Source of the DNA: Obrimoposthia wandeli
Taxonomy: Eukaryota
DNA: 64,000 bases
Reading direction: 5' to 3'
Assembly (NCBI GenBank): GCA_977020255.1
Contig: CDROCS010001089.1
Coordinates: forward strand, 310,001 to 374,000
Part shown: positions 1 through 64,000 of the stretch, in pieces
Layout: every line of letters begins with the position of its first letter
How positions within the stretch are numbered: position 1 is the first letter of the stretch
Position numbers and translations under genes: made by a program
Notes under the pieces: model-generated
What the model was told of the DNA's origin: nothing
Seen by the model: only the letters and a program-made list of their open reading frames with translations
Database searches by the model: none

Positions 1-689
1 GAGACGAAATCAAAGCTATTTGCAAGCAGTTGATTGAAGTATGTGGCCTAGATAATGCGCTATTTCGTTTGTACGCATCACGCGGCCCAGGTGGTTTCAC
101 GCCAAATCCTTATGTTTCAATCGGTCCACAGTTGTACTTAATCGTTTCAACATTAAGCAACCCTGCTGCAACCCTTTATGATGATGGCGCTAAAATTGGT
201 TTCAGCCAAGTAGCGGTTAAAAGTGGCGGCATGGCGAAAACCAAATCATGTAATTACTTATCCAATGTACTGATGAGCAAAGAAGCGGTTGATAGCAAAC
301 TTAACTTTGTAATCAATGTAACTGAAGATGGTGATCTTGGTGAAGGCCCGACTGAAAACATCGCGTACTTAACACCTGAAAATGATTTGATCTTCTCAAG
401 TTTCGATCACACCTTAAGAGGCACTACGCTGTTAAGGCTACAAGAATTATCGCAGAAAATGGTTGAACAAGGCCTTATTCGCGAAATGAAAGAAGCGAAA
501 CAACAAGCTGATGGTCTAATGAACGCTAAAGAAATATTCATGGTTGGCACCACGCTAGATGCACTACCTGTAGTAGAAGTTGCAGGTAAGATGGTAGGTG
601 ACGGTAAGCCAGGCCCTGTTGCAAAAGCAGCACGTGCATTGCTTATTGAAGATCAGTTGACTAAAGGTACTGTGTTAGCTAACTGTTAA
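1..689 (+). CDS. PLP-dependent aminotransferase class IV (D-amino acid/branched-chain aminotransferase-like), 5'-truncated by window edge
   Basis: Frame is open from position 3 (DEIKAICKQL...). Motifs KSCNYLSNVL (PLP lysine), EGPTENI, LRGTT and final GKPGPV are typical of fold-type IV aminotransferases. Confidence 0.85.
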   Translation, partial: DEIKAICKQLIEVCGLDNALFRLYASRGPGGFTPNPYVSIGPQLYLIVSTLSNPAATLYDDGAKIGFSQVAVKSGGMAKTKSCNYLSNVLMSKEAVDSKLNFVINVTEDGDLGEGPTENIAYLTPENDLIFSSFDHTLRGTTLLRLQELSQKMVEQGLIREMKEAKQQADGLMNAKEIFMVGTTLDALPVVEVAGKMVGDGKPGPVAKAARALLIEDQLTKGTVLANC

Positions 690-713
690 TAGCTACTGCT
701 GATATGCGCACAG

Positions 714-756
714 CAAGATCAATTTAATCTAATAGATGAAATTGATCTTGTTTTGT
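714..756. terminator. Hairpin between convergent genes, probable intrinsic terminator
   Basis: CAAGATCAATTT (714-725) / AAATTGATCTTG (739-750) perfect inverted repeat followed by TTTTGT. Confidence 0.6.
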
Positions 757-804
757 AACGCTCAGCGTTTTGCAATTTTCACAGCTTTTAATATTTTTAC
801 AACA

Positions 805-1524
805 TTAAGCGATTTTACGTTCTACTGTCGCAGCTACCATTCTTGTCAAACTAGTTAAGTCGTACACTGGTAAGTTAAAACGCTGCTGCACTTGTGGTGC
901 GAAGTGTGATAAATCAGTACATTCTAAAATGATAGAACCTAGATCAGGATTTTCACTGATCAAATTCTCGATCACTGTGAATAATTCATTGCGAAAAATA
1001 TCTACATCAAAATCATTGTGCTTAGCATCCAATATTACGTCTGCAAACTGTGGCTGATGCTGCATACCGGCTAGTGCGATAGGGATGTTCTGTGCACCCA
1101 CGGCTGCAAGATGATCTTCAGAAAGCGCATCACTATTAGCCACAACCACGCCCACTTTACGATGACGCCCAAGGCTGTTATAAACCATAGGGATTTGTAT
1201 CAAGCTTGAAATAAATACCGGAATATCAACAGCATCTGCTATTTCTCGCTGAAATAAAGCTAAGAAACCACAGCTGGCTGTAATCGCTTTAACCCCTTCG
1301 CGTTCGAGTTCTTGTGCCGCTTCAATAAAAGGCTGCAATAACGCAGGATCTCGCTGACCGATTAAACGGGCAATCGTGGCACCCTTTACTGTTTTGTACA
1401 ATACTGGAAAATCAAAACCGGCTGGGTGCTTAATGTGACCAAGCGGCTTTGGAAAATAAGATTCTAAGCAAATAACCCCAATTGGGATGCTGTAATAGTT
1501 AAAACCGCCTTTTAAAATTGTCAT
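805..1524 (-). CDS. Asp/Glu/hydantoin racemase family protein
   Basis: 239 aa; two-cysteine motifs ITASCGF and ILECTDL; AAGGA ribosome-binding site upstream of ATG. Confidence 0.75.
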   Translation of the reverse strand: MTILKGGFNYYSIPIGVICLESYFPKPLGHIKHPAGFDFPVLYKTVKGATIARLIGQRDPALLQPFIEAAQELEREGVKAITASCGFLALFQREIADAVDIPVFISSLIQIPMVYNSLGRHRKVGVVVANSDALSEDHLAAVGAQNIPIALAGMQHQPQFADVILDAKHNDFDVDIFRNELFTVIENLISENPDLGSIILECTDLSHFAPQVQQRFNLPVYDLTSLTRMVAATVERKIA

Positions 1525-1597
1525 ACTTATCCTTTGTGTAATGATCTATAAATAATTCTTGTCTATGATTCTAATTCTAATTAACTAGCTCTAACTC

Positions 1598-2872
1598 TTA
1601 GTTAAAACGCTCTGCGCTAAAAGCGCTGATATCCACTGCTGGCGTCTTACCTGTCACTAAATCAGTAACTACTTGGCCAGTCACTGATGCTAGCGTTAAG
1701 CCTAAATGGCCATGCCCAAAAGCTAAGGTAACATTCGGTTTCGCTTTCATTTTAGCAATCACCGGTAATGAGTCAGGTGTGGTTGGACGACTTCCTACCC
1801 AGCTTGATTCAACACTTACATCATCACCAAGCATGGCTTTAGCATGGCCTAGCATTACTGCTTTGCGCCGTTCGCTTGGAGCGCTATCAAGATGTGTATA
1901 TTCAGCAGTACCTGCTACTCTAATGCCTGATTGCATCGGTGTCATATGCACCCCTTGGTTCATCCACGCTATTGGTCGCGTTAGCTGGTTGTCACCCGCT
2001 TTTAACATCAAGTGGTAACCTCGCTCGCACACTTGTGGAATCTCCAGTTGTAGCTGGGAAACCAGCTGCTTAGTGGCTGCACCTGTTGCGACGACTAATT
2101 GATCAAAGGTGTGCGTCGCCCCTGCACTGTGTAGTGTCACTTGCTCAGCCGTTTGTGTAATCTGCGCTACTTTGTGCTGTAAAAAGACTCCACCATTTTC
2201 AATAAAATGCGAGAAAATAGATTGGCAATACGCAGAAGGATCAATGGTGTGACGAGTATTCGGATAATAAACGGCACCTGCACAATCGAGCTTAAGTTGT
2301 GGCTCAAGTTCTTTAATTTGCCCAGCATTTAGTAACTCTAGCGCTACGCCTTGTGCCTCGCGCTCTTTAAAGCTTGGCTTAGCGCTTTCAAAACTAGCAG
2401 CGTTTGAAAACATACCCATAAAGCCTTGCTGGATAATTAAATTCTGGCTATTGGTGGCTTCTATAACCGCCTTGTCTGCTTCGTGGGCAAGGCTATGTAA
2501 GTTTAATAAGCCCTGCTTACCCGCTTCATAACGCGATTTGCGGCAGGCTTTAAAGTATTGCATGCCATAGCGCAATAATTGTGGTGTGTAGCTTGGGTCT
2601 ATCGCTAAAGGACTTTGTCTATCTAGCAACATTTTTGGTATTTTGCGCAGCATCGCGTAATTAGCAAATGGTAATCTGCCGTAATCTGCAAATAATCCGG
2701 CATTACCAAAAGACGCACCTAAGCCTGGCTTTTCGGTATCGATTAAGGTGACAGTCACGCCTGCGCGCTGCAGCCAAAAAGCACAGTTTAGCCCGACGAT
2801 GCCCGCGCCAAGTATCGCTACACTTAATGCAGGTGCTGCCTGAGAGTGATTATCTACCGAATCCTGTTTCAT
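1598..2872 (-). CDS. FAD-dependent D-amino acid dehydrogenase/oxidase (DadA family)
   Basis: GAGIVG Rossmann motif, SFGNAG, ERGYHL, GSRPTTPDSLPVI, GHGHLGLT. Confidence 0.85.
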   Translation of the reverse strand: MKQDSVDNHSQAAPALSVAILGAGIVGLNCAFWLQRAGVTVTLIDTEKPGLGASFGNAGLFADYGRLPFANYAMLRKIPKMLLDRQSPLAIDPSYTPQLLRYGMQYFKACRKSRYEAGKQGLLNLHSLAHEADKAVIEATNSQNLIIQQGFMGMFSNAASFESAKPSFKEREAQGVALELLNAGQIKELEPQLKLDCAGAVYYPNTRHTIDPSAYCQSIFSHFIENGGVFLQHKVAQITQTAEQVTLHSAGATHTFDQLVVATGAATKQLVSQLQLEIPQVCERGYHLMLKAGDNQLTRPIAWMNQGVHMTPMQSGIRVAGTAEYTHLDSAPSERRKAVMLGHAKAMLGDDVSVESSWVGSRPTTPDSLPVIAKMKAKPNVTLAFGHGHLGLTLASVTGQVVTDLVTGKTPAVDISAFSAERFN

Positions 2873-2876
2873 GCAA

Positions 2877-3239
2877 TCAGTGTCCTTTTGCTGAAGGTTC
2901 GGCAGCAGTTACTTGTATTTCGACAGCCAACTCAACTCTAGCCAAACGCGCTTCTACACAAGCGCGCACTGGTGGATTTTCAACATCTACCCAGCTATCC
3001 CATATTTCATTCATTAGTGCGAATTGGCGAATATCGCTCAACCAAATATTGGCACTAAGCACATCGCTCTTCTCGCAACCGGCTTGCGCTAGCAGATCAT
3101 CAATTTGTTGTAGTATTTGGCGTGTCTGGCCCTGTACATCTTCGCTAGCATCTTTGGCAACTTGGCCACAAAGCAATACTGTGCCGTTATAACTGACTAT
3201 TTGGCTCATACGTGGAGTTTTGTTTAATCTATTTATCAT
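2877..3239 (-). CDS. RidA/YjgF/UK114 family imine/enamine deaminase (YoaB-like)
   Basis: RMSQIVSYNGTVLLCGQV, NEIWDSW, PVRACVEARL (catalytic Arg present), VEIQVTAA. The second ATG (3239) fits family length better than 3263. Confidence 0.88.
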   Translation of the reverse strand: MINRLNKTPRMSQIVSYNGTVLLCGQVAKDASEDVQGQTRQILQQIDDLLAQAGCEKSDVLSANIWLSDIRQFALMNEIWDSWVDVENPPVRACVEARLARVELAVEIQVTAAEPSAKGH

Positions 3240-3327
3240 GTCGTTTTGCTCTCGGTTTATCATTCGTTTTGGCTGTGAAGCTCACTTCATTAAAATCACT
3301 AGCTATATATAAAATTACTACTTAGTA

Positions 3328-3342
3328 TTATGAACTTCATAA
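3328..3342. promoter_or_regulatory. Putative LysR operator (T-N11-A palindrome)
   Basis: TTATGAA-C-TTCATAA perfect inverted repeat in the divergent ridA/lysR spacer. Confidence 0.55.
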
Positions 3343-4310
3343 ATTTTAATTATATTTTATTACAAGCATTCAGGAGCAGCACGCTTATCAACCTTCGACA
3401 AATGGAAGCTTTTCGCGCCGTCATACTCTCTGGCTCTGTCTCACAAGCGGCAAAGCAACTTTATAAAAGCCAGCCTGCTGTGAGTATGCTAATCAATCAG
3501 TTAGAAGAAAATGTTGGATTCCAACTGTTTGAGCGCCGAAAAAAAAGGCTCTACCCAACGCCTGAAGCGCACTACTTATATAACGAAGTAGAATCTATTT
3601 TCAGCCGTATTCAAGATGTTTCTCAAACCGTTAAAGATATTAAAAACAAACAGTTTGGCTTTTTGCGTATTGGTTGTATGCCCGGGCCGTCTAACTTTTT
3701 CATGCCCGATTTAGTCGCTGATTTTCTGGAAAAACATCCTAAAGTTCAGATATCGATGCAAACGCGCACCTCTGATGGCGTCAAAGAATGGATTGCTTCT
3801 AGCCAGTACGACATTGGTTTAGCAGAGATTTCTTCTCAAGAAAACAGCTTTGAGAGCGAATCCTTTGAACTCGATTGCCTGTGTGCAATTCCAGCGTCCC
3901 ATCCTTTAGCAAACGAAACGGTGATCACTCCACAATTATTAGATAATCAACCGATGATCACTTTGCATCCAGATCACATGACCTTTCATGATTTACAAAA
4001 GGCTTTTTCCAAGCATAAAAGTCGTCTTAACGTGCGTTTACAAACACGTTTCTTTATCCCTGCGCTGCGTTTTGTGGAGCGTGATTTGGGCTTTTGTGTC
4101 ATGGATCCAATTTCTATTGCGAGTTACTGCAGCTACAGCCAGCCGGGGAAAATTGTCTTTCGAAAATTCACCCCTAACATCGCTCTAAAAGTGAATATTT
4201 TGTATCCAGCTGATACACCAAGATCGCGTATCACTTTAGCCTTTGCTCAACAAGTACGTGAAAAACTCACTTCATTGATCGAACACCCTGACCAATTTAC
4301 TCAGTGGTAA
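3330..4310 (+). CDS. LysR family transcriptional regulator (true start uncertain, about 3381-3402)
   Basis: NLRQMEAFRAVILSGSVSQAAKQLYKSQPAVS HTH, LFER motif, LRIG substrate-binding domain; divergent from ridA. Confidence 0.9.
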   Translation: MNFINFNYILLQAFRSSTLINLRQMEAFRAVILSGSVSQAAKQLYKSQPAVSMLINQLEENVGFQLFERRKKRLYPTPEAHYLYNEVESIFSRIQDVSQTVKDIKNKQFGFLRIGCMPGPSNFFMPDLVADFLEKHPKVQISMQTRTSDGVKEWIASSQYDIGLAEISSQENSFESESFELDCLCAIPASHPLANETVITPQLLDNQPMITLHPDHMTFHDLQKAFSKHKSRLNVRLQTRFFIPALRFVERDLGFCVMDPISIASYCSYSQPGKIVFRKFTPNIALKVNILYPADTPRSRITLAFAQQVREKLTSLIEHPDQFTQW

Positions 4311-4318
4311 ACAACCAG

Positions 4319-4476
4319 GAGGCTGCCCGAGAACAGACTGATCTACTGCGATCTAGTCTATTTGGCCAAATTTAACGTTCATTTTCGTTATGTAGAACAA
4401 CTATTCGCCTCAAATGAACCCTAAATTTGACTAAAATAACCTAACTCTCGCAACATCGCAGTTCTCGGACAGCCTC
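4319..4476. mobile_element. Putative MITE (non-autonomous IS derivative), 158 bp
   Basis: Terminal inverted repeats GAGGCTGCCCGAGAAC / GTTCTCGGACAGCCTC (1 mismatch in 16), flanked by CCAG and CTAG; no coding capacity. Confidence 0.55.
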
Positions 4477-4480
4477 CTAG

Positions 4481-4501
4481 CCTTGTGCTAATAGCACAAG
4501 G
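4481..4501. terminator. Hairpin between convergent lysR and tctC
   Basis: CCTTGTGCTA-A-TAGCACAAGG perfect inverted repeat. Confidence 0.5.
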
Positions 4502-4530
4502 CAGCTGTCGAATACCTAAGCTTTGATTTC

Positions 4531-5493
4531 TTACTTCTTAACTTTTGCTGCTGCTTCTTTCATGATTTGTGAAGTTTCAGTCATGTCTGCAATCCACTTT
4601 TCGCCATTTCTAAAGTCAACAATAGCGCCCATGTTCGCGTACGCTTTTAAAACTTTAGGATCTTTCATCGCTTTAGTTGTTGCAGCGATTAGCTTGTCTA
4701 CAACTTCCTGTGGAACGCCTTTTGGTGCAAAAATACCAGACCAACCTTCAAAGCTGCCTTTAATGCCAAACTCTGCGAATGTTGGTACGCCTGGGTATAG
4801 ATCCATTTTCTGGTTCATTACCAATACACGTGCACGATCCGCTTTTACATGAGGACCAAATGCAGGTGGGAATGACACGGCCGAATCTATATGTCCGCCA
4901 ATAACTGAAACCATTGATTCAGCTGTGGTATTACCGTGTACATACTTAGGTGTGTAACCCGCTTGATCAGCGATGATGTTCGCTAAAATAGTTCCTGAAG
5001 ATGCCGCGCCCCAAGACCCTTGTGTCAATCTATTTGCCTTTGCACCAGCAATGAACTCTGGGAATGTTTTATAAGGGCTGTCTTTAGCAACAACTACGCC
5101 TAAAGGCACTGCAGTCATTTTAAGAATTGGCGTAAAGCTGTTAAAGCTGTATGGCGTTTTACTAAAATTAGGTGTTACTAACATGTTGCCTAAACCAGCA
5201 TTGATCAGGGTGTAGCCATCTTTCTTTGAATTGGCAACAAAAGAAGTACCAACGATACCGCCCGCACCTTTTTTGTTTATAACGATTACCGGTACGCCCA
5301 GTTCTTTCTCAACGGCATCAGCCCAAACACGCGTTGTTAAATCTGAATCACCACCAGCTCCATAAGGAACGATGATTTTGATAGGCTTTTCAGGATATCC
5401 TGCAACCGCTGCGCTTGACGCTAAGCAGATGCCAATGGCCGAGATTAATGTCGTTACTTTAGTATTAAATAGTTTCATTTGGTAATGCCTCAT
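4531..5493 (-). CDS. tctC: Tripartite tricarboxylate transporter substrate-binding protein (TctC/Bug family)
   Basis: Signal peptide, YPEKPIKIIVPYGAGGDSD, NKKGAGGIVG, DGYTL, GWSGIFAPKGVP. Confidence 0.9.
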   Translation of the reverse strand: MRHYQMKLFNTKVTTLISAIGICLASSAAVAGYPEKPIKIIVPYGAGGDSDLTTRVWADAVEKELGVPVIVINKKGAGGIVGTSFVANSKKDGYTLINAGLGNMLVTPNFSKTPYSFNSFTPILKMTAVPLGVVVAKDSPYKTFPEFIAGAKANRLTQGSWGAASSGTILANIIADQAGYTPKYVHGNTTAESMVSVIGGHIDSAVSFPPAFGPHVKADRARVLVMNQKMDLYPGVPTFAEFGIKGSFEGWSGIFAPKGVPQEVVDKLIAATTKAMKDPKVLKAYANMGAIVDFRNGEKWIADMTETSQIMKEAAAKVKK

Positions 5494-5576
5494 TGTTGTT
5501 ATTAATTACAGGTTTTGTACTGTTTAATTGTCGATCTTTTAAATTACTTTCATTTGCGAGTACCTTTACTGAGTAC

Positions 5577-7070
5577 TCACTGTTTTGCATGTTTACGCTT
5601 CAAGTGCACACTAGAGCCTACAAAGAAGGCGGCTAGCGCGATAAAGACCCAAGCAAAAGGAGAGGCAACAAATAGGTAATAATCGTCACCTACAATCGCT
5701 AACGCTTGATCTAAGTTTTGTTCTAAGAAAGGCGTTAAGATAAAGCCAATAATAAATACCGCAGGGTTTAAGCCAATTAAACGCATGGCATAACCGATAA
5801 TAGTGAAGACGATTAAAATAAGTACGTCGTCCATGTTCTGTGCTGAAGTGAAAGCACCTGCAAAGGCAAATACGGTGACACATGGGAATATAAAGTAGCG
5901 CTTAAGCGAGGCCACTTTAGTGAAGAACCTAAAGCCCGAACGCGCAATTACTAACAAGAATAAATCGGTGAGCAAAAAGCCTGCAAAAATGGCATAAATA
6001 GTTTCTGTGTGCTCAAAGAAGATCATTGGCCCGGGAGTTAAACCGTGAATTAAGAAAGCGCCCATTAACAGTGCAGCAACATCATCACCTGGAATACTTA
6101 GTGTCAACATAGGTATCAAGCTTGAACCACACACTGCATTGTTAGCAGATTCTGCGGCTGCAATTCCCTCAACAGAACCTTTACCAAATTTTTCAGGCTC
6201 TTTTGAGGTGCGTTTTGCTTCCCCGTACGCTATGAAAGCTGCGGTACTAGAACCCAGCCCCGGAAGTGCGCCGATAAAAGTACCTATGCCAGTGGATTTC
6301 AAAATAGTACCGAATAAGCTGCGATACTCTTTCCAACTAATTCTGTTATCGTCTTTATTGGCTGATTTTGTCAGCGATATTTCGTGTTCGGGCAAATGCC
6401 TTCGCCTAATCACATTGATGATTTCTGGCATCACTAAGATACCGATTAATAAGGGAATAAAGGTGAATCCAGCCATGAGCTCAGTCACACCAAAGGTGAA
6501 GCGTGATGCACCGGTAATGGAAGATAAACCGACCATTGCAAAGATCATCCCCAAGCAGCAAGAGAGCAAGCCGCGCGAGATAGATTCACCTGCTAATGAG
6601 CCAATAACCGTGAAAGCAAAGAGCAGCAAAAATACTTTTTCAATAGGCCCTGCTTGCAGGGAAATGACTGATATAGGCGCCGCGATAAAGATCAACACAA
6701 TTGTCGCTAACGCTTCACCCGTTACGGATGAGAACAGTGATATATCTAACGCTTTACCGGCCTTACCCATTTTAGTTAGCGCGTGGCCATCTTGCGCGGT
6801 TAAAAAAGAAGCGGCGGCGCCGGGTGTATTTATCAGTATTGCCGAAATAGACCCGCCATATATACTGGCCTTATAAACGGCTAGCAGCATGGTAATGCCA
6901 ATAATTGGATCTACATAAAAAGTTAGCGGCAAAATAATTGAAATGGCCATAATCCCTGATATGCCAGGAATAGCGCCAAAGATAATACCGACCAAAACGC
7001 CTGCTATAATCCCTAGAATAGGGCCTACTGCGAGAATTGAGGCAAAACCATTTATAATATTGTCAAACAT
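5577..7070 (-). CDS. tctA: Tripartite tricarboxylate transporter permease (TctA family)
   Basis: 497 aa polytopic; GAIPGISG, YGGSISAILINTPG, GALPGLG, AAESANNA, LSIPGD repeats. Confidence 0.92.
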   Translation of the reverse strand: MFDNIINGFASILAVGPILGIIAGVLVGIIFGAIPGISGIMAISIILPLTFYVDPIIGITMLLAVYKASIYGGSISAILINTPGAAASFLTAQDGHALTKMGKAGKALDISLFSSVTGEALATIVLIFIAAPISVISLQAGPIEKVFLLLFAFTVIGSLAGESISRGLLSCCLGMIFAMVGLSSITGASRFTFGVTELMAGFTFIPLLIGILVMPEIINVIRRRHLPEHEISLTKSANKDDNRISWKEYRSLFGTILKSTGIGTFIGALPGLGSSTAAFIAYGEAKRTSKEPEKFGKGSVEGIAAAESANNAVCGSSLIPMLTLSIPGDDVAALLMGAFLIHGLTPGPMIFFEHTETIYAIFAGFLLTDLFLLVIARSGFRFFTKVASLKRYFIFPCVTVFAFAGAFTSAQNMDDVLILIVFTIIGYAMRLIGLNPAVFIIGFILTPFLEQNLDQALAIVGDDYYLFVASPFAWVFIALAAFFVGSSVHLKRKHAKQ

Positions 7071-7124
7071 ATGGATCCTTACTTAAGACAGTTATTAGTT
7101 ATTTTTAGTGATGCTTAATTTGTT

Positions 7125-7592
7125 TTAAGATAAAGACCAAGTGGGTAAATAGACTCGTAAAAAATGGATCGATCCATAGAAAACCATCGCAGGCACCACT
7201 ATCGATACCGTTGTCATAGCGACCCAACGACGCCCACCTAGCAACACTGCCACTGCCATCATTACAAACGGTGTTACCAGCAAGAAACCAACTAAAGGCA
7301 CTAAAAACCAGTAGCCAATGAAAATGGCAACATACAAGTTCACACCCCAAAAACCGCTTAAACTAATCCCTTCGTTTGCCGCCATAGGCTCTTTTTGCAG
7401 TAATTTCGAAACTGAGCTACCACCGATAAATAAAGCGAACGCAATAATAAAACAGGCAACAATACGCGGTAGAAATAATGATCCAAGATCTGTTTCAGCG
7501 CCGCCTTGGGTTAAATTGTCGTTTGTTAAGATAATGATTGAGGCGATGATTAGAATCGTCATCACCACGATATCTACTTTTCTTCTATCCAT
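7125..7592 (-). CDS. tctB: Tripartite tricarboxylate transporter small subunit (TctB family)
   Basis: 155 aa with about 4 TM helices, FLPR motif, C-terminal LRVYLP, directly upstream of tctA. Confidence 0.85.
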   Translation of the reverse strand: MDRRKVDIVVMTILIIASIIILTNDNLTQGGAETDLGSLFLPRIVACFIIAFALFIGGSSVSKLLQKEPMAANEGISLSGFWGVNLYVAIFIGYWFLVPLVGFLLVTPFVMMAVAVLLGGRRWVAMTTVSIVVPAMVFYGSIHFLRVYLPTWSLS

Positions 7593-7668
7593 AAGGCTCT
7601 CCTAAATTTATTATTATAGCCTTGTAAAGGGCCTGCGAAATTATACGCAGTGAGTCTGGTATATATTC

Positions 7669-7841
7669 ACTAAAACTCATTGCTGTCCGGTTAAAAAATG
7701 TAAGCCCTCTAACTCATTGATTTGTGGCTTTCTATCATTGATAAATAGATATTTTTTAGCTAAAGCGTATTCGCTGCTAACGTAAAATCAATGAGTTAGA
7801 GAGCAACAAAAGTTAAACCGGACACTAATGACTAAAACTCA
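7669..7841. repeat. 48-bp imperfect inverted repeat bracketed by an 11-bp direct repeat; contains two IHF-consensus sites
   Basis: Arms 7676-7723 and 7785-7832; ACTAAAACTCA at 7669-7679 and 7831-7841; WATCAANNNNTTR matches at 7710-7722 (minus) and 7786-7798 (plus). Confidence 0.6.
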
Positions 7842-8584
7842 GTGATAACGGTGCTTTTTAATTTAAAAAAGTGATGTTCGCCCAATAACGGTAATTTATA
7901 TTTTTATGTTAAGGGCTGTTACATTTCATGCATTAATCCAATTTTTTTAAACTGAATTTAGATTCAATATATTCTGTGAAAAACATAATTACAAATAGCA
8001 TTTTTTTAACATATCATCATTTTTTCTTATGAACTTATTTTTATAGTGTGCAATTAATGAGTTAACACACAAAGCAAAGCAAACTGAGTAGACGGTTGTT
8101 GGTAGCTGCTTGCTTAAGTGATGCTGATCAGTGCTGAATGTCAAAAAGCGAGAATAGAGTATTTGCCTTAAAAAAAAGAGTAGACCTAAACATAAAATGA
8201 GACAGAAAAATAAGGAAAGGTTTTAATAATAAGGAGGTGCAATAAAATAAAGAAAGAATTAAACAAAAGAGTAGTGAGTAAATAGACTAAGAGAAGCGCA
8301 CTTCCATGTGCTGATTTGCTAACGTTAAGTACTAGCGATTTGGATAACGCATAACCCTACCCTATGTAGGAAATGTATTACGCTGCCATCGGTTAGCAAA
8401 AACTTCCTCAGCAAGTATAAATGAATGTGCAATTATGACGAAATCAAAATTTATAATTTAACATCATAAAACTCCACACATCAGTATACATCAGGCCTCG
8501 CTGGGTTTTATTTTTTGTAAAGCGGGCCATTAATTATGCAGAAACGGCTATTTTTTATACTAAACTTAGCCAAGGCTATTAATC

Positions 8585-9298
8585 TCAGCCAACCAGCATC
8601 GAACCTAACATTCCCAACACAAAACCTAATATAGCGCCCATTGGCGGCAACCAGTGTTTTTCTAAACTAACTTTAGGCGCTATATCTTGAAAAATTGAAT
8701 ACAAAATTCCTCCTGCTGCGAACAACATAAGGGCTGAAATACCACCTGTCGCATCCGCTAAATAAACAAGACCGATTACGGCAGCGATAGGTCCCATAAA
8801 AGCCATTGCAAAGAATAACAGAATTATTTTTTTAGTTTGATAGTGACCACTACTACGTAACTCTCGGTAGGCGTTAAACCCTTCTGGGATGTTTTGTAAG
8901 CCAATTAACAGCGCCAATAACAACGCGCTTTCCCGGTGCAAAATAAACGTTGCTCCAAGAGCAATCGACTCAGGTATAAAATCTGTCAGCATTGCCGCCA
9001 ATTGGCTTGCAGGTGTGTTTAGCTTAAATAGCAGGATATCTAGTGCCATAAAGCCAAAGCCACCAGCAATAAAATAGGCACTTGCCCATAGCGGATCAAG
9101 ATTAGCAATTCCATGTGGCACCAATACTAATGCCACCGCAGAGAGTAAAGCGCCCCCACCAAACGCCATAACACCATGGCGAAACTCTTGCTCTAGCCAA
9201 TCAGCACGAATATGTTCAAACCTGGCTATGAGTGCTCCTATTGGCATCGCCACTCCAGCTAAAAAAGAGAGCAAAGTTACGGTTAACATAGCCGTCAT
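8585..9298 (-). CDS. ZIP (ZupT-like) family divalent metal transporter
   Basis: Hydrophobic 237 aa; FGGGALL, DFIPESIALG, GLQNIPEG, FAAGGILY motifs of ZIP transporters. Confidence 0.75.
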   Translation of the reverse strand: MTAMLTVTLLSFLAGVAMPIGALIARFEHIRADWLEQEFRHGVMAFGGGALLSAVALVLVPHGIANLDPLWASAYFIAGGFGFMALDILLFKLNTPASQLAAMLTDFIPESIALGATFILHRESALLLALLIGLQNIPEGFNAYRELRSSGHYQTKKIILLFFAMAFMGPIAAVIGLVYLADATGGISALMLFAAGGILYSIFQDIAPKVSLEKHWLPPMGAILGFVLGMLGSMLVG

Positions 9299-9505
9299 AT
9301 TCGTTTATCCGATAATGCCTGTTCCTGCGAATAAGCTTGAATAGTTGCTAGGAAAAATACCTGCAAGAAGCTAAAACGGCCCTTCTTACTTATATAGTTG
9401 GATAAAAAGTCTTCAAGAAAATAATATTTTAATGACATACACACTCAATTTTGTTATTTAAGTAATTGCTATAAAATTTTAATACTATGGGGAAGCATAC
9501 CGCTA

Positions 9506-10309
9506 TTGTCATCTATCATTAGTAATGAAGCAATTATTCGCATCTGCATTTTCGGGGCGTTTATCTTATTATTTTTTAGCTGGGAAAGGTTAGCTCCTTG
9601 GCGTGTAGTCTCTGAAAACATGCTGCAACGCAGGTTCACCAATATCAGTTTAATGCTTATCAGCACATTTTTTATGCGCTTACTATGGCCTGCACTTACT
9701 ATCTCCACTGCATATTGGGCCCAATCTCAACAAATAGGCCTCTCATACTTCATCAACTTACCTATATTTATCAGCGCTATTGGCTGCTTTATCTTATTCG
9801 ACCTGTTCATTTATCTGCAACATATGCTGCTGCATTTAGTGCCCTTTTTTTGGCGCTTCCATCGAGTGCACCATTTTGATACCCACTTAGATGTCACTTC
9901 AGGTGTACGCTTTCATCCTATTGAGGCGGTTTTTTCACTATTGCTAAAAGCGCTTATTATTTTAGTGTTAGGTGCGCCGGTCATCACCGTGATTTTATTT
10001 GAAATCACCCTCAACGCGTTGTCTCTTTTTAATCATGCCAATATTAAAATACCGCTTAAGCTAGAGTACTATTTACGTTTTTTATTGGTAACTCCCAGTG
10101 TCCACCGCGTTCATCACAGTGTTGAAATAGTAGAGCACTCTCATAATTTTGGTTTTAACTTCTTAATTTGGGACAAGTTATTTAATACTTATTTAGCACC
10201 CTCTAACGATACTAATAAAAGTTTGGTATTTGGTCAAAAAGATTTATCTAACGGGCCAAGCCCCGCTTCGCTATACCAAATGCTGAAACATCCATTCAAC
10301 AAAAGCTAG
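9506..10309 (+). CDS. Sterol desaturase/fatty acid hydroxylase family membrane protein
   Basis: His boxes YLQHMLLH, FHRVHH, FNHAN, HRVHH and NFGFNFLIWDKLFNT. Confidence 0.85.
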   Translation: MSSIISNEAIIRICIFGAFILLFFSWERLAPWRVVSENMLQRRFTNISLMLISTFFMRLLWPALTISTAYWAQSQQIGLSYFINLPIFISAIGCFILFDLFIYLQHMLLHLVPFFWRFHRVHHFDTHLDVTSGVRFHPIEAVFSLLLKALIILVLGAPVITVILFEITLNALSLFNHANIKIPLKLEYYLRFLLVTPSVHRVHHSVEIVEHSHNFGFNFLIWDKLFNTYLAPSNDTNKSLVFGQKDLSNGPSPASLYQMLKHPFNKS

Positions 10310-10551
10310 CTAAGCTTTATTCACAGAGACCATCATTTTCACATTGATACAAGTGACTATACTAGTGGATATATTACTCAAAATTCACTTAGTATAATTT
10401 GTAATACTCAAATCTAGGCTTAAAATCGGCATCGCTCGCTAACAGTTGCTACTTAGACAGTTTGTTGCAAGTTTATAACTTATTTCAGCTTACATTACGT
10501 TCCCTTAAAGGTAGTATGTAATGCTGAGTCTAAAGGTGAAATATTGTCTAT

Positions 10552-11283
10552 ATGATGGAAAATAAAAAAATATACGTTGTAGACGACGATCCAGAAATTG
10601 GGAAACTGTTGCAAACTTACCTCAATAAAAATGGTTTTCAGGTTGCTTGCGCTATTGATGGTTTAAGTTTTCTGGAAGTTATTACACATAATCCTAGTTA
10701 TGATTTAGTGGTACTCGATATCATGCTGCCCGATATTGATGGTTTTGAAGTTTGCAGACGTTTGCGAACGTTCAGTCAAATCCCAGTCATTATGCTCACA
10801 GCCAACTCCGATGAAACCGATCGTATTATTGGGCTAGAGCTAGGGGCCGATGATTACTTGGCGAAACCTTTTAATCCTCGAGAGTTACTAGCACGCATCA
10901 AAGCCATTTTGCGTCGTTCAAGTGCACAAGAAAATCCTGTCATCAGCAAGCGTTACTATCAATTTGCTGGCTTTCAGCTTGATATTACCTGTCGTGAACT
11001 ATTAGATGAACAGGCGAATAAAGTGACCATAAATGGCTCAGACTACGAACTACTGATTCTTTTTTTGCAAAGCCTTGGGGACACGCTCTCTAGAGAAGTT
11101 ATTGCCGATAGCACCCGCGGGCGAGAAGCAGCGCCCTTAGATCGCTTTGTTGACATGCATGTTAGCCGCTTACGTAATGTGCTCAGAGAAGATGCTAAAA
11201 ACCCTGTCATTATTAAAACGGTGCGCGGTAAAGGCTACGTCCTTACGGTTCCGGTAGAACACACCGATGTTTCAATTTTTTAA
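10552..11283 (+). CDS. OmpR family response regulator (GltR-like)
   Basis: VVDDD, LDIMLP, GADDYLAKPFNPRELLARI receiver; winged helix IKTVRGKGY. Confidence 0.9.
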   Translation: MMENKKIYVVDDDPEIGKLLQTYLNKNGFQVACAIDGLSFLEVITHNPSYDLVVLDIMLPDIDGFEVCRRLRTFSQIPVIMLTANSDETDRIIGLELGADDYLAKPFNPRELLARIKAILRRSSAQENPVISKRYYQFAGFQLDITCRELLDEQANKVTINGSDYELLILFLQSLGDTLSREVIADSTRGREAAPLDRFVDMHVSRLRNVLREDAKNPVIIKTVRGKGYVLTVPVEHTDVSIF

Positions 11284-12742
11284 ACAGATTCTTAAGCACA
11301 TAAAAAGCCCCAAATCCCTTAACCAGCGCATCATTTTTATGATGGCGGTAGGGGTAGTACTAGCGCAACTGATTAGCAATGGTATTTGGACGGCGCAGTG
11401 GCGCTCTGATTACCAAAACCGCGTCGCCGGTATGTCAGTTGCCATGGCTAATAGAGTAACCTCTACGGTGCGTTTTTTTGTAAAGCTGCCCAACTCATAT
11501 CGCCATTTAGTGCTCGACCAATTACGCGATATGGGTGGTACCCGTTTTTTTGTGACCCTCAACCAAGAAAAAATTCGCTTAGAAGATGTTGTCGACTCTC
11601 CTGCCAAAACCATTGTTATAGATGCTTTTAATAAAGCATTACAAAAAGAGCTCGGTAACAAAACCCCGATTAGCATCACTTTTTCCTTACCCGATGACTT
11701 AAAAGTCATTAATAACCATACCAAGCTTTCTGATTTACCCGAGCGCTGGGGTCACCAAACCTTGATGCTAGCGCCCTATAATGCACCCATCTTAGTGGTG
11801 CAATTTCCAATTAACGAGCACGAATGGCTGTACGTTGCCACTATCATCCCTAGCTTGTTACTAGAAGATAGCGGTTCACCACTGTCATCTGAAAGAGTAA
11901 TTTCGCTGCTAGTATCACTACTCACGGTGATGCTAATTGGCATTTGGGGGGTGCGCTACATCACCCGCCCTATCCGGCGTTTAGGGCGTGCAGCATTGCT
12001 CGTTGGCAGAGGAGAATCATTATTAGTCCCTGTGCGTGGCAGCAGTGAAGAACGTTTAACGGCGCAGGCATTTAATGATATGCAGCAGCGTATTCAACGC
12101 TATTTAGACGATCGCGAGCGCTTATTTGCCTCCATTTCTCACGATTTAAAAACGCCTATCACCCGCTTGCGCTTGCGCTCTGAATTACTAGAAGAAGATG
12201 CCACTAGAGAAGCTTTTTGCCGAGATTTAGAAGATCTTGATTTAATGGTAAAAGGGGCACTGCAAAGTGTAAGTGATACTGACATTCACGAAAATCAAAC
12301 CGCAGTTGATATCAGCCGCTTACTTCAACACTTTGCCGAAGATGCCAAAATTGCCGGGCAAGTACTCATCATCAATGGCGATGTCGTCAACCGCTTTATC
12401 GGCAGACCTTTGGCACTCAAACGCTGCATCGGCAACTTGCTAGACAATGCGTATCACTATGGTTCTATCGTTAGTGTGCACTTACACTTAAGTGATCAGC
12501 ATTTGATTTTCGAAATCTGCGACAATGGCCCTGGTATCCCCGATGCCAATATCAAACAAGTATTTAAACCCTATACTCGGGTGTCACCTCAGGCCGGGCA
12601 TGACGGAGGCATGGGTTTAGGACTGTCAATTGCGCGTAATATTGCCAGAGCGCACGGCGGAGATATTTCACTATCAAACATCATCCCTAAAGGCTTAAAG
12701 GTAACCTTGAAATTACCGTTATCAGCGTCAGAAATAATTTAA
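11267..12742 (+). CDS. HAMP-domain sensor histidine kinase (GtrS/GltS-like)
   Basis: Two TM helices, periplasmic VLDQLRDMGGTRFFVTLN segment, SISHDLKTPITRLRLR H-box, NLLDNA, DNGPGI, GMGLGL; overlaps the regulator by 17 nt. Confidence 0.88.
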   Translation: MFQFFKQILKHIKSPKSLNQRIIFMMAVGVVLAQLISNGIWTAQWRSDYQNRVAGMSVAMANRVTSTVRFFVKLPNSYRHLVLDQLRDMGGTRFFVTLNQEKIRLEDVVDSPAKTIVIDAFNKALQKELGNKTPISITFSLPDDLKVINNHTKLSDLPERWGHQTLMLAPYNAPILVVQFPINEHEWLYVATIIPSLLLEDSGSPLSSERVISLLVSLLTVMLIGIWGVRYITRPIRRLGRAALLVGRGESLLVPVRGSSEERLTAQAFNDMQQRIQRYLDDRERLFASISHDLKTPITRLRLRSELLEEDATREAFCRDLEDLDLMVKGALQSVSDTDIHENQTAVDISRLLQHFAEDAKIAGQVLIINGDVVNRFIGRPLALKRCIGNLLDNAYHYGSIVSVHLHLSDQHLIFEICDNGPGIPDANIKQVFKPYTRVSPQAGHDGGMGLGLSIARNIARAHGGDISLSNIIPKGLKVTLKLPLSASEII

Positions 12743-12808
12743 GCTGCTTTGATCAACTCACGCACCAAGGCCTCTTTCTTGACTCTTTAAAAAAAAACTC
12801 CTAGCATG

Positions 12809-12846
12809 GTGCGTAAACCGCACAGTTTGTTCGATAATCGCACAAA
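12809..12846. promoter_or_regulatory. Tandem PcaR/PcaU/PobR-type IclR operator boxes
   Basis: GTTCGATAATCGCAC at 12829-12843 (within TTTGTTCGATAATCGCACAAA) equals the PcaR/PcaU-type consensus as I recall it; second palindrome GTGCGTAAACCGCAC at 12809-12823. Confidence 0.75.
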
Positions 12847-12967
12847 AGCTTAATCATCACACCTCTGTTCGGTTAAATAGTGTAAGCATTACCATGCATT
12901 AATGTGCTGTTGCCTCTTATGGCTAAAGAGGCAACCTTGCGAGAAACAGTACTGGTTGTTATTTACA

Positions 12968-12980
12968 AATCAATGAGTTA
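12968..12980 (+). promoter_or_regulatory. IHF-consensus site
   Basis: AATCAATGAGTTA matches WATCAANNNNTTR, about 55 nt upstream of the acyl-CoA dehydrogenase start. Confidence 0.4.
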
Positions 12981-13033
12981 AATAACAATATACATTAACC
13001 TAATAGTAGTAAAATAAACACAAGGTGTTAACT

Positions 13034-14191
13034 ATGGCGCTTGATCAAGAAACCTTACAGCAGTTTATCAACACAGTACGCCGTTATGTACACCAGCGCT
13101 TAATTCCTTTAGAAGCGCAAGTTGCTGAACAAGATTACATTCCTGAAGAAGTTGTTACTGAAATGCGCGAGATGGGCCTATTTGGCTTATCTATCCCTGA
13201 GCAATACGGTGGGCTTGGTTTAAGTATGAGCGAAGAAGTCGCCATCATCCAAGAAATGGGTTACACCTCTCCGGTATTTCGCTCAGTGTTTGGCACTAAC
13301 GTTGGTATCGGCTCTCAGGGGATTGTGATTGATGGTACTGATTTACAGAAAGCGCATTACTTACCACTACTTGCCAGTGGTGAATTAATCGGATCATTCG
13401 CGCTCACTGAACCTGAAGTTGGCTCTGATGCGGGTGCCGTAACCACCAGCGCTAAGCTCGAGGGCGACAATTATATTATCAACGGTACTAAACGTTTTAT
13501 TACCAACGCCACAAGAGCTGGGCTGTTCACACTGATGGCTCGCACGGGTACTAAAGAAGAGGCTAGTCGTGGGGTTTCCGCTTTTTTAGTTGATAGCCAT
13601 CTGCCGGGGATATCACTCGGTAAACCCGATAACAAAATGGGCCAAAAAGGTGCGCATACTTGTGATGTCATTTTTGATCAAGTGGTAGTGCCAAAATCTG
13701 CAATTATTGGTGGCGTAGCTGGGCAAGGTTTTAAAACGGCCATGAAAGTTTTAGATCGCGGCCGTTTACATATCAGCGCTTTAAGCGTGGGTACCGCAAA
13801 GCGCTTAATCGACGAGAGCTTGAAGTTCTCCACCTCACGCCAGCAGTTTGGCAGCGCCATCAGCCAATTTCAGTTAATACAAGCGATGCTCGCGAATAGC
13901 CAAACAGACTATTTCGCCGCAAAGTGCATGGTTGAAGCAACCGCTACGGCTTACGATGCACAAGCCAAAGTCACGATGAATGCAGCCAGCTGTAAGCTGT
14001 TCTGCACAGAAATGGTGGGCAAAGTTGCCGATAATGCAGTGCAAATACATGGCGGTTCAGGTTATGTAAGTGATTATTGTGTAGAACGTTTTTATCGTGA
14101 TGTGCGCTTGTTTCGTTTATATGAAGGCACTTCGCAAATTCAACAGCTGGTAATTGCCAAGCAGATGATTAAACAATTTCAGGAGGTTTAG
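13034..14191 (+). CDS. Acyl-CoA dehydrogenase
   Basis: GLFGLSIPEQYGGLG, FALTEPEVGSD, NGTKRFITN, QFGSAI..FQLIQ, QIHGGSGY, RLFRLYEGTSQIQ; AAGGT RBS 7 nt before ATG 13034. Confidence 0.93.
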   Translation: MALDQETLQQFINTVRRYVHQRLIPLEAQVAEQDYIPEEVVTEMREMGLFGLSIPEQYGGLGLSMSEEVAIIQEMGYTSPVFRSVFGTNVGIGSQGIVIDGTDLQKAHYLPLLASGELIGSFALTEPEVGSDAGAVTTSAKLEGDNYIINGTKRFITNATRAGLFTLMARTGTKEEASRGVSAFLVDSHLPGISLGKPDNKMGQKGAHTCDVIFDQVVVPKSAIIGGVAGQGFKTAMKVLDRGRLHISALSVGTAKRLIDESLKFSTSRQQFGSAISQFQLIQAMLANSQTDYFAAKCMVEATATAYDAQAKVTMNAASCKLFCTEMVGKVADNAVQIHGGSGYVSDYCVERFYRDVRLFRLYEGTSQIQQLVIAKQMIKQFQEV

Positions 14192-14194
14192 AGC

Positions 14195-15418
14195 ATGGCT
14201 GGTCCGTTGACGGGTATTCGCGTATTAGATTTATCTAGAGTATTAGCGGGGCCTTGGAGCACGCAGATTCTTGCAGACTTAGGCGCACAAGTTATCAAGA
14301 TTGAGCGCCCAGGTGTTGGCGATGATACTCGCCAATGGGGACCACCTTGGCTTAAAGATAGCGAGGGAAATGAAACGGCTGAATCCGCGTACTTCTTATC
14401 TACTAACCGCGGCAAACATTCAGTCACCGTTGATATTAATAATGAAGAAGGTCGAAAACTGGTTCATGAGTTAGCCCAAAAAAGCGACATTATCGTGGAG
14501 AACTTTAAAACAGGCTCCTTAGATAAAAAAGGCTTAGGTTACGAGACGTTATCAGCTAATCACCCAGGGCTTATTTACTGCTCTATCACCGGTTTCGGGC
14601 ACACAGGCCCAATGGCAAACGACGCCGGTTACGACTACCTAATTCAGGGCCAATCGGGCTTGATGAGTATTACTGGTGTTGCTGATGGCGATCCAGGTGC
14701 TGGCCCGCAACGCGTGGGCATGGCCGTATCGGACTTAACGACCGGCATGAATGCAACTATCGCTATACTGGCCGCGCTGCATCACAGAAACAGCACAGGA
14801 GATGGCCAACACATTGATATGTCACTACTTGATGTGCAAGTTAGCTGGTTAGCTAACCAAGCTCAGAATTACTTTTGTAGCGATAAAGCGCCTTCTCGCA
14901 CTGGCGAATACCACCCCAACCTCGCGCCTTATCAACCTTTTCCCACGGCTGATGGCCAAGTCATTATTGCCATTGGTAACAACAGTCAATTCCAGCAGTT
15001 TTGTAATCTCATAGAACAAAGAGAGCTCGCAACCCAAACACGCTTTGCCACCAACCCTGAACGTGTTAAGAATAGAGTAGATTTAGTGGCTATTATGTCT
15101 GCTATTACCCAACAGCAAACGAGCAAGTATTGGGTAGAGTTACTTTCCACAAATCACGTACCTTGCGGCCCTATTCAAAACATTGCGCAAGCTTTTGCCG
15201 ATCCACAGGTACAAGCACGTGAAATGCAGGTTGATTTACAGCACCCTCAAATAGGCACTGTTAAAACCGTGGCCAATCCGATAAAATTTTCTAAAACAAA
15301 ACAAGAATACAACAAAGCCCCACCGATGCTTGGCGAAGACACCCGCGATATACTTAAGGAAGTGCTACACAAAGACAGCGCTGAAATAGATATTTTATTT
15401 GCTAACAAGGTACTTTAG
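14195..15418 (+). CDS. Class III CoA-transferase (CaiB/BaiF family)
   Basis: GIRVLDLSRVLAGP, LGAQVIKIERP, NRGKHS, VENF, AGYD (catalytic Asp), PPMLGEDT. Confidence 0.93.
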   Translation: MAGPLTGIRVLDLSRVLAGPWSTQILADLGAQVIKIERPGVGDDTRQWGPPWLKDSEGNETAESAYFLSTNRGKHSVTVDINNEEGRKLVHELAQKSDIIVENFKTGSLDKKGLGYETLSANHPGLIYCSITGFGHTGPMANDAGYDYLIQGQSGLMSITGVADGDPGAGPQRVGMAVSDLTTGMNATIAILAALHHRNSTGDGQHIDMSLLDVQVSWLANQAQNYFCSDKAPSRTGEYHPNLAPYQPFPTADGQVIIAIGNNSQFQQFCNLIEQRELATQTRFATNPERVKNRVDLVAIMSAITQQQTSKYWVELLSTNHVPCGPIQNIAQAFADPQVQAREMQVDLQHPQIGTVKTVANPIKFSKTKQEYNKAPPMLGEDTRDILKEVLHKDSAEIDILFANKVL

Positions 15419-15427
15419 GAAGCATTT

Positions 15428-16189
15428 ATGCCTGATCAAATGGATAAAGATTTTTTAACGACCTTTGCACGTGGTCTTGAGGTAATCCGCTCATTTGATG
15501 CTGCGTCCCCTAGCATGACTTCAACGCAAGTGGCTGAAAAAAATGGCCTATCTAGGGCCTCTGCACGGCGTTTTTTACTCACTTTGCAAAAGCTTGGCTA
15601 TATGAGTTGCGATGCTAAAAACTTTAAACTAACCGCCAAGGTGTTAGACCTTGGTTATGCTTATTTATCATCACTTAATTTTTCAGACACGCTTTCTCCT
15701 TTCCTGGAAAGCGTTACCCATCAATTAGAAGAGTCGTGCTCAGCCACCGTTTTGGATGGGCAGGAGGTGGTTTATATTGCACGTATTCCAAGGCGCGGCT
15801 TAGTGCCTATCAGCTTACAAATCGGTGCACGACTCCCTGCTTTTGCTACCTCTTCAGGACGCGTTTTATTAGCGGCATTAAGTGAAACACGATTAGAGCA
15901 GTTTTTGCAGCAGCTAAATTTCACACAACACACTGCCTACACTTTACCCGCAGCTTCTTTACTTGCGAAAATACAACAAGTACGAACACAAGGTTTTGCT
16001 ATTATCGATCAAGAGTTAGAATTAGGAATGCGAGCAGTATCTGTTCCTGTATACGATAGAAGCCATCAAGTGCGTTTCGCTATTAGTATCAGTTGTCACG
16101 TTTCCTCTTATAGTATTGAAGAAATCGAACAGCAGTTTGTCCCGCTTTTGCAATACACAGCCCTGCAAATATCTGACGCTTTATCTTAA
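15428..16189 (+). CDS. IclR family regulator, PcaR/PobR subfamily
   Basis: FARGLEVIRSF...GLSRASARRFLLTL HTH; GARLPAFATSSGRVLLA; DQELELGMR. Confidence 0.88.
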   Translation: MPDQMDKDFLTTFARGLEVIRSFDAASPSMTSTQVAEKNGLSRASARRFLLTLQKLGYMSCDAKNFKLTAKVLDLGYAYLSSLNFSDTLSPFLESVTHQLEESCSATVLDGQEVVYIARIPRRGLVPISLQIGARLPAFATSSGRVLLAALSETRLEQFLQQLNFTQHTAYTLPAASLLAKIQQVRTQGFAIIDQELELGMRAVSVPVYDRSHQVRFAISISCHVSSYSIEEIEQQFVPLLQYTALQISDALS

Positions 16190-16459
16190 AGCGTTATTTT
16201 GGCACTCAACACCTATATAAACACTTGCTTATACATCAGCTTAAGATTAAATTTAAATTCTTGCTTAGAAAGTGACCTATGCTTTTCTGCGCTCCTAAGC
16301 AAGAATTTTAATCAATAACGTTCCATGATATCCATCACTTTGCTGTTTTACTCATTTGTATTTAGCCTAGAAAACAACGCTTAATACGCGGCAATTTTTC
16401 AACGAGCTTGTTTTCTATTAACCTGATATATCAACTGATCTTTATTACTCAAGGAAGAA

Positions 16460-18217
16460 TTGCTTGTGAAAAAAACACTTACCTCCTCATCAATGTATTT
16501 AAGCTCTGCCCTATTTGCACCACTCACAATACTAATAGCTATCAGCGCTTCTACTGTCATCGCGGCACCTAGTGCGATACTTGAAGGCCAGCGCAGTCAC
16601 CCTGTGGAATTCAAACAAGGTATGGTTGCTACTAGTCACAAACTAGCCACTGCGGTTGCTTTAGATATTTTAGAAAAAGGTGGCAATGCTATTGATGCCG
16701 CCGTAACGGCAGGTTTCGCTTTAGCGGTCACTCAGCCGCGCTCAGGTAACATTGGTGGCGGCGGATTTATGTTGATTTCATCAGAAAAAAAAGATGAAGT
16801 CGTAGCGGTAGATTATCGTGAAAAAGCACCTAAAGCTGCTTATGAAAAGATGTTCCAAGATGATGAGGGAAACGTAGTTAAAAAACGTAGCCGATTTAGC
16901 CATCTATCAGCGGGAGTTCCAGGCACTGTCGCAGGACTGTTACTCGCTTTAGACAAGTACGGTACTATTTCACGCCAACAAGCGCTTGCACCTGCCATCA
17001 AGCTTGCTAAAGAAGGGTTTATAGTACCACTGCGTTTCAGCAAAGGGCTCAAACAACGTCAAGAGCGCTTGTCAAAGTTTGCATACGGGCGCCAGCTATT
17101 TTACAAAGCCGATGGGAGCTTTTATGAGGCGGGAGAGGTATTCAAGCAAGCGGATTTAGCTAAAACGTTGCAACTCATTTCTGATCAAGGTCAAAAAGGG
17201 TTTTACGAAGGTGAAACAGCTAAGCTGATCATTGATGATATGCAAAGCAATGACGGTATCATGACTTTAGAGGACTTAAAGACCTATCAGCCTAAAGTCC
17301 GCAAACCGGTGAAAGGTACTTATCGCGGGTACGATATTTTCTCTATGTCCCCGCCGAGTTCAGGCGGTGCACACGTTGTGCAGATACTAAATATTTTAGA
17401 AGGCTTTCCAGTTAAAGAATACGGTCATAACTCCGCTCAGACTATTCATGTTATGGCTGAGTCAATGAAGCGTGCTTACGCAGATCGTGCAGAATACTTA
17501 GGAGACTCAGATTTCGTCAAAGTACCGCTGGCAGGTATCACTTCTAAAAAATATGCTGATAAGTTAAGACAAAATATCAGTTTGGATAAGGCGACTGTCA
17601 GTAGTACCTTAAAAGCTGGTAATCCTGTGGGTTACGAAAGTAATGAAACTACGCACTTCTCGATCGTCGATAAATTTGGCAATGCGGTATCCAATACCTA
17701 CACGATAAACTTCAGTTATGGTTCTGGTATTTCAGTGCCCGGTGCGGGTTTTCTATTGAACAACGAAATGGATGATTTCAGCGCTAAGCCTGGTGTCGCC
17801 AATGCCTATGGATTATTAGGCGGTGCTGCAAACAAAGTAGAGCCTGAAAAGCGCATGCTTAGCTCTATGTCGCCAACCATTGTAAAAAAAGAGGGGAAAA
17901 ACTTTTTAGTTACGGGTAGCCCAGGTGGCTCAAGAATAATCACCACCACACTACAAGTATTAATGAATGTGATTGATCATGGTATGAATATTCAAGCGGC
18001 GGTAAGTGCACCCCGTATTCATCACCAATGGTTACCTGATGAGATTAGAGTTGAGCAAGGCATCAGCGCAGATACTGTAGATCTGTTACAGAAAAAAGGC
18101 CATAAGGTAGTGCAAAAGTCCGCAATGGGCGCTATTCAAAGTATCATGGTTGTTGATGATACTTTTTACGGTGCAGCAGATCCAAGACGTAGCACTTCAT
18201 CGGCAGACGGTTTCTAG
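16460..18217 (+). CDS. ggt: Gamma-glutamyltransferase, exported type
   Basis: Signal peptide; GGNAIDAAV, GNIGGGGF, DYRE, NETTHFS (catalytic Thr), NNEMDDF, SSMSP, GSPGGSRI, ADPRR. Start may be GTG 16466. Confidence 0.93.
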   Translation: MLVKKTLTSSSMYLSSALFAPLTILIAISASTVIAAPSAILEGQRSHPVEFKQGMVATSHKLATAVALDILEKGGNAIDAAVTAGFALAVTQPRSGNIGGGGFMLISSEKKDEVVAVDYREKAPKAAYEKMFQDDEGNVVKKRSRFSHLSAGVPGTVAGLLLALDKYGTISRQQALAPAIKLAKEGFIVPLRFSKGLKQRQERLSKFAYGRQLFYKADGSFYEAGEVFKQADLAKTLQLISDQGQKGFYEGETAKLIIDDMQSNDGIMTLEDLKTYQPKVRKPVKGTYRGYDIFSMSPPSSGGAHVVQILNILEGFPVKEYGHNSAQTIHVMAESMKRAYADRAEYLGDSDFVKVPLAGITSKKYADKLRQNISLDKATVSSTLKAGNPVGYESNETTHFSIVDKFGNAVSNTYTINFSYGSGISVPGAGFLLNNEMDDFSAKPGVANAYGLLGGAANKVEPEKRMLSSMSPTIVKKEGKNFLVTGSPGGSRIITTTLQVLMNVIDHGMNIQAAVSAPRIHHQWLPDEIRVEQGISADTVDLLQKKGHKVVQKSAMGAIQSIMVVDDTFYGAADPRRSTSSADGF

Positions 18218-18319
18218 CTAGCTCATAATCACAACTAGTTAACTGAGCACAACTTTACTAATTAATCAGTAAAGTTATGCGTCTTAGTTGCATAGATAGA
18301 AATCACATGTTCAGGCTAA

Positions 18320-19042
18320 CTACGCCGCTTTAGCTCCACATATGAGCTCGACAAACTTTACCAATATATTGCGACTTTCTCCTGTATCTTGACAAGCATT
18401 TCTCACTTGCTGGGGGTCTTGACCGTATTTTTTGATTTCATCGGCCGTTTCATCAACGTAGTACTGGGTAATTTCACGTGTAAACTCTGGATGAAATTGC
18501 ACCGACCATATATTGCCTAATCTATAGGCTTGATGTGGCTCGAAACTATTGGCAGCTAACAATGTTGCATTTGGCGGCAACTGAAGTACGCTTTGATGGT
18601 GTCCTTCGTTTACGCTAAAATCACTCGGCGCATTACTAAACAATTGATCTGCCTTGCCTTCTTTGGTCAATGTCACATTCACGGTGCCAGGCTCTGGCCC
18701 TTTAGGATGAAAACCGACTTCACCGCCTAATGCTTTTGCAATTAATTGATGACCGTAACATATGCCAAAAACAGGTATATCTTGCGCTTTCATCGCTCGA
18801 ATATAAGGTATTAATGCTTCACTCCAAGGTTCACATGCAGTGACCATCGCGTGAGAACCTGTCAATATTACCCCTTTGTAATCAGCCAAATTAGGCTGAG
18901 GTGCACTAGTACGGGCATCGTAGACGGTAACGTCTGCTACTGTATTATCAAGACAAAGCTTGATCATATCTTCAAAATCACCGTGTGTTGCTTTTAAGCC
19001 GGGGAAAGTGTCGCCTGTTTTTATCAATAAGATATTAGTCAT
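18320..19042 (-). CDS. Class I glutamine amidotransferase-like protein
   Basis: ILTGS, GICYGHQL (nucleophile Cys), QFHPE (His-Glu). Confidence 0.88.
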   Translation of the reverse strand: MTNILLIKTGDTFPGLKATHGDFEDMIKLCLDNTVADVTVYDARTSAPQPNLADYKGVILTGSHAMVTACEPWSEALIPYIRAMKAQDIPVFGICYGHQLIAKALGGEVGFHPKGPEPGTVNVTLTKEGKADQLFSNAPSDFSVNEGHHQSVLQLPPNATLLAANSFEPHQAYRLGNIWSVQFHPEFTREITQYYVDETADEIKKYGQDPQQVRNACQDTGESRNILVKFVELICGAKAA

Positions 19043-19202
19043 TTATTTACCGAGTACTTTAGGGGTAGGCGTGAGCGTTACACGTTTGATACCATTAATT
19101 AGCTGCGAATTGTACAAGCAAAATAAACTCATTGCACTCATTTCTAAAGCTAGATAAAAACGATAAAAAATCAATTCGTAACAACACATAATCTATTGTT
19201 TT

Positions 19203-20534
19203 TTATACCTTAAACCACTTATTATGTTTGCCCAACCAATAAAAAGCATAGCAACTGGTGAGCGCTCTACCGAGATAAAAAGCTAACAAAGTTATCCACA
19301 AGCCGTGATTAAGCCAGTGTTGTGTGAAAAACCAAACAGGAAAGTAAATTGCGAAGACCGAGATAAGCATCGCATTTTGCATTACTTTCACTTGTGTCGT
19401 GCCAATAAATAAGCCATCCAATAGGTAGCTGGTCACAGCAATCAGTGGTAACAGCCATACCCATACTAAATACTCTTTGGCATTCAATCGCACAGCTTCG
19501 ATGGAGGTTAGTAAATCAATGATCAGCTCTCCGCTTAGGTAGAAGAACAATGAAAAAAACATTGCTGTAATCACAGAGAATACAGCAGCAGCTGTAACCA
19601 GTTCATATAGCTTTTGCAGGTCTTTTTCACCAATCGCCTTACCCGTTAAAGCTTCTATCGCATGGGCAAATCCATCCAGAACGTGAGAAATGAGCATTAC
19701 AAAGGTCATCAATACCGCATTTGCTGCAAGTATGTCTGCTCCTAATTTAGCCCCTTGTGCTGTAAAAAAAGACATGGCTAACAATAAAACAATAGTGCGC
19801 ACGAACAAGTAACGATTCACCTTGAAAATTGGCACGTAATGTTTTAGCTTTTTTAACTTGCTATAAATAACTTTTCCTAACAACGGCCTAAGCATGTTAT
19901 GACACATAATACTGGCGAAAATCAAACCGGCATATTCTGATATTACCGTTGCATAAGCAAGCCCTACTACCCCTAGATCAAATACATACACAGCTAATAC
20001 ATCTAATACAATATTTAGTAAGTTAGTGCTCACTAATAATGCAAGCAGCACTTTAGTATTTTGATTTCCCACAAACCAACCTAGCAATACATAGTTACAC
20101 AGCACAGCAGGGGCTCCGTAAATACGCACTGTTGCGTACGCTTCAGCTTGGGGTAACACTGTAGGGTCTGGCGCAAGTAACATCAACGCAACATCTATAA
20201 TAGGCTGCTGTAGCAGTACTAAACACAACGCAATACTAAGTGCTATTAATATAGATTGTACTAACACTGTGCGATTCGCTGAACCATCCTTAGCGCCCAC
20301 GCACTGCGCTATCATACCCGTGGTTCCCATGCGCAAAAAACCAAAGGACCAATAAATAAAAGAGAACAAGGTGGTACAGATAGCTACCGCTGCTAAAAAC
20401 CGGCTATCGGGTAGATGCCCGATAACAGCTATATCCGCTAGTCCTAGTAGCGGTTGAGATATGTTTGAGAGCATAACTGGCCATGACAAGAGCCAGATTT
20501 TGCTAAAACTATTATTATTTTTTATAAAACTCAC
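19203..20534 (-). CDS. MATE family efflux transporter (DinF-like)
   Basis: PVMLSNISQPLLGLAD, FGFLRMGTTG, NIVLDVL, DGFAHA, LDGLFIG; about 12 TM helices. Confidence 0.9.
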   Translation of the reverse strand: MSFIKNNNSFSKIWLLSWPVMLSNISQPLLGLADIAVIGHLPDSRFLAAVAICTTLFSFIYWSFGFLRMGTTGMIAQCVGAKDGSANRTVLVQSILIALSIALCLVLLQQPIIDVALMLLAPDPTVLPQAEAYATVRIYGAPAVLCNYVLLGWFVGNQNTKVLLALLVSTNLLNIVLDVLAVYVFDLGVVGLAYATVISEYAGLIFASIMCHNMLRPLLGKVIYSKLKKLKHYVPIFKVNRYLFVRTIVLLLAMSFFTAQGAKLGADILAANAVLMTFVMLISHVLDGFAHAIEALTGKAIGEKDLQKLYELVTAAAVFSVITAMFFSLFFYLSGELIIDLLTSIEAVRLNAKEYLVWVWLLPLIAVTSYLLDGLFIGTTQVKVMQNAMLISVFAIYFPVWFFTQHWLNHGLWITLLAFYLGRALTSCYAFYWLGKHNKWFKV

Positions 20535-20557
20535 TGCTAAAACCTATACTTATACCT

Positions 20558-21352
20558 TTAGCGACTTTGACCACGTGGCCAAAGATAAATACTTAGAAAC
20601 AAGATCATCGCAGCAACTACCACTGAAGGCCCGGCTGGAGTATCAAATTCAAAAGAACCCAATAACCCCATTACTACTGCCGCACAGCCAATCAGTGAGG
20701 CTAACAGCGCCATTTTTTCAGGAGAATTACTTAAAGGCCTGGCACTGGCAGCGGGAATTATCAGCAGTGAAGTAATAAGTAATACGCCAACTATTTTCAT
20801 TGCCACTGCAATAACCAGTGCGATCATAAGCATCAATAACAGCTTTATTTTAGCCACTGGTACCCCTTCGACAGCGGCCAATTCCTCGTTAATTGTCATT
20901 GCGATGAGCTGTGGCCAAAAAGCATAGAGCAATGCAAGCACCAGCATTCCACCTAAACCTATCCACAGTAAATCAATAGGCAAAATGGCCAGTAAGTCAC
21001 CGAATAAAAATGCCATAAGATCGACGCGAGCATCTTCAATAAAAGAAATAGTCACTAAACCGAGCGAGAGCGAGCTGTGCGCCATAATCCCCAGCAGAGT
21101 ATCTGTAGCAATGAAATGTTGTTTTTGCATGGCCACCAGCACGACGGCCAAAAGTAAACAGCAAACGATGATGGCTATATTGAGATTAATTTCTAAAAAA
21201 ATACCGATTGCCACGCCGAGCAGCGCGCTGTGCGCTAAGCTATCGCCAAAATAAGACATGCGTCGCCACACCACAAAAGCGCCTAAAGGCCCTGCAACTA
21301 AAGCAACGCCGATCCCGCCGAGTAGCGCATATAGTAAAAAATCATATAACAT
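20558..21352 (-). CDS. znuB: Zinc ABC transporter permease
   Basis: GAFVVWRRMSYFGDSLAHSALLG, MKIVGVLLITSLLIIPAASAR. ATG at 21352 follows the znuC stop; the longer ORF-track start overlaps znuC. Confidence 0.93.
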   Translation of the reverse strand: MLYDFLLYALLGGIGVALVAGPLGAFVVWRRMSYFGDSLAHSALLGVAIGIFLEINLNIAIIVCCLLLAVVLVAMQKQHFIATDTLLGIMAHSSLSLGLVTISFIEDARVDLMAFLFGDLLAILPIDLLWIGLGGMLVLALLYAFWPQLIAMTINEELAAVEGVPVAKIKLLLMLMIALVIAVAMKIVGVLLITSLLIIPAASARPLSNSPEKMALLASLIGCAAVVMGLLGSFEFDTPAGPSVVVAAMILFLSIYLWPRGQSR

Positions 21353-21353
21353 T

Positions 21354-22172
21354 TTAGTGATTGCACTCTTTATTGTGTTGGTGTTTATGCTCGTTATTTC
21401 GTTCAAGGCTGTATTCTTGTGCCTCAGCGGATGTCGCAGGAAGAATATCACCATGTAAATTATGATCGTGGTTGTGATGATGTTCGTACAAAGCCATCGT
21501 TTTGGCACTAGCGGCACCAAATAAATCTATATAAGAAGGGTCGCTAGTTATTTTTTCTGGATGACCTGAACAACAAATATGCTGGTTCATACAGATAACA
21601 TGATCGGTTGCTGACATCACTAAATGCAAGTCGTGAGAGATCATCAACACCCCGCATCCCCGCGCTTCGCGTATTTCGGAAATAAGCTGATAAAGTGCTA
21701 TTTGACCATTGATATCAACCCCTTGCACTGGCTCATCAAGTACCAGCAGCTGCGGATTTCTCAGCAGCGCTCTAGCAAGTAATACCCGCTGCATTTCGCC
21801 ACCTGATAGGGCATGGATAGAACTATCAAGTAAATGTTCAACGCTGACACTGACAACGGCTGCTGTCATTGCCTGTTTTGATAAACGCCGAGAGATTTGT
21901 AAGAAACGGCGCACAGTTAAAGGGAATGTACTGTCTATATGTAATTTTTGTGGTACATAACCAATGACTAAACCTGGTTTTTTCCAAACACTCCCTGAAT
22001 CGGTGGCGACCAAGCCCAATACTGTTTTGACTAAGGTTGTTTTTCCCGCACCATTTGGACCAATTAGCGTAGTAATGCAGTTAGTATGCAAATTAAAACT
22101 GACGTTATCGACTACCTTTTTCCCCGAAAAACTCACGTTAACTTGCTCTAACTTCACAATGTCGTTGTTCAT
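21354..22172 (-). CDS. znuC: Zinc ABC transporter ATP-binding protein
   Basis: GPNGAGKTT Walker A, LSGGEMQR signature, VLDEP, SHDLHLV, ICCSGHP; His-rich tail. Confidence 0.93.
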   Translation of the reverse strand: MNNDIVKLEQVNVSFSGKKVVDNVSFNLHTNCITTLIGPNGAGKTTLVKTVLGLVATDSGSVWKKPGLVIGYVPQKLHIDSTFPLTVRRFLQISRRLSKQAMTAAVVSVSVEHLLDSSIHALSGGEMQRVLLARALLRNPQLLVLDEPVQGVDINGQIALYQLISEIREARGCGVLMISHDLHLVMSATDHVICMNQHICCSGHPEKITSDPSYIDLFGAASAKTMALYEHHHNHDHNLHGDILPATSAEAQEYSLERNNEHKHQHNKECNH

Positions 22173-22678
22173 TCCTCAGCTCCGCTTTCTTCCATAGCTG
22201 AGCTAGAGCTCTTACAACAGTTAGGACATTTCCCCACTATTTCTAAGTGCTCACGTTCTACCACAAAGCCCATGTCTGCTGTTATATCAGCGATAGCACT
22301 GGCCAGTTTTGGGGATTCTAATTCCACTGCTAATTGGCAGTGATCACAAATAAAAAAGCAGCTACTGCATTGATGACCCGGATGTGAGCAACCAATAAAC
22401 GCATTCAGAGATGAAATGCGATGGACCAACCCCTGCTCCTGCAAAAAATCAAGTGCTCGATATACCGTAGGCGGAGCTGAATTAAAACCTGCGTTTTTAA
22501 TCGCAGGAAGCAGCTCGTAAGCACCTAATGGTCGATGGCTTTGCCATATCATTTCCAACACTAAGCGTCGAATTTTTGTGAAGCGCTGGCCACCTTGCGC
22601 ACAAATGGCTTCTGCTTTTGCTAAAGCGCTGTTTACGCAGCTAGAATGATCATGTTTAGATTGGAAGGTAAATGTCAA
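22169..22678 (-). CDS. zur: Zinc uptake regulator (Fur family)
   Basis: HDHSSC, PPTVYRALDFL, CDHC and CPNC zinc sites; 4-nt overlap with znuC. Confidence 0.92.
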   Translation of the reverse strand: MTFTFQSKHDHSSCVNSALAKAEAICAQGGQRFTKIRRLVLEMIWQSHRPLGAYELLPAIKNAGFNSAPPTVYRALDFLQEQGLVHRISSLNAFIGCSHPGHQCSSCFFICDHCQLAVELESPKLASAIADITADMGFVVEREHLEIVGKCPNCCKSSSSAMEESGAEE

Positions 22679-22720
22679 AATTTCCTCACAGCGGTTGCCG
22701 ATAAAATTAATAAGTGCAAT

Positions 22721-22740
22721 AATTGTTATATTATAACTTT
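22721..22740. promoter_or_regulatory. Zur box
   Basis: AATTGTTATATTATAACTTT matches the TGTTATA-N-TATAACA core in the divergent zur/znuA spacer. Confidence 0.8.
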
Positions 22741-22758
22741 TAATTTTAGGCAGTACTA

Positions 22759-23823
22759 ATGAATTTTTGTAACAAATCCGTAATTTTCCCTACTATTTTT
22801 AGCCTCTTCACGCTCTTTAGCATCAATACAAACGCTAAAACTGCAGCTTACGCAGAATCTGGCTTCATTTTAACCAGTATCAAACCTTTGCAATTAATTG
22901 CAGCAGATATAACTCAAGGTGTTATTCAATCTATCTCGTTACTGCCGCCGGGCGCCTCGCCCCACGCTTATGCGCTTCGCCCTTCTGACATAAAGAAAAT
23001 TCATCAAGCAAAAAATATTTATTGGATCGGTCCGCAAATGGAGCAGTTTTTACAAAAAACATTTGCCCAATATCCCATCAAAAGCCATGCACTTTCAGCT
23101 GTGCTTACTAAATCAATCACTGAAGATGAAACATTACATAACAGTGAAAACCTCGCGACAAAGGTAGCTGAAGAATCTCATGTGGGTGAAGAAGAGCATG
23201 ATGCCGCTCATGAAAATAAAAAGCATGAGCATGAACATGAAGATGGAGAAGAGGAAGGTGCTGAGCACGATGAACACCAAACACAAATTCACCTGCATAA
23301 ATACCAAGGTAAAGATTTGCACATTTGGCTGAGCCCTATCAAGGCATTACAAATTGCTAATTTAATCAAAAACCAAGTGAGTGAACTCTATCCACAACAT
23401 CAGGCGCTACTTGAGGCGAATTACCAGCGTTTTAGCGTTGAATTAAATCGTTTAGATCTGCAGCTGAATGCGCAATTTAGCCCTTTGAAAGCATTGGGCT
23501 TTATAGTGTTTCATGATGGTTACTCACGATTTATTGAGCACTATCAGTTAAATCAAATTGCAGCGATCACCAATAATCCTGCTAACCGCACCGGCGCTAA
23601 GCACTTGGCCGAAATGCGCCAACTAATTGAAGAAACGCAGCCGGTTTGTATTTTCAGTGAGCCGCAATTTAACAGTGCGACAGTTAACACTCTGAAACGT
23701 AATTTCTCGATCAAGATAGGCCAGCTAGATCCACTGGCAACTAATATCGACGCGCAACAAAGCCGCTATGTTAGTTTTATGAAGGATTTCGCTGGCCAGT
23801 TTATCGATTGCTTAAGCAGGTAG
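22759..23823 (+). CDS. znuA: Zinc ABC transporter substrate-binding protein
   Basis: SIKPLQLI, ASPHAYALRPSD, His/Glu-rich loop, DLHIWLSP, VFHDGY, CIFSEPQF. Confidence 0.93.
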   Translation: MNFCNKSVIFPTIFSLFTLFSINTNAKTAAYAESGFILTSIKPLQLIAADITQGVIQSISLLPPGASPHAYALRPSDIKKIHQAKNIYWIGPQMEQFLQKTFAQYPIKSHALSAVLTKSITEDETLHNSENLATKVAEESHVGEEEHDAAHENKKHEHEHEDGEEEGAEHDEHQTQIHLHKYQGKDLHIWLSPIKALQIANLIKNQVSELYPQHQALLEANYQRFSVELNRLDLQLNAQFSPLKALGFIVFHDGYSRFIEHYQLNQIAAITNNPANRTGAKHLAEMRQLIEETQPVCIFSEPQFNSATVNTLKRNFSIKIGQLDPLATNIDAQQSRYVSFMKDFAGQFIDCLSR

Positions 23824-23864
23824 TCTGTTTATGAAATAGCTGACTTATGGCTGGTCAAGCGCTT

Positions 23865-23891
23865 ATTACCTTCCTTAAAAAGGAAGGTAAT
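23865..23891. terminator. Hairpin between convergent znuA and the second ggt
   Basis: ATTACCTTCCT-TAAAA-AGGAAGGTAAT perfect inverted repeat. Confidence 0.6.
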
Positions 23892-23911
23892 GCTGTCGTT
23901 GTAACTCGTAT

Positions 23912-25525
23912 TTAGAAGCAGGCAATATGCCCGTCTGTTCTTGATTCTGTTCCTCCACAAAGCACCCCTGTTTCTGGGTTTCTTAAGATAATTTGCCCGC
24001 GCCCATAACTAGTAAGCTCTGTAGCTATTTCTATATCATGCCCTTTTGCGCGCAATCCTTGCACTATATGTTGAGGTACTGTTGGTTCTAACCCCACCTT
24101 TTTTGCACCCATCCACTGCCATCTAGGCGCATCTAGCGAAGCTTGGGGGTTCAGCTTAAAATCGACCATATTAATGATCATTTGCATATGACCTTGAGGT
24201 TGCATAAACCCACCCATCACACCAAAGGCGCCCACTGCTTCTTTTCCTTTAGTAATAAACCCTGGGATTATAGTATGGAATGTCTTTTTACCTGGCTGTA
24301 AGTAGTTCACATGTGCTGGGTCTAAACTAAAGTTATGACCGCGGTTTTGCATGGCAATACCGGTGTTGGGCACGACGACTCCAGAGCCGAAACCGTGATA
24401 ATTACTCTGAATAAATGAAACCATATTGCCATCGCTATCGGCCGTTGAAAGATACACAGTACCTCCTGCCTTAGGATCTCCTGCCTTTGGCATTAACGCT
24501 TCATCGCCAATCAATTGCTGGCGAGCTTTACCATATTCATCACTGATTAAATCTGCTACTGAAACGTGCATGCTATCAATTTGAGTAATGTGCTCATGCC
24601 CATCAATATAAGCTAATTTCATGGCCTCTATTTGCCGATGGTAAGATTCAACACTTTCGCGCTGCGAAAACTCAAAATGCTGAGCTATATTTAAGCCCAT
24701 TAACGCCACTATTCCTTGGCCATTAGGGGGTATTTCCCAAACATCGTATCCTCTATAATTTACTTTTATAGGATCGACCCACTCTACTTGGTAATTTTCT
24801 AAATCGGATTTTCGTAATAACCCTCCGGTCTTTTTACAAAAATGCTCGATCTCATCTGCGAGCTCTCCCGTATAAAAAGATGCGCACTCGCTCTGAGCCA
24901 ACATGGCTAAAGTGCGTGCATGCCCTGGTGATGAAAACATTTCACCAGCTTGCGGCGCCCTACCTTTAGGTGCAAACGTGGTAAACCAGTGACGAGTAGA
25001 TTCTTGTGTAAACTTACCTTTAAAGTTATCAAACGAGCGCTGCCACAAATAGCTAATAACAGGCGATACTGGAAAACCTTCTGCTGCAAGATCAATCGCG
25101 GGCTGCAATAAATCTTTGAAAGGTAATACGCCGAATTTTTTAGATAGAGCACTCCAACTAGCAGGAGTACCAGGCACCGTTACCGGTAGCCAACCGTACA
25201 ATGGCATTTCTAAATGCCCCTGCTTCTTCAATTCTTGTGGCGTCAGTTTTTGCGGTGCTTGACCAGATGCGTTCAAACCGTGCAATTTATCCTTAAACCA
25301 AACTAAAGCAAATGCATCACCGCCAATACCGCACCCTGTAGGCTCAACCACTGTTAATGCAGCAGCAGTGGCGATTGCCGCATCTATTGCATTTCCTCCT
25401 TTTTTTAAAATATCTAAACCAATTTCAGCGGCTAACGGCTGAGAAGTCGCCACCATTGCTTTTTTCGCATACAGAACACTACGATTAGAGGCATAGGGGT
25501 TTTGTAAAGAATTATTATCAAACAT
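23912..25525 (-). CDS. Gamma-glutamyltransferase family protein, cytoplasmic YwrD/HpxW-like type
   Basis: MVATSQPLAA, GGNAIDAAIA, EPTGCGIGGD, GGTVYL (catalytic Thr), FHTIIP, GVMGGFMQPQGH; no signal peptide. ATG 25525 preferred over 25684. Confidence 0.88.
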   Translation of the reverse strand: MFDNNSLQNPYASNRSVLYAKKAMVATSQPLAAEIGLDILKKGGNAIDAAIATAAALTVVEPTGCGIGGDAFALVWFKDKLHGLNASGQAPQKLTPQELKKQGHLEMPLYGWLPVTVPGTPASWSALSKKFGVLPFKDLLQPAIDLAAEGFPVSPVISYLWQRSFDNFKGKFTQESTRHWFTTFAPKGRAPQAGEMFSSPGHARTLAMLAQSECASFYTGELADEIEHFCKKTGGLLRKSDLENYQVEWVDPIKVNYRGYDVWEIPPNGQGIVALMGLNIAQHFEFSQRESVESYHRQIEAMKLAYIDGHEHITQIDSMHVSVADLISDEYGKARQQLIGDEALMPKAGDPKAGGTVYLSTADSDGNMVSFIQSNYHGFGSGVVVPNTGIAMQNRGHNFSLDPAHVNYLQPGKKTFHTIIPGFITKGKEAVGAFGVMGGFMQPQGHMQMIINMVDFKLNPQASLDAPRWQWMGAKKVGLEPTVPQHIVQGLRAKGHDIEIATELTSYGRGQIILRNPETGVLCGGTESRTDGHIACF

Positions 25526-25961
25526 AAGCGAACTCCAGTAACAGCAGGTTATCAACAAAGGGTGGCTACAGTATTTCTTAAAACTTAAAACAAAAAGCAC
25601 ATACAACGACAGTAAACCTGAATCCATGAAGCTGTATTGTAGAAATGATTTTGAAGCTGCGAACACAATGGATGTAGCGATCAATTATAGTTAGTTTTTA
25701 GATAGCGTAAGTGAAGGGAATAAAAGATGCTATCTTAAAGCCCAAAGCAAAAGCAAAACCTTCTATTTCGATGCCCCAAGCGCATGCGGCATAGATTACT
25801 TAATATCGATTCAATATGCTATTTACAGATCTCTTGCTATAGCTTTTATTAGTATTGGATACATCTGTTCAGAACAGAATCAATCTTGAACGCTGTCAAT
25901 TACGACAATTTCAGCCTATATGGCGCACTTATATGTATTAAAAGCTAACTCTTATAACTAA

Positions 25962-27068
25962 TTAGCTAATCAATGCTAAATGGTTGTCCCATTGCATTGA
26001 TTTATTATTCAGCACTGGCTGCTTTTTCTGTGTGTTAGCTTGTATTTTATACACTTTCCCGCGGCCACTGCTTACTACAAAACTAGCGTTGTTCTCATCT
26101 TGAGTTATGCCGCAACCATCGCGTACTTTAGCGCTGCCTAAAAAGGTATTCTGAGCTAAATCCCAAAATAAAATTTTATCTCCCTTTGGCGCTGACACAG
26201 CGACTGTACTGCCACTGCGATCAAAACAAGCGCTACCGCAATATTGCTTTAATTGATAAAATTCTTGATCGGGAATGGACAAAATTTGTAACGGCTGCCC
26301 GCGTTGGTGTGTCGCGACTAAAGGCACCTTGTCAGTCATTTCACCTTGATACTGCATGGCTATTAAGATTTTATCGCTACTATTAACATCAATATGGCGA
26401 ATACTTAGCTGAGCATGTTGCTGCTGTGGTAGTCTCACTTGTTCAGTTATTTTTTGCGTCTTTAAGTCAATATAAGAGAGATTTGATTGCATACTCTCTA
26501 AATTCAATTTGACTCTATCAAGGGTATGAATGCCACCATTGGCCACAACCATAGTGCTGCCATCAGCACTTAACTTGAGCTGATGTGGGCCGATGCCGCC
26601 TGAACTAAACTGCTGCACAAGGCTGAATTGGTTGCGCATATCCCGCACCACAACTAAGCCTTGGCTGGTTTGTGTGATATTTTCGGTGGTATACAAATAA
26701 CGCCCATTTTGGCTTATTTGCAGGTGCCCACAAAAATCTTGACCTTGAGCAACATCGACCTGCTTAACTAGCTTTCCCGTCGTTAAATCAACCACTAATA
26801 AGTATTGACCGGGGCGTCTTGCAACGACTAATACCCAAGGCTTAATTGGATGCTTAATCACTTGATGTGCACGACTTGGCAGTGGATAACGCATTTGCTC
26901 TACTGCTGATGAATTAAAAACGACTAGCCAATGCTGGTCCTCATTATCAACACTTGCAGAAGCATAGTTTAGCGCTGTGCTAGCGATTGAAATACCAGGA
27001 AAGGCACTACTGAACAACAGCCCTGTTAGGTAGGTATTAAACTGGCGGCGCTGCATCTTAATCTCCAT
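25962..27068 (-). CDS. DUF1513 family protein (beta-propeller-like, Tat signal)
   Basis: QRRQF twin-arginine motif, ARRPG, FCGH, GIGPHQ, VANGGIHT, LSIRH, DNHL; last gene of the imelysin cluster. Confidence 0.8.
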   Translation of the reverse strand: MEIKMQRRQFNTYLTGLLFSSAFPGISIASTALNYASASVDNEDQHWLVVFNSSAVEQMRYPLPSRAHQVIKHPIKPWVLVVARRPGQYLLVVDLTTGKLVKQVDVAQGQDFCGHLQISQNGRYLYTTENITQTSQGLVVVRDMRNQFSLVQQFSSGGIGPHQLKLSADGSTMVVANGGIHTLDRVKLNLESMQSNLSYIDLKTQKITEQVRLPQQQHAQLSIRHIDVNSSDKILIAMQYQGEMTDKVPLVATHQRGQPLQILSIPDQEFYQLKQYCGSACFDRSGSTVAVSAPKGDKILFWDLAQNTFLGSAKVRDGCGITQDENNASFVVSSGRGKVYKIQANTQKKQPVLNNKSMQWDNHLALIS

Positions 27069-28155
27069 CGCGGCGATTAAAGCCTAAATTCACTTCCAGT
27101 GGTTTCATGGCTGCCAATAAACTACTACTTAGTTGTTTTAGCTCTGTTTGCGCTTGCTGTAACTGGACAAATTGCGCTTGCGAATATTGCATGTTAACCG
27201 GCTCTTTTATTGTTGCCAGTAATTTTGCAAGTTGCTGAAATTGCGTTTCTATTTTTTCACCCAAAGCGTCCGCGCCATTCTCTGCTAATAGCTGCTTAGT
27301 ATTAACCCCTGCTATTCCCGAGTATAGATTGTGTAATGTAGCAACATTGCTGCGTAAATTCGGGATTGATTGCTCACTGCGCCACGATTCGCTTTTGCGC
27401 CAGCGCATTTTGGCCAGCTCGCTACCTAAAGGCGCTGCTATTTTGCCATCGCTAAGTGCTTCAATCGGCTCAACCAAGGCTTTTAATATTTCTGTCGCCG
27501 CCTCTAGAGATGACTCGTAGGTATCGTCTTCACTATATTGTTCATAGTTTGAGAGCTCTGTTTGCCACTCATTGCTAATCGCTTGTGTGTTTTCAGCCAC
27601 ATGTTTACTGATAGCACTCATCAACTGGCAATAACTGGCATTACTGTGCAACTGGGCCATTATTTTTTTATCAAAAAGTAAGCGTTCTAATGCAGGATAG
27701 CCCTTTACTGCCACGGATGCTTTAGCAAAGAATTTACTGTCAAAACTTTCTTGAGCATCGTTCTGTTTTGCATTTTTCAGCAGCATACTTAGTTGTCTGC
27801 CGCCTAGATTTTTCTTATCTGGCCAGTATTGTAAGCTAAAGTTACGCATCAGCAAGGTAACCGGGCCAAATTGAATATGTTGAATTTTTTGCCAGCTTTG
27901 CAAGCTTTTCTTGAACTGTTGTTGAGCGTTAGCGAATTTATCTTTGGTTGGTGCCGTGCAATAGCCCTTGATTGTTGTGCTCAACTGCTTAGATTGCAGT
28001 GCCAACTGCTGGTAACGTGGAATAATATGCTGGCTTATGGCCACTTGGTTAAATTCCTGCCAGCGCTGTTCATCTAATGTTTTTTCAGTTGCGTTGGTGC
28101 TATTTGACAAAACACTGCTTAACGCTAATAGCGTTATTATTGTCTGTTGCTGCAT
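27058..28155 (-). CDS. Imelysin family protein (second copy)
   Basis: Signal peptide, WQKIQHIQFGP, YWPDKK, KGYPALERLLF, C-terminal GFNRRDGD. Confidence 0.82.
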   Translation of the reverse strand: MQQQTIITLLALSSVLSNSTNATEKTLDEQRWQEFNQVAISQHIIPRYQQLALQSKQLSTTIKGYCTAPTKDKFANAQQQFKKSLQSWQKIQHIQFGPVTLLMRNFSLQYWPDKKNLGGRQLSMLLKNAKQNDAQESFDSKFFAKASVAVKGYPALERLLFDKKIMAQLHSNASYCQLMSAISKHVAENTQAISNEWQTELSNYEQYSEDDTYESSLEAATEILKALVEPIEALSDGKIAAPLGSELAKMRWRKSESWRSEQSIPNLRSNVATLHNLYSGIAGVNTKQLLAENGADALGEKIETQFQQLAKLLATIKEPVNMQYSQAQFVQLQQAQTELKQLSSSLLAAMKPLEVNLGFNRRDGD

Positions 28156-29645
28156 TATAGAGACTCCAAAAAGGTAATTAGCTGCTTGCGTTGTGCATCA
28201 CTCATATTAACCACTTTATCGCGGCTTGGCTGCGCTTCTCCGCCGTGCCATAAAATAGCTTCCAGCAAAGATTGAGCGCGTCCATCATGTAAAAATTCTG
28301 TTTTTTTAGAGACGACTTTAGTTAACCCAATGCCCCAAAGTGGTGCAGTGCGCCACTCATTGCCAGTCGCCTGAAATTCAGGCCTGTTATCTGCTAAATC
28401 AGGGCCCATGTCATGTAATAGCATATCAGTGTATGGCCAAATAAGCTGATTAGCTTGCTCTTTAGCCCCGTGGCTACTAGTTACAAACTTGCTTTGATGA
28501 CAACCGCCGCAGCCACTACGATTAAATAAAGCTTTACCCGCTAACACTTGTGGGCTTTTTACATCAGTTCTTTTAGGTACACTGATATTGCGCACAAAAA
28601 GCGCTAACATTTGTGACATTTGCGGAGCTACTTCAAGCCCCTGCAAATGCGCCGAACGCCCATCAGGCGCAGCTAAACAGTCAACTTGTGCTGCACTGCA
28701 ATCTCCTTGGTAAGCGTTGGGAAACAAGGTAGTAGACAACCCCATATCAGTCGCAAAGGCACCACTATTTTGCTGTGCTAAGCTTGGGTTTCCAGCTTTC
28801 CAGCCAAATCGGCCTAATACTACCGATTGTGTCGCCACTTGCCATACCCGATTAGCCCGCCCTGATATACCATCATTATTTTCATCATCAGGGTCTGCTA
28901 ATGCGAGAATATCGCGCTCTTCAATCGCTTCTAAAAGCCCTAAACCTAACATAGGATTGGCAATTCGCACTGATATTTTAGTACTAGGGTCTAGAGGCCC
29001 ATATTTTAAATCTGTAACACTATAGTCAGGCTTTCGCAGTATTACCTTAGCACCACCTTTAAGCTTTACCACCTGCTGACTATAGCTAACATTGATACGC
29101 CCTTCTGCTTCTAAACCTTGCATGGCAAAATCTTGTAGTTGGGTACCATAAGTCGGTTCTGCAATAACACCCACTTTACCCGAAGCCAGTAACGCTTTTT
29201 CAGCATCTGTTCGCGGCGGTATGCTTAAGCGCATCAACATAGAAATAGCGTTATCAGCAGGCCAGTTCCCCTTGGGAACATGCCCGCGCCCACCTCGAGT
29301 ATGACAACCTATACATGAGCGAGCATTATGCAACGGCCCTAAACCATCACTGGCCTGCGTAGAAGAGGGAGAAAAAACCCAAAGTTTAGAAAAAATGCTT
29401 TCGCCAACCTTAAAATCTAAGCGGTTTTCAAAGCTTAAGTTAGCAGAGGGTTGTAAAAACGACATCTTTCCAGTTCTGCTGCTACTACTGCTACCTGCTG
29501 ATAAGTGTTCATTTTTTTCGAAACGGCTAAAATCATTATTATGGGGTAATAATTGGGCACTCAATTGCGTACTAAGCGTTGCTAATGCAATCGTTAATAA
29601 CAAGGTGGTAAAAGTTAATAGTGCTGGTGATTTATAAGATTTCAA
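28155..29645 (-). CDS. Di-heme oxidoreductase family protein (DUF1111)
   Basis: Two CxxCH motifs (SCIGCH, GCGGCH), GLGLLEAI, GRFGWKA, PYTDMLLHDMG, WRTAPLWGIG, LHDGRA. Confidence 0.88.
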   Translation of the reverse strand: MKSYKSPALLTFTTLLLTIALATLSTQLSAQLLPHNNDFSRFEKNEHLSAGSSSSSRTGKMSFLQPSANLSFENRLDFKVGESIFSKLWVFSPSSTQASDGLGPLHNARSCIGCHTRGGRGHVPKGNWPADNAISMLMRLSIPPRTDAEKALLASGKVGVIAEPTYGTQLQDFAMQGLEAEGRINVSYSQQVVKLKGGAKVILRKPDYSVTDLKYGPLDPSTKISVRIANPMLGLGLLEAIEERDILALADPDDENNDGISGRANRVWQVATQSVVLGRFGWKAGNPSLAQQNSGAFATDMGLSTTLFPNAYQGDCSAAQVDCLAAPDGRSAHLQGLEVAPQMSQMLALFVRNISVPKRTDVKSPQVLAGKALFNRSGCGGCHQSKFVTSSHGAKEQANQLIWPYTDMLLHDMGPDLADNRPEFQATGNEWRTAPLWGIGLTKVVSKKTEFLHDGRAQSLLEAILWHGGEAQPSRDKVVNMSDAQRKQLITFLESL

Positions 29646-29754
29646 TAGTGTTTAACCACATAAAATAATAGAGGGATAAGTGTAGGTCTTTTTTAAAAGT
29701 GAGGTTCACTATGCATTACGATACGCCCAACAATCACTACAAAATAGAGTGTAG

Positions 29755-29794
29755 ATTGTAATAGTTATCAAGATTGCTATCGATAACCATTTCC
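29755..29794. promoter_or_regulatory. Putative Fur box(es) upstream of the di-heme protein gene
   Basis: Minus strand TGATAAC-T-ATTACAA resembles the 7-1-7 Fur motif; adjacent GATAACCATTTCC is a second partial match. Confidence 0.45.
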
Positions 29795-29921
29795 AACTTC
29801 ACTACTTTATTTGATTGATATCAACGCCTTTGTATTTCAGCCAGAGCGATATATCGTGCGTCCCAGCCATTTTCACTCATTGGCATCCATCCCTGTGCGC
29901 CTTAGCATTCATCCTGAATGT

Positions 29922-29954
29922 AAAAAAGCCTATGGATTTCTCGATAGGCTTTTT
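29922..29954 (-). terminator. Intrinsic terminator after the imelysin (IrpA/IcmP-like) gene
   Basis: Minus strand AAAAAGCCTATCGAGAAATCCATAGGCTTTTTT. Confidence 0.75.
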
Positions 29955-29978
29955 GAACTTCGATAAGTAACAGAGCGT

Positions 29979-31253
29979 TTAACCTGCTGAGATGCTCGAA
30001 GGATCATCTAAGCTGTCAGATCCTTCTAATTCTACTTTATCTAATTCTAATACATTGATAGCGGCTTCAATGCTCTTAGTTTGAGCGGTTAATGCATCTA
30101 CAACATCTTGTACAATTGCATTACCTGCCGTGTTACCCGACCCGATCAACACATCAAAGGTATTGCCTTTAGCCGCCTCATCAACCATTACTTGCATAGA
30201 ATCTTGAGTCGTATTTAATTCAGACATCAATTTAGCATCAACACCTTGTGCAGCTGCTGCCACTAATTTAGAAAGGCTAGGCCCTTTCAAAACAGTACCA
30301 TCTACACGGCGATATTCACCGGTGTATACGTTTTTGATACTTAGCGCATCATAATAATGTGAGTTATGAGTGTTATCAGAGAAGCAATCATGCTCTTCTT
30401 CAGGGTCGTGCACAATCAGACCAAGTTTGATACGCTCGCCCGCTAGCTCTCCGTAAGATAAGCTACCCATACCTGTTAGCATTGTAGCTAGACCGCCTTT
30501 TTCGCCTTTCGCAGCTAGTTCTTTACGTGCCGCACCGTTTGGCTGCCAGTTAGCTGTCATTTCTTCAAGGTCAGTGATTAATAACTCAGTTGCGGCAACT
30601 AAGTAGTCACCGCGACGATCGCAGTTACCGTTTGTGCAATCTGTAAGACTATAATCTGTTGCAGGTCTATTCCCAGCGCCTTTGTTAGTGCCGTTTAAAT
30701 CTTGGCCCCAAAGCAAAAACTCAATTGCGTGGTAGCCTGTTGCAACATTTGATTCAACTTCATCAATTTCTTGTAATGTTTCGCCAATTAACTGCGCAGT
30801 AATTTTAGAAGCATCTACTTTAACACCACCAATGTTTAGCATTGGATTAGCAATAACGTTAGCGGCATAGTAAGGGTTTTCATCTGAATCGTTGCCATAA
30901 TTTGCATCAACGTAATCGATAAGCCCTTCATCTAAAGGCCATGCATTTACTTTTCCTTCCCAGTCATCAACAATAGCATTGCCAAACCTATAAGCTTCTG
31001 ATTGTTGATAAGGTACGCGTGCAGCGACCCATGCTTGTCTTGCTGACTTCAACGTTTGCGCATTTGGCTTATCTAGAAAAGCGGCAATGTTAACTTGTAG
31101 GTTTTGCGCCGTTTTTAAAGAATCTTCAAATGTTGCCTGAGCAATATCACCATAGTGTTTAAGCACTTGTGATGCATTTGACGCTTGAGCACCCGTTGAT
31201 AAAGCTGCAAAACTTATCGCTGCGGATAGCGCGAATACCGGAAAAGATTTCAT
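29979..31253 (-). CDS. Imelysin family iron-regulated protein (IrpA/IcmP-like)
   Basis: Signal peptide, VNAWPLDEGLIDY, TGYHAIEFLLWGQDL (GxHxxE), GELAGER, EEEHDCFSDNTH. Confidence 0.9.
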   Translation of the reverse strand: MKSFPVFALSAAISFAALSTGAQASNASQVLKHYGDIAQATFEDSLKTAQNLQVNIAAFLDKPNAQTLKSARQAWVAARVPYQQSEAYRFGNAIVDDWEGKVNAWPLDEGLIDYVDANYGNDSDENPYYAANVIANPMLNIGGVKVDASKITAQLIGETLQEIDEVESNVATGYHAIEFLLWGQDLNGTNKGAGNRPATDYSLTDCTNGNCDRRGDYLVAATELLITDLEEMTANWQPNGAARKELAAKGEKGGLATMLTGMGSLSYGELAGERIKLGLIVHDPEEEHDCFSDNTHNSHYYDALSIKNVYTGEYRRVDGTVLKGPSLSKLVAAAAQGVDAKLMSELNTTQDSMQVMVDEAAKGNTFDVLIGSGNTAGNAIVQDVVDALTAQTKSIEAAINVLELDKVELEGSDSLDDPSSISAG

Positions 31254-31313
31254 TCATGGACTCCGTAAGTATCTATATTAAGACTGTTAGTTAGAAATAT
31301 GCTTTAAATCATA

Positions 31314-31332
31314 AATGATAATAAATCTTATT
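31314..31332. promoter_or_regulatory. Putative Fur box upstream of the imelysin cluster
   Basis: AATGATAATAAATCTTATT, 15/19 to AATGATAATCATTATCATT, about 60 nt upstream of the start. Confidence 0.65.
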
Positions 31333-31672
31333 ACAATAACGGAACAATTATTAATTGGCTTTGCATTCTTATTTTCTTTTATGCCTTTAGTGCTAGTAAC
31401 AAAAAATATAACTTTATAATGCAGATCTACAGCATTTTTACGTAATTAGCTGTATTTATGTATATAATCTGGGCTATTGCATAATGGCTATTTGTTTATA
31501 TTAATTTATTCTATAAAACTATTTCCTTATGCTGTTAATAACAAATAAACTCCTTTTAATGTAGTTGCTTAATAAGTGTAGTATTTACTAGAAGTTTTTA
31601 ATCTTTGGTCGAGCCGTAAACAATGCCCTTACTGATTAAAAGCCGCTTTTGCAAGCCACTCAAAGTAATTAA

Positions 31673-32176
<504 letters not shown>

Positions 32177-32268
32177 GTAGCCATAGAGCTGCTGCTTTTA
32201 AAAGAATCGAAGATAGCTGCCAGTGACAGTGAAGCTATCACTAATACTGAAATCCTTGCGAGCTATGA

Positions 32269-32523
<255 letters not shown>

Positions 32524-32536
32524 GTCACACGTTAGT

Positions 32537-32568
32537 AAGTAATCGCCAACTTTCTTTGGCGATTACTT
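32537..32568. terminator. Bidirectional terminator hairpin
   Basis: AAGTAATCGCCAA / TTGGCGATTACTT perfect inverted repeat between convergent genes. Confidence 0.65.
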
Positions 32569-33093
32569 TAGCTTTTTTTCATCCAGCATTTTGTAAAGAT
32601 CGAACTCTTGATCTAGTATTTCTCCAATCACGTTTTTATCGACAAGGTGATGCGCATATTGCATATGTAAACAGCGTACTTTATCCCATTGTGAAATCCC
32701 GCCAATACCATAGCGCTCAAACATTTTGTTGAAACCACGCTGCTCTATAAAAGCACTATCTTGTGCTGTCATTTCTTGGCGACGCTTATTAACATACTGC
32801 TGTTGATTAGCAAAAAACTGTTCTTTTAAGTTCTCATCATTAGCTATTCTTTGCTCTATGTCTTTCACCCAACCTGTTGTTTCAATAGAGCCTAGCGCTT
32901 TAGAAAGGTCCTTTGAACAAAGCCAATACAATGTGGGAAAGGGCTTCCCATCAACAATACTACGCATTTGAAGCACTAGTGGCACAGCGTTTTTTGCACG
33001 CGCGGCAATTTTCACAATCCCCTGCGGTTCCCGCCCAATTTGCTGACGAATAATGTCTTTATCCGAGTCTGATATCTGCAAAATAATCCTCAA
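32563..33093 (-). CDS. DUF501 family protein
   Basis: QIGREP, PFPTLYWL, GIGG, RCLHMQYAHHL motifs. Confidence 0.8.
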   Translation of the reverse strand: MRIILQISDSDKDIIRQQIGREPQGIVKIAARAKNAVPLVLQMRSIVDGKPFPTLYWLCSKDLSKALGSIETTGWVKDIEQRIANDENLKEQFFANQQQYVNKRRQEMTAQDSAFIEQRGFNKMFERYGIGGISQWDKVRCLHMQYAHHLVDKNVIGEILDQEFDLYKMLDEKKLK

Positions 33094-33120
33094 TAAGTTT
33101 ATTATTTATAGCATTTAAAA

Positions 33121-35214
33121 CTATACATGACCGTATTGTTCACCTGTTCCTAGCCAGCGCCTGGTTATCGCATTTACAATTTGTGAGTTAGCGCTAACTT
33201 GTTTTGCTAAATTTTGTACCTGTTCTAGCAAGTCGCCATCCCTTTCTAAAGAGGCTATTCTAAATTGCATCTCTCCGGTTTGCCTAGTGCCTAAAACTTC
33301 ACCTGGACCGCGAATCTGCAAATCTTTTTCAGCTATTATGAAACCGTCATTGGTCTCTCGCATTATTTGTAAACGCTGTTTACCAGTATAAGAAAGCGGC
33401 GCACGATACAGTAATAAACAATAACTCTCAACTGATCCCCTGCCAACTCTACCTCGTAATTGGTGTAATTGCGCTAAGCCTAATCTCTCGGGATTTTCAA
33501 TAATCATGACACTTGCATTAGGTACGTCAACACCCACTTCGATGACGGTTGTTGCAACTAACAAATCAAGCTGTGCAGCTTGTTCACTATTTCCCTTAAA
33601 CGCCTGCATGATGCTCACTTTTTCTTTAGACTTCATACGCCCATGAATTAAGCCGATACGCATATCAGGCAACTGTTCTTTTAACAATTGTGCCGTGACT
33701 TCTGCCGCTTGGCATTGTAGTACTTCTGATTCTTCAATTAATGTACAGACCCAATAGATTTGACGATTCTCTTCATTAGCTTTCCTAACTCTAGCGATAA
33801 CTTCATCACGCCTATGATCACCAATCACTACTGTTTGTACGGGTTTTCGCCCTGGTGGTAATTCATCAATAATCGAGCAATCTAAATCGGCATAGGCACT
33901 CATTGTTAATGTTCTTGGAATCGGTGTGGCTGTCATTATCAGTTGGTGAGGATAGCGTTCACCATCACGCCCTTTTTCCCTGAGGCTTAACCTTTGATGT
34001 ACTCCAAAACGGTGCTGTTCATCGATAACTGCCAGGCCTAAGTTATAAAAACGCACCTCTTCTTGAAAAAGTGCGTGAGTACCCACTATCACCTTTGTCT
34101 CACCACTGGCGTAACTTGCTAATTGCAGCTCACGTTTTTTTCCCTTTATTTTACCCGTCAGCATACCTACTTTGATGCCTAAGGGTTCAAACCAAGCTGT
34201 AAAGCTTAAAAAGTGCTGCTCTGCTAGTATTTCTGTAGGAGCCATAATTACCGCTTGATAATTATTCTCAACTGTTTGCAGTGCCGCCATTGCCGCGACC
34301 ACTGTTTTACCCGATCCCACATCTCCTTGCACTAAACGCAGCATTGGTAATGATTTAGTTAAATCCTCTGCTACTTGTGCAGCAACTCTTTGCTGAGCGC
34401 TAGTCAGTGTAAAAGGCAGTTGCTGTAGAAACTTTGTGGTTAAATGGGCGGGCGGGTTTAGCGAAAACCCGCCTTGTGCCTGTATCTTATTACGGATATT
34501 AAGCAGTGTTAAATGATGGGCTAGTAGCTCTTCAACCGCTAACCTGCGCTGCGCAGGATGCATCCCATTTGCCATCGCTTCTCTATCTGCTTCTGGTGGC
34601 GGTGCATGTAAATATATTAACGATGCAGACAATTGTGGAAGCGCCCATTGCTCTCTCAAATGCCTAGGTAAGAGCTCCGGTAATTCGCCGGTGTTTAACC
34701 ACACTAAAGCTTGTGCTATCAAGGCGCGCACCCTGTTTTGTTGTAAACCCTCAGTCATCGGATAGACAGGTGTTAAACATTGCTCTACTGGGGTATTAAA
34801 CTCTGCCTCTATTGCTTTGTATTCAGGATGGACCATCTCTAACCCATTTGGTCCAGGCCTAACTTCACCAAAGCAGCGTAAGGTTTTGCCTTTGCTCAAG
34901 TTATTTTTTTGCGCGGCACTAAAATGAAAAAACCGTAACGTCAAACTACCTGTACTATCTTGTACCTTACACAATAATGTTTTCTTTTTACCAAACTTAA
35001 TTTCTGCCATTAAGACATCAACTTCAATAACAGCTTCATCACCAATTCGCAGTGCATTAATGTTTTTTACATTGGTCCTGTCTTGATATCTAATCGGTAA
35101 ATGAAATAATAAATCTTGTAAATTATGAATCCCCAAGCGCCCTAGTTTAATCACCATCGCTGCCCCAACACCTTTAAGTACGCTTACATCTGGGATAGGC
35201 GCATTATCAACCAT
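33121..35214 (-). CDS. recG: ATP-dependent DNA helicase RecG
   Basis: QGDVGSGKT, DEQH, MTATPIPRT, HQLRGRVGRG, DGFIIAEKDL. Confidence 0.97.
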   Translation of the reverse strand: MVDNAPIPDVSVLKGVGAAMVIKLGRLGIHNLQDLLFHLPIRYQDRTNVKNINALRIGDEAVIEVDVLMAEIKFGKKKTLLCKVQDSTGSLTLRFFHFSAAQKNNLSKGKTLRCFGEVRPGPNGLEMVHPEYKAIEAEFNTPVEQCLTPVYPMTEGLQQNRVRALIAQALVWLNTGELPELLPRHLREQWALPQLSASLIYLHAPPPEADREAMANGMHPAQRRLAVEELLAHHLTLLNIRNKIQAQGGFSLNPPAHLTTKFLQQLPFTLTSAQQRVAAQVAEDLTKSLPMLRLVQGDVGSGKTVVAAMAALQTVENNYQAVIMAPTEILAEQHFLSFTAWFEPLGIKVGMLTGKIKGKKRELQLASYASGETKVIVGTHALFQEEVRFYNLGLAVIDEQHRFGVHQRLSLREKGRDGERYPHQLIMTATPIPRTLTMSAYADLDCSIIDELPPGRKPVQTVVIGDHRRDEVIARVRKANEENRQIYWVCTLIEESEVLQCQAAEVTAQLLKEQLPDMRIGLIHGRMKSKEKVSIMQAFKGNSEQAAQLDLLVATTVIEVGVDVPNASVMIIENPERLGLAQLHQLRGRVGRGSVESYCLLLYRAPLSYTGKQRLQIMRETNDGFIIAEKDLQIRGPGEVLGTRQTGEMQFRIASLERDGDLLEQVQNLAKQVSANSQIVNAITRRWLGTGEQYGHV

Positions 35215-36115
35215 TTTGAATACCTTTTATTGCTGGACAATTCAGCGCTTCAAGTAGTGAGTCTATCGCTTTGGTACGTGTAAAACTTGCTCTCCAAGCC
35301 AGTACAATGGTCCGCCCTGGCATAGGTTTTTTAAAAGGGATAACCTTCAAACCTTGTGAGTGTTGTTTTTGCACCGCACTACGTGGCATAACGCTACTAC
35401 CTAAACCTGATGCCACCATCATACGTATCGTTTCTAAGGAACTGCCTTGAGTCGTTTTTTGCTGTTGGTTTAATACTTGCTGCAAGGGCTGACAAGACTC
35501 AATAATTTGATCTCTAAAACAATGCCCTTCTCCCAACAGCAATAAATTGGTTTGCGTTAATGATGATGCAGCTATCTCGCCTTGGTCACACCATGGATGT
35601 TCTGGATGTAATAGCATTAAAAAGTCTTCGTGATACAAAGTTCTAGTGACCACATCTACTTCTTCAAAAGGCAGTGCCACAATGATAGCGTCTAACTCTC
35701 CCTCTAATAATTTTTCTCGCAGCTTTGAAGTGAAATTTTCTTCAATATACAGTGGCATTTGCCCAGCGATTTCCCGTAACTGATGCACTAATTTTGGAAA
35801 TAAATAAGGACCAACGGTATGTATAGCGCCTACTTTTAAAGGTGTATTTAACTGATCCTGATCATTAAGCGCTATCTCTTTGATGACTTCTGCTTGTTGT
35901 AAAGTGATTTTGGCTTGGGCAATAATTTTTTTGCCTACATCTGTAGTACTAACGCCATTTTTGCGGCGCTCAAAAATGGCGACCTTTAGCTCATCTTCTA
36001 ATTTCTTTATCGCCACTGACAACGTTGGCTGGCTGACGAAACACTGCTTTGCTGCACGCCCAAAATGTTCTGTCGCTGCTAATGTGATTATGTAGCGCAG
36101 TTCTGTCAATGTCAT
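35207..36115 (-). CDS. oxyR: Hydrogen peroxide-inducible regulator OxyR
   Basis: MTLTELRY HTH; LLGEGHCFRDQIIESC with both redox cysteines; upstream of recG as in Pseudomonas. Confidence 0.93.
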   Translation of the reverse strand: MTLTELRYIITLAATEHFGRAAKQCFVSQPTLSVAIKKLEDELKVAIFERRKNGVSTTDVGKKIIAQAKITLQQAEVIKEIALNDQDQLNTPLKVGAIHTVGPYLFPKLVHQLREIAGQMPLYIEENFTSKLREKLLEGELDAIIVALPFEEVDVVTRTLYHEDFLMLLHPEHPWCDQGEIAASSLTQTNLLLLGEGHCFRDQIIESCQPLQQVLNQQQKTTQGSSLETIRMMVASGLGSSVMPRSAVQKQHSQGLKVIPFKKPMPGRTIVLAWRASFTRTKAIDSLLEALNCPAIKGIQNG

Positions 36116-36253
36116 ATATAATTCCGATGCTTATATTTTTTAAATAGATATTGAAAATTATAGAACTGTTTACAGAACAATTTATCAATACTGCTAAGCT
36201 TGATATCACTATGCTTTAAATGCGTTTCTAACAAAAGGGAAAAAAGATATAGC

Positions 36254-37111
36254 ATGAAAAAATTTAGTATTTTAATAGCAGGATGTGGAGCGGTAGGCAC
36301 TGCAACTGGGATTTTGCTCGCTAAACATCATCAGGTTTATGGTTTGTGTCGTAATACTGGTTTGCTCCCTTGCCAAATAACACCGCTCACTGCCGATTTG
36401 AGCGACCCGACCACATTAACCAAACTACCCAGCATTGATATTATCATCTATTGCGCTGCACCGAGCAAACATAGCGCTACTAACATAATGCTTAATTATA
36501 CAGATACTTACTTAAATGGATTTGCCAATTTAATCAAGGCATTACCTAACCCAGCAAAGCATATTTTTTTCACCTCTAGTACTTCTGTATATGCTCAAGG
36601 AGATCATCAATGGGTTAACGAGCAATCTGCGACACTTCCTATCACTGATAAAGGCATCATTATGCGTGGAGCAGAGCAGCAAGTGCTCAATACCCAAAAG
36701 TCAGCCACTGTTGTTAGATTTAGCGGCATTTACGGAAAAAGCAGATTGCACTTATTTAACCAAGTGCTCAATGGCAAAGGTTTCACTGCTGAGCCCGTCC
36801 AATATAGCAATAGAATTCATCTAGATGATTGTGCAGGCGTTTTGTTCCACTTAATCAACAAACTTGCCAGTGACAACCAAATAGCTTCTTTATACTTAGC
36901 TTCTGATAATCTACCAAGCCCAATAAGTGAGGTTATGAGTTGGTTAGCAAAAATGAGTAATAGCACTGTAGAACTGCAAACAAGCAACCGATCGACGCTG
37001 AGTAAACGCTGTGATAACACGCTATTACGTGACAGTGGTTATCTTTTTTTGCATTCTGATTTTAAAAGTGGCTATAGAGAAGCTTTAGGGATCATCCGAT
37101 CAAGTCCCTAA
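36254..37111 (+). CDS. NAD-dependent epimerase/dehydratase (atypical SDR, YeeZ-like)
   Basis: IAGCGAVG, FTSSTSVY, RFSGIYG, NRIHLDD, KRCDNTLL; ATG 36254 preferred. Confidence 0.82.
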   Translation: MKKFSILIAGCGAVGTATGILLAKHHQVYGLCRNTGLLPCQITPLTADLSDPTTLTKLPSIDIIIYCAAPSKHSATNIMLNYTDTYLNGFANLIKALPNPAKHIFFTSSTSVYAQGDHQWVNEQSATLPITDKGIIMRGAEQQVLNTQKSATVVRFSGIYGKSRLHLFNQVLNGKGFTAEPVQYSNRIHLDDCAGVLFHLINKLASDNQIASLYLASDNLPSPISEVMSWLAKMSNSTVELQTSNRSTLSKRCDNTLLRDSGYLFLHSDFKSGYREALGIIRSSP

Positions 37112-37208
37112 CGCCCCTTGAGTTGATAGCTAAGGAGGTATCTCCTTTGTCAATACGCTTTAAGGATTCGTCATTCACTGCATATTTTTTCGCGAACCTA
37201 TCCCTTAA

Positions 37209-37217
37209 TTATCCACA
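37209..37217 (+). promoter_or_regulatory. Isolated DnaA box
   Basis: TTATCCACA, perfect consensus, intergenic. Confidence 0.35.
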
Positions 37218-37482
37218 GAGAAGGTTTAGGGAGTTAATCGCATGTTCCTTGCTGAATCATGCTCAAAAATAAGCGCAGCGTAACAGAAGCAACAACCGAC
37301 TAACTTTTACTTGTAATAGCTAGCAACTGCTTCATACATTTCAACATCCGACTTGCACTGCCCTATAGCTATTGTTCACTTTATGATTATCTATCTCAAG
37401 GCGAGTAATTTCCCTTACAACTACAAAAGCTTAGCAGATGCTGCTAAAATTGCTGGATATTAATTATTCTAAGGAAATACAG

Positions 37483-37605
37483 ATGTCTGGACACGACGAG
37501 AACTTTAAGGATTCAACGGGGTTAGGCTGGCTTATTATAGTCACAGTTGCATTTTTGTTTGTAACGATGCCGATTACAATTGGTGTTGTGAAGTACGTAT
37601 TGTAG
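37483..37605 (+). CDS. Small single-pass membrane protein, 40 aa (not in ORF track)
   Basis: AAGGA RBS 7 nt before ATG; MSGHDENFKDSTGLGWLIIVTVAFLFVTMPITIGVVKYVL; TAG TAA double stop; hairpin GCCTCTCT...AGAGAGGC downstream. Confidence 0.65.
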   Translation: MSGHDENFKDSTGLGWLIIVTVAFLFVTMPITIGVVKYVL

Positions 37606-37695
37606 TAACTATTTATCTCTTGTTATATCTAGCTACACAGCCTCTCTAACAACTGTGAAAGAGAGGCCTACTTAAGTCTAGCTCACTTTAATGGC

Positions 37696-38370
37696 TTAGC
37701 TTACACTCAACATTTGTACGCCACTTGTTGTTCCCATTAGCAGTACATCAGCATTGCGCTGTGCAAACAAGCCATTAGTTACCACGCCAACAATACTATT
37801 TATTTTAGACTCTAATGCTTTTGCATCGATGATATCTAGGTCTTCAACATCGATGATCACATTACCATTGTCGGTAATAACGCCTTGGCGATACACAGGT
37901 TGACCATTAAGCTTGGCTATCTCTCTCGCCACATAAGACCTTGCCATAGGAATAACTTCAACTGGTAATGCAAACGCGCCTAATCGAGTTACTTGCTTGG
38001 TATCATCGACTATACACACGAACTCTTTTGCCACTGCTGCCACTATTTTTTCACGTGTTAATGCCGCACCGCCACCTTTTATCAAATTAAGCTGGGGATC
38101 AAATTCGTCAGCACCGTCGACATATACAACCATTTCATTGATATCATTAAGCTCATAAACACTAATACCAATTTCTTGTAAGCGCCTTGCGGACTCTTCT
38201 GAGCTTGCAACGGCACCGTCAAACATATGCTTGATTGCAGCTAGCTCTTGAATAAAAAGATTCGCTGTTGAGCCCGTACCAACACCAATAATACTGTCTT
38301 TATCGAGCTTAGGTGTTATGTATTCAATTGCAGCTTTTGCTACTGCTAGCTTCATTTCATCTTGAGTCAT
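37696..38370 (-). CDS. rpiA: Ribose-5-phosphate isomerase A
   Basis: [23 protein letters not shown]. Confidence 0.97.
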
Positions 38371-38872
38371 AATAGATATCTTGTTAAATGCCTAATTTTT
38401 TTGTGAAAGTAATTATACCTTGAGAGCTCTGCATATGTATCAGTTTTCTGCTCAGTCTACTTGTTTTTCAGCAATGTCAAAATAAACCGCAAAAAACCTG
38501 TGATGATCACTATTTTTAACGATTACAGCGCTTCTGTTTCCTAATATTCGTGGTCATCGCTGTTTAACTAATGAAAGCCGTGTTTTACGCTAGCCCTTAG
38601 ATATTGTCCTTTCCAAGTCGTAATATTATTCATGATTGGCGAACAAATGCCCACCACCGCTTCGTGTGGCTGCTATTTTAGACTTGCTTGCTTTATCAAG
38701 CTCACAGGGCTGGTTATTGTGATGACCTTTTCTTTTTACTGGATCAAAATAATTCATCTAATTTCATACTCCGCCTATAGACGCACCAATCATCTACTTG
38801 TAGCATTGGATGCTTTGCCGCGCCTAAAGCTCTATGCGCAACCATCTTTTAACTGACAATAGACAAAATATT

Positions 38873-40390
38873 ATGCCTAACCCTTACATAAAAAAAATCC
38901 TCAAAGCGAGGGTGTATGACGCCGCGATTGAAACTCCTCTTGATGAGGCGAAAGTGCTATCTAAGCGAATTGGCAATAAGGTGCTCCTCAAACGTGAAGA
39001 TTTACAACCTGTCTTCTCTTTTAAAGTGCGTGGCGCCTATAACAAAATGGCTCAATTAAGTGATGCAGAGCGTTGTGTAGGTGTTATAACGGCCTCCGCT
39101 GGAAATCATGCTCAAGGACTGGCTATGTCCTCAAAAATTATGGGGGTAAAAGCAGTTATTGTCATGCCTAAGATTACCCCTAGTATTAAAGTCGATAATG
39201 TCATTGCTCTTGGCGGTAAAGTGATTTTACACGGCGATAACTTCGATCAAGCGAAACAACACGCAGAACAACTAGCCACAGAACACGGCTATACTTATTG
39301 CCCGCCTTTTGATGACCCCGATGTTATTGCTGGGCAAGGCACAATTGCCATGGAGATACTCAAGCAATATAGCGGTCACATCGACGCGATATTTGTGCCT
39401 GTTGGCGGTGGCGGTCTAATTGCTGGGATTGCTGTTTATATCAAATACTTAAGCCCTGAAACAAAAATAATTGGGGTAGAATCAAGTGAGTCTGCTTGCT
39501 TGAAAGCCGCTTTAGATGCGGGTGAGCGCGTTATTTTGCCACATGTAGGGATCTTTGCCGATGGTGTCGCTGTTGCACAAATCGGTAAACATACCTTTGA
39601 AATAGCCCAACAGTATGTCGATGATGTAGTTACCGTTGATACAGATGAAATTTGCGCCGCTCTGAAAGACATTTTTGATGATACACGCTCTATATGCGAG
39701 CCATCTGGCGCGCTAGCTGTAGCTGGTCTTAAGAAGTTTGTGCACAGTAATAATTGTAAACAACAAACGTTGATTGCGATAAACTCTGGCGCCAATATGA
39801 ACTTTAGTCGGTTACGTCACATTGCTGAACGTACTGACTTAGGCGAAAAGCGTGAAGCATTGTTCGCTGCCCAAATTTCAGAAAAGCCAGGCAGCTTTCG
39901 TCAATTTTGTAACACTTTAGGCAACCGCAATATTACCGAATTCAACTATAGGTATTCTGATAAAGAAATTGCCAATATTTTTGTTGGAGTAACGATTAAT
40001 CCAGATAGTGAAGAAAAAAGCGCGTTGATTAATGAGCTTTCAAACATGGACATTCCGGTTGAAGATCTCTCTGACAATGAAATTGCAAAAATACACATTC
40101 GCTACATGATAGGTGGTCATAGCCAAACGCCTGAAAAAAACGAACTTGTATTCAGATTTGAGTTTCCAGAGAAGCCTGGCGCATTACTTAAGTTTTTAGA
40201 CACTTTAGGTGGCCGCTGGAATATATCAATGTTCCATTATCGCAATCACGGATCAGATTTCGGTCGTGTTTTAGTTGCCATGCAAGCAGAAAAAGAGGAC
40301 AAACCTAATATAATCAAGTTCTTAGATGAAATTGGCTATCGTTATTGGGAAGAAACTGATAACAGAGCTTTTAAGCTGTTTTTGGGTTGA
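38873..40390 (+). CDS. ilvA: Threonine ammonia-lyase, biosynthetic
   Basis: KREDLQPVFSFKVRG, ASAGNHAQG, PVGGGGL, two C-terminal regulatory domains (FEFPEKPGAL, HYRNHG). Confidence 0.96.
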   Translation: MPNPYIKKILKARVYDAAIETPLDEAKVLSKRIGNKVLLKREDLQPVFSFKVRGAYNKMAQLSDAERCVGVITASAGNHAQGLAMSSKIMGVKAVIVMPKITPSIKVDNVIALGGKVILHGDNFDQAKQHAEQLATEHGYTYCPPFDDPDVIAGQGTIAMEILKQYSGHIDAIFVPVGGGGLIAGIAVYIKYLSPETKIIGVESSESACLKAALDAGERVILPHVGIFADGVAVAQIGKHTFEIAQQYVDDVVTVDTDEICAALKDIFDDTRSICEPSGALAVAGLKKFVHSNNCKQQTLIAINSGANMNFSRLRHIAERTDLGEKREALFAAQISEKPGSFRQFCNTLGNRNITEFNYRYSDKEIANIFVGVTINPDSEEKSALINELSNMDIPVEDLSDNEIAKIHIRYMIGGHSQTPEKNELVFRFEFPEKPGALLKFLDTLGGRWNISMFHYRNHGSDFGRVLVAMQAEKEDKPNIIKFLDEIGYRYWEETDNRAFKLFLG

Positions 40391-40416
40391 TTTAATACTA
40401 GCGTGAGCTTAATGAT

Positions 40417-40452
40417 CGAATGAGGCTTAAAAGTGCTTTTAAGCCTCATTCG
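40417..40452. terminator. Bidirectional terminator hairpin
   Basis: CGAATGAGGCTTAAAA-GTGC-TTTTAAGCCTCATTCG perfect 16-bp arms. Confidence 0.65.
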
Positions 40453-40526
40453 TGCCTTCTCTACCTATATGTATAACCATACCAATAGTGTTAAACCACA
40501 CCTAGACGTAAGAATCTAACTTTGAG

Positions 40527-41033
40527 TCAATTCTCTGGCACTCCTGGCGGAAAATCAGATTTCTTGCCTGAAAAAATCTGAACAGAAAAAATGACCATCG
40601 ATACAAACCCCCAACTTAAACCTATCACGACCCCTACGTCTAAAATCCCCCGCCAGGGCATTGGCAAATACCCCACTAGTTTCACTATCGAGAATATTAC
40701 CAAGCTTAAACAAACAATAAAAATAATTCGTTTTCGCTCCGCATCGAAAAAACCTAAACAAAAAAATGGAGCAAAAATGAAGCGCTTAACGGTTACATGA
40801 TTCGCCAAATAATAAAGCCTAGCTGCGACTCTCGGTGAAAAACCTTTCTGAAATCCCTTGTAGCCTTCGTAGTAAGCCATTATGAAAACCCAAATTATCA
40901 TAATGATCCAATGTATGGGAGCAAGGTTTTGTAACTGTAATTGGCTACTTACTTCGAGTAATCTTGAAATAGCACTTCCAAGAAACACACAGACACCAAT
41001 AAAACCCCAAGCTGCTGCTACTTTTCCAAACAC
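40527..41033 (-). CDS. Hypothetical membrane protein (about 4 TM)
   Basis: 168-aa hydrophobic ORF with conserved-looking core MAYYEGYKGFQKGFSPRVAAR and APFFCLGFF; no family recognised. Confidence 0.7.
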   Translation of the reverse strand: MFGKVAAAWGFIGVCVFLGSAISRLLEVSSQLQLQNLAPIHWIIMIIWVFIMAYYEGYKGFQKGFSPRVAARLYYLANHVTVKRFIFAPFFCLGFFDAERKRIIFIVCLSLVIFSIVKLVGYLPMPWRGILDVGVVIGLSWGFVSMVIFSVQIFSGKKSDFPPGVPEN

Positions 41034-41421
41034 TTCGATATCCCTAAATTTTTAATTATATCAATTGTTACTGTTTTTATACACATTTCAAATCTTTGGT
41101 AAACTTATGTTCCAACTTTCTATTAAGAACTTCCCAGAGCAAGCCTTCGTGGTAAATTTTATTTCGCGAAGAAAGTGATTCATAGAACATTTTCTAATTG
41201 ACGGTCTTTTCCTTTATTATTAAAAAACTTCAATCATCACTTCATCAATATGCTTATATACACTTTTAGCATTATCTTCATTGATCCAGACTATCCGCAT
41301 TGACCTATTAAAAACATTAACTTACAAGAATCTCTTTATAGCTTATGACACTTGCTATTATAACTTAAGTTGACGAGCGCATGTAGTGATGATCAGTATC
41401 AGCCATTGCAAACTTAGCATG

Positions 41422-41437
41422 AGTTCCACGTGAAACT
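41422..41437. other. parS centromere-like site
   Basis: AGTTCCACGTGAAACT, 13/16 to TGTTTCACGTGAAACA, palindromic, intergenic. Confidence 0.7.
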
Positions 41438-41580
41438 AATGCTACTTAAGTCTATGTACTTTGAAGCAATAAACAAAGTAAGCTTCAACAATTAATCAGA
41501 TATAATTTAAGCTCAATTACAGGTTCAATACTAGCAACAGATTAATAGTACTTATGAGCTTTTATCCGAATTAATGAGAA

Positions 41581-42414
41581 TTACAATAAATTTCTAAGTG
41601 ATTTAATGACACTTTGTGTATCAGGACGAACATTACGCCAGATGTAAAAAGATTCTGCTGCCTGCTCAACAAGCATCCCCAAACCATCTAGCGTAGTTTG
41701 CGCTCCTAATTCGTTACCCCATTTATTAAAAACAGTTTGCTCAGGACTATACATCATATCGTAAAGGTAACTATTACAACCGACAATGAGCTTAGGAACA
41801 GGCAATAACTGATTATTAAGTGACGCAGCAGTGCCGTTAATAATTAAATCGTATGAACGGTTTAATTCCACAAACTCAGCCACTTGTATCGTAAACTTAG
41901 ATTCGAATATAACTGCTAACTGTTGAGCAGTGGCTAGAGTGCGGTTGGCGATTGTTATGCTCGCTGGGCTTTCATCGATAATAGCTTGAAGCACGCCGCG
42001 TACTGCTCCTCCGGCTCCCAGAATTAGTATATGACGACCTTCAAACGAAAATCTATTATTCACTTTTAAGTCTGTAACCAAACCAACACCATCAGTATTA
42101 TCTCCGAAAATCATATTATCTCGAAAACTCAATGTGTTAACAGCACCAGCTAACTCTGCACACGAAGAACGCTGTTGTGATAAGCTCCATGCTAATTGTT
42201 TAAATGGCAGTGTGACATTAACGCCCTTAATATTGGACTCTTGAAATATTTTAACAGCTTCATCAAACTGGCCCAATTCGATAAGGTGAGAATTGTATGT
42301 CATCCCTTGATTAGTTTGATTGGCAAACATTTGATGAATTTGAGGACTTTTTGTATGCCCTATAGGGTTTCCAACCACTAAATAATCATCAAGGTCTTGT
42401 GCTACCTTTACCAT
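41581..42414 (-). CDS. aroE: Shikimate dehydrogenase
   Basis: GNPIGHTKSP, NVTLPFK, GDNTDG, GAGGA, DMMY, GLGMLVEQA. Confidence 0.96.
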   Translation of the reverse strand: MVKVAQDLDDYLVVGNPIGHTKSPQIHQMFANQTNQGMTYNSHLIELGQFDEAVKIFQESNIKGVNVTLPFKQLAWSLSQQRSSCAELAGAVNTLSFRDNMIFGDNTDGVGLVTDLKVNNRFSFEGRHILILGAGGAVRGVLQAIIDESPASITIANRTLATAQQLAVIFESKFTIQVAEFVELNRSYDLIINGTAASLNNQLLPVPKLIVGCNSYLYDMMYSPEQTVFNKWGNELGAQTTLDGLGMLVEQAAESFYIWRNVRPDTQSVIKSLRNLL

Positions 42415-42418
42415 ATAC

Positions 42419-43333
42419 TCAACACTCCAGCCAGTTTCTATTTGTTAGGTAAATGCTGTATAAATCTGATTCTTTACTGTTTTCAGCTACTTGGTAATCA
42501 TAGCTCCATTTAACATTAGGCGGTAATGACATTAAAATTGACTCTGTTCTACCATTAGACTGCAACCCAAATAACGTGCCTCTATCGTAAACAAGATTGA
42601 ACTCTACATAACGTCCACGCCTGTGTAACTGAAAATCTTTTTGTTGCAGTGAAAACGCTTCATTTCTCCTTCGTTCAACAATCGGTACGTAAGCATTAAG
42701 ATAACTATTACCAATAGATTGCATTAAAGAGAAACTGTGATTGAAATCTGGGGCACATAAATCATCGAAAAATAGCCCACCAATACCTCTAGGCTCGTCT
42801 CTGTGTTTTATATAAAAGTAGTCATCGCACCACTGTTTATAAGAAGAATATACATCTAATCCAAAAGGATCACAGCTATCCTTAGCTACTTGGTGCCAAT
42901 GAATGCAATCTTCTTCATAACCATAGTAAGGCGTAAGGTCTAACCCACCTCCAAACCACCAAACAGGCTCTTCTCCCGCTTTTGTCGCAATAAAAAAGCG
43001 TACATTCGCGTGGGAGGTTGGTACATGCGGGTTATGAGAATGAACAACCAATGAAACACCCATCGCTTGAAAACTTCTTCCTGCGAGCTCCGGTCTGTTA
43101 GCTGTAGCAGAGGCAGGCATTTTTTCGCCGAACACATGAGAGAAATTAACGCCGCCCTTTTCGAAAACGGCACCGTTGGTAATCAACCTAGTGATACCAC
43201 TGCCTCCTTCAGGTCTATCCCAACAATCTTCGCTAAAGGTTTGCTCACCATCAACTTGTGCTAATTTTGTGCAAATGGCCTGCTGTAAATTTAATAGATA
43301 ATCTTTAACAGCGCCTACGTTTATTTCAGTCAT
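42419..43333 (-). CDS. hemF: Oxygen-dependent coproporphyrinogen III oxidase
   Basis: [36 protein letters not shown]. Confidence 0.97.
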
Positions 43334-43417
43334 TATTAAACCTATAGAAATATAATTTGATGAGAAATAGCTGGTTAGGACAATAACATTACTACAAGGA
43401 AGAATAGCAAAGCTATG

Positions 43418-43978
43418 CTAGCGATGTATCATACTGTCTTTTAATGAAATTATTGTACTGGGCTCTTTTGAACTACCAAGGTTGCCTGAGACATACAGTG
43501 CAACAGATTTTCCAAAGTAAGCTTGAGCTTCGCCATGAGAGATTGCGGGAAGAAGATTGCTAGGGTTGGCTGAAGTAGAAACTAAAAGCCCACCAAAGGC
43601 ATCACATAGAGCTTTAACTACTGGATGTGCGCTTACTCTAACTGCTACTGTACTATGCTTACCTTTTATCCATTGAGGAATACAATCACTCGGGTCCTCA
43701 ATCAGCCAGGTAGTAGGCCCCGGCCAGCTTTGTTGCAGCTTAAGGTATTGAGAGCCTGTTACATTAACTAACAAAGCCTCCACTTGATTAATCTTGCTAG
43801 CAACAAGAATTAAACCTTTTTCTGGTTCTCGGTTTTTAATTGTTAAAATATGCTCTACGGCTGCCTGGTTAAAAGGATCACAACCCAAACCCCAAACAGC
43901 CTCAGTTGGATAAGCAATAACGCCACCGTTGAAAATAACATCAACAGCTTGTTGAATTTTTTGGTTACTTTTTAACAA
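43418..43978 (-). CDS. tsaC: Threonylcarbamoyl-AMP synthase (YrdC/Sua5 family)
   Basis: YPTEAVWGLGCDP, KGLIL, PGPTT, STSAN. Confidence 0.93.
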   Translation of the reverse strand: MLKSNQKIQQAVDVIFNGGVIAYPTEAVWGLGCDPFNQAAVEHILTIKNREPEKGLILVASKINQVEALLVNVTGSQYLKLQQSWPGPTTWLIEDPSDCIPQWIKGKHSTVAVRVSAHPVVKALCDAFGGLLVSTSANPSNLLPAISHGEAQAYFGKSVALYVSGNLGSSKEPSTIISLKDSMIHR

Positions 43979-44009
43979 CTAAAAACCTTTTTAAAACGTT
44001 ACTTAAATT

Positions 44010-44522
44010 TTAGATTTCGCCACTTGCAAGCTTAGCTTGTAAATCTTTATCTTTAGCAATGACGCTTTGCGAATTAGCAAGCCTATCAGCTTTAACTCTG
44101 GCTGCTAGATCAGGGTCAGCAACAGCCATTATTTGAGCCGCTAAGTAAGCTGCGTTTTTTGCACCGGCTTTTCCGATAGCAACTGTCGCTACAGGGATAC
44201 CACCTGGCATTTGCACAGTAGAAAGCAGTGCATCTAAACCATCGAGAGATGATTCTATTGGAACACCTATAACCGGTTTAGTAGTAGCAGCAGCAACAGC
44301 ACCTGCAAGATGCGCAGCCATACCCGCAGCGCATATAAAAGCAACCGCACCACGCTGATCTGCATTAGTAACATAATCGTGTGTATAAGCCGGTGTTCGG
44401 TGCGCTGAGCTAATTTTAACTTCAAATTCAACCTGCAAACTTCTCAACACTGCAATTGAAGCTTTCATGATCGGTAAATCAGAATCAGAGCCCATTAAAA
44501 TGGCGATAAACGGTTTTGACAT
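44010..44522 (-). CDS. purE: N5-carboxyaminoimidazole ribonucleotide mutase
   Basis: [27 protein letters not shown]. Confidence 0.96.
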
Positions 44523-44647
44523 AACAGTTCCTAAATTAGATTAATATTGCTTGTATTGTCCATATGTCGATAACAAATTTCAACTACTAAAGTAAGAAAT
44601 TTTAGCGGTTGTAATATAAAATAACTGTTATAGAAGCACTCTATACT

Positions 44648-45760
44648 CTATTTAATACGCCTGTAGTTGTCGGCATTCGATTCAATATAACCCAGTAATT
44701 CAAGCTCAACTAAAAGCGAAGTTAACTCGATTGGATTTAGACAAGTATTAAAAGCAATTTGATTAAAATTACAAAAAGAGAAATCTATACATTCTAACAA
44801 CTTTGATAGATGTACTGGTATAAATGTTGCAAAAGCTTCAGATGCCGTTAAAGCTTCAACAGGTATTTTTACGGCACTAAAACCTCCTAACTCTTGACAG
44901 ATATCATCAATAGATTCAACCAGATTTGCTCCTTGTTTAATCAAGCCATGGCAGCCCTTACTGCCTGCATACTCTATAGGACCCGGTACTGCGAACACTT
45001 CTCTATTTTGCTCTAACGCCATACGCGCGGTAATTAGCGTACCGCTCTTTTCTCTAGCTTCAACAACTAATACACCTAAGGCTAGACCACTTATTATTCT
45101 ATTCCTTCGCGGGAAATTTGCAGGCAATGCTCTCATACCAGGCAAATATTCTGAAACCCAACAACCATGCTCAAGAATGCTATCAGCAAATTGCTGGTGT
45201 TGCTGAGGGTATACTCTGTCTAATCCAGTCCCCATTACTGCGATTGTAGGCTTACCAATATCTAGTACTCCCCTATGGGCTGCTATGTCGACACCTTGGG
45301 CAAGCCCGCTGGTAACAACAAACCCAGAGGCTGCCAATTGTTGAGCAAAAGAATAGGCGCTATTCAGACTAGAAGAACTCGCTTTACGACTGCCCACAAT
45401 GGCTATTTGTGGTTCCGTTAAAACAGAAGCATTGCCTCGATAGAAAATAAAGGCTGGGCTATCAGGGATGTGTTTAAGTATTAATGGAAATTTAGCTTGG
45501 GAAGGGCTTAGCATATGAATGCTATTTTGTTGCATTAAATCGGTTACATGACTAACTTTATCTAATAAAGGACCTTTGTCATCTAAAAAATCAAGAAACT
45601 GTGTGGTATTTAATTTACCTAAAACCCGCTGTAAATCTAGAGCAGGAAAATTGACTTCTATATCAACATTCTCTACCACTAGCTTAATTTTCTTTCTACC
45701 AACATTAGGCAATAGACTCAATGCTAGTAGCAATCTATCAGTTTTGCACAACATACTCAC
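44648..45760 (-). CDS. dprA: DNA-processing protein DprA (Smf)
   Basis: IVGSR, SGLAQGVD, FPRRNRIISGL, VVEAREKSGTLITA, VFAVPG. Confidence 0.95.
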   Translation of the reverse strand: MSMLCKTDRLLLALSLLPNVGRKKIKLVVENVDIEVNFPALDLQRVLGKLNTTQFLDFLDDKGPLLDKVSHVTDLMQQNSIHMLSPSQAKFPLILKHIPDSPAFIFYRGNASVLTEPQIAIVGSRKASSSSLNSAYSFAQQLAASGFVVTSGLAQGVDIAAHRGVLDIGKPTIAVMGTGLDRVYPQQHQQFADSILEHGCWVSEYLPGMRALPANFPRRNRIISGLALGVLVVEAREKSGTLITARMALEQNREVFAVPGPIEYAGSKGCHGLIKQGANLVESIDDICQELGGFSAVKIPVEALTASEAFATFIPVHLSKLLECIDFSFCNFNQIAFNTCLNPIELTSLLVELELLGYIESNADNYRRIK

Positions 45761-45794
45761 CTCTAGGTAATAGCGGTGAGTATTAGCAACATAA

Positions 45795-46829
45795 TTATTT
45801 TACACTTTGTAAATAATCACCGGCAGAAATAAGATCCTTTGCATTAAGCACAATGCCGTAACTTAAATTATTAAAGACACTTACAACCATCAGCTCTCCA
45901 ACAACCTGTTTTCCAATAGTAACCAACTTACTACTACGAGGGTCTTTAACTTGCCTTGGCGCTTTAGCAATATTAAATACATGCCCGGGGTACAAGCCCT
46001 CTGCTTCACCAAGGTTTAGCACAACTGCATCATATGGTGAAATATTTAATGTATCATTTACAGGTGACAATATTTTTCCGTGTATGCCATCAGGCGCAGC
46101 GGCTAAATAGTAAAAAGGCTTCAAGCTAAGCTCTTGGCTCCTAATAAGGAAATCCCCTTTCTTAATTAACCCTTTTGCTCGCATTATCTTTGCTTTAGAG
46201 ACATCACCTTCCATTTCAATAATTTCTAAGGTGCCTACTTTGACAATTTCAGTATTTCTAATATCAAGGCCATCATCTAATCCGTAGTCCTTGCCTGTTC
46301 TATAAATATGGTATTCATTAAAATCAGGATCTAACACCCCTTTTATAAAAACTTCGTCGCCTGTGGAGATTAATTCTCTCAAACCGGCATTAGCAAGTAT
46401 ATAGGGCATTTTGTTAATGCGACTAGCTTCTACAATTCGGTTACTTTCTATGAAACCTTGTATAGCTTCCCTAGGAATTGCTGTTATTGGGGAAAATCGA
46501 TCTGGTGATCTAATTTTAGGTGATAATCTCAAAACGCCATCTTTGCTGGTGCTTAAATAAGGCTTACCATTTTTATACAGCAGATAGATTGTGTCATTTG
46601 GGTAAATCAAGTGGGGGTTTTTAATTTGACTGTTTTGCTCCCAAATAGTAGGCCAAAGCCATGGAGAATTTAAAAATACGCCCGCTATATCCCATAAAGT
46701 ATCACCCTTTTTAACTTTATACAGATCTGGTGAATCTTCTTTTAACAAGTTCTGCGAATTAACTACAGTCGCGAGCATCATCAAAAAAACGAAAGTAACA
46801 GATTTTTTGACTATATGAAATCGGCACAT
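45795..46829 (-). CDS. LysM peptidoglycan-binding protein (TsaP-like)
   Basis: Signal peptide, YKVKKGDTLWDIA..LWPTIW..N.QIKNPHLIYP; usual position between def and dprA. Confidence 0.88.
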   Translation of the reverse strand: MCRFHIVKKSVTFVFLMMLATVVNSQNLLKEDSPDLYKVKKGDTLWDIAGVFLNSPWLWPTIWEQNSQIKNPHLIYPNDTIYLLYKNGKPYLSTSKDGVLRLSPKIRSPDRFSPITAIPREAIQGFIESNRIVEASRINKMPYILANAGLRELISTGDEVFIKGVLDPDFNEYHIYRTGKDYGLDDGLDIRNTEIVKVGTLEIIEMEGDVSKAKIMRAKGLIKKGDFLIRSQELSLKPFYYLAAAPDGIHGKILSPVNDTLNISPYDAVVLNLGEAEGLYPGHVFNIAKAPRQVKDPRSSKLVTIGKQVVGELMVVSVFNNLSYGIVLNAKDLISAGDYLQSVK

Positions 46830-47000
46830 AAATACCTCATTTAAAAATGAATTAACTCAAAATATTATTTGAGTTACATATTACCTCTAATACTCTAAAC
46901 ACTCCTATAAAAAACGCATTAAAATCTAACAAATTAGCACCAAGTCTAAGTATAATAAACAGTAAAGAAAATTAACTATCCACTAATACGGTTTGTAATT

Positions 47001-47504
47001 ATGGCGCTTCTCCCTATTTTAGAATTCCCTGATCAACGCTTAAGAACAATAGCGAGTGAAGTAACTGAATTTGGCAACACTCTTGAAAAAATTGTCAGTG
47101 ATATGTTTGAGACGATGTACAAAGCACCAGGAATAGGCCTAGCTGCAACACAAGTTGATATACACCAACGCATAATTACACTTGATGTGTCTGAGGAAAA
47201 AAATGAGCCTTTTATTTTGATCAACCCTACATTTCAAGTTGTAGATAACACTACAGACAAAATGCAGGAAGGTTGCTTATCCGTTCCCGGCTTTTATGAA
47301 GATATCACTCGACCTAGACATATCCAAGTTAAGTTCCAAGATCAATACGGCACTAAGCTAGAAATAGAAGCTTTTGATTTACTAGCTGTTTGCATTCAAC
47401 ATGAAATTGACCACCTAGAAGGTAAATTATTCGTTGATTATTTATCAAAGCTAAAGCGAAGCCGCATCAAAACGAAGCTAGAAAAAGCACATAAGAACAA
47501 TTAA
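47001..47504 (+). CDS. def: Peptide deformylase
   Basis: [20 protein letters not shown]. Confidence 0.97.
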
Positions 47505-47606
47505 TTAGAAGCCGAAGTTAAAGCATTCATTTTACATTAGAGTATTCGTTTAGCACTCAATTAATAGTGATTACTACACTCGGTAAAACATAGTTAAAGG
47601 TAAAAA

Positions 47607-48605
47607 ATGCAAAAAAGTTTGAGAATTATATTTGCCGGCACACCAGAGTTTGCCGCTCAGACACTACAATCGTTGATAAAAAGTCATCACGATATAGTCG
47701 CCGTCTATACACAACCTGATAGGCCATCAGGGAGAGGCAAGAAATTGAGTCGTTCTGCTGTCAAGAAAACGGCTTTAGATAACTGCATTGCTACTTATCA
47801 GCCGCTGAATTTTAAAAATGATGCTGATTTGAAAACGTTGCAAAATATTGAGGCTGACATCATGGTTGTTGTTGCCTACGGCATCATTCTACCTTCATCT
47901 GTGCTATCAGCCCCACCCCTCGGCTGTATTAACGTGCATGCATCGTTACTACCTAGATGGCGTGGTGCAGCCCCAATAGAAAGAGCACTACTTGCTGGTG
48001 ACACAGAGACTGGCATTACCATCATGCAAATGGACCAAGGCCTAGATACCGGTGATATGCTTAATAAGTGCAGTGTGGACATTACTCCTACCACCACCAG
48101 CGGTCACCTATATCAACAACTAGTTCACATTGGAGCCTCTTCATTAATTTCGACATTGGATCAGCTAGCTGGTAATACTGCCATCGCAGTTAAACAAGAT
48201 AACAATCTGAGTTGCTATGCCGAAAAACTTTATAAGGCAGAAGGCAATATTAATTGGCAGTGCACCGCTGAAGAAATATCCCGCCAAGTCAGAGGCTTAT
48301 CCCCCAGACCAGTAGCATTTTCTTCATTAAATGACCATGTTATTAGAATTTGGAATGCCGTTAGTATTACTAACTCATTGCCTGAACTAAGCCCTGATCA
48401 GACCTTTGATAATCAGCAATGTGGCACTATCACTAAAGCCGACAAAAACGGTATTGAAGTTGCTTGCCTTTTTGGTAGTAAATTAGTCATTAAAGAGCTA
48501 CAACTTCCAGGTGGTAAGCACTTAACTGCACAGCAAGTTATAAATTCGAAAAAAGAATTATTCCTTCCTGGCAACAAATTTATACAGCAGACTAAATCAA
48601 TATGA
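47607..48605 (+). CDS. fmt: Methionyl-tRNA formyltransferase
   Basis: IIFAGTPEFA, NVHASLLPRWRGAAPI, MDQGLDTG. Confidence 0.97.
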   Translation: MQKSLRIIFAGTPEFAAQTLQSLIKSHHDIVAVYTQPDRPSGRGKKLSRSAVKKTALDNCIATYQPLNFKNDADLKTLQNIEADIMVVVAYGIILPSSVLSAPPLGCINVHASLLPRWRGAAPIERALLAGDTETGITIMQMDQGLDTGDMLNKCSVDITPTTTSGHLYQQLVHIGASSLISTLDQLAGNTAIAVKQDNNLSCYAEKLYKAEGNINWQCTAEEISRQVRGLSPRPVAFSSLNDHVIRIWNAVSITNSLPELSPDQTFDNQQCGTITKADKNGIEVACLFGSKLVIKELQLPGGKHLTAQQVINSKKELFLPGNKFIQQTKSI

Positions 48606-49897
48606 ACTCTAGATACCTAGCCGTTAAGGCGCTTACTCCCCTTTTAAATCATAATGGGTCTCTAAAGTATTCTCTTAAACAGCAACTGCAGCTCTGTCCA
48701 GAGGAACAAAGACCTCTTTTACAGCAGCTCTGTTACGGATCTATGCGTTACTATAACCAACTAGAATTAATTATTGATGACTTAGTCAGCAAGCCGTTGA
48801 AACGCAAAGATCAAGATATAGTAGCTTTGCTAATGATTGGAATTTACCAACTATATAAACTCAACATTGCTGATCATGCTGCTATCAATCAAACCGTAAA
48901 TGTTTGTGAACAGCTTAACAAGCCTTGGGCAACTTCTTTAGTTAACGCAACGCTCAGAACGTTTCAAAGACAGAAAGAGCAAATACTCGAAAAACTTGTT
49001 GATAATAACTCCTTTAAATTCAATCACCCAAATTGGTTTATTGAGAAGTTAAAACACAACTGGCCGAACCATTGGCAGCAAATTCTTGGTGCCAATGATG
49101 CCCATCCACCTTTAACTTTAAGAGTTAACCTTAATAAGGTTTCACGTGAAACACTAATATCCAAGTTGAAAGAGATGGATATTGATAGCATAGCAACTGA
49201 GTTTTCAAAGTATGGCATCACTCTGGATAAAGCAACAGATGTAACCAAATTACCAGGTTGGGATGAAGGGCACATCAGCGTACAAGACGAAGCCGCACAG
49301 CTAGCAGCCGGTTTAGTAAAACCACTACCCGATCAAAACATACTAGACGCTTGCAGTGCACCTGGTGGGAAATTACTGCACCTACTTGAGCTAACTGACT
49401 GTCAGTCAACAAGAATTCAAGGGCTAGAATTAGAAGAGCATAGGGTAGAAAGAATAAAAGAGAATTTTTTCCGTTTAGACTTAGAATGCCACATACATAT
49501 TGCAGATGCGGCTGGCAAAACCTGGTGGGACGAGAAACCGTTTAACACCATTCTATTAGATGCTCCATGCAGCGCTACTGGTGTTATAAGGAGGAATCCA
49601 GATATAAAATTACTTAGAAGGGCTGAAGATATACACTCTACTGCAAAGCTACAAAGAGCTATTCTACAAAATATGTGGGAAATGCTAGCTGACAAAGGAA
49701 GGCTCGTATACGCAACGTGTTCTATATTCGCGCAAGAAAATGAAAAGATGATAGCTTCATTTGTAAAAGCTAACACAGATGCTAAGCACATAGAGATAGA
49801 AGCTGATTGGGGAGAGAAAAGAGAATACGGTAGACAGCTCTTTCCAAAAAACGGAGCACACGATGGGTTCTATTACGCTGTACTAGAAAAGACTTAA
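48602..49897 (+). CDS. rsmB: 16S rRNA m5C967 methyltransferase
   Basis: NusB-like N-terminus, VQDEAAQ, DACSAPGGK, DAPCSATG, VYATCS, DGFYYA. Confidence 0.96.
   Translation: MNSRYLAVKALTPLLNHNGSLKYSLKQQLQLCPEEQRPLLQQLCYGSMRYYNQLELIIDDLVSKPLKRKDQDIVALLMIGIYQLYKLNIADHAAINQTVNVCEQLNKPWATSLVNATLRTFQRQKEQILEKLVDNNSFKFNHPNWFIEKLKHNWPNHWQQILGANDAHPPLTLRVNLNKVSRETLISKLKEMDIDSIATEFSKYGITLDKATDVTKLPGWDEGHISVQDEAAQLAAGLVKPLPDQNILDACSAPGGKLLHLLELTDCQSTRIQGLELEEHRVERIKENFFRLDLECHIHIADAAGKTWWDEKPFNTILLDAPCSATGVIRRNPDIKLLRRAEDIHSTAKLQRAILQNMWEMLADKGRLVYATCSIFAQENEKMIASFVKANTDAKHIEIEADWGEKREYGRQLFPKNGAHDGFYYAVLEKT
49138..49153. other. parS centromere-like site inside rsmB
   Basis: GGTTTCACGTGAAACA, 15/16 to consensus; encodes the VSRET peptide. 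Confidence 0.75.
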
Positions 49898-50217
49898 TAA
49901 ACAAGTAACTTAACAAAACATAATAATTAAAACCCTTACACTATACATTTAAAGGAAAATAAGATCGCTTTAGGCTCGATCACTAAGCTAACCATAAAAA
50001 GCTAAAGCTACGACTAACAAACTACAGACAAGTGTTGGCAGTATTTGTTTAAATAGTTAAATGGAAACATTCTGTAACCATTGAATTGTTCTGTTGTGAT
50101 ATGAGGGTAAAAAGTTTGAACTCGCGATTAATACATTCAAAAAAGATCAAATGTGAAACTTAATAAAATCTAAGCACAATCATAATCACTGCAAAACATA
50201 TTAAACGAGCAAGCTTT

Positions 50218-51594
50218 ATGAAAATAATTATTTTAGGCGCTGGACAAGTTGGAGGCACTCTAGCTGAGAATTTAGCTAGTGAAGCAAATGACATTACTAT
50301 CGTTGATTCAAACGCAGAAAGACTAAGAGAACTACAAGACAGGCTGGATATCAGCACTATAGAGGGGATGGCCTCCTATCCAAGCACTCTTGAAAGAGCT
50401 GGAGCAGAAGATGCAGACATGCTAATCGCAGTGACTAATAGCGATGAGGTTAATATGACAGCTTGCCAATTAGCGCAAACTTTATATAAAACACCTACCA
50501 AGATAGCCAGAGTTCGCAGCCACGATTATATAAACCAATCAAAAAAAATATTTTGCAAAGCCGCGATACCCATTGACGTAATTATTAGCCCAGAGCAATT
50601 AGTCACCAAGAATGTAAAACGATTGATAGAAAGACCTGGAGCATTACAAGTATTAGATTTTGCAGAGGGCAGAGCGCAGCTAGTTGCAGTAAAAGCGTAT
50701 CACGGCGGTCCTTTAGTTGGTAACCAAATATCTTTCTTAAAGCAGCACATGCCTAACGTAGATACTAGAGTTGCAGCAATATTTCGGCAAGGCAGCCCCA
50801 TCACTCCTCAAGGAGATACCGTTATCGAGGTCGATGATGAGGTATTCTTTATTGCTGCTACTGAGGATATCCTCCCAGTCATGGGCGAATTAAGAAGGCT
50901 AGACAATCCATATAAAAGAATTCTTATCGCCGGCGGCGGCAATATAGGAATGCGTTTAGCGGCATCGATTGAAGATGATTTTCACGTAAAGATAATTGAG
51001 CGCTATGTAGATCGTTGCAGTGTACTGGCTAACACACTAACAAATACCATCGTTCTGCATGGTAATGCTTCTGATAAAGAATTGTTGTTAGAGGAAAACA
51101 TTGAAGACACTGACGTTTTTTGTGCACTAACCAATGACGATGAAGCTAACATTATGGCATCCATGTTAGCCAAAAAACTGGGCGCTAAAACCGTTATGAC
51201 ACTTATCAATAATCCGGCTTACGTTGATTTGGTGCAAGGCGGCGTGATTGATATTGCAATATCTCCTCAGCAAACCACCATAGGCGCCCTTCTAACTCAC
51301 GTAAGAAAAGGCGATGTTGCAGCTGTGCACTCATTACGAAGAGGAGCTGCGGAAGTTTTAGAAGTTGTTGCACACGGTGATGAGAGAAGCTCTAAGGTAG
51401 TTGGCAAAACATTAAGAGAAATTGAACTCCCACATGGGACGACAATTGGTGCAATAGTTAGAAACGAAAAAGTTGTAATTGCCCACGATCACGTAGTGGT
51501 TGAAAACAATGATCATCTAATTTTGTTTTTGGTCGATAAGAATAAAATTAACGAAGTAGAAAAACTATTCCAAGTCGGCTTAGCCTTCTTTTAG
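50218..51594 (+). CDS. trkA: Trk potassium uptake protein TrkA
   Basis: Two RCK N/C pairs (GAGQVG, GGGNIG), [15 protein letters not shown]. Confidence 0.97.
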
Positions 51595-51684
51595 TTTAGC
51601 TCTTAGCAGTAAACACAAACATTAATCCTCAACATAATAGATATTTAACAACTTAAGTTAAAGATATCTAACGGCAAAAAAACT

Positions 51685-53133
51685 ATGCATTATAGAATCA
51701 TTTTAAGAATACTAGGCATTTTGCTCATGGTATTTAGTATTACAATGATCCCCCCTGCTCTTGTTTCTCATATATACGATGATGGCGTTTTTTCCATCTT
51801 TTATTTGTGTCTAGCGATCACTTTTAGCACTGGTTTTTTATTCTGGCTGCCTGCATATAATGTAAAGGAAGAGCTGCGTACGAGAGACGGTTTTGTTGTC
51901 ACTGTCATGTTTTGGTTAGTATTGAGTATATTCGGTGCTATTCCTTTTATACTAGCTCAAGAGTTGAATTTAAGCATTGTTGATGCTGTATTTGAATCCA
52001 TGTCTGGGTTAACTACTACTGGAGCAACGGTGATAACAGGTATCGACGATTTACCCAAATCTATACTATTTTATCGCCAACAACTGCAGTGGCTTGGTGG
52101 TATGGGTATCATCGTATTAGCCGTTGCTATATTACCTATGCTAGGTATCGGGGGAATGCAGTTATATAGAGCCGAAACGCCGGGGCCCGTTAAAGATAGC
52201 AAACTGACTCCTAGAATCACTGAAACAGCCAAAGCACTTTGGTATATTTACGCAACCTTAACTATAGTGTGTACAATAAGCTATTGGCTGGCGGGGATGA
52301 CCTTTTTTGATGCGATCAGTCATAGCTTTTCTACAGTGGCTATAGGCGGGTTTTCAACACATGATTCAAGCATCGGCTATTTTGATAGCCCATTAATTGA
52401 ATCAATCGCAGTTGTATTTATGCTAATTTCAGCGGTAAACTTTGGACTACACTTTTTTGCTTGGCGCAGAAAATCAATATTTCACTATTGGCAAGATCCT
52501 GAAGTTAAGTTTTTTATCTACACATTAGGCGTTACCATTTTAGTCAGTGTATCAATTTTATATATGACTAGTGGCTACTCTCCAATGAGAGCAATAAGAG
52601 ATTCTGTTTTCATGGTGGTGTCTATTGCCACGACAACTGGTTTTGCAACAACTGACTTCGCTATATGGCCCACTGTACTTCCCTTTATGTTGATGCTCAC
52701 CGCCTTTGCAGGCGGCTGTGCAGGCTCCACTGCAGGGGGTATGAAGATAATAAGAGTGTTGCTAATATTTAAGCAAGGCCATCGAGAAATAAAACGTTTG
52801 GTTCATCCTAATGCAGTATTCTCCGTAAAGTTAAGTAACAAGCCGATAGCTGAGAAAGTGTTACAAGCTGTGTGGGGGTTCTTTTCTGTCTATATGCTAG
52901 TGTTTGTCATTATGCTACTAGCCATTATGGCGACAGGAATAGATCAAATAACCGCTTGGTCAGCAGTTGCTGCCACGTTAAACAACTTAGGTCCAGGGCT
53001 TGGTAACGTTGCTGCTAACTATGGAGATGTGAATGATACTGCTAAATGGATCTTATGCTTTTCTATGCTGTTAGGCCGACTTGAAGTCTTTACTTTAATT
53101 ATATTGTTTACGCCAATTTTTTGGAGAAGATGA
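51685..53133 (+). CDS. trkH: Trk potassium uptake permease TrkH
   Basis: FESMSGLTTTG, QWLGGMGII, AIGGFS, TTTGF, STAGGMK, NNLGPG, MLLGRLE. Confidence 0.96.
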   Translation: MHYRIILRILGILLMVFSITMIPPALVSHIYDDGVFSIFYLCLAITFSTGFLFWLPAYNVKEELRTRDGFVVTVMFWLVLSIFGAIPFILAQELNLSIVDAVFESMSGLTTTGATVITGIDDLPKSILFYRQQLQWLGGMGIIVLAVAILPMLGIGGMQLYRAETPGPVKDSKLTPRITETAKALWYIYATLTIVCTISYWLAGMTFFDAISHSFSTVAIGGFSTHDSSIGYFDSPLIESIAVVFMLISAVNFGLHFFAWRRKSIFHYWQDPEVKFFIYTLGVTILVSVSILYMTSGYSPMRAIRDSVFMVVSIATTTGFATTDFAIWPTVLPFMLMLTAFAGGCAGSTAGGMKIIRVLLIFKQGHREIKRLVHPNAVFSVKLSNKPIAEKVLQAVWGFFSVYMLVFVIMLLAIMATGIDQITAWSAVAATLNNLGPGLGNVAANYGDVNDTAKWILCFSMLLGRLEVFTLIILFTPIFWRR

Positions 53134-53167
53134 AATCCACAAACGGCACTGTCTAGTATAACTCAGG

Positions 53168-53195
53168 CTTTCTAGTATTGCGTAATACTAGAAAG
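53168..53195. terminator. Hairpin between convergent trkH and the acyltransferase gene
   Basis: CTTTCTAGTATT-GCGT-AATACTAGAAAG. Confidence 0.6.
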
Positions 53196-53203
53196 GAGAA
53201 CTC

Positions 53204-54088
53204 TTAATAGATGGTTCGCTGCCCTTGCTGCGATTTTTTAAACCGCTTATATTCCCATTGATATTGGGCTGGGTTCTCCAATGCTATTTTTTCAATACAC
53301 TGATTAAGAGCCTGCAATGAAGTATTACTATGCTTACTGTTAATACTTTCATCAACTGTTTTAAATTCAATAGCAAACCCTGAACTTTCTCTGATTGCAA
53401 CCCCAGAAAGAACCACACAGTTAGTTTTAGCCGCTAGCTGAGATAATAAAGTCATAGTATAAGTAGACCGCTGAAAAAACGGAACATAGGCTCCACTGCC
53501 TTCTGCTGGTTCTTGGTCTGGCAATATAGCGATGACACCTTTACTACGCAACTTCTTCATTAGCTTTCGGACGCCTGAAGCGTTAGCTGGTGCCATATCA
53601 CCTCCTAAACGACTGCGCATTTTTTTAATCAGCCAATCAAAAAATTTAAGTTTTGGTGGCTTATACAACACCGTCAGTGAACAAACACTAGACGCGTACA
53701 AGTTCAGGATTTCCCAATTTCCAATATGCGGTGCGATGATGATTACACCTTTATCTTTAGCTATTGCTGCTTGTAATATTTGATCACCCTTAACACTTAC
53801 TACCTTTTTTAAGGTGTATGATGTTGGCCAAAGCCATGACATACCCATTTCAGCAAGACACATACCTGTTTGCTGTAAACTACTTTTCAACAAAATTTCG
53901 CGTTCTTTTGCTGACAGATGCTGAAAACAAAAGTCCACATTTGATTTAGATACAAAATAGCTACGAGAACGTTTAAAATAATACCAACAGCTACCTAGTA
54001 ACTTGCCTAGCCACTGGCTAAGTTTTAAGGGCAGTAAGGCCATAACTATCAAAAATAACAAGCCCAAAATTACTTTTACAATGCGCAT
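53204..54088 (-). CDS. Lipid A biosynthesis acyltransferase (LpxL/HtrB family)
   Basis: N-terminal TM, PHIGNWE, LPDQ, PFF, QYQWEYKRFK. Confidence 0.88.
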   Translation of the reverse strand: MRIVKVILGLLFLIVMALLPLKLSQWLGKLLGSCWYYFKRSRSYFVSKSNVDFCFQHLSAKEREILLKSSLQQTGMCLAEMGMSWLWPTSYTLKKVVSVKGDQILQAAIAKDKGVIIIAPHIGNWEILNLYASSVCSLTVLYKPPKLKFFDWLIKKMRSRLGGDMAPANASGVRKLMKKLRSKGVIAILPDQEPAEGSGAYVPFFQRSTYTMTLLSQLAAKTNCVVLSGVAIRESSGFAIEFKTVDESINSKHSNTSLQALNQCIEKIALENPAQYQWEYKRFKKSQQGQRTIY

Positions 54089-54208
54089 CTAGTAGAATCT
54101 CAAGGTTAACAGAGTGTTTATTATCCTTGATTCAATCTCTAGGCGCAAAACAGAAGTAATAGTGAAATGCAAAAGAACCGAAAATAACTAAAATAAGGAA
54201 TAAATTAG

Positions 54209-54655
54209 ATGCAATATACAGTATACCTCTCTGGTGAAATCCACAGTCAATGGCGCGAAAAAATCAAAACAGCCATCACTGACCGTAACTTACCTATCAC
54301 TTTGTTAACACCTAATACTGATCACCAAAGTAGTGATGACTGCGGTGAAAAGATACTAGGTACCGAGCAAACTGCGTTTTGGAAAGATCATAAAGCAGCA
54401 AAGATAAACACTATTAGGCACATGACTGCCATTGATAGAGCCGATATTGTGGTTGTACGCTTTGGCGATAAATACAAACAGTGGAATGCGGCTTTCGATG
54501 CAGGCATCGCTATCGCAAAAGGAAAGTCACTAATTGTTGAACATGGCGCGGATATCACTCACCCTCTTAAAGAAATTGACGCCGCAGCAAGTGCTGTCGC
54601 CACTACTACTGAAGAAGTAATTGAAGTTTTAGCCTACTTGACCCGCGATTACTAA
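54209..54655 (+). CDS. YtoQ family protein (nucleoside deoxyribosyltransferase-like fold)
   Basis: VYLSGEIHSQWR, DHKAAKINTIR, VRFGDKYKQWNAAFDAG, HPLKEIDAAA. Confidence 0.85.
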   Translation: MQYTVYLSGEIHSQWREKIKTAITDRNLPITLLTPNTDHQSSDDCGEKILGTEQTAFWKDHKAAKINTIRHMTAIDRADIVVVRFGDKYKQWNAAFDAGIAIAKGKSLIVEHGADITHPLKEIDAAASAVATTTEEVIEVLAYLTRDY

Positions 54656-54882
54656 AAGCGATTATTGTCAAAAAAGTAAATAAAAGCGTTTTGAAAAAAT
54701 TCCATAAATAACAAAACTAAGCCTAACTAGTCAGTAACTACGGGCTTAGTGATTAATATTTAGCTCTTGAATCCTCTTGAAAAACAGATACCACAAAAGT
54801 CACTAAAATTTCGCGCAGATCAAACAAATAATGATGTATAATTGCTCGCTAATTTTAAACCTAAACTCTTTTTATAATACAG

Positions 54883-55845
54883 GTGAATATTGTGACTGCT
54901 AAGCCGGCACCTACAGAATCTACATTCCAAGGTCTAATTCTCGCTTTACAATCATATTGGTCAGAACATGGCTGTGTAGTAATCCAACCTTTAGATATGG
55001 AAGTCGGCGCTGGAACATTCCACCCTGCTACTTTTTTACGTGCTATTGGACCTGAGTCATGGAGAGCGGCTTATGTACAACCTAGTCGTCGTCCTACTGA
55101 TGGTCGTTACGGGGAAAACCCAAACCGTCTTCAACACTACTACCAGTTCCAAACGGTTTTAAAGCCTTCACCTGATAATATCCAAGAGCTTTACTTAGGC
55201 TCTTTAGAAGCCTTAGGAGTTGATCCGCTAGTACACGACATTAGATTTGTTGAAGATAACTGGGAATCACCCACCCTTGGGGCTTGGGGTTTAGGTTGGG
55301 AAGTATGGCTCAACGGTATGGAAGTTTCTCAGTTCACCTACTTTCAACAGGTAGGAGGCCTTGAATGCTACCCTGTGACTGGCGAACTAACTTACGGGTT
55401 AGAACGCCTCGCTATGTACATCCAAGATGTAGAAAGCGTGTACGACCTAGTTTGGACGGTTAATCCAGATGGGACTACCGTTTCATATGGCGATGTTTTT
55501 CATCAAAACGAAGTTGAGCAATCTACTTATAACTTTGAATACGCCGACGTTGACCAATTATTCAAAACGTTTGATTTTCATGAAGCAGAATGTAGCAAGC
55601 TGTTAGAGGCAAACTTACCATTACCCGCTTACGAACAAACTTTAAAAGCCTCGCACACCTTTAACTTACTTGATGCGCGAAAAGCAATATCAGTGACTGA
55701 ACGTCAACGCTTCATTCTAAGAGTACGCACTTTAACGCGCGGTGTCGCTGAAGCGTATTTAGCTTCAAGAGCAAAGCTAGGTTTTCCACTTGCACCAGAA
55801 AACATTCGCATTGAAGCATTATCTGCCCTACAGGAGATCAAATAA
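54883..55845 (+). CDS. glyQ: Glycine-tRNA ligase alpha subunit
   Basis: [47 protein letters not shown]. Confidence 0.98.
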
Positions 55846-57938
55846 TGGCTGCTTTAGATTTTTTAGTTGAACTCGGTACAGCTGAACTCCCCCCCAATTC
55901 TTTAGAATCTTTATCAAAGGCCTTTTCAAAAGGCATATACGACGGTATTAAAAGCGCGTTAGGTCGTGATGCTGAGCAACTACTTAGTAACACATCAATT
56001 GAGAGCTTTGCTTCACCTCGACGTCTAGCATTACGAATAAACAACTTGATAACAGAAATACCAGGTTCGGTAAGTATTGTGCAAGGCCCGCCAATTAAGA
56101 TTTGTTACGACGATGCAGGAAAGCCTACCAACGCACTACTAGGCTTTGCCAAGAAAAACAACACGAACGTTGATGAACTTAGCGAACTTAAAGGCAAGGT
56201 TACTTATTCAAAGGAGCTTGCAGCTAAGCCAATTATAGAGCTATTACCAAGCATTGTAGAAAACTCTCTTGCAAAATTACCTATTGCCAAGCGGATGCGC
56301 TGGGGCGCTAATAAAATTGAGTTCGTAAGGCCTGTACAATGGCTGGTGATGCTGTTTGGTGAACAAATAGTAGATTGCTCCCTATTAGGTGTTACGGCTT
56401 CTAACAAAAGCCGTGGACACCGCTTTCATCACAGAAATAGCGACAACAACAGCTTAATCATTACTAATGCCGCAGAGTACGAGACAAAGCTAGAGCAAGC
56501 CTATGTAATTGCTGATTTTTCAAAACGTAAAGAGAAAATAAAGCAACAGGTAACAGCGGCTGCCGATAAAATTAAGAGTGTGGTACATATCGATGAAGAT
56601 TTACTCAACGAAGTAACTGGTTTAAACGAATGGCCTGTCGCTCTCACGGGTCAGTTTGATGAGGAGTTTTTAAGTGTTCCTCAAGAAGCGTTAATACTTT
56701 CAATGAAGGAACATCAAAAGTATTTTTACACCACTGATACAGCTGGCAAATTAATGCCTAACTTCATCACTATTTGTAACATCGAGTCTAAAAACCCCAA
56801 CACGGTTATTAGCGGTAACGAAAAAGTTATTCGTCCACGTCTAGCTGATGCTAAGTTCTTTTTTGAAAACGATAAAAAAAGCACCTTAGAATCACGTTGT
56901 GAAAAACTAAAGAGCATTGTTTTTCAACAGCAATTAGGAACAGTTTGGGAAAAAAGTGAACGAGTGTCACAACTTGCGGCACATATCTCACAACTTATAT
57001 CAGGTGATCCAAACAAAGCACAACGCGCTGCTAAGCTTGCAAAAACTGATTTAGTGACAGACATGGTTTTTGAATTCACCGATTTACAGGGCTTAATGGG
57101 CTATCATTATGCACTCAACGATAATGAAGATGCCGAAGTTGCTCAAGCCATTTTTGAACAATACTTGCCAAAATTTGCAGGCGATGAAATACCAGCTTCT
57201 AAAACTGGATTAGCGCTAGCACTAGCAGATAGATTAGACACACTAACCGGCATGTTCGGTATTGGTCAGCCGCCAACGGGTTCAAAAGATCCTTTCGCCC
57301 TGCGCCGTGCCACACTTGGCGTGTTACGCATCATCATTGAAAAAGCGTTACCACTAGATTTAAAAGAGCTGGTAGCAATGGCTGTTGAACAACAGACAGC
57401 GATCAAAGATGAGAATAAAGCGAAGATTGCAAAGCAAGTGGTCAGCTTCATGCTAGAGCGTTTAAGAGCCTACTATGAGGATCGTAAAGTCGGAGTCGAC
57501 ACTTACCTTGCAGTGGCTGCTGTAAAACCCACTAAACCGTTAGACTTTGATCAAAGAATTAAGGCTGTGGAGCACTTTAGAACGCTCAGTGCATCGCAAT
57601 CATTGGCATCAGCTAACAAACGAGTGTCTAACATTCTTGATAAGCAACAATCTGCCAAGCAATTAGTAGTTAGTACAGTGCTTCTAACTGAAACTGCTGA
57701 AATAACACTGCATCAAAGTTTAGTTACATTGGCAGCTCAGCTTAAACCTATGTTCGCCACCAGCGACTATCAAGGCGCTTTAACCTTGCTTGCAGATTTA
57801 CAGCAAGACATTGACTCGTTTTTTGATAATGTAATGGTGATGACAGAGGATCTAGCGGTACAACAAAATAGAATTGCTTTGTTAGGTGAACTACGCCAAT
57901 TGTTTTTACACATAGCAGATATTTCATTGTTGAATTAA
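55845..57938 (+). CDS. glyS: Glycine-tRNA ligase beta subunit
   Basis: FLVELGTAELPP, FVRPVQW, RPRLADA, EFTDLQG, GSKDPFALRR, C-terminal DALR-like domain. Confidence 0.98.
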   Translation: MAALDFLVELGTAELPPNSLESLSKAFSKGIYDGIKSALGRDAEQLLSNTSIESFASPRRLALRINNLITEIPGSVSIVQGPPIKICYDDAGKPTNALLGFAKKNNTNVDELSELKGKVTYSKELAAKPIIELLPSIVENSLAKLPIAKRMRWGANKIEFVRPVQWLVMLFGEQIVDCSLLGVTASNKSRGHRFHHRNSDNNSLIITNAAEYETKLEQAYVIADFSKRKEKIKQQVTAAADKIKSVVHIDEDLLNEVTGLNEWPVALTGQFDEEFLSVPQEALILSMKEHQKYFYTTDTAGKLMPNFITICNIESKNPNTVISGNEKVIRPRLADAKFFFENDKKSTLESRCEKLKSIVFQQQLGTVWEKSERVSQLAAHISQLISGDPNKAQRAAKLAKTDLVTDMVFEFTDLQGLMGYHYALNDNEDAEVAQAIFEQYLPKFAGDEIPASKTGLALALADRLDTLTGMFGIGQPPTGSKDPFALRRATLGVLRIIIEKALPLDLKELVAMAVEQQTAIKDENKAKIAKQVVSFMLERLRAYYEDRKVGVDTYLAVAAVKPTKPLDFDQRIKAVEHFRTLSASQSLASANKRVSNILDKQQSAKQLVVSTVLLTETAEITLHQSLVTLAAQLKPMFATSDYQGALTLLADLQQDIDSFFDNVMVMTEDLAVQQNRIALLGELRQLFLHIADISLLN

Positions 57939-57946
57939 CACTTAAA

Positions 57947-57967
57947 TTGGCTCTGTGTTTCAGAGCC
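57947..57967 (+). terminator. Hairpin after glyS
   Basis: GGCTCTG-TGTTT-CAGAGCC about 10 nt after the stop; no clear U-tract. Confidence 0.45.
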
Positions 57968-58975
57968 GATTGAATCTAAAACTCACAATAAACAAGTTTA
58001 GTTAATAATTAAATTTGTTTATTGTGAAAACTTATTTCCAATCTTTAGCCCACCACTCTTTCATTGCGCGTTATAACTTGCCTTTCATATTTGCTTGCTA
58101 GTTCAAAATTCACAACTGATAACACTACAGTAATAACTTAATGTAGATTCTAACTTACAGTATCAATAAAACGCTAAGAAAAACCGACTAGTGCCAACAA
58201 TGAAACTGCATTGGGTTTAGAATACCAACGAGACATAATGCTACGTTTACAATGAATTGAAAACCAGTATGTAAATCACACCAGCTTCCTTAATTAGTAA
58301 TTACTAACATAGCAGAATAGTAACCACTAACATCCCTAAGCAACTGTTTATAATACGTTTAGTAAATAAAAATAAAATACGATGAAATTGCTTATCCACG
58401 TATATAAATGAGCGTTTAATGGAATAAAAGCCAAAACAGAGGAAAAAATATTATTGCGTAACCAAATGATAATTGTAATAAATGGGCTAGTTTCTGGCTC
58501 AGTAAACGAAATAGTGACAAATAATTCATTTCAGAATGACGATTGACCAAAAACATTGTTCAAGAAACATTTAAAAAAATCAATAAAAACTATTTACTAT
58601 CAATAGGTTATAAATCTAAGTTAAGCTAAAAAGAGACTGATTAAATAAAAATAGCTGTTTATAAACAATTAGTTACAAAGCTTGAAACAAAGGCAATATC
58701 GGGGAATTAGTCGTTATCATGAAATAGTCGGTAAGTTTAAAACTCACGATTAACTTCTAATCACCTAAAATTTATCTACAGACCTATACTAAGCAATAGC
58801 TATTTTTACAGAAAATCCATATTTAAATTTTCTATTTGTGTTTTAATTTTGCTGTATTGTTGTTGCTTATAGTTTAACCACAGAACACAATTTGTAACGC
58901 TATCTTAATTAAAGGTTATTGTTGATATCGCCACCGTTGTGTCACCATCGCTGAAATCATATTTAAGGAAATCTT

Positions 58976-61108
58976 ATGAAAAGATCTACGTCGTTTTGTT
59001 TGGGGCTATCAATTCTTTGCGCAATTACAACCTCAAATGCAGCATTCGCTAAAACAACTAATATTGGAGCTGAGCCACAAGTTACTCAACTAACAAGATC
59101 AGCCTGGTTACGCGAGTACTTACCAGAAAACACCCTACTTTATGCAAGAGTCCCTTCTTTATGGACTAGCCTTTCCTACAAGGAAGATAGTTTTAAGTAT
59201 GCTTTAGGCAATAAAAATTACATTGCTACCATCAATAAGATCCAGCAGGCAAGCGTGCAGTGGGTAGAGCAGTCAGAAGAGAAAATAAGACCTTTGTTAG
59301 CACTATTAGCGGGGCAGTTAGATGGCCCTGTAGAAATTGCCGTGATTGCTGCTGGCCCGTCACCAAAAGTGCTGGTATCTGCTAATTTAAACTATCAAAG
59401 TGATCTTCAAGTACAGGCACTGATTAATAGCCTCATTAAAGCAAAAGCGATAAGCCAAGAGTTACAAAAAATGACTGACGGTGCCGGTCTGCTAATGACA
59501 AGCCTGGGCCCTACACCTTATCGTTGGGATAGTGAGCTAAAACGCCTTAATATTCTAATTAACTTTGGTGGTACTGATATAAATACCTTAGATAGCACTT
59601 TTGCCAATTTAAAACAAAATATTGAAAGCCCGATGCTCGTCAATGAAGCGCAAATGGATAGCAGCCAGCAAGGTCTTTACTTGTGGTATAACAACGCAGC
59701 GACCTACCCTTTATATAAAGCAATGATCCCTAAAAGAACCCAGCAACAGATGACTATGTTTGGCGTACCCGAGATGAAATCATTAGCACTTGCTTGGGGC
59801 GTAAGAAACGAAAAAGGCCGTTTAAAGCTAATGTTAGAAACGCCTGATAATGCAGGTTTACGTGCCCTGATTCCCACAAACAATAATCAGCTAGATTTAA
59901 TGACTGCTGCGGACCCAAAGCTGGCAGTGCTTCTTGCGCTGCCCTCTGCTGAACAGTTTTCTAAAATTGAAGCAACACTATTGAAAATGTCGCCAGATAC
60001 CACCTCCTACACACAAGCAAAACAACAAATACAAACAAAACTAGGCTTTAGCATAGAAGAGTTTTTGGCAGCAATAGGACCTGAATTAATTGCAGTATCA
60101 GATAACGCGGGAGATTATTCGGCAATTAAGATTCAAGATAAACAAAAATTTGCAGCAATTATTACAAAGCTACAGCAGCAGCCTGGGGTTTCTGTATTGA
60201 ATAAAGAAGTGGTTGGAGAAAACATAACTTATATGAAGGTTCCAAGCTTATTTAATACTGATGATATCACTGAAAGCACAGATATCCCCTTTTTTATCAA
60301 GGATGTATTAAAAAAAGTAAATACTCACTTATATTGGCATTTTGAAGGCGAATTTCTAATTATTGCTGAGTTACCGCAAGTACTTTTAGATCGAAAAATG
60401 CTGTTAACTGATAAGCTTTTAACTGAATGGCTAACAACCGAACAAAAACAAGATCTAACAGCGAGTACACTAGCGATTACCGGCACTATTCAAGATGCTC
60501 CAAAGCGAATGTACTACATGTACCTAAACCTTTTGCAGATGCTAGCAGATATTACTGGTGCACAGATAGACACTTTCTCACTTCCTTCAGCTAGGCAACT
60601 AGCATTAGCAGAAAACGGCTCATTAGGCTTACAACTGGATTCCAATACCGAAAACTTAAGTCTTGAGTTCACCTTTGAATCAACACCTGCTGACATTTTA
60701 ATGTCTAGTGGGGCCGCTACTTCGCTTGCTGGATTAGGGGTTTTAAGTGCCGTGGCAATACCGGCTTATCAGGACTACATTTTTAAGACCGTCGCTTCCT
60801 CTGCCTTATTTGATGCAGCAACGATTAAAGATAAAGTGGCTGTAAGATATATAGAAAACGGCCGTTTCCCCAACGAAGACGAAGTAGTACGAATGAACGA
60901 TGAGATAATCAGCCAGATAGGAGTATCTAAAAAGTATGAGGGCACTATAGAAGCAAACACTGGTAATATAACCATTCGCTTTAACTCAAAACGTGGCAAG
61001 AAACTACTTTATATCCCAAGTGTCGGCGTGGATAGCATTGACTGGAGTTGCCAATCTAATCTTGCAAGATCTTCAAGACCAGTAGGATGCAAACAAAGCA
61101 TTAAATAG
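58976..61108 (+). CDS. Exported 710-aa protein: large uncharacterised N-terminal domain fused to a C-terminal type IV pilin domain
   Basis: Sec-type signal peptide; C-terminal LAGLGVLSAVAIPAYQDY pilin helix motif, GRFP, and WSC...GCK cysteine pair. Confidence 0.8.
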   Translation: MKRSTSFCLGLSILCAITTSNAAFAKTTNIGAEPQVTQLTRSAWLREYLPENTLLYARVPSLWTSLSYKEDSFKYALGNKNYIATINKIQQASVQWVEQSEEKIRPLLALLAGQLDGPVEIAVIAAGPSPKVLVSANLNYQSDLQVQALINSLIKAKAISQELQKMTDGAGLLMTSLGPTPYRWDSELKRLNILINFGGTDINTLDSTFANLKQNIESPMLVNEAQMDSSQQGLYLWYNNAATYPLYKAMIPKRTQQQMTMFGVPEMKSLALAWGVRNEKGRLKLMLETPDNAGLRALIPTNNNQLDLMTAADPKLAVLLALPSAEQFSKIEATLLKMSPDTTSYTQAKQQIQTKLGFSIEEFLAAIGPELIAVSDNAGDYSAIKIQDKQKFAAIITKLQQQPGVSVLNKEVVGENITYMKVPSLFNTDDITESTDIPFFIKDVLKKVNTHLYWHFEGEFLIIAELPQVLLDRKMLLTDKLLTEWLTTEQKQDLTASTLAITGTIQDAPKRMYYMYLNLLQMLADITGAQIDTFSLPSARQLALAENGSLGLQLDSNTENLSLEFTFESTPADILMSSGAATSLAGLGVLSAVAIPAYQDYIFKTVASSALFDAATIKDKVAVRYIENGRFPNEDEVVRMNDEIISQIGVSKKYEGTIEANTGNITIRFNSKRGKKLLYIPSVGVDSIDWSCQSNLARSSRPVGCKQSIK

Positions 61109-61178
61109 AAAACGAAGGCCTTTGCTTGCTTATATGCATGTACGTAGCTCAGCTACTTTACAAAGGCCTTATTTCAGA

Positions 61179-61808
61179 TTAAAACCAACTACTGTTGCTA
61201 TCCAGTTTAGACTTACAAGAAGCTAACTGCGAAGTATAACTAGCCGCACGTCGTTTTACTTTTTTTGCAACGCCCAGCAGCCAAGGCTTTTTGTTGTAAC
61301 TCTTGCGGTTATAGCCTCCTCTGCCTTCGTGATAAGCTAAGTACTGGCCATAGGCATCCCACTTAGAAACGCCAGTCATTCGTTGGGTGCCTGTGGTGTA
61401 CCAGCCAATGAAGTCAATAGCATCATCAAAGTCATCACGATCCGCTCCGCTGTTGCCTGTCGATTTTTTGTATTCTCCCCAAACTCCATTTAAAGCCTGA
61501 GAGTAACCGTATGCACTGGAAACTCTACCAGCAGGTATTATCCATAAAAAGTATTTATAACCTGGGCGAGCATCATCTTTGAAATTAGATTCTTGCTGCA
61601 TAATCGCCATCATCACTGGTATAGGAGTGCCCCAGCGCTTATTGGCAGCTTTAGCATCTTTATACCAACTATTACTACCCTGAAAAATACTACAGATGTT
61701 AGTCGGGTTAGAAGGCTTATAGTTAGCACAGCCAGCGACTAACACCGTGGTCAGTATCATCAGACTGGTAAATTTAAAATCGCTTTTTTGGCTAGGCTTT
61801 GTACCCAT
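61179..61808 (-). CDS. SLT-like lytic transglycosylase lipoprotein
   Basis: Lipobox-like LVAGC, MMAIMQQESNF (catalytic Glu), SSAYGYSQAL, YLAYHEG. Confidence 0.78.
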   Translation of the reverse strand: MGTKPSQKSDFKFTSLMILTTVLVAGCANYKPSNPTNICSIFQGSNSWYKDAKAANKRWGTPIPVMMAIMQQESNFKDDARPGYKYFLWIIPAGRVSSAYGYSQALNGVWGEYKKSTGNSGADRDDFDDAIDFIGWYTTGTQRMTGVSKWDAYGQYLAYHEGRGGYNRKSYNKKPWLLGVAKKVKRRAASYTSQLASCKSKLDSNSSWF

Positions 61809-61932
61809 ATATCCATCTCCTATGTCGTTGCCAAAGATTAGTCAATGTGATGCCAAGTTACTAGGTAAATTTACTGATAGGTTTTAAAAAACATCAACCT
61901 AAGCACAGTTTCGGCAAAAAAACTCAACCCTA

Positions 61933-61950
61933 CTGACACAATGCTGGCAG
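61933..61950. promoter_or_regulatory. Putative operator of the YafY/WYL regulator
   Basis: CTGACA-CAATGC-TGGCAG near-palindrome (one mismatch) about 130 nt upstream of the ABM gene. Confidence 0.45.
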
Positions 61951-62081
61951 GAGCATCGCTTTATAGTTGCGGCAGTTGTAATTCACCAGCAAAAAGCTAA
62001 ATACCTTATAATAGGTACTTACTCAAAAAATTTGCTGGATAGGCACTTCTAAAAAACTCATCAATACAACGGGTAAATACT

Positions 62082-62402
62082 ATGAACAATGCTATCGAGA
62101 TCGTCACTTTCAACTTAAACGCAACTGCTACAAAAGAACAGGTTTTAGCAACAACCCCCGCCATGCAAGAATTCCTTAATCAGCAACCAGGCTTCTTATA
62201 TCGATCATTAAGCTGTGATGAGCAAGGTTTATGGTTTGATATTGTCTACTGGGAAAATCAACAAGCAGCGCAAGCTGGAGGCGAAGCCTTTATGAAATCT
62301 GCAGCAGGGGCAGCGTTGATGCCGTTGATCGATGCCGCTTCTTGTAAAATGCGCCACATGGATGCATTATCAGCTGTTCTTGCTGATTCTCTAGCGGCAT
62401 AA
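62082..62402 (+). CDS. ABM-like (dimeric alpha-beta barrel) protein
   Basis: 106 aa; IEIVTFNL, FLNQQPGFLYRSL, WFDIVYWE. Confidence 0.7.
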   Translation: MNNAIEIVTFNLNATATKEQVLATTPAMQEFLNQQPGFLYRSLSCDEQGLWFDIVYWENQQAAQAGGEAFMKSAAGAALMPLIDAASCKMRHMDALSAVLADSLAA

Positions 62403-62506
62403 ATCTGCAAAATTGATAATGCTCTTCGGGAATTCGTGAATAAGTGTGGTAAGTCATCTGTAAGTTCACCATCACAACTTCCCCATAACATATCCAAGGA
62501 TAATAA

Positions 62507-62932
62507 ATGTCAAATAGCCAAACTCATCATTCAAGTTGCCTGTGTGGTAGCGTGCAGATATCTGTAGCAGAAATTAATCCAAAATTTACTGTCTGTCATT
62601 GTCAAGGATGCAGAACTTGGGGAGGTGCCCCTTTCTTTGCTGTTCAATGCGGCACAGAGGTCGAGTTTGAAAATGCTGAAAAAATAACATTATTTGACTC
62701 ATCAGCTTGGGCTGAACGAGGTTTTTGCCAAGAGTGTGGCACACATTTATTTTACCGGTTAAAGAAAACAGGTGCTTACAACATGCCAGTGGGCTTATTC
62801 CCAGCACTAAAAAATCTAGAAATGAGCATGCAGTATTTCAGTGACAAAAAACCGGATTACTATTGTTTCTCCAACGACACTAAAGAAATGACAGAGGCCG
62901 AGATAATGGTCTATTTCGCAGATCAAGTTTAA
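62507..62932 (+). CDS. GFA (glutathione-dependent formaldehyde-activating/CENP-V) family protein
   Basis: CLCG, CHCQGC, RGFCQECGTHL zinc motifs. Confidence 0.9.
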   Translation: MSNSQTHHSSCLCGSVQISVAEINPKFTVCHCQGCRTWGGAPFFAVQCGTEVEFENAEKITLFDSSAWAERGFCQECGTHLFYRLKKTGAYNMPVGLFPALKNLEMSMQYFSDKKPDYYCFSNDTKEMTEAEIMVYFADQV

Positions 62933-62951
62933 GGGGGACTGATAAAACCTG

Positions 62952-63629
62952 ATGCGTAAAGCAGAGCGATTATTCCAGTTATTAACCCTACTTAGAGGGA
63001 GGCGCACTGTTATCACAGCACGTTCTCTCGCTGAGTATCTAGAAGTGTCCGAGCGAACAATATATCGTGATATGCAAGCGCTCACATTATCTGGTATTCC
63101 AATAGAAGGGGAAGCAGGAGTTGGTTATCGGCTTAAACCTGGCTTCTCTATCCCACCTATCATGTTTAACGCTCAAGAATTAGAAGCTATTTTGCTCGGT
63201 GCTCGCATGGTGCAGCGCTGGGGAGACCCACAATTAGGCGCTGCAGCTGACAGTGCGCTAACCAAAATTATGGCGATATTGCCCGATAAACTCCATTTTG
63301 AGCACACCCTAAAACCTGAATGGTTACTAGTGCCTGAATACTCAGCAGGTGAAAGCGCACGCTTTGGTCAAGAAATCAGGCAGGCGATTAAACAACAGCT
63401 TATCGTAAAGATCGATTATATGACTGAAAACAAACAAACTTCTACCCGTGAAATATGGCCCTTAGGCTTAGTGTTTTGGGGCAATGTTTGGACATTAGTT
63501 AGCTGGTGTGAATTACGCGATGCCTATAGATCATTTCGCCTTGATCGTATTTTACTGCTAACAACAACGGATAAAACTTATCCTCAACGTGACGATATAA
63601 ACCTACAGCATTATATTCAAGGCTTTTAA
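62952..63629 (+). CDS. YafY family HTH-WYL transcriptional regulator
   Basis: RKAERLFQLL, EVSERTIYRDM HTH, GEAGVGY, WYL-domain WTLVSWCELRDAYRSFRLDRI. Confidence 0.92.
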   Translation: MRKAERLFQLLTLLRGRRTVITARSLAEYLEVSERTIYRDMQALTLSGIPIEGEAGVGYRLKPGFSIPPIMFNAQELEAILLGARMVQRWGDPQLGAAADSALTKIMAILPDKLHFEHTLKPEWLLVPEYSAGESARFGQEIRQAIKQQLIVKIDYMTENKQTSTREIWPLGLVFWGNVWTLVSWCELRDAYRSFRLDRILLLTTTDKTYPQRDDINLQHYIQGF

Positions 63630-63806
63630 AAAATTTTTCAAACAAATTATCCCCTCTATTGTATAGGCTTGTGTGCAGTACTTTCTTAATATAACAAATC
63701 GCCAAACTAGTACCTGCAACAAACGGAAAAATCAGAATAATATAGCGTAGTGGCAATATTGATGAAATCTATTAACTTTTACTCATAGCTAATTTTCATC
63801 CACGGA

Positions 63807-64000
63807 TCAATTTTTACTCCCAGACAGTGCATCAGATGGGAAATCGCTGGCCTGTTCTTTAAGATGCTGATCTATAAAATCAACGAACACTTGGCAGCGC
63901 AAAGATTGGCGCACTTGCGTTGGCAGTACTAAATAACTATCGATACCTGTTTCAACTCCTTGGCTATTGAGTAATACTAATTGCCCAGATTTGAGGTCAG
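63807..64000 (-). CDS. C-terminal end of a probable LysR-family regulator (5' part outside window)
   Basis: Manual translation DLKSGQLVLLNSQGVETGIDSYLVLPTQVRQSLRCQVFVDFIDQHL...SKN* resembles a LysR substrate-binding C-terminus. Confidence 0.6.
   Translation of the reverse strand, partial: DLKSGQLVLLNSQGVETGIDSYLVLPTQVRQSLRCQVFVDFIDQHLKEQASDFPSDALSGSKN

Follow-up and report, generated by a model that had tools for sequence, protein, structure and literature searches.

Described systems and the locus

Use of D-glutamate and D-glutamine by Pseudomonas aeruginosa depends on dguRABC, which combines a LysR-type regulator, a FAD-dependent D-amino-acid dehydrogenase, a Rid2 protein and a binding-protein-dependent importer. 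Alanine catabolism in Pseudomonas is served by dadRAX together with DadY, a system with a PLP-dependent alanine racemase, DadX, and a regulator of the Lrp type, DadR. The dbuABC genes of P. putida encode an oxidase, a Rid2 protein and a transporter (PMC12724383), and in the CuyB-CuyA system, the substrate of a D-specific enzyme is supplied by a two-Cys racemase of the PF01177 family, and the cluster also encodes RidA and a transporter (PMC11193023).

The locus described here, located in a 64,000-nt stretch of DNA (hereafter, the window), resembles all of these. In dguRABC, a regulator, a flavoenzyme, a Rid2 protein and an importer are likewise brought together in one locus, and our Rid protein has PA5083 among its top solved relatives; dguRABC, however, has an ABC-type binding protein and lacks a racemase, whereas the present locus encodes a tripartite tricarboxylate transporter (TTT) and a racemase of the PRK07475 subfamily. 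With dadRAX/DadY, it shares the logic of a racemase, a D-specific flavoenzyme and a Rid protein, but its racemase is a PLP-independent two-Cys protein, its regulator is of the LysR type, and its flavoenzyme falls below the DadA cut-off. The combination of oxidase, Rid2 and transporter in dbuABC follows the same logic. CuyB, for its part, belongs to another racemase subfamily, and the D-specific enzyme that it feeds is a PLP sulfo-lyase, not a flavoenzyme. Given that dadRAX/DadY, dguRABC and dbuABC share this module logic, the design is not unprecedented, contrary to what an earlier, sequence-only reading of the window had implied. The module is, nevertheless, a real, undescribed variant of the D-amino-acid dehydrogenase/Rid2/transporter/regulator modules, in which the TTT as the importer and the two-Cys PRK07475 protein as the racemase are new. 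That reading could match the gene set to no named pathway, and a literature search for the gene combination indeed returned no description; searches for this combination and for TTT with D-aspartate found no paper.

ORF calls and family profiles reproduced the positions and families of the eight genes previously read from the sequence (Table 1), along with the close spacing and shared minus-strand orientation of ridA, the dadA-like gene (dao) and the racemase gene (gaps of 4 nt between ridA and dao and 73 nt between dao and the racemase gene), and the divergence of lysR from ridA. The aminotransferase gene, which starts 279 nt before the window, and tctBAC do flank this group as proposed, but the former is convergent with the racemase gene and hence a separate transcription unit, and the latter is convergent with lysR and does not adjoin the promoter of the enzyme operon. 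The tctBAC and ridA-dao-rac genes form two transcription units here, with lysR between them on the opposite strand.

Table 1. Features of the locus (positions in the 64,000-nt window GCA_977020255.1 CDROCS010001089.1:310001-374000)
Feature	Position	Strand	Basis and remarks
Class IV aminotransferase, 3' part	1-689	+	PF01063; full length 322 aa
Racemase PRK07475, 239 aa, two-Cys, PLP-independent	805-1524	-	PF01177 5e-12; last in ridA-dao-rac
DadA-like FAD-dependent amino-acid dehydrogenase/oxidase (dao), 424 aa	1598-2872	-	PF01266 7e-61
Rid2-subfamily imine deaminase (ridA)	2877-3263	-	PF01042 1e-26; first in operon
ridA/lysR divergent control region	3264-3329		Gene coordinates
LysR-type regulator	3330-4310	+	PF00126 + PF03466
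TctC periplasmic solute-binding protein, TTT	4531-5493	-	PF03401 9e-47
TctA large membrane subunit	5577-7070	-	PF01970 8e-135
TctB small membrane subunit	7125-7592	-	PF07331 4e-11; first in tctBAC

Judging from where the orthologues begin, ridA more likely starts at M9 (window position 3239), and the start of lysR is probably ~18-25 codons downstream of the listed ATG; with both starts corrected, the control region probably spans ~140-160 nt. It contains one sigma-70-like site (3269-3296), facing lysR, but no conserved operator was identified between ridA and lysR, no dyad T-N11-A box was found there, and the search for an operator common to the ridA and tctB upstream regions produced only one 12-of-14 match. 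The promoter scan yielded fewer promoter-like sites than shuffled sequences, terminator-like sites were within ~1 standard deviation of the shuffle mean, and an Rfam search of positions 1-9500 gave no match.

Racemase, flavoenzyme and Rid protein

The racemase matches NF005679 (PRK07475) with 260.5 bits (cut-off, 231) and PF01177 with 46 bits (cut-off, 31). Its two cysteines, C85 (SCGF) and C202 (ECTD), one in each half of the fold, are invariant across an alignment of 13 orthologues with 63-85% identity. In a Foldseek search with the AF2 model (pLDDT 82), the best matches were aspartate racemase, arylmalonate decarboxylase and hydantoin racemase (TM 0.55-0.67, 13-19% identity), with a probability of 1.00 to 1jfl, 2eq5, 3s81 and 5lg5, and the model is assigned to the two-domain racemase-superfamily fold. 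The family profile, the cysteines and the fold match all agree with the two-Cys racemase originally proposed. The superfamily also includes isomerases, decarboxylases and the Alma1 lyase, and our literature search found no description of a characterised PRK07475 member. Three specific identities were rejected: for CuyB, NF052483 scores 34.3 bits against a 190-bit cut-off; the proper MurI genes sit on other contigs; and both cysteines are present, unlike in AMDase, which has Gly at the first Cys position (the structure match 3ixm is its G74C mutant). In this assembly, racemase paralogues occur in different contexts and offer no clue to the substrate of the module, and an ESM Atlas search retrieved generic racemase clusters only. 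One match lies on pSymA, in a record without annotation.

PRK07475 is the closest bacterial subfamily to the algal DMSP lyase Alma1, and its bacterial members are described as devoid of DMSP lyase activity and placed outside the lyases (PMC10349084). Alma1 belongs to the same superfamily as the racemase of the module and has near-identical Cys motifs (DCGF/NCGF and ECTE/ECTQ in Alma vs SCGF and ECTD here), although, in this comparison of the Cys motifs, which together with ten Alma-specific motifs define the Alma1 type, the racemase does not carry the Alma1 forms. The Alma enzymes are eukaryotic and cleave DMSP, whereas the PRK07475 gene of the module is accompanied by genes for a flavoenzyme, a Rid2 protein and, across its relatives, amino-acid-type importers; this context points to amino-acid racemisation.

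The oxidase matches PF01266 with 207 bits and contains an N-terminal dinucleotide-binding motif of the GxGxxG form, GAGIVG. The D-amino acid dehydrogenase model NF001933 aligns over its full length but scores 220.5 bits against a cut-off of 383; the oxidase is DadA-like in function at most, and not a DadA orthologue. It evolves fast, with 45-52% identity where the racemase shows ~68% and TctA ~83%. Its best solved match is 6j38, annotated as 'glycine oxidase', which acts on an N-carboxymethyl amine.

The Rid protein falls under the cut-off of the archetypal RidA model TIGR00004 (60.8 vs 106 bits). Its best solved relatives are NMB1025, PSPTO_0102 (7e-25) and PA5083 (5e-24), compared with 1.5e-9 for TdcF and 3e-7 for YjgF, so that by sequence it is assigned to the Rid2 subfamily, closer to Rid2 than to archetypal RidA. 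PSPTO_0102 and PA5083 are Rid2 proteins shown to deaminate imino acids (PMC5619798), and Rid2 proteins hydrolyse imino acids produced by amino-acid oxidases and DauA (PMC4433059, PMC5619798). The catalytic Arg that serves as a criterion for the Rid2 subfamily (PMC4433059) is retained: in an alignment with two solved Rid2 proteins, PVRACVEARLA corresponds to PARACVEARLA in NMB1025 and to PARATVEAKL in PSPTO_0102.

The importer and its replacements

The TctA, TctB and TctC genes are contiguous, and PF01970, PF07331 and PF03401 all score above their cut-offs. TctC has an N-terminal signal-like segment and the signature motif of the carboxylate pincer, P-[FY]-x-A-G-G-x-x-D (PMC5812351), as PYGAGGDSD, with Y for F. 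Its best solved relatives are 4x9t, BugE (2dvz) and BugD (2f5x), the last two being Bordetella receptors of the TctC family that share the pincer motif, at E-values of only 1e-33 to 1e-36. The solved structures contain aspartate in BugD and glutamate in BugE (PMC5812351), so the premise that amino acids lie outside the known range of TTT systems was too strong. Conservation across the TctC family does not extend to the residues touching the distal part of the ligand (PMC5812351), so no ligand can be read from TctC.

A TAXI-TRAP system replaces the TTT in three loci (L043, L047 and L036) and accompanies it in two (L031 and L032). Relatives at 48-57% identity have TAXI-TRAP or a polar-amino-acid ABC system as the importer, and plasmid relatives have four-gene amino-acid ABC systems. 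The glutamate binders 1us4 and 8s4j are the closest matches to the substituted TAXI binding protein, in which 7 of the 10 VcGluP contact residues that were mapped are retained (contacts from PMC11574862). In the TAXI variant, Ile replaces Gln93, which VcGluP needs for binding, so the ligand is probably not plain L-glutamate.

Conservation of the module

We defined clade A as the loci with racemases at least 63% identical to that of the window; the informative set, with at least 7 kb available upstream, comprised 37 species. The clade is a single one with a support of 100 in a quick tree. Among the 37 genomes, the oxidase gene adjoins the racemase gene in 36, a Rid gene is present at the cluster in 33, and TctA together with TctC in 34, the co-occurrence of the TTT with ridA-dao-racemase thus withstanding the gene-neighbourhood check proposed at the outset. 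All six partners are present in 31 genomes, and in the same number (31/37), the composition typical of the dgu, dad and dbu modules was recovered: adjacent flavoenzyme and Rid2 genes, a transporter and a dedicated regulator. At the clusters, the lysR orthologues are 58-87% identical and the TctA orthologues 71-99% identical, and TctB orthologues occur in 36 clade-A loci. Because the same orthologous genes stay linked in ~45 genomes, the grouping is far beyond chance. There are three gene arrangements with an unchanged gene set, including a co-directional tctBAC-ridA-dao-rac run behind lysR (L050, L051 and L053). In Azoarcus/Thauera-type loci, all six genes lie co-directionally behind one lysR, and the linkage spans gamma- and betaproteobacteria. 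The conserved module consists of seven genes: lysR, tctB-tctA-tctC and ridA-dao-racemase. Marine invertebrates or sediments are the source habitat of many carriers.

The aminotransferase gene does not belong to this set. It adjoins the racemase gene only in the three strains of the source assembly (G000) and a 96%-identical MAG (L009), and is absent within ~9 kb of the racemase gene at 88% and 85% racemase identity and in remoter relatives. Together with its convergent orientation, this distribution rules it out as a member of the pathway, the role originally assigned to it. The protein is under all NCBIfam cut-offs tried (BCAT, D-AAT and ADC lyase models), including the D-AAT equivalogs TIGR01121 (89 bits vs 277) and PRK06680 (100 vs 320); the BCAT models slightly outscore those for D-AAT, still below their cut-offs.

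Proposed function

In our view, the genes rather likely serve the substrate-inducible catabolism of a polar alpha-amino acid, with an acidic one as the most likely choice. From the families, the key residues, the fold and the conserved linkage, we infer activities, stereochemistry, co-regulation and a substrate as follows. TctC would take the solute by its carboxylate in the periplasm, for import by TctAB; the PRK07475 racemase would, via its two cysteines, convert the L form into the D form and back at the alpha-carbon; the DadA-like flavoenzyme would oxidise one of the enantiomers (presumably the D form) to a 2-imino acid; Rid2 would hydrolyse this to a 2-oxo acid and ammonium; and the LysR regulator would turn the genes on. 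The order of the steps is uncertain, given that the racemase would not be needed for oxidation if the imported enantiomer were already D. The module has no additional catabolic gene conserved alongside it; the route therefore probably ends in a central 2-oxo acid, for instance, oxaloacetate or 2-oxoglutarate. Of the complete route envisaged in the sequence-only reading, linked uptake, racemisation, oxidation and deamination are supported by the co-occurrence of the TTT with the enzyme genes (34/37), but not the aminotransferase or the unprecedented design. As the substrate, a primary alpha-amino acid of the Asp/Glu type, acidic or polar in another way, gives the best fit; cysteate and opines fit less well.

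A sulfonated or sulfur amino acid, such as cysteate or cysteine sulfinate, with the racemase in place of CuyB and the flavoenzyme producing 3-sulfopyruvate, is an unlikely substrate, even though several neighborhoods hint at it. A co-directional Ruegeria operon encodes a TAXI-TRAP system, a FAD oxidoreductase, PRK07475, a TSUP/TauE exporter, a protein similar to CuyA or D-cysteine desulfhydrase, and RidA. The TAXI binding protein of this operon shares 53-60% identity with its counterparts encoded in clade-A clusters, although the oxidase of the operon is only ~30% identical to that of the module. Sulfur-amino-acid genes also occur nearby in Leisingera, a TTT system for sulfolactate exists (PMC5812351), and so does a two-Cys cysteate racemase that acts with RidA (PMC11193023). 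However, in the five clade-A genomes searched, CuyA was above the cut-off in one, the beta subunit of sulfopyruvate decarboxylase in none, and Xsc in four; no desulfonation or sulfite-export gene is conserved at the clade-A clusters; and the CuyB model gives 34 bits against its 190-bit cut-off. Because most of these carriers lack CuyA and sulfopyruvate decarboxylase, cysteate is weakened as the clade-A substrate.

Distinctly unlikely, too, is an N-substituted amino dicarboxylate, for example, an opine such as strombine or alanopine, or an acidic amino acid methylated on its nitrogen; this would have the flavoenzyme split a secondary amine and the 'racemase' epimerise a single centre. On Agrobacterium pAt, a racemase relative with 35% identity is encoded, together with RidA, beside a set of FAD, 2Fe-2S and FAD oxidoreductase genes that presumably resembles opine or hydroxyproline dehydrogenases. 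The match of the oxidase to 6j38, which acts on an N-carboxymethyl amine, and the marine invertebrate or sediment habitats of many carriers are compatible with such a substrate, as is the fact that known TTT ligands mostly have two acid groups (PMC5812351). By contrast, the flavoenzyme of the module is a single DadA-like subunit without an Fe-S partner, the strictly conserved Rid2 protein with its Arg suggests free 2-imino acids (PMC5619798), and the transporters of the relatives are of amino-acid types. The Rid2 protein and the single-subunit DadA-like enzyme favour a primary amino acid over an opine or another N-substituted substrate.

It is very unlikely that the PRK07475 protein is a lyase, isomerase or decarboxylase (similar to Alma1, maleate isomerase or AMDase) acting on a carboxylate, with the flavoenzyme and Rid2 processing the product. 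A single superfamily does cover all these activities, in Alma1, removal of the same alpha-proton drives beta-elimination (PMC5395565), such an elimination from an amino acid would give 2-aminoacrylate, a classic Rid substrate (PMC4433059), and AMDase-type genes are recorded beside TTT genes (PMC5812351). Nevertheless, both cysteines are present where AMDase has Gly at the first position, bacterial PRK07475 proteins are described as lacking DMSP lyase activity (PMC10349084), and the pairing with a stereospecific flavoenzyme recurs in distant relatives, as expected of a racemase that feeds it. Finally, that the genes are mere neighbours, with a TTT for an unrelated carboxylate and enzymes for internally made D-amino acids, is hardly credible: tctBAC and ridA-dao-rac are separate units here with lysR between them on the other strand, but three rearrangements have not parted the orthologous TTT genes from the enzymes, which they accompany in 34/37 genomes across gamma- and betaproteobacteria.

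Implications

The module of lysR, tctBAC and ridA-dao-racemase provides a testable functional context for PRK07475, a widespread, uncharacterised family that is, among bacterial ones, nearest to an algal DMS-producing enzyme. It points to the use of a D/L amino acid by many marine Oceanospirillales and some betaproteobacteria, and bears on D-amino-acid turnover in seawater and animal-associated habitats. If the ligand is confirmed, TTT importers, for which very few ligands are assigned, would gain a dedicated role in amino-acid catabolism. As a tentative and rather speculative extension, bacterial PRK07475 proteins might act in catabolism as racemases, or else as beta-eliminating lyases, on a polar or sulfur/sulfonate amino acid that is abundant in the sea, with the module representing an undescribed marine D/L-amino-acid pathway fed by a TTT amino-acid importer; the identity of the substrate would then reveal the ancestral activity behind Alma1.

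Sequencing runs that contain the locus comprise the source sample and, with small shares, ice and seawater metagenomes, with no RNA run among them. Several cultured carriers exist, for example, Neptunomonas japonica DSM 18939 and Marinobacterium jannaschii DSM 6295, which makes direct tests possible.

Overview and gene content of the module

The module, which consists of lysR, tctB-tctA-tctC and ridA-dao-rac (dao encoding a DadA-like flavoenzyme and rac a PRK07475 racemase), is real and conserved. It is a variant of the known D-amino-acid module design, and neither this variant nor the gene combination is described in the open literature searched; what is said here of its activity, ligand and regulation is inferred. 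The present module matches two of the D-amino-acid modules of Pseudomonas in design: dguRABC and dadRAX, the latter together with its Rid protein, DadY. It also matches dbuABC (PMC12724383) and parallels CuyB-CuyA (PMC11193023), but differs from all of these in the racemase family, the tripartite tricarboxylate transporter (TTT) and the undefined substrate. The module gives the bacterial Alma1-like family (PRK07475) a testable role, and for TTT transporters it would establish a role dedicated to amino-acid catabolism.

Open reading frames (ORFs) and profile matches in the window confirmed the presence and families of all eight genes described in the sequence-only reading. The ridA-dao-rac genes, with spacings of 4 nt (ridA-dao) and 73 nt (dao-rac), are divergent from lysR, tctBAC is oriented toward the lysR 3' end, and the aminotransferase and racemase genes form a convergent pair. 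Comparison with orthologues suggests M9 (window 3239) as the probable ridA start and a lysR start 18-25 codons downstream of the one listed. Neither inverted repeat had an Rfam match, and the AT-rich gap upstream of tctB contains no ORF of at least 80 aa.

Features of the module and its surroundings (window coordinates)
Feature	Position	Strand	Remark
class IV aminotransferase	1-689	+	322 aa in full, start 279 nt before the window
racemase (rac)	805-1524	-	PF01177
flavoenzyme (dao)	1598-2872	-	PF01266
Rid protein (ridA)	2877-3263	-	
LysR regulator	3330-4310	+	
18-nt inverted repeat	4317-4334 / 4461-4478		94% complementary, arms 126 nt apart, between convergent lysR/tctC ends
TctC	4531-5493	-	
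TctA	5577-7070	-	
TctB	7125-7592	-	
AT-rich gap	7593-8584		990 nt, about 33-36% GC, between tctB and the ZIP-family gene
47-nt imperfect inverted repeat	7677-7723 / 7785-7831		in the tctB upstream leader
ZIP-family transporter	8585-9298		
OlsE-like fatty-acid hydroxylase	9506-10309		after the ZIP-family gene

Source of the sequence

The contig is 752 kb long and bacterial in gene content; the assembly comprises 6,912 contigs totalling 1.35 Gb. Different contigs carry at least 13 glutamate racemase (MurI) genes and several genes for DadA that pass the respective cut-offs, and there are three strain-level copies of the module (contigs C1089, which includes the window, C6248 and C5463); the assembly is therefore a mixed one holding many bacteria. 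Ranked by identity of the racemase, the closest relatives in public data are Oceanospirillaceae metagenome-assembled genomes (MAGs; 96% and 88%) and "Gammaproteobacteria bacterium AS21" (85%). In a search of sequencing runs, no RNA run contained the stretch; beyond the source sample, its sampled words were present only as small shares, in ice and seawater metagenomes.

Conservation of the module

An alignment of 13 racemase orthologues was used to fetch 80 loci, one genome per species, and the window's proteins were scored against every ORF of these loci. Partners were counted in the 37 loci with a racemase at least 63% identical to that of the window (clade A) and at least 7 kb of upstream sequence. 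The flavoenzyme adjoins the racemase in 36 of the 37 loci and the Rid protein in 33, and TctA and TctC are found beside it in 34. Identities to the window's proteins are 71-99% for TctA, 70-99% for TctC and 58-98% for LysR; judged by sequence, the partners are orthologous. In a quick maximum-likelihood tree, one clade of 49 rows (support 100) contains the clade-A racemases.

The sequence-only reading proposed a complete route of uptake, racemization, oxidation and deamination, noted the flanking aminotransferase and named co-occurrence in other genomes as a check. TTT and ridA-dao-rac do co-occur, all six partners being present in 31 of 37 loci. The aminotransferase, however, drops out as a pathway member: its place beside the racemase is confined to the three strains of this assembly (copies 88-99% identical) and the 96% MAG, and it was not found within about 9 kb of the racemase in the 88% and 85% relatives or in the other loci. 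In 22 clade-A loci, many from Oceanospirillaceae (e.g. L013:1932-2816), a RarD/EamA-family transporter gene lies about 1 kb downstream of the racemase; the window lacks this gene and has the aminotransferase in its place.

Three arrangements of these seven genes were observed. In the window's lineage, tctBAC is followed by lysR on the opposite strand and then by ridA-dao-rac; in most Oceanospirillaceae, tctBAC-lysR is divergent from ridA-dao-rac; and in Azoarcus, Thauera and one unclassified MAG, lysR comes first and tctBAC-ridA-dao-rac follows, all co-directional. Cultured species with the module include Neptunomonas japonica DSM 18939, Marinobacterium jannaschii DSM 6295, Amphritea balenae and Neptuniibacter caesariensis MED92. 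In a sister strain (97% identical; C6248, L005:1736-2694), tctC is split into two ORFs, residues 1-170 and 194-320, explained either by disruption of the gene or by a mistake in the assembly.

Racemase, flavoenzyme, Rid protein and TctC

The racemase scores 260 bits against NF005679/PRK07475, over the curated cut-off of 231 bits, and far under the cut-off of the cysteate racemase CuyB model. C85 (SCGF) and C202 (ECTD) are invariant among the 13 aligned orthologues. No close solved structure was found by sequence; in structure, the AlphaFold model (pLDDT 82) resembles arylmalonate decarboxylase and the racemases for aspartate, glutamate, hydantoin and allantoin, with TM scores of 0.55-0.67 at only 13-19% identity. 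In the searched literature PRK07475 is mentioned by a single study, published as preprint and journal article, which names it as the bacterial subfamily closest to the algal DMSP lyase Alma1, states that its bacterial members lack lyase activity and gives DCGF/NCGF and ECTE/ECTQ as the Alma cysteine motifs (PMC10349084). The searched literature describes no function for the bacterial family. A second PRK07475 paralogue on the same contig (C1089:619990-620658; L089:7955-8695, minus strand), 38% identical to the window's racemase, neighbours a 3-hydroxyisobutyrate-dehydrogenase-like gene and an aldehyde dehydrogenase gene, and might be an epimerase for a 2-methyl-3-substituted propionate. Elsewhere in the assembly, other contigs carry at least three more paralogues.

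The flavoenzyme evolves faster than any other member of the module. Its match to the DadA model is full-length but, at 220 bits, under the 383-bit cut-off; it is therefore DadA-like rather than an orthologue of DadA. The Rid protein scores below the archetypal-RidA cut-off and retains the catalytic arginine (criterion from PMC4433059). The solved proteins that match it best are NMB1025, PSPTO_0102 and PA5083, the latter two being Rid2 proteins that deaminate imino acids from L-amino-acid oxidase and D-arginine dehydrogenase (PMC5619798). TctC carries the carboxylate-pincer motif of the TTT family as PYGAGGDSD, and its closest solved relatives are 4x9t (no ligand assigned), BugE (glutamate) and BugD (aspartate).

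Importer exchange among relatives

Across relatives, the flavoenzyme and racemase remain constant and the importer is exchanged. In clade A, TAXI-TRAP replaces TTT in Endozoicomonas, Marinobacterium profundum and a Chromatiales MAG, and two Amphritea genomes have both. Among relatives at 48-57% identity, those from alphaproteobacteria and Arenicellales combine TAXI-TRAP with the enzyme pair, and others combine a polar-amino-acid ABC system with the pair and a Rid protein. More distant, plasmid-borne members lie behind four-gene amino-acid ABC systems, together with an FAD oxidoreductase and a LysR regulator. Given that the enzyme pair persists while importers are swapped, the family-wide theme appears to be a racemase feeding a stereospecific flavin amine/amino-acid dehydrogenase once an amino-acid-like solute has been taken up by a binding-protein-dependent importer.

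On Agrobacterium tumefaciens pAt (L095, NZ_CP042276, 342782-347711), a 35%-identical racemase adjoins FAD oxidoreductase, 2Fe-2S protein and FAD oxidoreductase genes, a set that in our view looks like the heteromeric dehydrogenases for opines or hydroxyproline; the locus also encodes RidA and an aspartate-dehydrogenase-domain protein. On Leisingera aquaemixtae plasmid NZ_CP081034 (L094), a run of TAXI-TRAP, FAD oxidoreductase and racemase genes is followed by a class V aminotransferase and preceded by genes for a TPP-binding enzyme and a cystathionine gamma-lyase.

Candidate substrates

Four lines of evidence point toward a primary alpha-amino acid, acidic or polar, as the candidate substrate. 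The ligands of the three importer classes overlap on such compounds: BugD/BugE bind Asp/Glu, the TAXI proteins that have been characterised bind glutamate (PMC11574862), and the ABC type is associated with polar amino acids. Of the 10 mapped VcGluP contact residues, 7 (S40, Y45, S75, E125, G156, Y200 and G203) are retained in the TAXI binding protein of clade A, but the functionally important Gln93 is Ile, which suggests a glutamate-like ligand for the TAXI variant rather than L-glutamate itself. The conserved Rid2 protein indicates a free 2-imino acid. Finally, no further conserved catabolic gene was found in the cluster neighbourhoods of relatives, which would fit a product like oxaloacetate or 2-oxoglutarate.

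An opine substrate is suggested mainly by the dicarboxylate preference of TTT systems and by the Agrobacterium pAt context of the racemase, whereas the single-subunit, DadA-like flavoenzyme and the presence of a Rid2 protein argue against it. A sulfonate such as cysteate is brought to mind by Ruegeria, where the flavoenzyme/racemase pair shares an operon with sulfur-related genes, but is not well supported for clade A because, of five clade-A genomes searched, only one has a CuyA over the cut-off, none has the beta subunit of sulfopyruvate decarboxylase, and four have Xsc.

The operon of Ruegeria sp. SCSIO 43209 (plasmid NZ_CP065362, 101590-109231; L093, also L084 and L077), co-directional behind a divergent LysR gene, encodes TAXI-TRAP (two genes), an FAD oxidoreductase, a PRK07475 racemase, a TSUP/TauE exporter, a D-cysteine-desulfhydrase/CuyA-like enzyme (CuyA score of 343 bits, below the 450-bit cut-off) and RidA. 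Possibly this is another route for cysteate or a sulfur amino acid, with the PRK07475 racemase replacing CuyB. In the complete genome of Amphritea sp. HPY, Xsc (sulfoacetaldehyde acetyltransferase; 994 bits; G002:C1:2509503-2511245) is encoded about 18 kb from the module.

What the first reader, a model, noticed from the sequence alone, without database searches (positions are those of the whole stretch)
58976..61108. Large exported protein ending in a type IV pilin domain that cannot be processed like a pilin
Seen: an N-terminal Sec-type signal, about 570 aa of unrecognised domain, then from about 60720 an internal pilin module (LAGLGVLSAVAIPAYQDY helix, GRFP, terminal WSC...GC pair) with no G|FTLIE prepilin cleavage site. 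Established: pilins have this helix at the mature N-terminus, released by PilD. Inference: a pilin fold reused as a fused domain, for example a pilus-priming or anchoring adaptor, an adhesin or a decoy. If the helix spans the membrane after a cleaved signal, the head would face the cytoplasm, so the helix may instead pack inside the protein. The N-domain may be DUF3352-like (unverified). No other pil genes are adjacent, though dprA and a TsaP-like gene are in the window.
Basis: partly seen in the sequence, partly recalled or inferred. Interest (0 to 1): 0.72.

Follow-up and report, generated by a model that had tools for sequence, protein, structure and literature searches.

The report
Exported protein with fused pilin domain
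A marine bacterium, like several hundred relatives, makes a large exported protein whose tail is a real type IV pilin that lacks its first nine residues and its processing site, so it cannot build a pilus; the function of this conserved "pilin mimic" is unknown.

Summary
Window 58976-61108 (+) is an intact 710-aa ORF with four parts:
- a Sec signal;
- a 530-aa alpha/beta domain with no Pfam or NCBIfam match;
- a Gly/Ser-rich linker;
- a type IVa pilin that starts at about mature residue 10 (alpha1 helix, head, terminal Cys pair).

Pfam Pilin scores 33.7 bits. The family profile matches Neisseria PilE at E 6e-22. The AF2 model matches gonococcal pilin at Z 10.6.

It is not a fusion artefact. 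Two more full-length copies and one partial copy lie on other bacterial contigs of the same assembly. There are 424 clusters at 50% identity in public data. The family occurs in 15 of 301 sampled gammaproteobacterial species. No examined homologue is split, and dN/dS is about 0.1 in both modules.

No member has a G|FTLIE site. The junction helix is far less hydrophobic than a true alpha1N, so the protein is probably fully periplasmic. About 42% of head-bearing members are lipoproteins.

The N-domain resembles T. pallidum lipoprotein TP0453 (Z 9-11) and, remotely, DUF3352. Rare relatives carry an H-X9-DG pseudopilin-like module instead of the pilin head, or no head.

No neighbouring gene is conserved and I found no publication. 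Function is unknown; my best guess is a non-polymerising, membrane-peripheral pilin mimic. I rate it a new variant of a known kind.

The parts
57939..58975 (.). Long AT-rich (about 28-30% GC) non-coding region between glyS and the gene; presumed promoter/leader region
   Evidence: Composition. No ORF over 46 aa. No Rfam match. A region of 0.9-1.05 kb and 29-33% GC is present in 6 of 8 syntenic relatives, with little sequence conservation.
58976..61108 (+). Whole ORF, 710 aa plus stop
   Evidence: dN/dS against the closest ortholog (L015) is 0.10 in the N-domain and 0.12 in the head.
58976..59050 (+). Sec (signal peptidase I type) signal peptide, residues 1-25, predicted cleavage after A-F-A
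   Evidence: Read from the sequence. All aligned homologues have either such a signal or a lipobox. pLDDT is under 50 for residues 1-32. No dedicated signal-peptide predictor was available.
59093..60691 (+). N-domain, residues about 40-572: alpha/beta fold like TP0453, remotely DUF3352-like, with no Pfam or NCBIfam family
   Evidence: AF2 pLDDT is mostly 80-94. TP0453 3k8i matches at Z 11.2, 216 aligned residues, and 3k8g at Z 9.3. Atlas results. hhalign. No family hit.
60692..60724 (+). Linker, residues 573-583; it takes the place of pilin positions 1-9 and is Gly/Ser/Ala/Thr-rich across the family
   Evidence: Positional profile of 155 members anchored on Pro22. Position 5 is G 40%, Q 17%, N 13%, and acidic in only 7%. 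pLDDT under 50.
60725..60859 (+). Pilin alpha1 helix from about mature position 10 to 53 (residues 584-628)
   Evidence: Family consensus for positions 10-27 equals the type IVa consensus: G14 94%, A18 95%, P22 100%, Y24 94%, D26 81%, Y27 89%. The AF2 helix spans residues 581-628.
60860..61105 (+). Pilin globular head (residues 629-710) with the terminal Cys692-Cys705 pair
   Evidence: PF00114. PDB profile match. Structural matches. A Cys pair lies in the last 45 residues of 141 of 164 members.

Best explanation
The gene encodes a fully exported envelope protein that belongs to a widespread, uncharacterised family. Sec carries it across the inner membrane; in about 42% of head-bearing relatives the lipoprotein pathway also lipidates it. 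The large N-domain has the fold of the membrane-associating lipoprotein TP0453 and is distantly DUF3352-like. It is probably a module that binds hydrophobic ligands or membrane. A flexible Gly/Ser linker joins it to a type IVa pilin that keeps everything from about residue 10 onward but has lost the leader, Phe1 and Glu5. The protein therefore cannot be cut by PilD. It cannot sit in the inner membrane as a pilin does, and it cannot enter a filament, where the N-terminus of alpha1 is buried. The remaining 15-residue hydrophobic part of alpha1 is left exposed. I infer that it serves for peripheral docking, either on the periplasmic face of a membrane or, as a pilin mimic, helix to helix on membrane-resident pilins, on the pilus machinery, or on copies of itself. 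That docking would bring the N-domain to the same place. Shown: the architecture, export signals, fold, loss of processing and polymerisation features, conservation, and purifying selection. Inferred: periplasmic location of both domains, docking through alpha1, and hydrophobe or membrane binding by the N-domain.
For: Pilin identity. Loss of the class III signal and of Glu5, with a Gly-rich replacement of positions 1-9. Junction hydrophobicity: median KD19 1.80 and Hessa sum +3.0 in 164 members, none at or below 0, against 2.94 and -2.7 in 9 canonical pilins from the same genomes. Export: Sec signal or lipobox in all members inspected, lipobox in 69 of 164. An Atlas cluster combines DUF3352 with FecR and zf-HC2; by general knowledge this is an anti-sigma layout that places the DUF3352 part outside the cytoplasm. 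The conserved Cys pair argues for an oxidising compartment. Pilin-specific alpha1 residues G14, P22, Y24 and Y27 are kept at 89-100% across members that are only about 27% identical overall. The head is under purifying selection, dN/dS 0.12. The same N-domain is joined in rare relatives to a different class of type IV filament subunit: the P0149 C-terminus matches H-X9-DG/SBP_bac_10/N_methyl clusters at TM 0.55-0.62 and features 0.90. Atlas shape hits also include Planctomycetota clusters carrying SBP_bac_10 or T2SSG. N-domain fold resembles TP0453 at Z 9.3-11.2. AF2 leaves residues 574-597 unplaced. One distant lineage has the gene in a row with LpxR-like and MlaC genes inside a hopanoid/mevalonate cluster.
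Against: No pil, T2SS or other gene is linked to it in any lineage, so it is a stand-alone gene. Co-occurrence with type IV pili carries no information: PilM is in 264-274 of 301 sampled genomes, so 15 of 15 has p of about 0.15. Headless members keep only the hydrophobic helix plus a short tail, so the helix may be only an anchor. Location, topology, partners and ligand are all untested. The similarity to TP0453 is of fold only. I could not inspect model coordinates or PAE.
Confidence: 0.4

Rival explanations
1. The pilin part has nothing to do with pili. The alpha1 remnant is only a hydrophobic anchor or packing element. The head is a reused binding module (lectin- or adhesin-like), and the TP0453/DUF3352-like domain carries out an envelope lipid function.
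For: There is no synteny with pil genes. Headless variants exist. One distant lineage shows a lipid-gene context. Weak START/RseB-like sub-domain matches at Z 3-4.7.
Against: Pilin-specific alpha1 residues G14, P22, Y24 and Y27, which by general knowledge of pilus structures serve filament packing, are conserved at 89-100%. A plain anchor would not need them. Replacement of the head by another pilin-like class suggests that a pilin-type module as such is under selection.
Confidence: 0.3
2. The pilin module does enter a type IV filament as a special first or last subunit (a priming, capping or anchoring adaptor), and it carries the N-domain with it.
For: The alpha1 consensus from position 10 and the head are nearly complete. 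The flexible linker could leave from the bottom of a filament.
Against: The protein lacks Phe1 and Glu5 and has no membrane-spanning alpha1N from which the machine could extract it. A 530-aa domain sits at the end of alpha1 that is buried in filaments. The protein is delivered by Sec or Lol to the wrong side for pilin-type topology. No minor-pilin or pilY1 gene is linked.
Confidence: 0.12
3. The junction helix is a true stop-transfer membrane anchor. The N-domain would then be periplasmic and the pilin head cytoplasmic.
For: KD19 of 1.6-1.9 is borderline. Some headless members end in a helix followed by a basic tail, for example P0055.
Against: The Hessa sum is positive in all 164 members, median +3.0. 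The hydrophobic run is about 15 residues and follows a Gly-rich stretch. The conserved terminal Cys pair of pilins would be pointless in the cytoplasm. Most headless tails are acidic.
Confidence: 0.08
4. It is an assembly or annotation artefact, or a decaying fusion such as a lost stop between two genes or a silent pilS-like cassette read in frame by chance.
For: Nothing beyond the oddity of the architecture.
Against: The assembly holds two more full-length copies at 54% and 39% identity and a fourth partial copy. There are 424 representative clusters, most 700-750 aa. Named isolates with complete genomes carry it. dN/dS is about 0.1 in both parts. Independent contigs cross the junction without indels. 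Fusion modules do not group with the resident pilA genes.
Confidence: 0.01

Closest known systems
Type IVa major pilins (PilA/PilE, Pfam PF00114)
   Same: The alpha1 helix from about residue 10 has the same consensus (G14, P22, Y24, Q25-D26-Y27). It has the alpha-beta roll head and the terminal disulfide loop. The profile match to Neisseria PilE is E 6e-22, and Z is 10.6 to 1ay2.
   Different: It has no class III leader and no Gly-1, Phe1 or Glu5. Positions 1-9 are replaced by a Gly/Ser linker. The module lies at the C-terminus after about 570 residues. Export is by a Sec or lipoprotein signal. The helix is too weakly hydrophobic to span the membrane.
[quoted passage not shown]
   Same: It is the only solved fold that matches the N-domain: Z 9.3-11.2, with 201-216 of about 250 residues aligned. 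About 42% of family members are also lipoproteins.
   Different: There is no detectable sequence similarity. The N-domain is twice as large, and rmsd is 5-6 A. This member has a plain Sec signal. Membrane insertion by amphipathic helices, reported for TP0453, was not tested here.
DUF3352 (Pfam PF11832), uncharacterised
   Same: These are the nearest Atlas clusters by language-model features (0.95) and by shape (TM 0.51). hhalign matches 174 co-linear columns at E 2.3e-4. Size (about 540 aa) and extracytoplasmic setting are similar.
   Different: The Pfam model matches 0 of 69 members, and hhalign probability is only 44.7%. The DUF3352 proteins looked at here (Tenacibaculum and relatives) end in MORN repeats, not a pilin.
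Uncharacterised Planctomycetota/Verrucomicrobiota-type proteins that join a similar N-domain to H-X9-DG (SBP_bac_10) or T2SSG pseudopilin-like modules
   Same: The overall shape matches: TM 0.60 over 587 aligned residues for an 845-aa SBP_bac_10 cluster, and there is a 752-aa T2SSG cluster. Family members P0140, P0149 and P0153 have such a C-terminus.
   Different: The pilin-like module is of a different class. I could not read the sequences of the Atlas clusters, so domain order and the absence of a cleavage site in them are unverified.
5'-truncated silent pilin cassettes (Neisseria pilS; Moraxella invertible pilin segments), from own knowledge
   Same: Both are pilin coding sequence that lacks the leader and the first residues.
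   Different: Silent cassettes are unexpressed recombination donors that closely resemble the expressed pilin. Here the module is in frame in a conserved protein, is under purifying selection, and is not closest to the resident pilA.

Membership tests
Type IV pilin (prepilin-peptidase-dependent filament subunit) | Pilin head domain (PF00114) above the curated cut-off | tested here: met
   33.7 bits against a cut-off of 22. 62 of 69 diverse family members also match.
Type IV pilin (prepilin-peptidase-dependent filament subunit) | Pilin fold: long alpha1 helix packed on an antiparallel sheet, with a C-terminal disulfide loop | tested here: met
   AF2 model. 1ay2 matches at Z 10.6 and 1oqw at Z 10.7. 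The pair is C692/C705, and a Cys pair is present in 141 of 164 members.
Type IV pilin (prepilin-peptidase-dependent filament subunit) | Class III signal peptide: a short basic leader, Gly-1, then Phe/Met1 and Glu5 at the mature N-terminus | tested here: not met
   No such motif lies at the junction in the 179 family proteins then held. Position 5 is acidic in 7%. No N_methyl hit in 69 members.
Type IV pilin (prepilin-peptidase-dependent filament subunit) | alpha1N hydrophobic enough to span the inner membrane before assembly | tested here: not met
   Median KD19 is 1.80 and Hessa sum +3.0, against 2.94 and -2.7 in canonical pilins. These are simple scales, not a dedicated predictor.
Type IV pilin (prepilin-peptidase-dependent filament subunit) | Incorporation into a filament | not testable with these tools
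   This needs proteomics of purified pili or imaging.
DUF3352 (PF11832) | Match to the Pfam model above the cut-off | tested here: not met
   No hit at E up to 1 for this protein, and 0 of 69 members at E up to 0.01. As a control, a real DUF3352 protein in the same assembly scores 52 bits.
DUF3352 (PF11832) | Remote homology by profile-profile comparison, features or shape | tested here: inconclusive
   hhalign A4 against A6 gives 44.7% probability, E 2.3e-4, 174 columns. Atlas features 0.95. Atlas shape TM 0.51.
TP0453-like lipoproteins | Shared alpha/beta/alpha fold | tested here: met
   Foldseek E 1.3e-5, probability 1.00. VIA Z 11.2 and 9.3. The next N-domain hits score 5.4 or less.
TP0453-like lipoproteins | Lipoprotein signal (lipobox Cys) | tested here: not met
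   This member has an A-F-A|K signal peptidase I site. 69 of 164 relatives do have a lipobox.
TP0453-like lipoproteins | Membrane insertion by amphipathic helices; open and closed states | not testable with these tools
   This needs liposome or biophysical assays.
Silent (pilS-like) pilin cassette | Untranslated, close copy of the expressed pilin that serves as a recombination donor | tested here: not met
   The module is in frame in a conserved ORF. dN/dS is 0.12. The canonical pilins of the same genomes cluster apart from it.

The most novel reading that the evidence does not exclude
The family is a new class of accessory factor for type IV filaments: a periplasmic pilin mimic. Its alpha1 and head would dock on the pool of membrane-resident pilins or on the assembly machine. 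That would bring a TP0453/DUF3352-like hydrophobe-binding domain there, for example to shield or extract pilin helices, to cap assembly, or to couple pilus dynamics to envelope lipids. The same logic would recur with pseudopilin-type modules in Planctomycetota and Verrucomicrobiota.
Probability: 0.2. Interest if true: 0.8.

Novelty: new variant of a known kind. Interest (0 to 1): 0.58.

Why it matters
Type IV pilins are defined by their N-terminus: the leader, Phe1, Glu5 and a membrane-spanning alpha1N. Here a complete pilin body has been kept under selection for a long time without that N-terminus. It sits behind a large exported domain, occurs in hundreds of species, and is annotated in databases simply as "pilin". 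If the module still contacts pilins or the pilus machine, the family would be an unrecognised player in pilus biology. If it does not, it shows that the pilin fold, with its alpha1 signature intact, can be put to another use. It also gives a first functional handle on the DUF3352/TP0453-like fold, which has no known role outside Treponema. Cultured hosts with complete genomes (Neptuniibacter, Kangiella) make it testable. In practice, these genes should not be counted as major pilins in genome surveys.

Tried and rejected
- **Fusion or assembly artefact:** rejected.
- **Recent capture of the resident pilA, or a silent cassette:** rejected. A quick ML tree puts 8 of 9 canonical pilins in one clade apart from the fusion modules. 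Resolution is weak and the careful search did not finish.
- **Guilt by association:** clustering the neighbours of 27 loci found no partner conserved across lineages. Further contexts are unrelated to each other.
- **Co-occurrence with type IV pili:** uninformative, because PilM is nearly universal in the class sample.
- **Sequence families for the N-domain:** Pfam, NCBIfam and PDB sequence searches found nothing.
- **Family hits for the H-X9-DG variant C-terminus:** none in Pfam or PDB, TIGR04294 only at E 0.057, and one relative in the word search. AF2 of P0149 gave a low-confidence C-terminus (pLDDT 35-60), so I ran no fold search on it. The Atlas's own model and features did place it with H-X9-DG/N_methyl proteins.
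- **RNA element in the long upstream region:** no Rfam match, and the promoter and terminator scans were at chance level.
- **Expression:** no RNA run holds the stretch.
- **Literature:** no papers mention DUF3352, and none describes a C-terminal type IV pilin fusion. The TP0453 structure paper is not held.
- **Earlier scan notes:** none bear on this gene.
Full report
**Observation**

The ORF is real: window 58976..61108, plus strand, 710 aa, ATG start. The first 25 residues have the features of a Sec signal peptide: K-R, a hydrophobic core, then A-F-A|K. Pfam finds one family, PF00114 Pilin, at residues 607-706 with 33.7 bits against a cut-off of 22. Neither Pfam nor NCBIfam finds anything in the first 580 residues.

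**Not an artefact**

The window lies in a 1.35-Gb, 6912-contig assembly that holds many bacterial contigs.
- Two other contigs encode full-length homologues of 708 and 707 aa with the same architecture, at 54% and 39% identity. A fourth, partial copy starts a short contig.
- The word-indexed protein search found 32 relatives. Almost all are 700-730 aa and carry PF00114. They come from Oceanospirillaceae and Pseudomonadales MAGs, an Osedax symbiont, and isolate AS21.
- A profile of the N-domain alone, run against 1.84 billion representatives, found 424 clusters at E up to 1e-3 and 309 at E up to 1e-30. Most are 700-750 aa.
- Of the 179 family proteins then held, 161 match a local HMM of the pilin part. 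Of 69 diverse members, 62 match PF00114.
- Named hosts include Neptuniibacter (complete genomes), several Kangiella species, Leucothrix, Cocleimonas and Cardiobacteriaceae.
- In an even sample of 301 gammaproteobacterial species, 15 carry the family, mostly as a single copy.
- Contigs assembled independently from the source sample cross the junction without indels.
- Against the closest ortholog, dN/dS is 0.10 in the N-domain, 0.16 in the linker plus helix, and 0.12 in the head.

**The pilin module**

A profile of 29 members matches Neisseria PilE from mature residue 7 to the C-terminus at E 6e-22. The AF2 model has mean pLDDT 81.4 and pTM 0.70. It shows a helix at residues 581-628 followed by four strands. 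It aligns to gonococcal pilin 1ay2 at Z 10.6 (130 residues, 28% identity) and to PAK pilin at Z 10.7.

I anchored 155 members on the invariant proline, which corresponds to pilin Pro22. From position 10 to 27 the family consensus is that of type IVa pilins: G14 94%, A18 95%, P22 100%, Y24 94%, D26 81%, Y27 89%. Positions 3-9 are instead Gly/Ser/Ala/Thr-rich, and position 5 is acidic in only 7%.

None of the 179 family proteins then held has a prepilin cleavage motif at the junction. No N_methyl hit appears in 69 members.

The junction helix is much less hydrophobic than a real alpha1N. Median KD19 is 1.80 and the summed Hessa score is +3.0, with no member at or below 0. Nine canonical pilins from the same genomes give 2.94 and -2.7.

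Each of five named genomes has ordinary pilin genes in addition to exactly one fusion gene. In a quick tree, the ordinary pilins cluster apart from the fusion modules, and the fusion modules follow the relatedness of their N-domains. This fits an old fusion rather than repeated capture of the resident pilA. The tree is poorly resolved.

**The N-domain**

AF2 models residues 40-572 confidently as an alpha/beta domain. The only solved structure that matches it is TP0453 of Treponema pallidum: Foldseek E 1.3e-5, VIA Z 11.2 and 9.3, with about 210 of 250 residues aligned. The next hits to this part score Z 5.4 or less. [quoted passage not shown] The structure paper itself is not held.

The relation to DUF3352 is best described as probable but distant:
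- The ESM Atlas places the domain next to DUF3352 clusters by features (0.95) and by shape (TM 0.51). One such cluster combines FecR, zf-HC2 and DUF3352. By general knowledge this is an anti-sigma layout that places the DUF3352 part outside the cytoplasm.
- Pfam's DUF3352 model matches none of 69 members.
- hhalign of the family against an alignment of flavobacterial DUF3352 proteins gives 44.7% probability, E 2.3e-4, over 174 co-linear columns.

**Export and topology**

All members inspected start with a Sec-type signal or a lipobox, and 69 of 164 head-bearing members have a lipobox. The residue after the lipid-modified Cys is Ser in 28, Asp in 12 and Gly in 11. Three points together suggest that the whole protein crosses the inner membrane and that both domains are periplasmic:
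- the hydrophobic run at the junction is weak and short;
- it is preceded by a Gly-rich stretch;
- the pilin-type Cys pair is conserved.

This is an inference, not a measurement. AF2 leaves residues 574-597 at pLDDT under 50, and it does the same for the equivalent stretch in a second family member. The models therefore give no support for the helix being buried in the N-domain. I could not inspect coordinates.

**Variants**

- Three relatives of about 750 aa (P0140, P0149, P0153) replace the type IVa head with a module that has the sequence hallmarks of H-X9-DG prepilin-type proteins. Family scans were blank or marginal and my AF2 model of that part was poor. The Atlas's own model and features place it with H-X9-DG/SBP_bac_10 and N_methyl clusters at TM 0.55-0.62 and features 0.90.
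- The Atlas also lists Planctomycetota clusters with SBP_bac_10 or T2SSG that match the whole query in shape.
- Other members, of about 600-640 aa, end just after the hydrophobic helix with a short, mostly acidic tail. They are complete genes with no pilin gene downstream.
- One member has N-terminal ankyrin repeats.

**Context**

In this lineage the gene follows trkH, a lipid A acyltransferase gene, ytoQ, glyQ and glyS. Between glyS and the gene lies about 1 kb of AT-rich spacer. Downstream is a convergent SLT_4 transglycosylase lipoprotein gene. Across 27 loci no neighbour is shared between lineages, and further contexts are unrelated to each other. One distant lineage places the gene between an LpxR-like gene, an unknown gene and mlaC, inside a hopanoid/mevalonate cluster. 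PilM is present in all 15 positive genomes of the class sample, but also in 264-274 of the 301 sampled, so co-occurrence says nothing.

**Interpretation**

The following is shown: a conserved, selected and exported two-module protein whose C-terminal module is a type IVa pilin lacking exactly the parts needed for PilD processing, membrane residence and polymerisation.

The following is my inference. The protein is a periplasmic, membrane-peripheral pilin mimic. Its exposed alpha1 remnant docks on a membrane, on pilins, or on copies of itself, and so positions a TP0453/DUF3352-like domain that binds hydrophobic ligands or membrane. Two observations favour a pilin-type interaction: the high conservation of filament-packing residues in alpha1, and the replacement of the head by another pilin-like class. 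Two observations weaken it: the lack of any linkage to pil genes, and the headless variants.

The rivals are:
- a pilus-independent anchor plus binding module;
- a terminal filament subunit;
- a stop-transfer anchor with a cytoplasmic head.

The report sections list each with the test that would decide it.

**Novelty**

I found no paper on DUF3352 or on C-terminal type IV pilin fusions. Databases call these proteins "pilin" or PilA/PilE. I rate it a new variant of a known kind: the modules are known or resemble known ones, but the conserved architecture and its function are uncharacterised.

Noticed in passing
window 57939-58975: About 1 kb of AT-rich (28-30% GC) non-coding DNA lies between glyS and the gene. 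A spacer of 0.9-1.05 kb at 29-33% GC is kept in 6 of 8 syntenic relatives, although its sequence is barely conserved. It has no conserved small ORF and no Rfam match. This may be a long regulatory region or leader.
   Followed up: partly
window 57983-58027: A 45-nt hairpin with a 20-bp stem lies just after the glyS stop. It could be the glyS terminator or a binding site.
   Followed up: no
G000 contigs C1089, C2858, C546, C6375, C2469, C2834, C2724: The 1.35-Gb assembly holds contigs of several bacteria. At least four different copies of this family, and two canonical nadC-linked pilA genes, point to several related Oceanospirillaceae-like strains. C2724 is Tenacibaculum-like and encodes a DUF3352 plus MORN protein.
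   Followed up: partly
L013:7085-10825: In a distant lineage (P0030, 31% identity) the family gene sits in a tight same-strand row with an LpxR-like gene, a 277-aa unknown gene and mlaC. The row lies inside a mevalonate/hopanoid (HpnH-like, GT2) cluster, which hints at a lipid-trafficking role for the N-domain.
   Followed up: no
P0140, P0149, P0153 (C-terminal about 190 aa): These family members have an H-X9-DG/SBP_bac_10-type prepilin-like module in place of the type IVa head, again without a cleavage site.
   Followed up: partly
P0054, P0055, P0056, P0127, P0166 and others (about 600-640 aa): These headless members end after the hydrophobic helix with a short acidic tail, or in P0055 a basic one. 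P0056 and P0054 are complete genes with no pilin gene downstream.
   Followed up: partly
P0047 (885 aa): This family member has about 170 residues of ankyrin repeats before the N-domain.
   Followed up: no
window 44648-46829 (minus strand): dprA lies next to a 344-aa LysM protein (TsaP-like by position only), divergent from three ORFs I did not scan (def, fmt and rsmB by position only) and from ORFs at the trkA/trkH position (only trkH was confirmed by Pfam). This looks like a housekeeping block with no functional link to the finding.
   Followed up: partly
window 58900-61200: Logan contigs from the source sample show many single-base variants along the gene, and none are indels. Closely related strains therefore coexist in the sample.
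   Followed up: no
window 61179-61808 (minus strand): A convergent 209-aa SLT_4 lytic transglycosylase lipoprotein gene lies downstream. It is conserved in 4 related loci only.
   Followed up: partly
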